Below are positions 1 through 28,256 of a stretch of DNA of 28,256 bases, in pieces. The notes below the pieces were generated by a model. That model had not been told where the DNA came from. It worked only from the letters and a program-made list of their open reading frames with translations, and did not search any database. Positions within the stretch are counted from its first letter, which is position 1. The number at the start of each line of letters is the position of its first letter. The translations under genes and the position numbers were made by a program. The DNA is from a virus (Duplodnaviria; Caudoviricetes): positions 1-28,256 of the IMG/VR virus record IMGVR_UViG_3300036982_000017. One strand, given 5' to 3'.

Positions 1-2
1 TC

Positions 3-239
3 TCCGCACCGGCGATCGCCACGCTCGCACGGCTGCTCGAAAGCGAGAACGCCGGAGCTGCGCTCGGGGCGGCCAAGGAAATCCTCGACCGCACGATGGG
101 CAAGGTGAAGCAGCAGGTGAACCTCGACGTCGCAGTCGAGCATACGCACGTCATGCACCTCGATGCGCTGAAGCGGTTGAACGACAAGGCGAGACAGACA
201 GCCGACACGATCATCATCGATCACGTCGCGTCCGAATAG
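3..239 (+). CDS. Probable terminase small subunit, C-terminal part (truncated by window start)
   Basis: Not in ORF track. Frame from nt 3 reads SAPAIATLARLLESENAGAALGAAKEILDRTMGKVKQQVNLDVAVEHTHVMHLDALKRLN...SE*, TAG at 237-239. AAKEILDRxxGK is a motif seen in phage TerS-like proteins, and it lies upstream of terL. Confidence 0.6.
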   Translation, partial: SAPAIATLARLLESENAGAALGAAKEILDRTMGKVKQQVNLDVAVEHTHVMHLDALKRLNDKARQTADTIIIDHVASE

Positions 240-250
240 GGCTTGCCTGT

Positions 251-320
251 GCGGGACATGAGGCGGGACAGCGCATAGCGTCCCACTGAAACGGTAGTTG
301 ACATATGGGACGCGGCGTCC
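251..320. repeat. Cluster of GGGAC/GTCCC half-sites, res-site-like
   Basis: GCGGGACA at 251-258 and 263-270; inverted repeat GCGTCCCA (278-285)/TGGGACGC (306-313) with 20-nt spacer; CGTCC at 316-320. Confidence 0.5.
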
Positions 321-326
321 TACAAC
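298..326 (+). promoter_or_regulatory. Sigma70-type promoter for resolvase (-35 TTGACA, 17-bp spacer, -10 TACAAC)
   Basis: Perfect TTGACA at 298-303, exactly 17 nt, then TACAAC at 321-326. Overlaps the GCGTCCCA/TGGGACGC inverted repeat. Confidence 0.6.
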
Positions 327-463
327 GTCTAAGGCTTGGCGGTGCGGGAGGGGAAATCGGGCGGCGGGAGCGCGCCAGACCCCCCCCGGCCCCCCGGCTG
401 GCGGGGGCGGCTGCTGCAATGACCCCCCGCACCCCGTACACTCAAACGCGACAGGAACACGAA

Positions 464-1021
464 ATGCAAATTGGATACACCCGCACAAGCACCACGGAAC
501 AGGTCGCCGGATACGAGGCACAGCAGCGCGACTTAGCCGCAGCCGGAGCCGAGCGCATCTTCGCCGAGCAAGTGTCATCGGTCGCCAAGCGCGAGCAACT
601 CGACGCCGCGCTCGACTACTTACGAGATGGAGACGTGCTCATCGTGACGAAGCTCGACCGGCTCGCACGCAGCGTCGGCGACCTCGTCGGCATCGTCGAC
701 CGGATCGAGAAGCGCGGCGCATCCCTGCGCATCCTCGCAATGAACCTCGACACGCAGACGCCCACGGGCAAGCTGATGCTGAACGTGATCGGCAGCGTGG
801 CACAGTTCGAGCGTGAGATGATGCTGGAGCGCCAGCGTGAGGGCATCGCGAAGGCGAAGCGCGACGGCAAGTACCTCGGGCGCAAGCCGACGGCGATGGC
901 GAAGGGCGACGCTGTCGTCGAGCTTATCGCGCAGGGCATCGCGCCCACTGAGATCGCCAAGCGCTTGGGCATCGCGAGATCGTCCGTGTACCGCGTGATC
1001 GAGGCTAAGCTGCAGCCATAA
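464..1021 (+). CDS. Small serine recombinase (resolvase/invertase family) with C-terminal HTH, 185 aa
   Basis: MQIGYTRTSTTEQ (YxRxS catalytic Ser motif), VTKLDRLARS, GKLMLNVIGSVAQFEREMMLERQREG, GRKP linker, HTH IAKRLGIARSSVYR. ATG 464 is preceded by AGGA and is a better start than 305. Confidence 0.95.
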   Translation: MQIGYTRTSTTEQVAGYEAQQRDLAAAGAERIFAEQVSSVAKREQLDAALDYLRDGDVLIVTKLDRLARSVGDLVGIVDRIEKRGASLRILAMNLDTQTPTGKLMLNVIGSVAQFEREMMLERQREGIAKAKRDGKYLGRKPTAMAKGDAVVELIAQGIAPTEIAKRLGIARSSVYRVIEAKLQP

Positions 1022-1044
1022 CTTTACCCCCACCCCCCCCTACC

Positions 1045-1103
1045 CGTCACGATAATTCACAGCGCGTCACGAAAATTCACAAAGTTGTGGTATTTGTGAC
1101 GCG
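1045..1103. repeat. Phased direct + inverted repeat array (CGTCACGAWAATTCACA x2, then an inverted copy)
   Basis: CGTCACGATAATTCACA 1045-1061 and CGTCACGAAAATTCACA 1065-1081 (period 20; TCAC every 10 bp). TTGTGGTATTTGTGACGCG 1085-1103 is an imperfect inverted copy. Confidence 0.75.
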
Positions 1104-1124
1104 TTTTCATTGGCGGGACACGAT

Positions 1125-1613
1125 ATGGCTGAACGTATACCGCTGCGCGTGAAGCAGATCGACCACCTGACGCGCAAGGTAATCGTGCGCGAGGATGGGT
1201 GCCACGTGTGGACGGGCACGATCTCGCAGGGCGGGTATGGCATGATGGTGATCACGGACGGCGGCAGGCGGATCAGCGCCAAGGCCCACCGCATCGCCTA
1301 CCAGATTGCGCACGGCGAGATACCTGACGGGTTGTACGTCTGCCACAGCTGCGACGTGAAGCTGTGCGTGAACCCCGAGCACCTGTTTGCGGCGACGCAG
1401 GGCGAGAATATGCGTGATATGTCGCGCAAGAGCAGGGCGAGGAACGCGCACAATTACGAGGTGCCGCCCCTAGCGATAGAGATGCTTACGGCTGGAGCGT
1501 ATCAGGTTGACGTGCAGCGCATGACGGGACTGCCATTGCATCAACTGCGCGATATAGCTAAACGCTTGGGCGTGCAGCTACGCCTGAAGGGGAGCAACGA
1601 TGGCCGGTACTGA
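1125..1613 (+). CDS. HNH endonuclease (HNH_3 / homing type)
   Basis: GCHVWTG...GYG...AHRIAY...VCHSCDVKLCVNPEHL...T..EN..D is the typical HNH_3 signature, with a helical C-terminal DNA-binding tail. Overlaps the terL start. Confidence 0.9.
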   Translation: MAERIPLRVKQIDHLTRKVIVREDGCHVWTGTISQGGYGMMVITDGGRRISAKAHRIAYQIAHGEIPDGLYVCHSCDVKLCVNPEHLFAATQGENMRDMSRKSRARNAHNYEVPPLAIEMLTAGAYQVDVQRMTGLPLHQLRDIAKRLGVQLRLKGSNDGRY

Positions 1614-3000
1614 TGCAGCATCTACGTTCGACGATTTCATAACACTCTACCGCAGCAACCCCGTCGGCTTCGTGCGCGACGTGCTGGGCCAGTCGCCGAC
1701 CAAGTGGCAGGAGGACGCCCTGCGCAAGGTCGCCGCCGGTCGCCGACGCATCAGCATCCGCGCCGGTCACGGTGTCGGGAAGAGCACTGTGTGCGCGTGG
1801 GCCGTAGTCTGGTTCATGTGTACGCGCTTCCCGCAGAAGACCGTGATGACGGCACCCACCGCGGGGCAGTTGTTCGACGCTCTCTTCTCCGAGCTGAAGG
1901 CGCAGGTCAACCGCTTGCCCCCGGTGCTGCGCGACAGCTTTGACGTGTTCAGCGACAGGATTGCGTTGAAGGGTGCGCCCGAGAGTTCGTTCGCATCGGC
2001 ACGCACGTCGTCGTCCGACCGGCCAGAGGCTCTCGCGGGTATCCACAGCGAGCACGTATTGCTGATCATCGACGAGGCGTCGGCGGTGCCTGAAGCTGTG
2101 TACGAGGCCGCAGCTGGCTCGATGTCGGGGCACTCGGCCTGCACGATCCTGATCGGCAACCCGACGCGAAATAGCGGTATGTTTTACAAGACGCACCACG
2201 AATTGGCGAGCGACTGGGACACGATGCACGTAAGCTGCGTCGATAATGCGTTGGTGGCTGCGGACTTCGTCGACCAGATCAGGGCCACGTATGGTGAGGA
2301 GAGCAACGCCTACCGCATCCGCGTGCTGGGCGAGTTTGCCGTAGCCGACGACGACACACTTATAGCGGCAGAGATCGTCGACAGCGCGATGACGCGGGAC
2401 GTGTCCGGCACTGAGCAGGACGTGATGGTGTACGGCGTCGACGTCGCACGCTTCGGGTCTGACCGGTCCGCGCTGTGCAAGCGCCGGGGGAATGTCGTGA
2501 TCGAGGTGAAGTCGTGGGGTGGCCTAGACCTGATGCAGCTCGTCGGCGCAATCGTCAACGAGGCCAACATCGACCGGCCCGACGAGATATGCGTCGACAC
2601 AATCGGCCTCGGATCGGGCGTCGCTGATCGCCTGCGCGAGATGGGCTATAACGTGCGCGACGTGAATGTCGCAGAAACGTCTGCCATGAACCCGAACGCC
2701 AACCGGCTGCGCGACGAGCTGTGGCTCTCGGTGCGCGACTGGCTGTCAACACGGGGCGTAAAGATACCCAACGACGCATCGCTGCGGCATGAGCTTGTCG
2801 CTCCGCGGTACACGTTCACCAGCACCGGCAAGATCGTCGTGGAATCGAAAGACCTGATGCGTAAGCGCGGTATGCGCTCGCCCGATCTTGCCGACGCGCT
2901 GTGCCTGACGTTTGCGGGGACCGCTGCGCTGGTGGGCGGCAGGGCGTCGTCGTGGCTCAAGGGCAAGCCGCTGCGGCGAAACCTTGCGGGTGTCGTCTGA
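1600..3000 (+). CDS. terL: Terminase large subunit
   Basis: Walker A IRAGHGVGKS, Walker B LLIIDEA, coupling motif IGNP, RNase H-like nuclease GVDVARFGSD, DTIGLG, SPDLADAL. Confidence 0.95.
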   Translation: MAGTDAASTFDDFITLYRSNPVGFVRDVLGQSPTKWQEDALRKVAAGRRRISIRAGHGVGKSTVCAWAVVWFMCTRFPQKTVMTAPTAGQLFDALFSELKAQVNRLPPVLRDSFDVFSDRIALKGAPESSFASARTSSSDRPEALAGIHSEHVLLIIDEASAVPEAVYEAAAGSMSGHSACTILIGNPTRNSGMFYKTHHELASDWDTMHVSCVDNALVAADFVDQIRATYGEESNAYRIRVLGEFAVADDDTLIAAEIVDSAMTRDVSGTEQDVMVYGVDVARFGSDRSALCKRRGNVVIEVKSWGGLDLMQLVGAIVNEANIDRPDEICVDTIGLGSGVADRLREMGYNVRDVNVAETSAMNPNANRLRDELWLSVRDWLSTRGVKIPNDASLRHELVAPRYTFTSTGKIVVESKDLMRKRGMRSPDLADALCLTFAGTAALVGGRASSWLKGKPLRRNLAGVV

Positions 3001-3051
3001 ACGGTGTAACTTGCGCGGCATTGATTTACATACCCACGAAGGGGACGCGAC

Positions 3052-3372
3052 ATGAGTACGATTATCAAGGACAGCAACGGTCAACTGGTGCCTACGGTCG
3101 GCACGCTTGGCGTTTCTCAAGTGTTTACCGTGACGAATAGCTCCGTGGCGAGCACGGCATTTGGTGCGACGACGACGCTGGTTCGCGTCGCGGCGTCTCT
3201 CGGCCACTGCCACATCGCATTTGGCGCAGCTCCGACGGCGAGCGTTACGACGTCTGCGATGCTCCCCGTGAACGACGCGCAAATCTTTGCCGTCACGCCC
3301 GGGCATAAGATGGCCGTGATCAAGGACGCCGCAGTTGTGGCGTCCACCGTGTCAGTGACGGAATTACTGTGA
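3052..3372 (+). CDS. Small beta-rich protein, possible virion/decoration protein
   Basis: 106 aa, Val/Thr/Ala/Ser-rich; RBS AGGGG upstream; located in head module. Confidence 0.55.
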   Translation: MSTIIKDSNGQLVPTVGTLGVSQVFTVTNSSVASTAFGATTTLVRVAASLGHCHIAFGAAPTASVTTSAMLPVNDAQIFAVTPGHKMAVIKDAAVVASTVSVTELL

Positions 3373-3842
3373 TGGTTGAATCATGCCCCGTAGAGACACG
3401 AGACATAACGGCTAACCTGCGCAATCGCGGCAAGGCCATCGACAAGGCCAACTACGGCCCGATGGACCCAGAGCAGCGCAATGACCGCTTCTGGGCAATG
3501 AAGGCGCAGTCGTGGGACGTAACACCGGACGAGGCCAAGACGCAGCTCTGCGGCAACTGCGCGGCGTTCAACCAGACATCTGCAATGATGGAGTGTATCC
3601 GCACCGGCATCGAGGGGAAGGACACGGAACGTGATGCGATGGACGTTATCGAGGCTGGCGACTTGGGATACTGCGAGATATTCGATTTCAAGTGCGCTTC
3701 TAGCCGTACTTGCGACGCTTGGATCGTCGGTGGCCCGATCAAGGATGAGGGCGATGAGGGCGACGAGGCCGAGGATGAGTACGAGTATACAGACGAAGAC
3801 GATGAGCTTGCTGGTGCGATGATGGCCGAGGACGAAGACTGA
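3372..3842 (+). CDS. Cys-rich protein with HiPIP-like Cys spacing and acidic tail
   Basis: QLCGNCAAF...GYCEIF...RTCDAW resembles the CxxC...CxxF...CxAW pattern of HiPIP. The C-terminus is almost all Asp/Glu. Confidence 0.55.
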   Translation: MVESCPVETRDITANLRNRGKAIDKANYGPMDPEQRNDRFWAMKAQSWDVTPDEAKTQLCGNCAAFNQTSAMMECIRTGIEGKDTERDAMDVIEAGDLGYCEIFDFKCASSRTCDAWIVGGPIKDEGDEGDEAEDEYEYTDEDDELAGAMMAEDED

Positions 3843-4150
3843 TGGTCGCAAAGAAGTACCAGAACCCAGTCGGTGGCTTGAACGCCGCCGGTCGTGCGTT
3901 CTTCAAGCGCACCGAGGGCGCAAACCTGAAGGCACCCGTGAAGGGCGCCCCGAAGTCCGACGAGGCACTCGGTCGCAAGGCGAGCTTCTTGGCACGCATG
4001 GCTGGCGTCAAGGGGCCGGACTTTGACGAGAAGGGCAAGCCGACGCGCAAGCTGCTCGCGCTGAAGGCTTGGGGCGCGTCGTCTACGTCAGACGCAAAGC
4101 AGAAAGCGGCAGCACTGAGCAAACGTATCAAGGCAAAGGGGGGACCATGA
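3842..4150 (+). CDS. Small basic phage protein (GGLNxxGR...RKASFLARM...ALKAWG family, DUF6321-like)
   Basis: 102 aa, Lys/Arg-rich; translationally coupled (TGATG). Family name recalled, not searched. Confidence 0.7.
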   Translation: MVAKKYQNPVGGLNAAGRAFFKRTEGANLKAPVKGAPKSDEALGRKASFLARMAGVKGPDFDEKGKPTRKLLALKAWGASSTSDAKQKAAALSKRIKAKGGP

Positions 4151-4305
4151 AGCAGGTATGGGACAAGGCGCGACCAAAGGCGCTCGGCAAGAGCGAGAAG
4201 CTGACGCCATCGCAGAAGGCATCGGCAAAGAGAACGGCGAAGAAGGCGGGGCGACCGTACCCGAACTTGGTCGATAATATGCGCGTTGCGGGTAAGAAGA
4301 GGTAA
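4147..4305 (+). CDS. Small basic protein (52 aa, ...AKKAGRPYPNLVDNM...)
   Basis: ATG at 4147 overlaps the preceding stop (ATGA) and follows GGGGG RBS; highly Lys/Arg-rich. Confidence 0.7.
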   Translation: MKQVWDKARPKALGKSEKLTPSQKASAKRTAKKAGRPYPNLVDNMRVAGKKR

Positions 4306-4308
4306 CCC

Positions 4309-4992
4309 ATGACCCAACCGATCAACTTATCCATCTGCGTTCCGGCACGCGACCACGTCGACACCGGTTTTGCCCACGATCTCGCGACGCTGTCCGCGCA
4401 CTGGTACGGCGCAGCGCCCGTCGGCTCCAAGTTCAACATACATACGGTTAGCGGTACGCTAATTGCTGACCAGCGCCAGAAACTCGTCAAGATCGCGCTG
4501 AAGGAAGGCGCTGACTGGATACTGTTCCTCGACAGCGATATGCGCTTCCCGAAGAACATCGCGCACCGCATGATGGCGAACGATCTCGACATCGTTGCAG
4601 CGAACTACCCGACGCGCAGGATGCCGACGAAGACGGTCGCGTTCTCGAACTTCGAGAAGCTGGAGTGCATCTATCTGGATGATGCGCAGTCGCGGACGCA
4701 GGAAGTAGACGCCGTCGGCATGGGCGTCATGCTGATCAAGGCGCAAGTGTTCAAGGCTCTCCCGCAGCCGTGGTTTCAGGTCGGGTACGCGCCAAAGGCT
4801 GGCGAATACGTCGGCGAGGATATCTACTTCTGCAAGCTGGCGCAGAGGCACGGGTTCAAGGTTATGATCGACAATGCCGTGTCAGCCGAAGTGCGGCACA
4901 TAGGAGTGTTTGAGTTTTCGCATGAGCACGCAGAGGCCGAGCGTGACATGGACAGCATGGTCATGGCCGAGATCGAAGGGGCAGCAGCATGA
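4309..4992 (+). CDS. Glycosyltransferase-like protein (GT-A / GT2 fold)
   Basis: N-terminal ICVPAR strand, DxD motif WILFLDSDM, VGMGVMLI, GEDIYFC, VRHIG. Confidence 0.75.
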   Translation: MTQPINLSICVPARDHVDTGFAHDLATLSAHWYGAAPVGSKFNIHTVSGTLIADQRQKLVKIALKEGADWILFLDSDMRFPKNIAHRMMANDLDIVAANYPTRRMPTKTVAFSNFEKLECIYLDDAQSRTQEVDAVGMGVMLIKAQVFKALPQPWFQVGYAPKAGEYVGEDIYFCKLAQRHGFKVMIDNAVSAEVRHIGVFEFSHEHAEAERDMDSMVMAEIEGAAA

Positions 4993-5165
4993 AGAAGATG
5001 AGCAAGGCGCAGGCTAAGATCGGCAAGGTGATGGGCGAATACAAGATGGGTACGCTAAAGGCAGGCGTGAACCCTAAAGGCCCGGCCAAGGCACCAATGG
5101 CCAAGAGCCGCAAGCAGGCCGTCGCAATCGCGATGTCCGAAGCCGGAAAGATGAAGCGCAAGTGA
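4989..5165 (+). CDS. Small basic protein, 58 aa (DUF6496-like)
   Basis: Not in ORF track: MKKMSKAQAKIGKVMGEYKMGTLKAGVNPKGPAKAPMAKSRKQAVAIAMSEAGKMKRK*. Overlaps both neighbours by 4 nt (ATGA, GTGA); has a KQAVAIAMSEA motif. Confidence 0.75.
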   Translation: MKKMSKAQAKIGKVMGEYKMGTLKAGVNPKGPAKAPMAKSRKQAVAIAMSEAGKMKRK

Positions 5166-5713
5166 AACACTTCTACGAGGAGATCGAGGGCTGGTTCCAG
5201 TTCTCAAAGCCGTACCTCGAAGCCGTCGCGTCAGCTCGCGACGGTGCCGTGTTCGTCGAACTTGGCTGCTGGAAGGGGCGATCTGCATCTTTCATGGGCG
5301 TCGAGATCGTCAACTCCGGCAAGGCCATCGAGTTCAACTGCGTCGACCACTGGAAGGGCAGCGACGACGTCCACCTTGCGGATCCCGAGATCAAGAACGT
5401 CGCAAAGATATTCCGCGCCAACATGAAGCGCATCGACGGGCTGAACCTCGTCATCCACCGGAGCGAAAGCCCAGCCGCAGCCGAGAAGTTCGCCGACGAG
5501 AGTTGCGACTTCGTCTGGATCGACGCCGGTCACGACTACGCCTCGGTTCTGGCTGACATTAATGCGTGGCTCCCGAAGGTGAAGCCCGGCGGCGTGATCG
5601 GCGGCGACGATTACCCTATGGACGGCGTGGGTCAAGCTGTGAGAGAAGTATTCCCGAAACCAGAGATCGGCACAGAACGTGGCTGGTCGTGGTGGCGTGT
5701 TCGAAAGGTATAG
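5162..5713 (+). CDS. Class I SAM-dependent methyltransferase (Methyltransf_24-like)
   Basis: Motif I VELGCWKGRS, VDHW, DFVWIDAGHDY, KPGGVIGGDDY. No DPPY/NPPY or PC motif, so not a DNA MTase. Confidence 0.85.
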   Translation: MKHFYEEIEGWFQFSKPYLEAVASARDGAVFVELGCWKGRSASFMGVEIVNSGKAIEFNCVDHWKGSDDVHLADPEIKNVAKIFRANMKRIDGLNLVIHRSESPAAAEKFADESCDFVWIDAGHDYASVLADINAWLPKVKPGGVIGGDDYPMDGVGQAVREVFPKPEIGTERGWSWWRVRKV

Positions 5714-5717
5714 GCAC

Positions 5718-7991
5718 ATGGCAAACGAAGACTTCTCCCTCGGCGGCGGGTACGATCCCGAGATGATCCCGATGCGCGTGATGAACGACGACAGCGGGAT
5801 GCTTGTGCCGTCATCCGATCAGCCAATGGACGAGGAGGACTTCCGATACCGCGTGCGTCAGGCGATTGAGGACTGCGCCACCTATATCGACAGCTACATC
5901 GCGCCAGAGCGCGAGAGGGCGATGAATTACTACCTCGGGAACCTGTTCGGGAACGAGGAAGCGGGGCGCTCTCAGGTCGTGATGACCGAGGTGCGCGACA
6001 CGATCTTGGCGATGATGCCGGGCCTATTGCGCATCTTCGTCGGCGGCACCAAGACGCTCGAGTTCGTCCCCAAGGGCGCTGAAGATGTCGAAGTCGCCGA
6101 GCAGATGACCGATCTCGTCAACTACATCTTCGGCCAAGAGAATAACGGCTTCCGCATTTTGCACGACGCCATGAAGGACGCCCTCACGCTGAAGGACGGC
6201 GTGCTGACGTGGTACGTCCGCACGGACGAGACGGTCGAGGAGTACAACTACTCCGGCCTATCGCAGGACGACGCCGCGTTTATCCTGTCGCAGCCGGGTG
6301 TCGAGATGATCTCGATGTCCGAGCAGATGTCCGTGACCCAGATGCAGACCAACGTCATCCCGATGGACCCGATGATGTCCGTCGAGCCACCGACGATCTC
6401 GATGCGCGTGCGTCGTATTAATAAGACGCCCCGCTACGTCGTCGAGTGCATACCGCCCGAGCAATTCCTGATCGACAACGAGGCACCGACAATCGACGAG
6501 GCAATCATCGTCGGTCGGCGCAAGCTGGCGACGGTATCGGAACTCGTCTCGATGGGCTACCCGCGTGAGATCATCGAGGAGAACGCCGGTTCCGGCGGCT
6601 TCGAGATGAATATGGAGACACTCGCACGCAACCCGGCAGACCAGTCTTTTTTCGGCATCTCGCAGGGGCCAGACGAGAGCACGGACAAGGTGTACTACGT
6701 CGAGGCGTACATCCGCATCGACAAGGACGGCGACGGTATCGCGGAGCTGCACAAGGTCTGCACGGTCGGGAACGGCGCAGTCGTCCTTCACGATGAAATC
6801 GTGCAGCAGGCACCGTTTGCTTTGCTCTCACCGGATCCGACACCGCACACGATATTTGGCAAGTCGATTGCCGATCAGACGATGGACTTGCAGCTCATCA
6901 AGTCTAACATCATGCGCAACACGCTTGACAGCCTCGCGCAGTCGATCCACCCACGCACAGCCGTCGTCGAATCACAGGTCAACATGGACGACGTGATGAA
7001 CAACGAGACGGGTGCCGTGATCCGTATGCGCTCGATGGGTGCCGTGCAGGCTCTCTCGACGCCGTTCGTCGGGCAACCGGCTCTCGGGGTGCTCGCGTAC
7101 CTCGACGACGTGAAGACGCAGCGCACGGGCATCTCACGCGCATCGCAGGGGCTTGACGGCGACGTGTTGCAGTCAACCACCCGGTCAGCCGTGCAGGCAC
7201 AGCTCTCGTCGTCGCAGGAGCGCATCGAGATGATCGCTCGCCTGTTCGCCGACGGGTTAAAGCGCTGCTTCCAAGGATTGCTGAAGCTCGTCGTGCAGCA
7301 TCAGGATAAGCCGAAGATCATCCGCCTGCGCAACAAGTTCGTGCCGATTGACCCACGCGGATGGGACGCCGACATGGACATGGTCGTCAACATCGCGCTC
7401 GGTCGCGGTTCAGACGAGCAGCGCATGATGTTTCTGATGCAGATACTGGCGCAGCAGAAGGAAGTGATCGAGAAATACGGCCCGAATAACCCTCTCGTCG
7501 ACCTCCAGCAGTACCGCAATACGCTCGCTCAGGTGATCGAGTTGTCGGGGTTCCAAGACCCGGCGCAGTTCGTGAAGGAAGTCGATCCGGCGGCAGTTGA
7601 TGCGTATATGCAGCAGATGTCGCAGCAGCAGAAGCCGATGGACCCGACCGAGATGCTCGCTCAGGTTCAGGCGAAGCAGATCGAGGCCGACATCCTGATC
7701 GCAGCCGCGAAGCAGGAGCTGGAGACGAAGAAGGCGCAGGCTGACGCTGACTTTAAGCGCGATCAGCTCATGGTCGACGCGATGCTCAAGGCGGCAGAGA
7801 TTGAGGCGAAGTATGGCTCACAGGTCAACATGGCCGTGATCAACGCCGAAGTGAACCGCCAGCGCACCGAGATACAGGAGATGTTCTCCCTCCAAGCGCA
7901 GCGCGAGCAGGCCATGCTGAATATGAATCAGATACCGCAACAGGCACCGGCACCGCAGATGATGCCGCCAATGCCCCCGCAGATGATGTGA
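5718..7991 (+). CDS. Portal protein (P22/SU10-like)
   Basis: ~757 aa after terL; YYLG..FGNE.GRSQVV, IPPEQFLID, GKSIAD..MDLQ, long C-terminal coiled coil and Q/M/P-rich tail. ATG 5718 preferred. Confidence 0.9.
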   Translation: MANEDFSLGGGYDPEMIPMRVMNDDSGMLVPSSDQPMDEEDFRYRVRQAIEDCATYIDSYIAPERERAMNYYLGNLFGNEEAGRSQVVMTEVRDTILAMMPGLLRIFVGGTKTLEFVPKGAEDVEVAEQMTDLVNYIFGQENNGFRILHDAMKDALTLKDGVLTWYVRTDETVEEYNYSGLSQDDAAFILSQPGVEMISMSEQMSVTQMQTNVIPMDPMMSVEPPTISMRVRRINKTPRYVVECIPPEQFLIDNEAPTIDEAIIVGRRKLATVSELVSMGYPREIIEENAGSGGFEMNMETLARNPADQSFFGISQGPDESTDKVYYVEAYIRIDKDGDGIAELHKVCTVGNGAVVLHDEIVQQAPFALLSPDPTPHTIFGKSIADQTMDLQLIKSNIMRNTLDSLAQSIHPRTAVVESQVNMDDVMNNETGAVIRMRSMGAVQALSTPFVGQPALGVLAYLDDVKTQRTGISRASQGLDGDVLQSTTRSAVQAQLSSSQERIEMIARLFADGLKRCFQGLLKLVVQHQDKPKIIRLRNKFVPIDPRGWDADMDMVVNIALGRGSDEQRMMFLMQILAQQKEVIEKYGPNNPLVDLQQYRNTLAQVIELSGFQDPAQFVKEVDPAAVDAYMQQMSQQQKPMDPTEMLAQVQAKQIEADILIAAAKQELETKKAQADADFKRDQLMVDAMLKAAEIEAKYGSQVNMAVINAEVNRQRTEIQEMFSLQAQREQAMLNMNQIPQQAPAPQMMPPMPPQMM

Positions 7992-8001
7992 GGAGATAGA
8001 G

Positions 8002-9630
8002 ATGGCTGAACCATACAACCCGTATCAGGGGCAGACCCTATCACCATATGAGCCGACGCTGCGCGACCGTATTGCCGCTATGCTGCTTGGGTCGAACCCA
8101 TCATTCGACAAGCGTCGCTCTATCGAGGGGCTTATCGGTTCCTCTGGGCTTGGCACTACCGGCTTCAGCTTGGCTGACATGACCGGCGTAGGCGGATTGC
8201 TTGACGCGCAGCAGGAAGCTGCGTCTGGCAATTATCGCAATGCGGCAATGGCTATTATGCCCGGCGCTGGGCCGTTGAAGAATATGGTCAACAAGACTGT
8301 CGCAAGAGGAATACTTGGGGGTGCAGAAAAGGTATCTGAGGCTGAGATAAAAGATTTTGTCCCGTCGTTTGGTGGCCTGATGTCTAATTCTCCTTTGGCG
8401 TCGGTAAATCTTCCTGCTGGTTCTCGGCCAGAATATCTCGGTGCGGCTATAGATCGGTCTGCTGGTGATTATCCACGGTATACCCCATCAAAGGGAACGA
8501 CAGACAGGATGAATCGGCTGATGTTAGCCGCGTCCGACCCAGAAAATCCTTTATCGTCAATTTTTGACGAAAAGATTGCTAAGGGTATCTCATTAAAAGG
8601 GCCAGACTGGTACAATACTGAAGAGTTGCGCGACTGGTTCGTTAATTCTCTCGGCGAAAAGCAGGGCGACGCTGAGTGGCGCGACTATATGATGAAGATA
8701 GGCGCTACATCGACAGGCGCAAAGGTGCCGCAAAACATCCGCATGGCTAGCTTCTATCGCGCCCTTGGCGATGACGCACCACGGGTAGCCGAATTGGTGA
8801 GCGCAGAGGGTATTACTCCAGCGGAGGCAGCCCTTCGGCTAAATATAGAAATTCCGAATATGCCGAGTGACTACAATTATGGCCATATCAAGCAGCGCAA
8901 TCAGGCGTCAAATATCTCTAACCAATCTTCGGGTGCTTGGGAAGTTCAACCACCGCCGGAGTTAAAGGGCGCAGCCTTATCTAAGTGGCTTCAAGCCAAT
9001 CCAAAGGTAAAGGGTTTTGCAAACGACTTGCTTGGGAACAAGAAAAACATCGCAGCAGATATGCACTTTATGCGGCTGCTCGCGATGGCAGACGGAAGCC
9101 CTGACTTCCTTACTGGTCAGGCCAAGCTAAACAAGGATCAGATCGGACAACTAGTTGAAACCTATGGCAAGAAAATCAAGCCATACATCATTAAGAGAGA
9201 TGCCAAGGGCAAGGAAGTTGTTGAGGTCAATCTTGCCAAGGCTGTGAAGGATGGATTGATCACCGACACTAAATTATTTTCAAATATGCCATCGGCATGG
9301 GCAGACACTCCCGGTGCCACTGAGTACGGCTCGTATGAGAACATGGCGCAAGCTGTAGCCAAGAGATACGACATGACGCCAGCGCAGTTTCAGGCATCCT
9401 TGTGGATGGGTGCCGGTGACCTGACAAATCTAGCGGACGAAAGCCAAGGCACGTTCATGGACTTATTCAGGCGCTCGCTCGACAAGAGAGCCGGGCAACG
9501 CAATCTGTCACGCGAGGATATGCTGCGCGACTTCATCGTCAATAAGGCTCCTCTCGGGTTTGCTGGGGCCACAGCTGCCGGTGCCGGTTATGGGTTGCTA
9601 GGCCAGCCGCAGGAAGATCAGGTATATTGA
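8002..9630 (+). CDS. Inserted 542-aa protein with HhH-GPD DNA-glycosylase-like motifs; possible injected protein
   Basis: DWY, NPKVKGFANDLLG, IAADMHFMR, EY..YE....AVA....TPAQFQASLW. Visibly AT-richer codon usage than its neighbours; RBS AGGAG. Confidence 0.5.
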   Translation: MAEPYNPYQGQTLSPYEPTLRDRIAAMLLGSNPSFDKRRSIEGLIGSSGLGTTGFSLADMTGVGGLLDAQQEAASGNYRNAAMAIMPGAGPLKNMVNKTVARGILGGAEKVSEAEIKDFVPSFGGLMSNSPLASVNLPAGSRPEYLGAAIDRSAGDYPRYTPSKGTTDRMNRLMLAASDPENPLSSIFDEKIAKGISLKGPDWYNTEELRDWFVNSLGEKQGDAEWRDYMMKIGATSTGAKVPQNIRMASFYRALGDDAPRVAELVSAEGITPAEAALRLNIEIPNMPSDYNYGHIKQRNQASNISNQSSGAWEVQPPPELKGAALSKWLQANPKVKGFANDLLGNKKNIAADMHFMRLLAMADGSPDFLTGQAKLNKDQIGQLVETYGKKIKPYIIKRDAKGKEVVEVNLAKAVKDGLITDTKLFSNMPSAWADTPGATEYGSYENMAQAVAKRYDMTPAQFQASLWMGAGDLTNLADESQGTFMDLFRRSLDKRAGQRNLSREDMLRDFIVNKAPLGFAGATAAGAGYGLLGQPQEDQVY

Positions 9631-9887
9631 TGACCCCGCACGAACTCGAAGATATCTACCGCGCTGCGACAGCACTGTCGCGTGACAGGGCGACGGACGA
9701 AGTCCTGCGCCGCATGGAGCAGGCGTATGTCGAGAAATGGAAGATGTCGCACCCGGATCGGGGCGACGATAGGGATGATGCGTACCGGATGGTGCGTGCC
9801 ATAGGCGAGTTCAGGAGCGAGCTAACTGCGCTGGCCGCAGAGCCGACTGTGACCGCTTTCAACCGCCGCTTGAAACGCGGCCCATAA
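9627..9887 (+). CDS. Small helical protein preceding scaffold
   Basis: 86 aa, overlaps the previous stop; typical position in podovirus head modules. Confidence 0.7.
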   Translation: MMTPHELEDIYRAATALSRDRATDEVLRRMEQAYVEKWKMSHPDRGDDRDDAYRMVRAIGEFRSELTALAAEPTVTAFNRRLKRGP

Positions 9888-9900
9888 GGGAGTATTTAAG

Positions 9901-10926
9901 ATGGTATCAGCCGAACAATCCCAAGGCGGGGAACTCGGTATTGCAGAAGTAGCAGCGCAAATGGATGCCCTACTGGGAGCCAGAGATGGCCAACCCGAAG
10001 CACCCAAGAGAACCGCTACCACTGCCGAGGCTCCAGAAGCCGAGGCGTCGGATTATGAAGGCGAAGAGACTGAATCGGATGGGGCCGACCCAGCGTATGA
10101 CGCTGCTCCTGAAGGTGAAGAGCCGGAGTATTCCGAGGAGACTGAAGGGGCAGATACAGAGCCGCTTCCGCTTGACGCACTCGTCACCGTTAAGATTAAC
10201 GGCAAGACTGAGAACATCACGCTGAAGGAGGCTCTCGAAGGCTACCAACGGAACTCCGATTACACGCGGAAGACGCAGGCGCTAAAGCAGGAGGTGCAGA
10301 CCTTCGCGCAGGAGCGCCAGCAAGTGGAAGTGGAGAGGCAGCAGTACGGGCAGCTCATTAATGCGCTGCACCAGCAGCTACAGCAATTCGCGCCGCAGGA
10401 ACCCAACTGGGAACAACTGCATCGCGATGACCCGCTCAACTTCCCAATCGTCGAGAAGCAGTGGCGAGACTATAAGGAGCGCGTGGCTGCGACAGGAGCC
10501 GAGCGCGAACGTATGGCTCACATGGCATCTCAGCAGGAGCAGGCGCAGCTTCATCACATGGTCGAGCGTGGTAGGGAATACCTGTTCGACAAGGTGCCGG
10601 AGTGGAAAGACGAGAAGAAGTGGAACGAGGCAAGGAGCAGGCTTCGCGACTATGGCCAGAAGGTTGGCTATACGGACGAGGAACTCGGAGCCGCATACGA
10701 TCCACGGGCGATCTTGGTGCTTGATAAAGCGAGACGCTACGACGCAATGATGGCCAATCGACCGAAGCCTGATCAGGCTAATGGGCCGAAGCCAATGCGT
10801 TCAGGCACTATCGCGAACACTCCACGCGCAGCGACGGAAATTTCTCGTGCAAAGGATCGTCTCAGTAAAACCGGTAGCGTCGACGACGCTGCTAAACTTT
10901 TTGGACTTCTCGACAGGAGAAAATAG
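9901..10926 (+). CDS. Capsid scaffolding protein
   Basis: Acidic disordered N-terminus, VTVKINGK...TLKE...GYQRNSDYTRKTQ, coiled coil, C-terminal KTGSVDDAA; directly before MCP. Confidence 0.85.
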   Translation: MVSAEQSQGGELGIAEVAAQMDALLGARDGQPEAPKRTATTAEAPEAEASDYEGEETESDGADPAYDAAPEGEEPEYSEETEGADTEPLPLDALVTVKINGKTENITLKEALEGYQRNSDYTRKTQALKQEVQTFAQERQQVEVERQQYGQLINALHQQLQQFAPQEPNWEQLHRDDPLNFPIVEKQWRDYKERVAATGAERERMAHMASQQEQAQLHHMVERGREYLFDKVPEWKDEKKWNEARSRLRDYGQKVGYTDEELGAAYDPRAILVLDKARRYDAMMANRPKPDQANGPKPMRSGTIANTPRAATEISRAKDRLSKTGSVDDAAKLFGLLDRRK

Positions 10927-10928
10927 TC

Positions 10929-11909
10929 ATGGCTTCAGTTACAAAAGCGACCACCTATCAGGCGGTCAATTCGATGCGCGAAGACCTTTCAAACATCATC
11001 TACAACATCAGCCCAACCAGCACCCCGATGACCTCGAATATCGGTCGTGACACGGCTGACAACACATATTTCGAGTGGCAAACAGACCAGCTCGCAGCAG
11101 CAGACGGCTCGAACGCAGCAGTCGAAGGCGCAACCGCCGGTGACGCTGACTTCGTTGCCACCAACCGCGTCGCGAACTACACGCAGATTTCCACGAAGAT
11201 CGTGGCCGTCTCCGGCACCGCACAGTCGGTCAACATGGCCGGTATGCGCACTCTCTTGGCCTACGAAACGGCTAAGAAGGCGAAGGAGTTGAAGCGCGAC
11301 GTCGAGAAGATCATCTGCTCGAACCAAGCCGCTTCTGCTGGTAACTCGTCAACAGCCCGTACCACTGCCGGTTTGCCTGCATGGCTCCGCACCAACAGCA
11401 TCGCCAACAGCGCAGTAGCACCTACGCTGTCGTCCTCGCCAAACGGCTATCCAAACGCCGCTTGGACATCGCTCTCGACCTCGACTGACGTCGCCTTCAC
11501 CGAGACGATGTTGAAGACCGCGATCCAGAGCGTCTGGACGCAGGGCGGTGAGCCGTCGATCCTGATGACCGGTCCATACAACAAGACCGTCGCATCCGGC
11601 TTCGCTGGCCTTGCTGCGCAGCGTATGTACAACGACTCAGCAGCGCCGTTGAAGATTGTCGCAACGGCAGATATCTATCTTTCTGATTTTGGGAGCGTGA
11701 GCATCGTCCCGAACCGGTTTTTCGACGAGCGCTTCGCTATCGTCATGGACCCAGAGTACGCCTCTATCTCGTACCTCCGCCCATACGAAACCCTCGACAT
11801 CGCCGCCGTTGGCGACTCGACGAAGAAGGAACTCATCGTGGAATACGGCCTGCGCGTGAAGAACGAGCTATCCGCTGCCGCGATTGCGAACCTCACACCA
11901 TCTGCTTAA
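10929..11909 (+). CDS. Major capsid protein (SU10-like / DUF5309-like, HK97 fold)
   Basis: REDLSNIIYNISPTSTP, FEWQTD, NYTQIS, KELKRDVE, YLSDFG, EYGL; strong codon bias; RBS AGGAG. Confidence 0.9.
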   Translation: MASVTKATTYQAVNSMREDLSNIIYNISPTSTPMTSNIGRDTADNTYFEWQTDQLAAADGSNAAVEGATAGDADFVATNRVANYTQISTKIVAVSGTAQSVNMAGMRTLLAYETAKKAKELKRDVEKIICSNQAASAGNSSTARTTAGLPAWLRTNSIANSAVAPTLSSSPNGYPNAAWTSLSTSTDVAFTETMLKTAIQSVWTQGGEPSILMTGPYNKTVASGFAGLAAQRMYNDSAAPLKIVATADIYLSDFGSVSIVPNRFFDERFAIVMDPEYASISYLRPYETLDIAAVGDSTKKELIVEYGLRVKNELSAAAIANLTPSA

Positions 11910-11916
11910 TATGATC

Positions 11917-11938
11917 GGGGCCGGGTAACACCGGCCCC
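11917..11938 (+). terminator. GC hairpin after MCP without U-tract (leaky terminator or mRNA-stabilising stem)
   Basis: GGGGCCGG-GTAACA-CCGGCCCC, followed by CCTCAC rather than a T run. Confidence 0.55.
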
Positions 11939-11959
11939 CCTCACACATAGGAACCACAG

Positions 11960-12286
11960 ATGGCCGAAGAGTTTGCCCCCGGAGTGTTCACACTCGGTTA
12001 CGATTCATTCTCAGGCGAGTTGTCGAAGATGCACGTCGACACCGACGGCAAGATGCACTTCACGAACGAGACGCAGATCGACGCGATTGCTGAAGAGAAC
12101 ATCGCAATCCGCAACGACATCTCCCGCACTACGAAATCAGGCGACATGGTGCGAGTTGCTCGCATCCCGATGTCCGTCCACCTCGACCTTATGCAGCGCG
12201 GTATCCTGCGCGATAATATCGCAATGCGCCGCTGGCTGAAGTCTGAAGAAGCCGCCCCATACAAGACGCACTGGATGAACGGATGA
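11960..12286 (+). CDS. Conserved hypothetical virion-module protein
   Basis: 108 aa, RBS TAGGA, coupled to adaptor (ATGA); VARIP...RRWL motif. Confidence 0.7.
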   Translation: MAEEFAPGVFTLGYDSFSGELSKMHVDTDGKMHFTNETQIDAIAEENIAIRNDISRTTKSGDMVRVARIPMSVHLDLMQRGILRDNIAMRRWLKSEEAAPYKTHWMNG

Positions 12287-12903
12287 CCACAATCACCGAC
12301 TACGCATCTCTCCAGTCGCAGATCGCGGCTTGGCTCAACCGGGAAGACCTCACGGCTCAGATACCCGTGTTCATCCAGTTCGTTGAGGCCGACATCAATA
12401 CGCGCCTGCGCACCCGTGAGATGATTGTTCGTGCGACCGCCACCAGCTCGGCTGAGTACGTACAGCTACCGGCAGACTGGCTCGAGGCCATCAACCTCCA
12501 CATCGTCGACGGCCAGCAGCCGATCCGCTTCGTGACGCTCGACGAGGCAGACCGCATCAACAAGCAGCAGTACTACACCGCGTCGACGTTCTACTCTCTG
12601 ATGAACGGCGCAATCGAACTCGTACCGGCACCCGGCGACGATTTAGAGATCGAGATGATCTACTACGGCAAGGTTCCCGCTCTCACGACATCTGCGACGA
12701 CGAACTGGCTTCTCACAAAAGCGCCAGACCTGTACCTGTACGGCGCACTCGTACACGCATCACCGTTCCTGATGGACGATCAGCGCATCCCGACATTCGC
12801 GTCTATGTACTCGACGCGCTTTGAGGCTCTCAACGATGAGAGCAAGACGTCAACGCACTCCGGTGGGCCTCTCGTTGCCCGTACACGCATCACTTACGGA
12901 TAA
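12283..12903 (+). CDS. Head-tail adaptor / tail tubular protein A-like
   Basis: ITDYASLQSQIAAWLNREDL, LPADWL, TNWLL...PDLYLYGAL; position after MCP. Confidence 0.75.
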   Translation: MTTITDYASLQSQIAAWLNREDLTAQIPVFIQFVEADINTRLRTREMIVRATATSSAEYVQLPADWLEAINLHIVDGQQPIRFVTLDEADRINKQQYYTASTFYSLMNGAIELVPAPGDDLEIEMIYYGKVPALTTSATTNWLLTKAPDLYLYGALVHASPFLMDDQRIPTFASMYSTRFEALNDESKTSTHSGGPLVARTRITYG

Positions 12904-12912
12904 GGAGCTACC

Positions 12913-13305
12913 ATGCCCGGCTTTACCAATTTCTCTGAGGACTTGGTCCTCGATTTTCTATTCACGGCAGGAACGGCCACTCGCCCGACGGCGTGGTATG
13001 TCGCTCTCTACACGGTAGCGCCCGGCGAGACGGGTGGTGGCACGGAGTGCTCGGGGACGTCATACGTCCGCCAGAGCGCATCGTTCACCGTGTCAGGCAC
13101 AGCGCCATCGCAGGCTGCAAACAGTGCCGCAGTCGAGTTCCCGACCGCTGGCGGTTCGTGGGGTACGATTGTAGCGGCAGGCGTGTTCGACGCCTCGACT
13201 TCAGGCAACCTCCTCGCATACGCCGCCCTGACGACGTCGAAGACAATCGACACGGGCGACGTCCTGCGCTTCAACACCGGCACCCTCATCGTAACGCTCG
13301 ACTAA
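12913..13305 (+). CDS. Tail/virion structural protein
   Basis: YVALYT..PGE.G...E.SG..Y.RQ, FP.A..SWGTI, FDASTSGNLL; RBS AAGGAG. Confidence 0.7.
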   Translation: MPGFTNFSEDLVLDFLFTAGTATRPTAWYVALYTVAPGETGGGTECSGTSYVRQSASFTVSGTAPSQAANSAAVEFPTAGGSWGTIVAAGVFDASTSGNLLAYAALTTSKTIDTGDVLRFNTGTLIVTLD

Positions 13306-13306
13306 T

Positions 13307-14131
13307 ATGGCGAACGGTCGCGACTACGGCTCATTCGACTACGGCATAGGCGTATACGGTCAGGCTCTGATCGTAGACGCCGCAGTCACTATGGCAGCGA
13401 CCAGCAGCGCATCTGCCGCAGCCATACAGAGATCGGTGGCGTCTGCTACCGCAGCGGTTCAGAGTAACGCCACGGCGACCGTGGTGCGCATTGAAGCTGC
13501 CGCGATGTCCGCAAGCGCCACGACCGGCGCGTCCGCCGTTGCGGTTATGATTGTCGTGGCCGCAGAGACGATCTCGGCAACGTCAAACGCATCAGCAGCC
13601 GCACAGCGCGTGCGCACTGCGTCGATCACGGCGGCGGCTCAGAGTAGTGCTGCGGCGACATCAATCCGCGTGCAGCCAGCCTCCGCTACGGGCGCGGCAC
13701 AGAGCGGCGGTACGGCTGATCCGTATGTCGTTCAGCTCGCTGCGGCCACTGGTGCGGCGACGTCTGCGGCTACGGCTGCGGTCGTTCGGATCAGGTCTGC
13801 CGCGATCACAGCCGCAGCCACCAGCTCCGCGAGTGCGGGTGGCACTGCGACTTATTCTGGTGTATGTAATATCGAAGCACAGAGCGCGGCAGAGGCCGTC
13901 CCAGTGCGAGTACTATTCGGCATCGCGTCGTCGATTGTCGTGTCAAGCATGACGGCGAACGGTCGCTACCTGTGGGAGCCAGACGCGGTACCCGCAGAGA
14001 CATGGGCAGCCGAGACGGTGTCGGACGAGATGTGGACGCCGGTGGGCAACTCTGGCGGTTCGTGGGCGGTTCTGGACGTGGCGAGCGATACTTGGACACC
14101 GGCGAGCGTATCGCCACAGACATGGCAGTAG
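13307..14131 (+). CDS. Ala-rich repetitive fibre-like protein with YG-rich N-terminus and 10-aa Trp-periodic C-terminus
   Basis: DYGSFDYGIGVYG; ~21-aa A/S/T repeats; six Trp residues spaced exactly 10 aa apart at the C-terminus. Confidence 0.7.
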   Translation: MANGRDYGSFDYGIGVYGQALIVDAAVTMAATSSASAAAIQRSVASATAAVQSNATATVVRIEAAAMSASATTGASAVAVMIVVAAETISATSNASAAAQRVRTASITAAAQSSAAATSIRVQPASATGAAQSGGTADPYVVQLAAATGAATSAATAAVVRIRSAAITAAATSSASAGGTATYSGVCNIEAQSAAEAVPVRVLFGIASSIVVSSMTANGRYLWEPDAVPAETWAAETVSDEMWTPVGNSGGSWAVLDVASDTWTPASVSPQTWQ

Positions 14132-14140
14132 GAGACAACG

Positions 14141-15523
14141 ATGGCCGATAGCTATACCGCAAACCTCAACCTGACGAAGCCGGAAGTCGGTGCGTCACGG
14201 GATACGTGGGGTACGAAGACGAACTCGGACTGGGACACGGTAGACGCACTGTTCGCTGCCGCAGGAACCGGCACCTCCGTCGGGTTGAACGTCGGCTCGG
14301 GCAAGACGCTGAAGGTCGCGGGGACGCTATCTCTCACGGGTTCATTGAACGGTGGCGGGACCATCAATAACGTCGCGATTGGCGGGACTACGGCTGCGGC
14401 TGGGGCGTTCACGACGCTATCAGCGACAGGCGTCACGACTGTCCAAGCGGGAACAGCGGCTCTTCCAGCACTTACTACAACGGGCGACACTAACACGGGC
14501 ATCTTCTTCCCTGCCGCTGATACGATTGCATTTGCTGAGGGCGGTGCGGAGGCCATGAGAATTGATACCGCTGGCGATGTAGGTATCGGCACAACTAACC
14601 CAATAGAAAAATTGTCAGTTGTTGGTCAGATATCTACTTCTGGCGCAGTCGGTGGTTTTTTACTGAGAGATAGAGCAACCAGTGCTTCAAGTTCTCAATG
14701 GTATTCACCAAGTGTAGGGAATACAAGATTATTTGATACAACCACAAGCACTGATAGAATAATTATTGATTCGTCTGGCAATGTTGGGATTGGATCAACG
14801 TCACCAGAGTCTTTTGGTGGAGGACATAAAACACTTGAAGTCTCTGGTTCTACCAACACAGAGGGCGGGGTATTTAAGACAGCAACATCTGGGTCTGCTG
14901 GTTCCGGCACAACTGGCATAGAAATGCTAATGTTTACCGACAGTGTCGCTGGTAAAGTAAGTGTTGTTACAGCAAACCCTCTTATTTTTTACACCTCTAA
15001 TGCTGAACGTATGCGTATCGACTCTTCTGGCATTGTCACCGGAACCGCTGGTAATTTGATGCTTATTAGTGGGACTGCTGTTGCCTCTACCTCTGGCACT
15101 AGCATTGACTTTACTGGCATCCCGTCTTGGGTAAAACGTATTACGGTAATGTTCAATGGCGTAAGCACTAACGGGTCATCTTTTGGCCTTGTACAGCTTG
15201 GCGACAGCGGAGGAATTGAGAATACGGGATATACGGGCAGCAATGCGTTCAGTGGCGGCTCCTCTACGGGAGCAAACCCGACAACGGGTTTTGGGTATGG
15301 CAACAACGGTGCGGCATTTACGTTTTCTGGAAACATGACCATAACAAACGTGTCTGGGAACATTTGGGCCGCCGCTTGTGTTGGAGGCGGGACAAACACC
15401 GCTCTTGCTATTCTTGGTGGCGGTAATAAAACGCTGTCTGCTGTTCTTGACCGTGTTCGCATCACCACTGTAAACGGCACTGATACCTTCGACGCTGGCT
15501 CGATAAACATATTATATGAGTGA
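14141..15523 (+). CDS. Tail fibre protein
   Basis: N-terminal anchor [17 protein letters not shown]; repeated RID..G.VGIG hinge units; C-terminal [19 protein letters not shown]...[23 protein letters not shown] receptor-binding-type domain. Confidence 0.85.
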
Positions 15524-15530
15524 GGAACAC

Positions 15531-15830
15531 ATGGAACGGATAGAGGTTAACGTAACGACGGGCGAGCAGACGATCATCACAATACCGGATGATGAAGCCG
15601 CTGAGATAATTGCCCGTGCTGCCCAGATAAATGCAGATGAAGCACTACCAAAATTGCGTAGGCAACGCGATGAATTTCTTCGTGAAAGCGATACTGAAGT
15701 GCTACCAGATCGCTGGGCAGCAATGCCCACCGAGACGCAGACAGCTTGGGCGACATACCGTCAGGCTTTGCGTGACCTACCAGCGACCACGGCTGACGCG
15801 CTCAATCCAGTTTGGCCCACCAAACCGTAA
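15531..15830 (+). CDS. Tail fibre assembly chaperone
   Basis: LRRQRDEFL.ESD, WATYRQALRDLP, C-terminal WPTKP; GAGGA RBS favours ATG 15531. Confidence 0.8.
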   Translation: MERIEVNVTTGEQTIITIPDDEAAEIIARAAQINADEALPKLRRQRDEFLRESDTEVLPDRWAAMPTETQTAWATYRQALRDLPATTADALNPVWPTKP

Positions 15831-15839
15831 GAGGGTTTT

Positions 15840-16019
15840 ATGGCCATCCACGAAACCAAACTTGTAATTGATTCAACCATAGCGACGGGTGCTATCACAA
15901 TGCCGCTATGGATGACGGAATTGCAGGGTTGGATTGGTTTTGCCATTGCCGTCGGTGGCTTAGTTCTTGTCGTGATCCGTATTATTATTGCCATAAGAGA
16001 CTGGCAGAAGGGTTCTTAA
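15840..16019 (+). CDS. Small membrane protein, holin-like (59 aa)
   Basis: Not in ORF track: MAIHETKLVIDSTIATGAITMPLWMTELQGWIGFAIAVGGLVLVVIRIIIAIRDWQKGS*. GAGGG RBS; exactly fills the gap between neighbours. Confidence 0.7.
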   Translation: MAIHETKLVIDSTIATGAITMPLWMTELQGWIGFAIAVGGLVLVVIRIIIAIRDWQKGS

Positions 16020-16490
16020 ATGGATCCTTTTACGCTTATCGGAACCGCAGTAAGTCTATTTTCTTCACTTAAAGCAGCCGTCGATAGTGGACACGAAATG
16101 CTAGACGTTGCAGACCGAGTCTCAACGCTCTTCGGTCGCATCGCCCAGATCACGCAGCTCACTAGCGGCAAGCGCAAGAAAAAGCTCTTCCAGAGCCAAG
16201 CCGAATACGAGGCCGAGGCGATCAAGCTGTACTCGCTGAAGCAGAAGGCGCAGAAACTACAACTAGATACACGCAATCTATTTGTTTCTGTATACGGCGT
16301 GGGAGCGTGGTCGGCCATTCAAAAAGAGATAATCGAGGCCCGTAAGGAAGCCCAGCGACAGATACTTGCAGCGCAGCGCGAAGCTGAAGAGAACCGCAAA
16401 GACCTAATCATGGGCGCGTGGCTCATCGGTGCCGTAATATTATTCGCCGCCTGCGTTGGCATCGGCATGGTGGTGTTTACGCATAAATGA
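16020..16490 (+). CDS. Coiled-coil protein with C-terminal transmembrane helix
   Basis: MDPFTLI... amphipathic N-terminus, coiled coil, C-terminal LIMGAWLIGAVILFAACVGIGMVVF. Confidence 0.7.
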   Translation: MDPFTLIGTAVSLFSSLKAAVDSGHEMLDVADRVSTLFGRIAQITQLTSGKRKKKLFQSQAEYEAEAIKLYSLKQKAQKLQLDTRNLFVSVYGVGAWSAIQKEIIEARKEAQRQILAAQREAEENRKDLIMGAWLIGAVILFAACVGIGMVVFTHK

Positions 16491-16669
16491 AGTACCTTGT
16501 CATAGTCATGATGATAGTCTTAACCGGGTGCGAGGACCGCTACCGATACCCGTGTCAAGACCCCAAGAACTGGGACTCACCTGAATGCAATCCTCCTATT
16601 TGCACAGCCTCTGGAACCTGTTCCGCAGACACCCTGAAACAAAACCCCTGCGGAGCCGTAGCGAGATGA
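16487..16669 (+). CDS. Small Cys-rich lipoprotein
   Basis: Signal MKYLVIVMMIV + lipobox LTGC; five further Cys; ATGA overlaps on both sides. Confidence 0.75.
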   Translation: MKYLVIVMMIVLTGCEDRYRYPCQDPKNWDSPECNPPICTASGTCSADTLKQNPCGAVAR

Positions 16670-16920
16670 GGATCAAGGAAGACGAACTCCACGCCCTTCT
16701 CCAGTTTATCATCGGGATAAGTCTATGCCTGACGCTGACGGGTACTGTGTTCGCCGTGCTGTACAGCCTGATCTTCGTCGTGCAGCCGATTGACGGGCAG
16801 GCTCCAAACGATCAGGAGTTCTTCAAGCTGATCGCACCTATCGCAACATTCTTAACAGGCACTTTGTCGGGCATCATGCTTGGCAGCAAATCTACCGGAG
16901 ACAAAAATGGACCTACTTAA
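16666..16920 (+). CDS. Two-TM membrane protein (84 aa)
   Basis: ATG 16666 (MRIKEDEL...) with two hydrophobic segments; coupled to the lipoprotein gene. Confidence 0.7.
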   Translation: MRIKEDELHALLQFIIGISLCLTLTGTVFAVLYSLIFVVQPIDGQAPNDQEFFKLIAPIATFLTGTLSGIMLGSKSTGDKNGPT

Positions 16921-17440
16921 ACAATTCGGGCCGCTACTATCCTCGGTAGCCCCTAGTATCGCTACGGCTCTAGGAGGCCCACTAGCTGGCCTTGCTGTCA
17001 AATCCCTATCTAAGGCACTGCTGGGTGCTGAAGACTTCTCAGAGGAAGCCGTAATGGAAGCTATGGCTACGGCATCGCCAGAGCAGTTGGCTGCCGTGAA
17101 AAAGATCGACGCTGACTTCAAAGTGCAGATGAAGAGCTTAGACATTGATCTGGAGCGCATTGCTGTCGATGATCGCAAGTCGGCTCGAACGATGCAGACG
17201 GAAACGAAGGACATCCTGCCACGACTGCTGGCGATCAGCGTGACGCTGGGCTATTTCGGCATCATTGCCTACGTCTTGGTCAGCGGACTGCCAATGAACG
17301 GCTCGGAAGTGTTGCTCATGCTACTCGGTACTCTATCAGCCGGGTGGACAGGCGTCATGGCGTTTTACTTTGGCTCATCATCTGGCTCCCAGAAAAAGGA
17401 CGCCATGATCCACAACTCAATACCGAGGGACGAGAAATGA
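16907..17440 (+). CDS. Holin-like protein (3TM gene-transfer-release type)
   Basis: VAPSIATALGGPLAG, DRKSAR, TM segments, FYFGSSSGSQKKD; immediately upstream of the endolysin. Confidence 0.7.
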   Translation: MDLLKQFGPLLSSVAPSIATALGGPLAGLAVKSLSKALLGAEDFSEEAVMEAMATASPEQLAAVKKIDADFKVQMKSLDIDLERIAVDDRKSARTMQTETKDILPRLLAISVTLGYFGIIAYVLVSGLPMNGSEVLLMLLGTLSAGWTGVMAFYFGSSSGSQKKDAMIHNSIPRDEK

Positions 17441-17961
17441 TTGCGAATTGGGAGAAGGCGTTCGCCGCGGTGCTGAAGCATGAGGGGGGATGGTCCATGC
17501 ACCCCAAAGACCCCGGGGGGATGACAAATTTAGGCGTAACGAAGAAGGCATGGGAAGCCTACGTCGAGAAGCCGGTCGGTGAGGCCGAGATGCGTGCTCT
17601 GACACCGGAGATCGTGAAGCCATTCTACAAGCGGCAGTACTGGGACAAGATCAAGGGCGACGATCTGCCTGACGGCGTCGACTACGCCGTCTACGATCTC
17701 GCGGTGAACTCAGGCGTAGGTCGTGCATCCAAGATGTTGCAGGAGGCCGTTGGGGCGACCGCTGACGGTATGATCGGCAAGGGTACGCTCGCAGCCGTGG
17801 CCCAGCACCCGCCAGACCACGTCGTCAAGCTAATCTCAAACGCACGCCTCGACTTCCTCCAGCGCCTATCGACGTTCGATACGTTCGGCAAGGGTTGGAC
17901 CAGACGCGTAAATGAGGTACAAGTAGCGGCATCAGAACTCGCTCGATCAGGGGTTGCATAA
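17437..17961 (+). CDS. Endolysin, glycoside hydrolase family 108 with PG-binding C-terminus
   Basis: HEGGW...HPKDPGGMTNLGVT (EGGY-type motif), YWD, D.AVNSG, DGMIGKGT, FGKGWTRR; ATG 17437. Confidence 0.92.
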   Translation: MIANWEKAFAAVLKHEGGWSMHPKDPGGMTNLGVTKKAWEAYVEKPVGEAEMRALTPEIVKPFYKRQYWDKIKGDDLPDGVDYAVYDLAVNSGVGRASKMLQEAVGATADGMIGKGTLAAVAQHPPDHVVKLISNARLDFLQRLSTFDTFGKGWTRRVNEVQVAASELARSGVA

Positions 17962-19916
17962 TGCCGCTTGTCCCGATACCCGTCCCGCCCGGAGTAATCA
18001 AGCCAGCGACACCGTTGCAGGCCAAGGGACGCTATTGGGATTCCAACCTCGTCAGGTGGCAGAGCAACAAGTTGCTGCCGGTCGGCGGTTGGCAGCGCAT
18101 TAACTCGACGCCCCTCGACAGCCAGATACGGACGATCTTCTCGTGGGCGACGAACGACGGATTGAAGCTGTCGCTCGTTGGCTGCAACGACGACCTGTAC
18201 ACGTTAGAGAGTTCGACATACGTTAACATCACCCCGGCGTCGTACATCGGTCCAGAGAATTCGCTGTACGGTGGGTATGGGGCAAGCGACTACGGTGAGC
18301 TGCTCTACGGACTGGACTACGCCTCGCACGTCATAACGGTAGCAGTGAGAACCTCCAACGTCGCCACGATAACGACAGCCGAGGCGCACTCGTACCCCGT
18401 CGGCATGAGCGTATTAATCGCTGGCGTTTCCGCGGCTAGTTTCGATGGCACGTTCACGATCACGTCTGTCCCGACGACGACGACATTTACCTATGCCAAT
18501 GCGGGTGGCAATACCTCGTCATCTGGCGGGACGGCATCTCTACCGGTCGCAGATCGCAGGCCGGTCGATCCGTTCTTCATTCCGTCATTCTCATGGACAA
18601 TCGACAACTGGGGCGAGGAAGCTCTAGCTGTAGCGTCGTCGGACGGTCGCCTGCTTCACTGGGAGTACGGCGACGCTCTAGCCAAGCAAGTTGGCGTAGC
18701 CACAATCTCGACAGCCGTCAGCGCGACAAACGTCACGACAATCACGACCACGAAGGACCACGATCTGCACGTCGGGGACAGCGTCATCATCGCCGGTGTA
18801 ACCAACAGCGCATTTGATGGCACGTATGTCGTCACCACAACGGCGACGGCAACGACTTTCACATACGCGCACGTCACGGCTGACGCGACATCATCTGGCG
18901 GTACTTCGACGAACCCTGCGGTCCCGACAAATAATCGCGGCGTCATCGTCACGCCTGAACGGTTTGCCGTCTGCTTTGGCTGCGACGGTGAATCGCGCCG
19001 CGTCGGCTGGAGCGGTCAGGAGGACTACACGGAGTGGAACTTCTCGTCTGCGACTACGACAGCCGGGTTCCTCGACCTCGACACGCAGTCGAAGATCGTC
19101 ATGGCTGCCCCGGTGCGCGAGGGTACGCTGATCTTCACCGAGGAAGAAGTCTGGTTGCTGAAGTATATCGGCCTGCCGTACATCTACGGCTGTGAGCGGA
19201 TCGGCTTCGGCTGCGGCTTGATCGCGCCCAAGGCGTTTGCGACATTCTCAGGGCGCTGCATCTGGATGTCGACGAATGGCTTCTGGATATTCGACGGCGG
19301 CTACGTCAAGCCTCTCCCGTCTGACGTCGGCGAGTACGTGTTGCAGGACATGGACCCAGCCGCCCGGCAACTCTACACGCACGGGTCAGAGAACGGCACG
19401 TTCAATGAGGTGTGGTTCTGGTATCCGTCCACCGGCAACTCGATCCCAGATCAATACGTCTGCTACAACTATATGGAGGGCTGGTGGGCGCTCGGCGCGA
19501 TGACGCGCACGGCTGCGTCTCCGTCGGGCATCTACCCATACCCGATAGCGTCAGACGGTGACAATTACCTGTACTTCCACGAAAACGGCTGGACTGCCGC
19601 AGGGGCGTCACTGATTGGCTACCGCTACGCCGAGACGGGATCGCTGAACTTGGCGAACGGCGAGACGTTGATGACGGTGAAGCAGGCGATAACCGATTCC
19701 GGCTACGGCTACGCATCGACTGAGCTGACGTTCTACGCCTCCACGACGCCGGAAGCCGCAGAGACTACGGCTGGTCCGTACACGCCACGATCAAGCGGCT
19801 ACACGGACATCCGCGTCACTGGAAGAGAAGTGCGATATCGGGTAGAAGCGACCGAGGACGCACCGTGGTCTGTCGGCGACATCCGCCTAGACCTGACGCC
19901 AAGAGGCAGACGATGA
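17961..19916 (+). CDS. Tail tubular protein B / nozzle (P22 gp10-like beta-propeller) with two inserted beta domains
   Basis: PPGV, WDSNLVRW, WSGQEDY, CGLIAP, FWIFDG, EVWFWYP, YNY.EGWW; contains duplicated ATITT..H...VG.SV.IAGV....FDGT.......TTFTY units. Confidence 0.75.
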   Translation: MPLVPIPVPPGVIKPATPLQAKGRYWDSNLVRWQSNKLLPVGGWQRINSTPLDSQIRTIFSWATNDGLKLSLVGCNDDLYTLESSTYVNITPASYIGPENSLYGGYGASDYGELLYGLDYASHVITVAVRTSNVATITTAEAHSYPVGMSVLIAGVSAASFDGTFTITSVPTTTTFTYANAGGNTSSSGGTASLPVADRRPVDPFFIPSFSWTIDNWGEEALAVASSDGRLLHWEYGDALAKQVGVATISTAVSATNVTTITTTKDHDLHVGDSVIIAGVTNSAFDGTYVVTTTATATTFTYAHVTADATSSGGTSTNPAVPTNNRGVIVTPERFAVCFGCDGESRRVGWSGQEDYTEWNFSSATTTAGFLDLDTQSKIVMAAPVREGTLIFTEEEVWLLKYIGLPYIYGCERIGFGCGLIAPKAFATFSGRCIWMSTNGFWIFDGGYVKPLPSDVGEYVLQDMDPAARQLYTHGSENGTFNEVWFWYPSTGNSIPDQYVCYNYMEGWWALGAMTRTAASPSGIYPYPIASDGDNYLYFHENGWTAAGASLIGYRYAETGSLNLANGETLMTVKQAITDSGYGYASTELTFYASTTPEAAETTAGPYTPRSSGYTDIRVTGREVRYRVEATEDAPWSVGDIRLDLTPRGRR

Positions 19917-20128
19917 AGTTCAACATTCCAACGCCACCAGATAATTACAACGCCTCCAATATGGCTTCAGCTTTCGAGAGCATCAAGCAGGCCATGGGCG
20001 AGGCCATCTCGCCTACGCAGTCAGTTGGTGGTATCATGTTGCAGTCACCGGATGGCTCGGTTTACCGGATCACAGTGAGCAACGCCGGGGTGCTGACGTC
20101 AACGGCGGTGCCGCTTGGTATTAGGTGA
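19913..20128 (+). CDS. Small tail-associated protein (LQSPDG..YRITVSN.G.L motif)
   Basis: ATG 19913 overlaps the previous stop; motif typical of trimeric needle/fibre ends. Confidence 0.6.
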   Translation: MKFNIPTPPDNYNASNMASAFESIKQAMGEAISPTQSVGGIMLQSPDGSVYRITVSNAGVLTSTAVPLGIR

Positions 20129-20477
20129 AGATAAAATCATCGCGCTTATGGAGCGCGGCCTAGCTAGGAGCGGATCGACGCACGATCTGGATGACGTGAT
20201 CCAGTGCCTGCGTGATGGTACGATGCAGGCGATCTGGAACGACGGTGCCGTCATCGTCACCCAGATCGGTGAATATCCACGCAGGCGCGTGATCGACGTG
20301 TTTCTGTGTGCCGGTGATCTCGACAGCGTCTTGGCTCTGCGCCCTGAGCTGCTCGATCTGGCAAAGAGACACGGGTGCGACTACGGTCGTGCGTATGTGA
20401 GGCACGGATTGGTTAAGCCTCTTCAGGAGGCGGGTTGGAAGACGGTGCAGACCGTCATGATGTTTGAGATGGAGTAA
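20115..20477 (+). CDS. Putative GNAT-like virion assembly protein
   Basis: IVTQI..YPR, FL.AGDL, AK..GC....R.G pattern; position before ejection proteins like P22 gp14/T7 gp13. Start uncertain (20115 TTG or 20148 ATG). Confidence 0.55.
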   Translation: MVLGEDKIIALMERGLARSGSTHDLDDVIQCLRDGTMQAIWNDGAVIVTQIGEYPRRRVIDVFLCAGDLDSVLALRPELLDLAKRHGCDYGRAYVRHGLVKPLQEAGWKTVQTVMMFEME

Positions 20478-20481
20478 GGCA

Positions 20482-21594
20482 ATGGGTGGCAGCAGTCCGC
20501 AAGTGACGACGTCGAAGCAGGAACTTCCAGCGTGGCTGGAGCAGCCGACGCGTGAGAACATCGCAATCGCGGACGCAATCGCCAAGCGACCGTTTGAGCA
20601 GTACGGTGGCCAGACCACTGCCGGTCTGTCGCCAGACCAGATCGCATCGTACAACATGACACGCGAGAACGTCGGCGCATATCAACCGGCGTACGGTGCA
20701 GCTCTCGGTACTACGGCTTCCGTCGCGGGATACCAACCCGGCACGTTCACGGGAGGCGATATCGGGGCGTACATGAACCCATACCTCCAGAACGTCGAGG
20801 CCAACGCTCTAAGTGGTCTGGAAGCGCAGCGGCTCAAGGCGCAGCAGGGCATCGCTCAGAGCGCTCGCACAGCCGGAGCGTTCGGCGGTTCGCGTCAGGG
20901 TATTGCTGAAGCACTGTCGAACGTCGAGACTGCGCGGCAGGCAGGCGATCTCAGTGCGAAGATACGCTCTCAGGGTTACGACACGGCGGCAAACTTAATG
21001 CAGACCGATATGGACCGCGCACTTCAGGGGCAGCAGCTTCGGCTTCAGGCTGGTGGGCAGTTGTCCGACATTGCCGGTGCCGGTCAACGCGCACTCTACG
21101 CGGACGCGGCGGCTCTGGAGAACATCGGCAAGTCGCAGCAGGGCCAGCAGCAGGCGCTTCTCAATGACGCGTACCAGAGATACCAAGCCGAGCGGAACTA
21201 CCCGATTGATATGCTCAACCTCCGCATCGGTGCCACGTCTGCCGTGCCGGGTGTCGGGACGACGACGCAGTCAACGTCTGGCGGCGGCAATTCGATGCTG
21301 TCGTTTCTCGGTGGGCTTGGTTCAGCCGGGAGTGGGTTGGCTAGTTTGCTGCCTCTGTTCGGGGCATCCGACGAGGGCATGAAGACCGACATCACCAAGA
21401 TGGGCAAGGACAAGGAGACGGGCCTCGACCTGTACGCATACCGCTACAAGGGCGATCCTAAGTCGTATCCGAAGGTGGTCGGGCCGATGGCTCAGGACAT
21501 CGAGAAGAAATTTCCCGATCAGGTAAAAGACATCGGCGGTCGCAAGGCTGTCAACCTCGGGTTCGGGCCAATGCGCCGTGCGTTTGCGGCATAA
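20482..21594 (+). CDS. DNA ejection/pilot-like protein with C-terminal intramolecular chaperone (Peptidase S74-like) domain
   Basis: MGGSS, YMNPY, AGAFGGSRQG, Q/A/G-rich body; C-terminal SDEGMKTDI...YAYRY...GPMAQDIEKKFPDQV. Confidence 0.75.
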   Translation: MGGSSPQVTTSKQELPAWLEQPTRENIAIADAIAKRPFEQYGGQTTAGLSPDQIASYNMTRENVGAYQPAYGAALGTTASVAGYQPGTFTGGDIGAYMNPYLQNVEANALSGLEAQRLKAQQGIAQSARTAGAFGGSRQGIAEALSNVETARQAGDLSAKIRSQGYDTAANLMQTDMDRALQGQQLRLQAGGQLSDIAGAGQRALYADAAALENIGKSQQGQQQALLNDAYQRYQAERNYPIDMLNLRIGATSAVPGVGTTTQSTSGGGNSMLSFLGGLGSAGSGLASLLPLFGASDEGMKTDITKMGKDKETGLDLYAYRYKGDPKSYPKVVGPMAQDIEKKFPDQVKDIGGRKAVNLGFGPMRRAFAA

Positions 21595-21604
21595 GGAGAG
21601 CGAA

Positions 21605-22150
21605 ATGAGTATACTCAGCGACATTGGTTCAATGTTTGGCGGCGGCGGATACCAGAATCAAGGCCGTGGCTCTGGTGTTGTGGATCGTTACGACAGCTAT
21701 GGTGCTGGTGGTGTCTACAACTCATATGGCCCGTACGGGAACTTGAGCCAATCCGAGTACAAGTCGCAGTATGGCGGTCGTGATCCCGCACCCGTAGATC
21801 GCTCAGGCGATCAGGGCGGCGGTGGAAGTAGTGGCGGCGGCAAAGCCAAGCCGAAGACCATCGACGAGCTGATGGCTGAGTTCGACGTGTCGCAGTATGT
21901 TCCAACGGCACCGGCGACAAGCTATATGCCATTCTATAACGCAATCCCGCTGGACTACAGCAACACCGCGGGGCCGCAGTCTCCCGCGACGCAGATGGAC
22001 TACGGCCAGATGGTGCAGCAGTCGCTTCTTGCGGCACCGCAGCCGTCTATGCCGTCCGGTATCCTCGGCCCGTCAATGCAGACGCAGACGCCTCTTACGG
22101 CACCGATCAGCTATGAGGACTTCCTGCGCTACTACCGGGGTGGTCAGTGA
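21605..22150 (+). CDS. Low-complexity G/Y/P/Q-rich internal virion protein
   Basis: RBS AAGGAG before ATG 21605; located among ejection genes. Confidence 0.6.
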   Translation: MSILSDIGSMFGGGGYQNQGRGSGVVDRYDSYGAGGVYNSYGPYGNLSQSEYKSQYGGRDPAPVDRSGDQGGGGSSGGGKAKPKTIDELMAEFDVSQYVPTAPATSYMPFYNAIPLDYSNTAGPQSPATQMDYGQMVQQSLLAAPQPSMPSGILGPSMQTQTPLTAPISYEDFLRYYRGGQ

Positions 22151-22953
22151 TGGACCCAATACTCAAGCGCCTGCTCGAAGCTATCGCGGCACCGGAGAGC
22201 GGTGGCCGCTACAACGTGCGCTACACGCCGAAGGGCGGCGCTGAGTTCTCTGGCTATGGTCAGCACCCACGCATATTCGAACCCGGCCCAGCAGGCCCGT
22301 CATCGGCTGCGGGGAAGTATCAGATCACGGCTTCAACATACGACAGGCTCGGTGGCGGCTCGTTCACGCCAGAGGCGCAGGACGAGATGGCCGCTCGCTT
22401 GGCGGTGCAGGATTACAAGGCGCGGACAAACAGGGACTTGGTGGCAGACCTTCAGGCTGAGGGTTTATCATCACGCATACTGGGTGCGCTTTCACCGACA
22501 TGGACGGGCTTGAAAGATAACCCTAGCAAGGCCGTCTCGGCATACCAAGCCGCAGCACCGGCGTCGCAATACGCAGCCGCAGGCGAGAAGCCAGAGTATT
22601 ACCAGCAGTCGATCCCGTCTCGCGCTGTGATACCGCAGACCATGATGGCGTCAGCACAGCCAACCGAAGCAGCAGCAGCCACTACGCAACCCGTCTACGC
22701 GCAAGACCTCGCGACGACGCTGCGCCTGATCGGCAGCAAGATTGCGCCGGGGTCTATCGACGCACCCGTGCCGATGACGCCGGAGCAGCAGGCTGCGTCT
22801 AAGGTGCAGCAGGGGCGGATCACGGACGCCGGTAAGTCGTTCGCGCAGCTCGCGGCGCTGTCGGCGCAGCAAGACCCGGTAGAGATGCTGCGGCAATTTG
22901 ATTTCCAGAGGCGCAAGCCTCCGGTGCTACAATACCCTCGCGGACTGCTTTAA
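22150..22953 (+). CDS. Virion-associated muramidase / lytic transglycosylase (lambda R / GH104-like N-terminal domain)
   Basis: IAAPESGGRYNV, SSAAGKYQI..STYD, FTPEAQD, LSPTWTGL; A/Q/P-rich tail. Confidence 0.8.
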   Translation: MDPILKRLLEAIAAPESGGRYNVRYTPKGGAEFSGYGQHPRIFEPGPAGPSSAAGKYQITASTYDRLGGGSFTPEAQDEMAARLAVQDYKARTNRDLVADLQAEGLSSRILGALSPTWTGLKDNPSKAVSAYQAAAPASQYAAAGEKPEYYQQSIPSRAVIPQTMMASAQPTEAAAATTQPVYAQDLATTLRLIGSKIAPGSIDAPVPMTPEQQAASKVQQGRITDAGKSFAQLAALSAQQDPVEMLRQFDFQRRKPPVLQYPRGLL

Positions 22954-22964
22954 GGAGACACGAC

Positions 22965-24482
22965 ATGGGAATTCTCGATTTCTTCACCGGCGGCGGCGAG
23001 TACGCAGACCCGAACGCAATCGACGAGCGCTACGGCGTCTCCAAGGGCGACGTGCGTCAGGCTGCGCTGAACACTCTCGGCAACGTGTCCGGGCTGCTCT
23101 TGGCTGCCGGCCAGCCGATGAGCGGATCGCAGCGTGCGCAGTTGCTCGGCCAGCTTGGCCCGGCGTTCGGTGGTGCGCAGACGGACATCTATAACGCGGC
23201 ACAGCGACGCCTGCTCGGTGCGGAGAACGAGCAGAAGATGGCGCAGATGCAGCAGATGAAGTCTCTCGCCGACGAGATGAAAGACCCGGCAGCGTTTGCG
23301 GCCAAGTACGGATTCAACCCGAGCGGTCTGCCGCCACAGGCCGTGTCGGAAATACTTACTAAGCAGCTCACGACTAGGGCTTTGGAGACGGACGTCGACC
23401 GTAAGGTGAAAGATTTGCTTAGGGGCATTGGTACTGGGCCGGCTGCGGCACCTGTTGGAGATGGTACTGTCCCGACAGGAGACGCTACGGTGGGCGGTAT
23501 GCCCCCAGCAGAAGGCGCTGGGAGGGATTACGAAACATATATGAAAGCCGCTAAATTTTTTGCGGCAGAAGGGCGTATCGATGACGCAAAGCAGATGTAC
23601 GATATGGCCGCAAAGGTTAAGCCTGAAGCTGCCAAGCCGCAGCAGACGCAAATCGTAAACGGGACGCTGTACACATATAATGACGCAGAAGGCGCGTGGG
23701 AAGAGACTATCTCGGCTGACGAAAAGGAAAGAGAGAGAGTAATAGTCGGAGATATCGTATACGAGTTCAACCGAAGCACTCGCCAGTGGGAAAAGGTAAT
23801 TGAGGCAGACACGACAGCGAAAACAAAGGCCGCCGCATTTGCTGCCGCTCAACCTCTCCGTGCTGAGTTTATAGCTTTGCCAGCAGTCAAGACATTCACC
23901 GAATCACAGCGCAACTTGAACGTCATCACAGACATCGCAAAACGCGCAAACGGTGGTGAAGCCGGTATCGGCACAGGCGTAAACGACATCACGCTCGTCT
24001 ATAACTTCTTCAAGACACTCGACCCGACGTCGGTTGTCCGTGAGAGCGAGTTCGCGACGGTCGGCCAGAAGATGGGCCTGCCATCGCAGATTACTTCAGC
24101 GTTCCAGTCTGTATCGGGTGGCGGGTTCCTGCCACCAGAAATCAGGAATGAGTTGGTCAAGATCGCGGAACAATTCGTCAATGCGCAGTACGGCGACGTC
24201 AAAAGGCTCTCCGATGAGTATTCTAGAATGGCGACGACTATGGGGATCGACCCGAGCCTCGTCGTTCTTAACTTGAGGTCCGCGCAACCACAGCCGCCAA
24301 ACTCTGAACAGCCAACGGAAGAAGAGTTAGTTACGGGTGGCGCTAGCCTTGTCGATAAAATTAAGGCGACGACAAATCTCAAAGAACTTTTTGATATGGG
24401 GGTAAATGCTGAGGCGTGGGACAATGCCACGAAGGCGGCATATGCGGCTCGGTTGAAGCAACTCAATTCAGGAGGGAATTGA
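22965..24482 (+). CDS. Internal virion / DNA ejection protein
   Basis: MGILD N-terminus, helical body, D.TLVYNFFKTLDPTSVVRESEF motif; RBS AAGGAG. Confidence 0.65.
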   Translation: MGILDFFTGGGEYADPNAIDERYGVSKGDVRQAALNTLGNVSGLLLAAGQPMSGSQRAQLLGQLGPAFGGAQTDIYNAAQRRLLGAENEQKMAQMQQMKSLADEMKDPAAFAAKYGFNPSGLPPQAVSEILTKQLTTRALETDVDRKVKDLLRGIGTGPAAAPVGDGTVPTGDATVGGMPPAEGAGRDYETYMKAAKFFAAEGRIDDAKQMYDMAAKVKPEAAKPQQTQIVNGTLYTYNDAEGAWEETISADEKERERVIVGDIVYEFNRSTRQWEKVIEADTTAKTKAAAFAAAQPLRAEFIALPAVKTFTESQRNLNVITDIAKRANGGEAGIGTGVNDITLVYNFFKTLDPTSVVRESEFATVGQKMGLPSQITSAFQSVSGGGFLPPEIRNELVKIAEQFVNAQYGDVKRLSDEYSRMATTMGIDPSLVVLNLRSAQPQPPNSEQPTEEELVTGGASLVDKIKATTNLKELFDMGVNAEAWDNATKAAYAARLKQLNSGGN

Positions 24483-24483
24483 T

Positions 24484-26184
24484 ATGGCTGTTGATTACAA
24501 TAAGCTAATCCGCGACCAACGCGCTCTTGCCGCACGCAAGCTGGCCAACCGATCGCTGCCCGAGGAGTTGCTGCGTCAGGGTGGCTTAACTACGCGTGCG
24601 CTGGCTGTCCCTGCCGGTGGGGCTATGCTTGGTGCCGCCATGGGCGCACCGTTTATGGGTGTTGGCGCAATACCCGGGGCAATCGCCGGGGCTACGGCTG
24701 CATCTCTCGCAGAACCAATCTCGAACCTCGGGACGTCGATCTACAACTACTTCAGCGGCGCGAACCAGCCAACGGCGACGCAGACCATCGAGCAGGGTCT
24801 GACGAGCATGGGCCTGCCGCAGCCTGAGACGGCCACGGAGCGCGTCGTGCAGAGTGCGTCGCGTGCTCTGACAGATGCCGCCACAGGCGCTGCCGCAGCT
24901 CGTGGGGTTGCTAGTGCGTTACCGCAATTCACTGCCGGCAAGAGTGTCATGCAGACGCTTGCGGCAGAGCCGGGTGCGCAGGCTGCGTCGTCGGCTATCG
25001 GTGCAACCGTCGGTCAGGGTGCCGTCGAGCAGGGTATGTCACCAGCATTGGCTATGCCTTTGGGTATGCTTGCCGGGGCTGCGCCATATGTCAGGCCGAC
25101 GGCTATCGTTCCGCCATCTGGCGGCCCTGAACGGTCACGTCAGGTGGGTATGTTGCAGGAGCGCGGCGTCCCGCTTACGCCAGCCTCGGAGACGGGTAGT
25201 CCGTTCTTGAGCACTATGGAGAGCGTGATGAAGTTCCTGCCGACGTCTGCGACACGCGCAGTCTCAGCCGAGGACTTGCAGCAGCGTGGGTTTACGAGGG
25301 CGGTATTCAAGCAGGCTGGCCTCGATAGCGACATCGCGACGCCAGAAGCACTGCGGCAAGGGAGAACCAAGCTCGGCAAGGAGTATGACGATTTAGAAGC
25401 GCAGACGACATTTAAGGGCGATGAACAGACATTTGACGACTTGCTTAGAAATGAGCAGGACTACGTCGTCGGATTCCCTGACACAATCAAGCCAATCTAC
25501 AAGGCTCGCGTCGATGAAATCCTGAAGTATGCAGCCGGTGAGAAGACTGGCGATGGTAGCACCTACAAACGCTTGCAGAGTGCGTTGTCGGAGGAGGCGT
25601 CACGCGCTGAGCGCAGCACGGACCCGTCAGCCGGTTACTACGGCGAGGCAATGCGTGGGCTGCAACGTATTCTTGAGAGCACTATGGAACGGTCTGCCGG
25701 TGGCCCGGAGCTGAAAGATAAGTGGCGCGACCTGAACCGGCGATACGCCGTGTTCTCGCGCATCGAGGACGCGATGGGGACAGCCGGGCAGGATAAGCTC
25801 GGGACAGGGTTTATCCCGCCGGCACAACTTGCTGCGGCTGAACGCAGGCGGATCGGGCCGCAGCAGTACGCAGAAGGTGGCACGGATTTCACTGAGCTTG
25901 TCCGTGCCGGTGCGTCCGTCATCCCGAACCCCGTACCAAATAGCGGCACGGCGCAGCGCAGTTTCGTGCAGAACTTGCTGACAGGTGCTCGGTCGAGCGC
26001 TGCGCCAACGGCTGCTGGTGGCGCTGTGGGTGGCGTGCTCGGCTTCGATCCCGTGAGCATTCTGGCGGCTCTTGGTGGGCCATATGCGACATCTAAGGGG
26101 TATTACGGTCGCAAGATACCGCTGCCGGTTCTCGGCCTGCTCGGCGCTCAAGCTGGGCGCGGTGCTATGGAAGACCGCCGCTAA
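24484..26184 (+). CDS. Large internal virion / DNA ejection protein with Gly/Ala-rich hydrophobic segments
   Basis: GAMLGAAMGAP..GAIAGA, LPQPET..ER, PNSGTAQR; last gene of the late operon. Confidence 0.65.
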   Translation: MAVDYNKLIRDQRALAARKLANRSLPEELLRQGGLTTRALAVPAGGAMLGAAMGAPFMGVGAIPGAIAGATAASLAEPISNLGTSIYNYFSGANQPTATQTIEQGLTSMGLPQPETATERVVQSASRALTDAATGAAAARGVASALPQFTAGKSVMQTLAAEPGAQAASSAIGATVGQGAVEQGMSPALAMPLGMLAGAAPYVRPTAIVPPSGGPERSRQVGMLQERGVPLTPASETGSPFLSTMESVMKFLPTSATRAVSAEDLQQRGFTRAVFKQAGLDSDIATPEALRQGRTKLGKEYDDLEAQTTFKGDEQTFDDLLRNEQDYVVGFPDTIKPIYKARVDEILKYAAGEKTGDGSTYKRLQSALSEEASRAERSTDPSAGYYGEAMRGLQRILESTMERSAGGPELKDKWRDLNRRYAVFSRIEDAMGTAGQDKLGTGFIPPAQLAAAERRRIGPQQYAEGGTDFTELVRAGASVIPNPVPNSGTAQRSFVQNLLTGARSSAAPTAAGGAVGGVLGFDPVSILAALGGPYATSKGYYGRKIPLPVLGLLGAQAGRGAMEDRR

Positions 26185-26187
26185 CTC

Positions 26188-26196
26188 TGCTACAAT
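26188..26196 (+). promoter_or_regulatory. Extended -10 promoter element TGnTACAAT
   Basis: TGCTACAAT starting 4 nt after the stop of the last late gene; no good -35. Confidence 0.5.
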
Positions 26197-26198
26197 CC

Positions 26199-26280
26199 CG
26201 CCACTCGTTGATCAGGCGAGCGGCGTTGAGAGATGTCTCCGTCAGCCCCACCGGTGCCTCCCGCCCGGTGGGGCTTTTTC
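26199..26280 (+). ncRNA. Candidate ~80-nt small RNA with two anti-SD motifs, ending in an intrinsic terminator
   Basis: Own extended -10; 5' hairpin CGCCACTCG/CGAGCGGCG (one mismatch); linker TGTCTCCG; terminator loop TGCCTCCCGC. Confidence 0.45.
26244..26280 (+). terminator. Rho-independent terminator ending the late operon
   Basis: 11-bp perfect stem AGCCCCACCGG/CCGGTGGGGCT, 10-nt loop, followed by TTTTC. Confidence 0.9.
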
Positions 26281-26283
26281 GTG

Positions 26284-26348
26284 CGCAAAATTATTTTTGC
26301 GATATGCGTGTTTTCCCTATTGTATCTTTTTCAAAAGACGTTTATCAC
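26284..26348 (+). promoter_or_regulatory. Early promoter (-35 TTGTAT, 17 bp, -10 TATCAC) with two palindromic operators
   Basis: TTGTAT 26320-26325 and TATCAC 26343-26348; inverted repeats CGCAAAA-TTAT-TTTTGCG (26284-26301) and TCTTTT-TC-AAAAGA (26325-26338); locally AT-rich. Confidence 0.55.
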
Positions 26349-26391
26349 TGATTCACGGTCTGGTTGACCGGCAAACAAGCGGGAGAAGAAA

Positions 26392-26790
26392 ATGCAAGTA
26401 ACGACAAAGCAAGTCCAGAACGACGTTCCAGTGTGGGATGTTTTGATTGATGGCGAAGTGTGCGGCTGCATCACGCAGTTCCCCGGCGAAGGCCCAATGG
26501 CCACGGTCAAGATCGGTTATTCTAAGCGGACGATGGCGGCTGCTACTGTCCATTCCCTGATCAACGAGATTGGTTTGTATGTACGCGAAATTGAAATGAT
26601 CCGGCGGCGGGTAGATATTGACGGATTTGATGAGTACGCAGCCGAGCGCAAGATGGCGATTGGCGACCAAGAGCGCGTGTACGATGAGAGCGATTACTTC
26701 AACGAGGAGGAGGAGTATTGCAAACATCACGAGGCGATGTACTGGAAAGCAGACGCTCTCGGGTACAACGATGAGAACGAGGCATACTAA
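26392..26790 (+). CDS. Hypothetical early protein, acidic C-terminus
   Basis: 132 aa; conserved leader; DESDYFNEEEEY. Confidence 0.75.
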   Translation: MQVTTKQVQNDVPVWDVLIDGEVCGCITQFPGEGPMATVKIGYSKRTMAAATVHSLINEIGLYVREIEMIRRRVDIDGFDEYAAERKMAIGDQERVYDESDYFNEEEEYCKHHEAMYWKADALGYNDENEAY

Positions 26791-26836
26791 TTAACACGGG
26801 GAGCTGCGGCTCCCCACCAACCAACGGGAGAAGAAA

Positions 26837-27040
26837 ATGATCAAAATCGTAAAAACACAGCCAAGAGATTGGCACCCAACATTTGGTTATACACGCGCAC
26901 AATACGGCGTAACAGGACGGCCAGATATTCGCATTGTCAACGATTCACAGGGATGGCGGTGCTACGGTATCGGCCTCGGGTTAATTGTTGAAAGCCGAAA
27001 AGAACTTGAACACCAAATCTCAAAATCATTGCAATCTTAA
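26837..27040 (+). CDS. Hypothetical early protein (67 aa)
   Basis: Conserved leader; AT-richer sequence. Confidence 0.7.
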   Translation: MIKIVKTQPRDWHPTFGYTRAQYGVTGRPDIRIVNDSQGWRCYGIGLGLIVESRKELEHQISKSLQS

Positions 27041-27060
27041 AACGTAAGGATCGGAAGAAA

Positions 27061-27159
27061 ATGAAACTCATCACATTCATCATCGAGGGCATCGGCTTCG
27101 CGCTATTCATGGCCGCAGTGTGCGGCTCCGTGATTGTTCTTGACGCAATCACAAACTGA
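27061..27159 (+). CDS. 32-aa single-TM peptide
   Basis: Not in ORF track: MKLITFIIEGIGFALFMAAVCGSVIVLDAITN*. Leader AAGGATCGGAAGAAAATG; stop is 2 nt before the next leader repeat. Confidence 0.7.
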   Translation: MKLITFIIEGIGFALFMAAVCGSVIVLDAITN

Positions 27160-27173
27160 AACGGGAGAAGAAA

Positions 27174-27452
27174 ATGTTTTATGTCACGCCAATAGAAGAA
27201 GACACGTTCAAAGCGATTATCGAACACCACGCAGTATACAATGCTGTCTTTTGCTCCTCAACATTTCTGGAGGCGCAAGATTATGCGTTGGCGCTGAAAA
27301 AAAGCACGGGATTGAATTACACTGTCTCTGAATTAATTTTCAATATTTGGTCCAGTCAAACGATTGATGAAGCGAGGAAGAGAGAAGAAATTAAGATGGG
27401 AATAAGGTTGATCTGTGCAGACGGAGAGACACGATTAAAGGATGTGAGATAA
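27174..27452 (+). CDS. Hypothetical early protein (92 aa)
   Basis: Conserved leader; AT-rich. Confidence 0.7.
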   Translation: MFYVTPIEEDTFKAIIEHHAVYNAVFCSSTFLEAQDYALALKKSTGLNYTVSELIFNIWSSQTIDEARKREEIKMGIRLICADGETRLKDVR

Positions 27453-27494
27453 CAGCAACTGGGCTTCGGCTCTATCAACAAACGGGAAACGAAA

Positions 27495-27899
27495 ATGAAC
27501 AACTCACCACTGGAAGCCGTATTCCACGCATACCGAAAGGCGGGGTCGGTCGAGGCTCTCGCAAAGGAGCTAGACGTGTCGGAGCAGTCCGTCGACAACT
27601 GGCTGAACATGAGGACGCGACCGCAGCGCGGCACCCTTGAGAGCATCATCGACTTAGCCACGCGCAAGTCGTCGTCTCTTCTAGAGGAAGACGTCGTGAT
27701 CACGCGCATGATGACGTCGGAATCGTCATCGGTCTACGGCTACGCGATGAACGATATGGGTGAGAGCGTGTTCCTGCCGCCGCATATCGTCACCGATCTG
27801 CATGAGAAGGGCTACGTCGAGGGCGACGTGTTCACGGCTCGCTTCAAGCCGCAGGACCACTCGAGCGCACCCTACTACTGCGTGAAGGTGATCCGATGA
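27495..27899 (+). CDS. Cro/XRE-like HTH protein with C-terminal OB-fold/cold-shock-like domain
   Basis: GSVEALAKELDVSEQSVDNWL..RTRP (HTH); YGYA..DMGESVFLP....EGDVFTARF (CSD/OB-like pattern). Confidence 0.65.
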   Translation: MNNSPLEAVFHAYRKAGSVEALAKELDVSEQSVDNWLNMRTRPQRGTLESIIDLATRKSSSLLEEDVVITRMMTSESSSVYGYAMNDMGESVFLPPHIVTDLHEKGYVEGDVFTARFKPQDHSSAPYYCVKVIR

Positions 27900-28256
27900 G
27901 CATGGTGATGGAGGAGATGGTTGACCACTACAAGGGCGTGCGTCAGCGGATGGCCGACGCAGCCAACCGGCACAGGCTGGACAAGATCGCTGAAGCCAAG
28001 GCGAAGGTAGAGGCGGACGCTCGGGCTGCGGCTGAGTTGGCCGAGCGCAACAAGCACATCACGAAGCAGCAGATCGAGAGAGTGAAGCGGCAGTGGGAGG
28101 AGCAGATCGCCATCACGAAGCAGCAGCTCGCGCTCCGAAAGCGAGACTGGGTCAAGATCACGAATGAGATCATCGACGCCAGAGAGATATCGTGGCGCGA
28201 TTTGGTGTCACCGGATCGTAGCTACAGGCTCGTCGCTGCGCGGCAGCACGTCTGGT
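27896..28256 (+). CDS. Partial protein with DnaA C-terminal-domain-like HTH (runs off window)
   Basis: Open frame from ATG 27896: MSMVMEEMVDHYKGVRQRM...coiled coil...ISWRDLVSPDRSYRLVAARQHVW, matching the DnaA domain IV start (dl.s..R...v.aRq). Confidence 0.6.
   Translation, partial: MSMVMEEMVDHYKGVRQRMADAANRHRLDKIAEAKAKVEADARAAAELAERNKHITKQQIERVKRQWEEQIAITKQQLALRKRDWVKITNEIIDAREISWRDLVSPDRSYRLVAARQHVW

Follow-up and report, generated by a model that had tools for sequence, protein, structure and literature searches.

Small regulatory cassettes between unrelated genes are described for T4-type phages, where PeSL (promoter-early stem-loop) cassettes form composites of a terminator and a promoter (PMC2839356, PMC4122927). 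Short phage RNAs form a second point of comparison: besides lambda 6S RNA, they include StxS, which is 74 nt long and also acts in trans, as well as PreS and VpdS (bioRxiv 10.1101/2024.10.31.621285). A third is provided by bacterial sRNAs with C/U-rich loops. The cuckoo/alpha-r14 sRNAs consist of 2-4 adjacent hairpins, and each of their loops (9-27 nt) carries CCUCCUCCC (PMC4615179), while AbcR1 folds into three hairpins and exposes UCCC in two single-stranded modules, of which M1 is part of a loop and M2 separates hairpins (PMC4152367).

The locus described here lies in a 28,256-base IMG/VR virus contig that is about 76% complete and is called the window in the following, meaning the whole stretch of DNA that was analysed. 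The 93 bases initially flagged in it belong to a longer cassette of 207 bp (26188-26394), of which they make up the left part. Like the PeSLs, this cassette is a composite of a small stem-loop terminator and a promoter-like sequence, and it is intergenic, reaching from a stop codon to an ATG, with homology limited to 26188-26394 and unrelated flanks. Since both kinds of element are conserved between otherwise unrelated flanking genes, both may be regarded as joints for modular gene swapping. The differences are equally clear: PeSLs occur in many copies that flank ORFans in hyperplastic regions, whereas the present cassette occurs as one full copy at the late/early junction of a podovirus-like phage of about 37 kb and lacks sequence similarity to PeSLs. 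Moreover, its promoter-like box, a promoter by prediction only, is located upstream of the terminator and would therefore make a short RNA.

This last feature links the locus to the lambda 6S unit (pR'-tR') and to StxS, which likewise combine a promoter, predicted in our case, with an intrinsic terminator within about 75-200 nt, ahead of an operon. 6S RNA and StxS, however, precede the late operon and depend on the Q antiterminator, whereas the present element lies in front of early genes, and none of the proteins that were scanned was recognised as Q-like. Sequence or Rfam similarity to 6S RNA, StxS, PreS or VpdS is likewise lacking.

With a probability of roughly 0.55, we interpret the element as a late-operon terminator within a mosaic late/early regulatory cassette, whose predicted promoter box would yield an RNA of about 75 nt. 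The strong terminator and the two hairpins that precede it would end transcription of the late operon, about 25 kb of genes for packaging, structure and ejection, just short of the early genes. The box TGCTACAAT, a predicted promoter, would give rise to a three-hairpin RNA of about 75 nt that ends at the same terminator, and the cassette as a whole would probably also serve, by analogy with PeSLs, as a recombination joint at which the flanking genes are swapped.

Boundaries and mosaic flanks of the cassette

Late genes occupy the + strand of the window through to 26184 and encode terminase, portal, scaffold, major capsid, tail fibre and several ejection-type proteins; the product of the last of them matches PHROG 26400, 'DNA ejection protein', with E 3e-25. 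The small early genes, one of which encodes an HTH protein, start at 26392, after the late block, and genes for an HNH endonuclease and a DNA invertase are found at the left end of the window (gene starts were picked manually from ORFs and SD motifs). G001, a complete relative, is 37,610 bases long and carries a terminal repeat of 127 bases; nearly all of its genes point in the same direction on the circular map. Its order leads from the early genes, which include HTH proteins, a DnaA_C-like protein, an exonuclease, methylases, a Holliday-junction resolvase and a helicase-primase, through the packaging, structural and ejection genes to the cassette, and from there to the early genes again. This gene order and the layout of the window thus place the element exactly at the late/early junction. 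The nearest cultured phage is Sinorhizobium phage phiM5, with a terminase (TerL) that is 67% and a capsid protein that is 50% identical.

At the left end of the contig, the gene at 305-1021 encodes a small serine recombinase of the DNA-invertase type (Resolvase + HTH_7). It is followed by a C-rich run (about 1027-1040) and by two direct repeats, GTCACGA(T/A)AATTCACA, at 1046-1061 and 1066-1081, immediately ahead of the genes for the HNH endonuclease and the large terminase. A late activator may bind to these repeats, or they may belong to the packaging region.

The boundaries of the cassette were determined by blastn. Its left edge of homology, in relatives with other upstream genes, is 26188, the T of TGCTACAAT, and its right edge, in relatives with another first early gene, is 26394, the G of the ATG. 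Between these positions the cassette is 86-94% identical in relatives, where it follows upstream genes that are unrelated and leads into any of five different first early genes; one and the same cassette thereby precedes five different coding starts across the variants. The protein encoded by the last late gene has 566 aa in the window and 657 aa in G001, and the two are likewise unrelated (E = 2.3). Exact homology edges and unrelated flanks thus define 26188-26394 as a discrete cassette that is kept between exchangeable genes. The window and the complete genome G001 each contain one full copy, and only a leader motif of 15-21 nt recurs.

Eight variants of the cassette, drawn from the window and at least nine other IMG/VR contigs, were available for comparison, seven of them distinct over the RNA part. 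Because all eight are close relatives, which fall into two types of the first hairpin (HP1), few independent changes are found among them. Pairwise divergence over the 28 variant pairs is 2.8% in the second hairpin (HP2) plus terminator, 9.1% in the spacer plus leader and, by subtraction, about 27% in the part that comprises the -10 box, the discriminator and HP1. The conserved AT-rich block behind the terminator (Table 1) might act as a promoter UP-like element.

Among the loci of distant relatives obtained by a profile search with the ejection protein, six of 20 contain the cassette and 14 gave no match. The junctions without it use other terminators or promoters, and the junction terminator of one relative (L323) has the loop UGCAAA. 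A canonical promoter, TTGACT-18-TATGGT, is present at the late/early junction of three further loci (L327:8590-8650, L330:7900-7945 and L331:8510-8570), where an inverted repeat of 13 bases, CTCCCCCGTGATC...GATCGCGGGGGAG, surrounds it and supplies, in its right arm, the Shine-Dalgarno sequence for the small gene that follows. Two other distant relatives (L009:1215-1700 and L010:2505-2985) carry a conserved non-coding region of about 450-480 nt upstream of the first early gene, the product of which is 41-42% identical by tblastn. The last element of this region is a hairpin that leaves about 45 nt to the ATG, and its two-sequence consensus fold has compensatory double changes in 12 of 109 predicted pairs. 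It yielded no Rfam match at E <= 1 and no tRNA, and may represent an undescribed large structured phage RNA; the first ~1150 bases of L009 contain no ORF of at least 70 aa.

Beyond these contigs, the cassette DNA had no match, near or distant, among cultured phage records. Species genomes of bacteria and archaea contained no match to the HP2/terminator pattern, and a profile of the first early protein found no relatives in them. A loose two-anchor pattern run over metagenome assemblies gave no cassette by blastn among the matches listed. No description of the cassette was found in the literature, which is not proof that none exists.

Table 1. Features of the cassette and related sites, in window coordinates
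Feature	Position	Strand	Basis
GGAGATA, further claimed linker target	7992-7998	+	sequence
GGAGACA, ribosome-binding site (RBS) of the tail-fibre gene, claimed linker target	14131-14137	+	sequence
GGAGACA, further claimed linker target	about 16896-16903	+	sequence
GGAGACA, further claimed linker target	22954-22960	+	sequence
Last late-operon gene, 566 aa, ejection-protein-like	24484-26184	+	ORF list; TAA stop at 26182-26184
P1, extended -10-like box TGCTACAAT, left cassette edge	26188-26196	+	sequence; three bases past TAA
Predicted RNA of about 75-77 nt, start A26203 to U-tract	26203-26279	+	inferred from -10 spacing
HP1, 6-bp hairpin CUCGUU-GAUCA-GGCGAG	26204-26220	+	single folds; 6-7 pairs across variants
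HP2, GGCG-UU-GAGA-GAUG-UCUC-CGUC (4+4 pairs, UU bulge)	26222-26243	+	consensus and single folds
Intrinsic terminator, 13-pair GC-rich stem, one bulged U	26244-26279 (stem 26244-26275)	+	fold
AT-rich block AAAATTATTTTT, directly 3' of terminator	26287-26298	+	conserved in variant alignment
P2 candidate, TTGTAT, 17-nt spacer, TATCAC (TATAAC in relatives)	26320-26348	+	rough PWM, below P1
Small leader hairpin CGGUC-UGGUU-GACCG	26356-26370	+	invariant leader block, kept in 8/8 variants
Start region GCGGGAGAAGAAAATG of first early gene, ATG at 26392	26379-26394	+	right cassette edge
Start-region motif CGGGAGAAGAAAATG, second early gene	26825-26839	+	sequence comparison
Start-region motif CGGGAGAAGAAAATG, third early gene	27162-27176	+	sequence comparison
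CGGGAAACGAAAATG version of the motif, fourth early gene (start 27495)	27483-27497	+	sequence comparison

Predicted hairpins, terminator and promoter-like box

The RNA beginning at the predicted start, 26203, folds with -40.8 kcal/mol (z -4.43), and the whole region with -47.1 kcal/mol (z -3.7 versus shuffles). HP1, HP2 and the terminator form a common predicted fold in all eight variants, with the first purine 7-8 bases past the box taken as the start. HP1 is the most variable part of this RNA, yet its stem is always kept: position 5 is a U-G or C-G pair, position 6 a U-G, C-G or U-A pair, and the loop reads GAUCA, GCUUCA, GUUUCA or GCUUGAAA. HP2 differs by a G-U to G-C change in variant L002 and by a loop base (G to A) in variant L277, and the terminator stem by a single C-G to U-G change. 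Every substitution within a stem preserves pairing by way of G-U pairs (HP1 positions 5 and 6, HP2 in L002, and the terminator), which form only in the RNA of the + strand. Double compensatory changes were found in none of the 21 pairs of the consensus fold of these eight close variants; the structural support that the variants provide is real but thin.

Two other interpretations of this region were rejected. An ORF of 44 aa with a hydrophobic stretch (26233-26367), which spans the terminator, was dismissed as a small protein because four of the eight variants carry a 1-nt deletion and L277 has ATA in place of ATG. We also considered an element like lambda boxB/nut or like HK022 put, whose RNA acts on the polymerase; the two HP1 types, however, have different loops, and the region showed nothing resembling boxA.

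The terminator has the GC-rich stem, the short loop and the immediate U-tract (TTTTT, 26275-26279) of an intrinsic terminator. A loop of 10 nt had been proposed for it from the sequence, in place of which the minimum-energy fold has one of 5 nt, CUCCC (26258-26262), or CCUCC in four relatives, and a terminator scan of the relatives gave 13 pairs, 9 of them GC, with a 5-nt loop. With 60 nt between it and the preceding stop codon, that of the last late gene, the terminator comes at the end of a unit that is co-directional, all of its genes being on the + strand. Most likely, then, judging from its structure and position, it would end the late operon. GC-rich hairpins without a U-tract are also found 3' of the major capsid gene (11915-11942, GGGGCCGG...CCGGCCCC) and 3' of the first early gene (26798-26815, GGGGAGC-UGCG-GCUCCCC).

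The extended -10 that had been recognised at the left edge of the element is indeed present. Apart from one A/T position, the box, TGCTAC[A/T]AT, is invariant in all eight variants, and the 7-8 discriminator bases that follow it vary. It matches seven of eight positions of the Caulobacter RpoD -10 consensus, GCtANAWC (PMC8144410). In three variants a -35-like TTGGCG or TTGGCT is located 17 bp upstream of the box; the window's own -35 region (TGGAAG) is poor, and a sigma-70 promoter scan called P1 neither in the window nor in three relatives. By a rough PWM, which uses E. coli base frequencies that may not fit the host, P1 ranks best or second-best among the promoter-like sites of the cassette in seven of seven variants. 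TTGACC-18-GAAAAT, the other site at the top of the ranking, overlaps the start codon and is unable to drive gene 1. We give P1 about an even chance of being active as a promoter. A transcript of about 75 nt starting near 26203 is plausible, since a conserved -10-like box lies at the 5' edge and a strong terminator at the 3' end.

A second exact copy of TGCTACAAT occurs at 22925-22933, inside the 3' end of the gene at 22147-22953, and in the same place in G001. It stands 32 bases before the GGAGACA RBS of the gene at 22965. The last two late genes may have an internal promoter here, or the copy may have arisen by chance.

The conservation of the box might also reflect nothing but its position within a recombination block. 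There would then be no promoter and no sRNA, and the hairpins and the terminator would form the 3' end of the late mRNA, where they provide termination and protection from 3' exonucleases. We consider this possible, if rather unlikely. The silence of the sigma-70 scan, the weak -35 of the window and the location of the terminator, precisely where the late operon needs one, all agree with such an arrangement, as do the hairpins without a U-tract behind the capsid gene and the first early gene. It is harder to reconcile with the conserved block starting exactly at the box instead of at the first hairpin, and with a box that is held constant next to 7-8 changing bases. Furthermore, it is the short form of HP1, beginning one base past the predicted start, that is kept, whereas the longer HP1 expected in a read-through RNA is not kept in four variants.

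A different role for P1 may also be considered. The rough PWM detected no clearly better early promoter 3' of the terminator, and the P2 candidate was not called by the sigma-70 scan; P1 may therefore drive the early genes by read-through. The three-hairpin RNA would in this case be a cis-acting leader, with the majority of transcripts ending at the terminator and the early genes depending on read-through, in the manner of lambda pR'-6S RNA-tR', StxS or the polymerase-modifying HK022 put. The cassette, which spans from a -10 box to a start codon, does have the shape of a promoter plus 5' leader, and P1 is the best promoter-like site upstream that is able to express gene 1. In addition, the structured region of about 450 nt in L009 and L010 ends about 45 nt before the homologous gene and leaves little room for a promoter there. 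However, a strong terminator in an immediate-early leader would be costly to the phage, and the hairpins would equally be present on late read-through RNA. A weaker candidate, TTGTAT-17-TATAAC, exists downstream. Nor was any antiterminator family of the Q or N type detected by Pfam and PHROGs in 23 G001 proteins, many of which lack any family, in a scan that also took in 5 and 7 further window proteins. Short terminated transcripts are known from lambda 6S RNA and StxS (bioRxiv 10.1101/2024.10.31.621285). We regard P1 as an unlikely early promoter, though as an alternative to be taken seriously, and prefer the late-operon terminator with a box that would yield the short RNA.

Complementarity to ribosome-binding sites

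The sequence-only reading had proposed a trans-acting sRNA, in which the loop CUCCCG and a linker UGUCUCC pair with two classes of RBSs and thereby switch translation. The underlying complementarities exist as sequence. The loop is complementary to GCGGGAG at 26379 and to CGGGAG at 26825 and 27162, and the linker to GGAGACA (14131, 16897, 22954) and GGAGATA (7992); three of the eight CGGGAG occurrences on the + strand and three of the four GGAGACA occurrences are located in start regions. C-rich anti-SD loops are moreover a known type of seed, described for cuckoo RNAs, AbcR1 and RNAIII (PMC4615179, PMC4152367). The potential targets are also stereotyped: the start motif (A/G)CGGGAGAAGAAAATG is common to the first three to four early genes and travels with different genes in relatives. 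It may act as a linker for recombination, as an optimised start region or as the target of some regulator.

The structure of the RNA leaves little of these sequences available for pairing. The succession of hairpin, linker and terminator was described correctly insofar as UGUCUCCG (26234-26241) and the U-tract are present; the supposed linker, however, is not single-stranded and forms the 3' arm of HP2, as predicted in all eight variants. Its probability of being unpaired is about 1e-5, and opening it costs 6.9-7.2 kcal/mol, which leaves a net energy of -3 to -5 kcal/mol. This is weaker than the binding of a generic 16S tail to the same leaders (-7.4 and -8.4 kcal/mol, by our own script). Variant L277, furthermore, alters one base within this seed. 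In the terminator loop, five bases are free (P = 0.98), and a sixth costs 3.3 kcal/mol to open. Pairing of the loop with GGGAG would contribute about -7 kcal/mol, which is within the range of the 16S tail. This 5-nt C/U loop comprises the only exposed conserved bases of the predicted RNA.

The likeness to sRNAs with anti-SD loops is accordingly limited in extent. In common with cuckoo RNAs, AbcR1 and S. aureus RNAIII (PMC4615179, PMC4152367), the predicted RNA has compact adjacent hairpins and a UCCC loop able to pair with GGGAG or GGAGG SD sequences, and like AbcR1 it has three hairpins. In contrast to the cuckoo RNAs, it has a C/U-rich loop in the terminator alone, and that loop has 5 nt (CUCCC or CCUCC); the loops of HP1 and HP2 are GAUCA and GAUG. 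AbcR1 differs in its second accessible module, whereas the RNA predicted here has one UCCC, in the loop, and a second C/U stretch that is paired. Kinship with AbcR or cuckoo RNAs, which the sequence-only reading had named as users of C/U-rich anti-SD loops, found no support in Rfam 15: no family gave a match at gathering score over the window or at E <= 1 over 24600-27900, and this includes the cuckoo and AbcR covariance models.

We compared the 76-nt RNA with 38 chosen start regions, counting perfect complements of fixed length against 11,272 phage windows and 2,000 shuffles. With 6-mers, 11 start regions were matched, a number equalled or exceeded by 8.0% of phage windows and 21% of shuffles, and with 8-mers a single one, equalled by 33% and 43%, respectively. 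With 7-mers, seven start regions were matched against a mean of 1.7 (equalled by 0.75% of windows and 1.2% of shuffles). This 7-mer signal speaks for pairing, but it is modest and post hoc, because the element was picked for those matches; three of the seven matches, besides, involve stems. In a seed test that takes accessibility into account, six start regions reached <= -6 kcal/mol, compared with a shuffle mean of 10.1, and 83% of shuffles did as well. The mean of the top five energies was equalled by 84% and the single best energy by 75% of shuffles. The test is crude, with 150 dinucleotide shuffles, ungapped helices and accessibility of the sRNA only, and its shuffles are less structured than the real RNA. 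The ranking of targets is thus no better than that of shuffled controls, the outcome that had been named beforehand as grounds for abandoning the proposal.

Comparison of the variants leads in the same direction. The loop is kept in all eight of them, as CUCCC or CCUCC, which is uninformative because divergence is so low. Loop and leader do not covary: GCGGGAG of the window is ACGGGAG in the seven other variants, where the seventh pair is lost and the loop shows no compensating change. The complementarity spans only 6 of the 15-17 leader bases that the early genes share, and more distant relatives have other loops. With a buried linker, no covariation and chance-level target ranking, a dual-seed anti-SD switch is not supported, and we consider the trans-acting sRNA in the form first proposed improbable. 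A narrower version fares no better in our estimate. It would have an sRNA of about 75 nt, made from its own promoter, whose hairpins also end the late mRNAs and whose anti-SD-mimic loop, with rising amounts of the RNA, docks on the early CGGGAG sites and shuts off early synthesis; this, too, we hold to be very doubtful. That the predicted RNA acts on RBSs in any way is unproven, and the data can be explained without it.

Implications for the phage group

Since a C/U-rich terminator loop always "matches" RBSs, such matches need accessibility and shuffle controls. The cassette marks the place where late transcription should stop and early control begin in an uncultured phage group that is distantly related to phiM5. 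If the short RNA is real, it would be unusual among phage small RNAs in its location in front of the early genes. One control cassette of 207 bp is kept in these phages while the genes on either side are exchanged, a linker-cassette form of phage mosaicism that has so far been described for T4-type phages.
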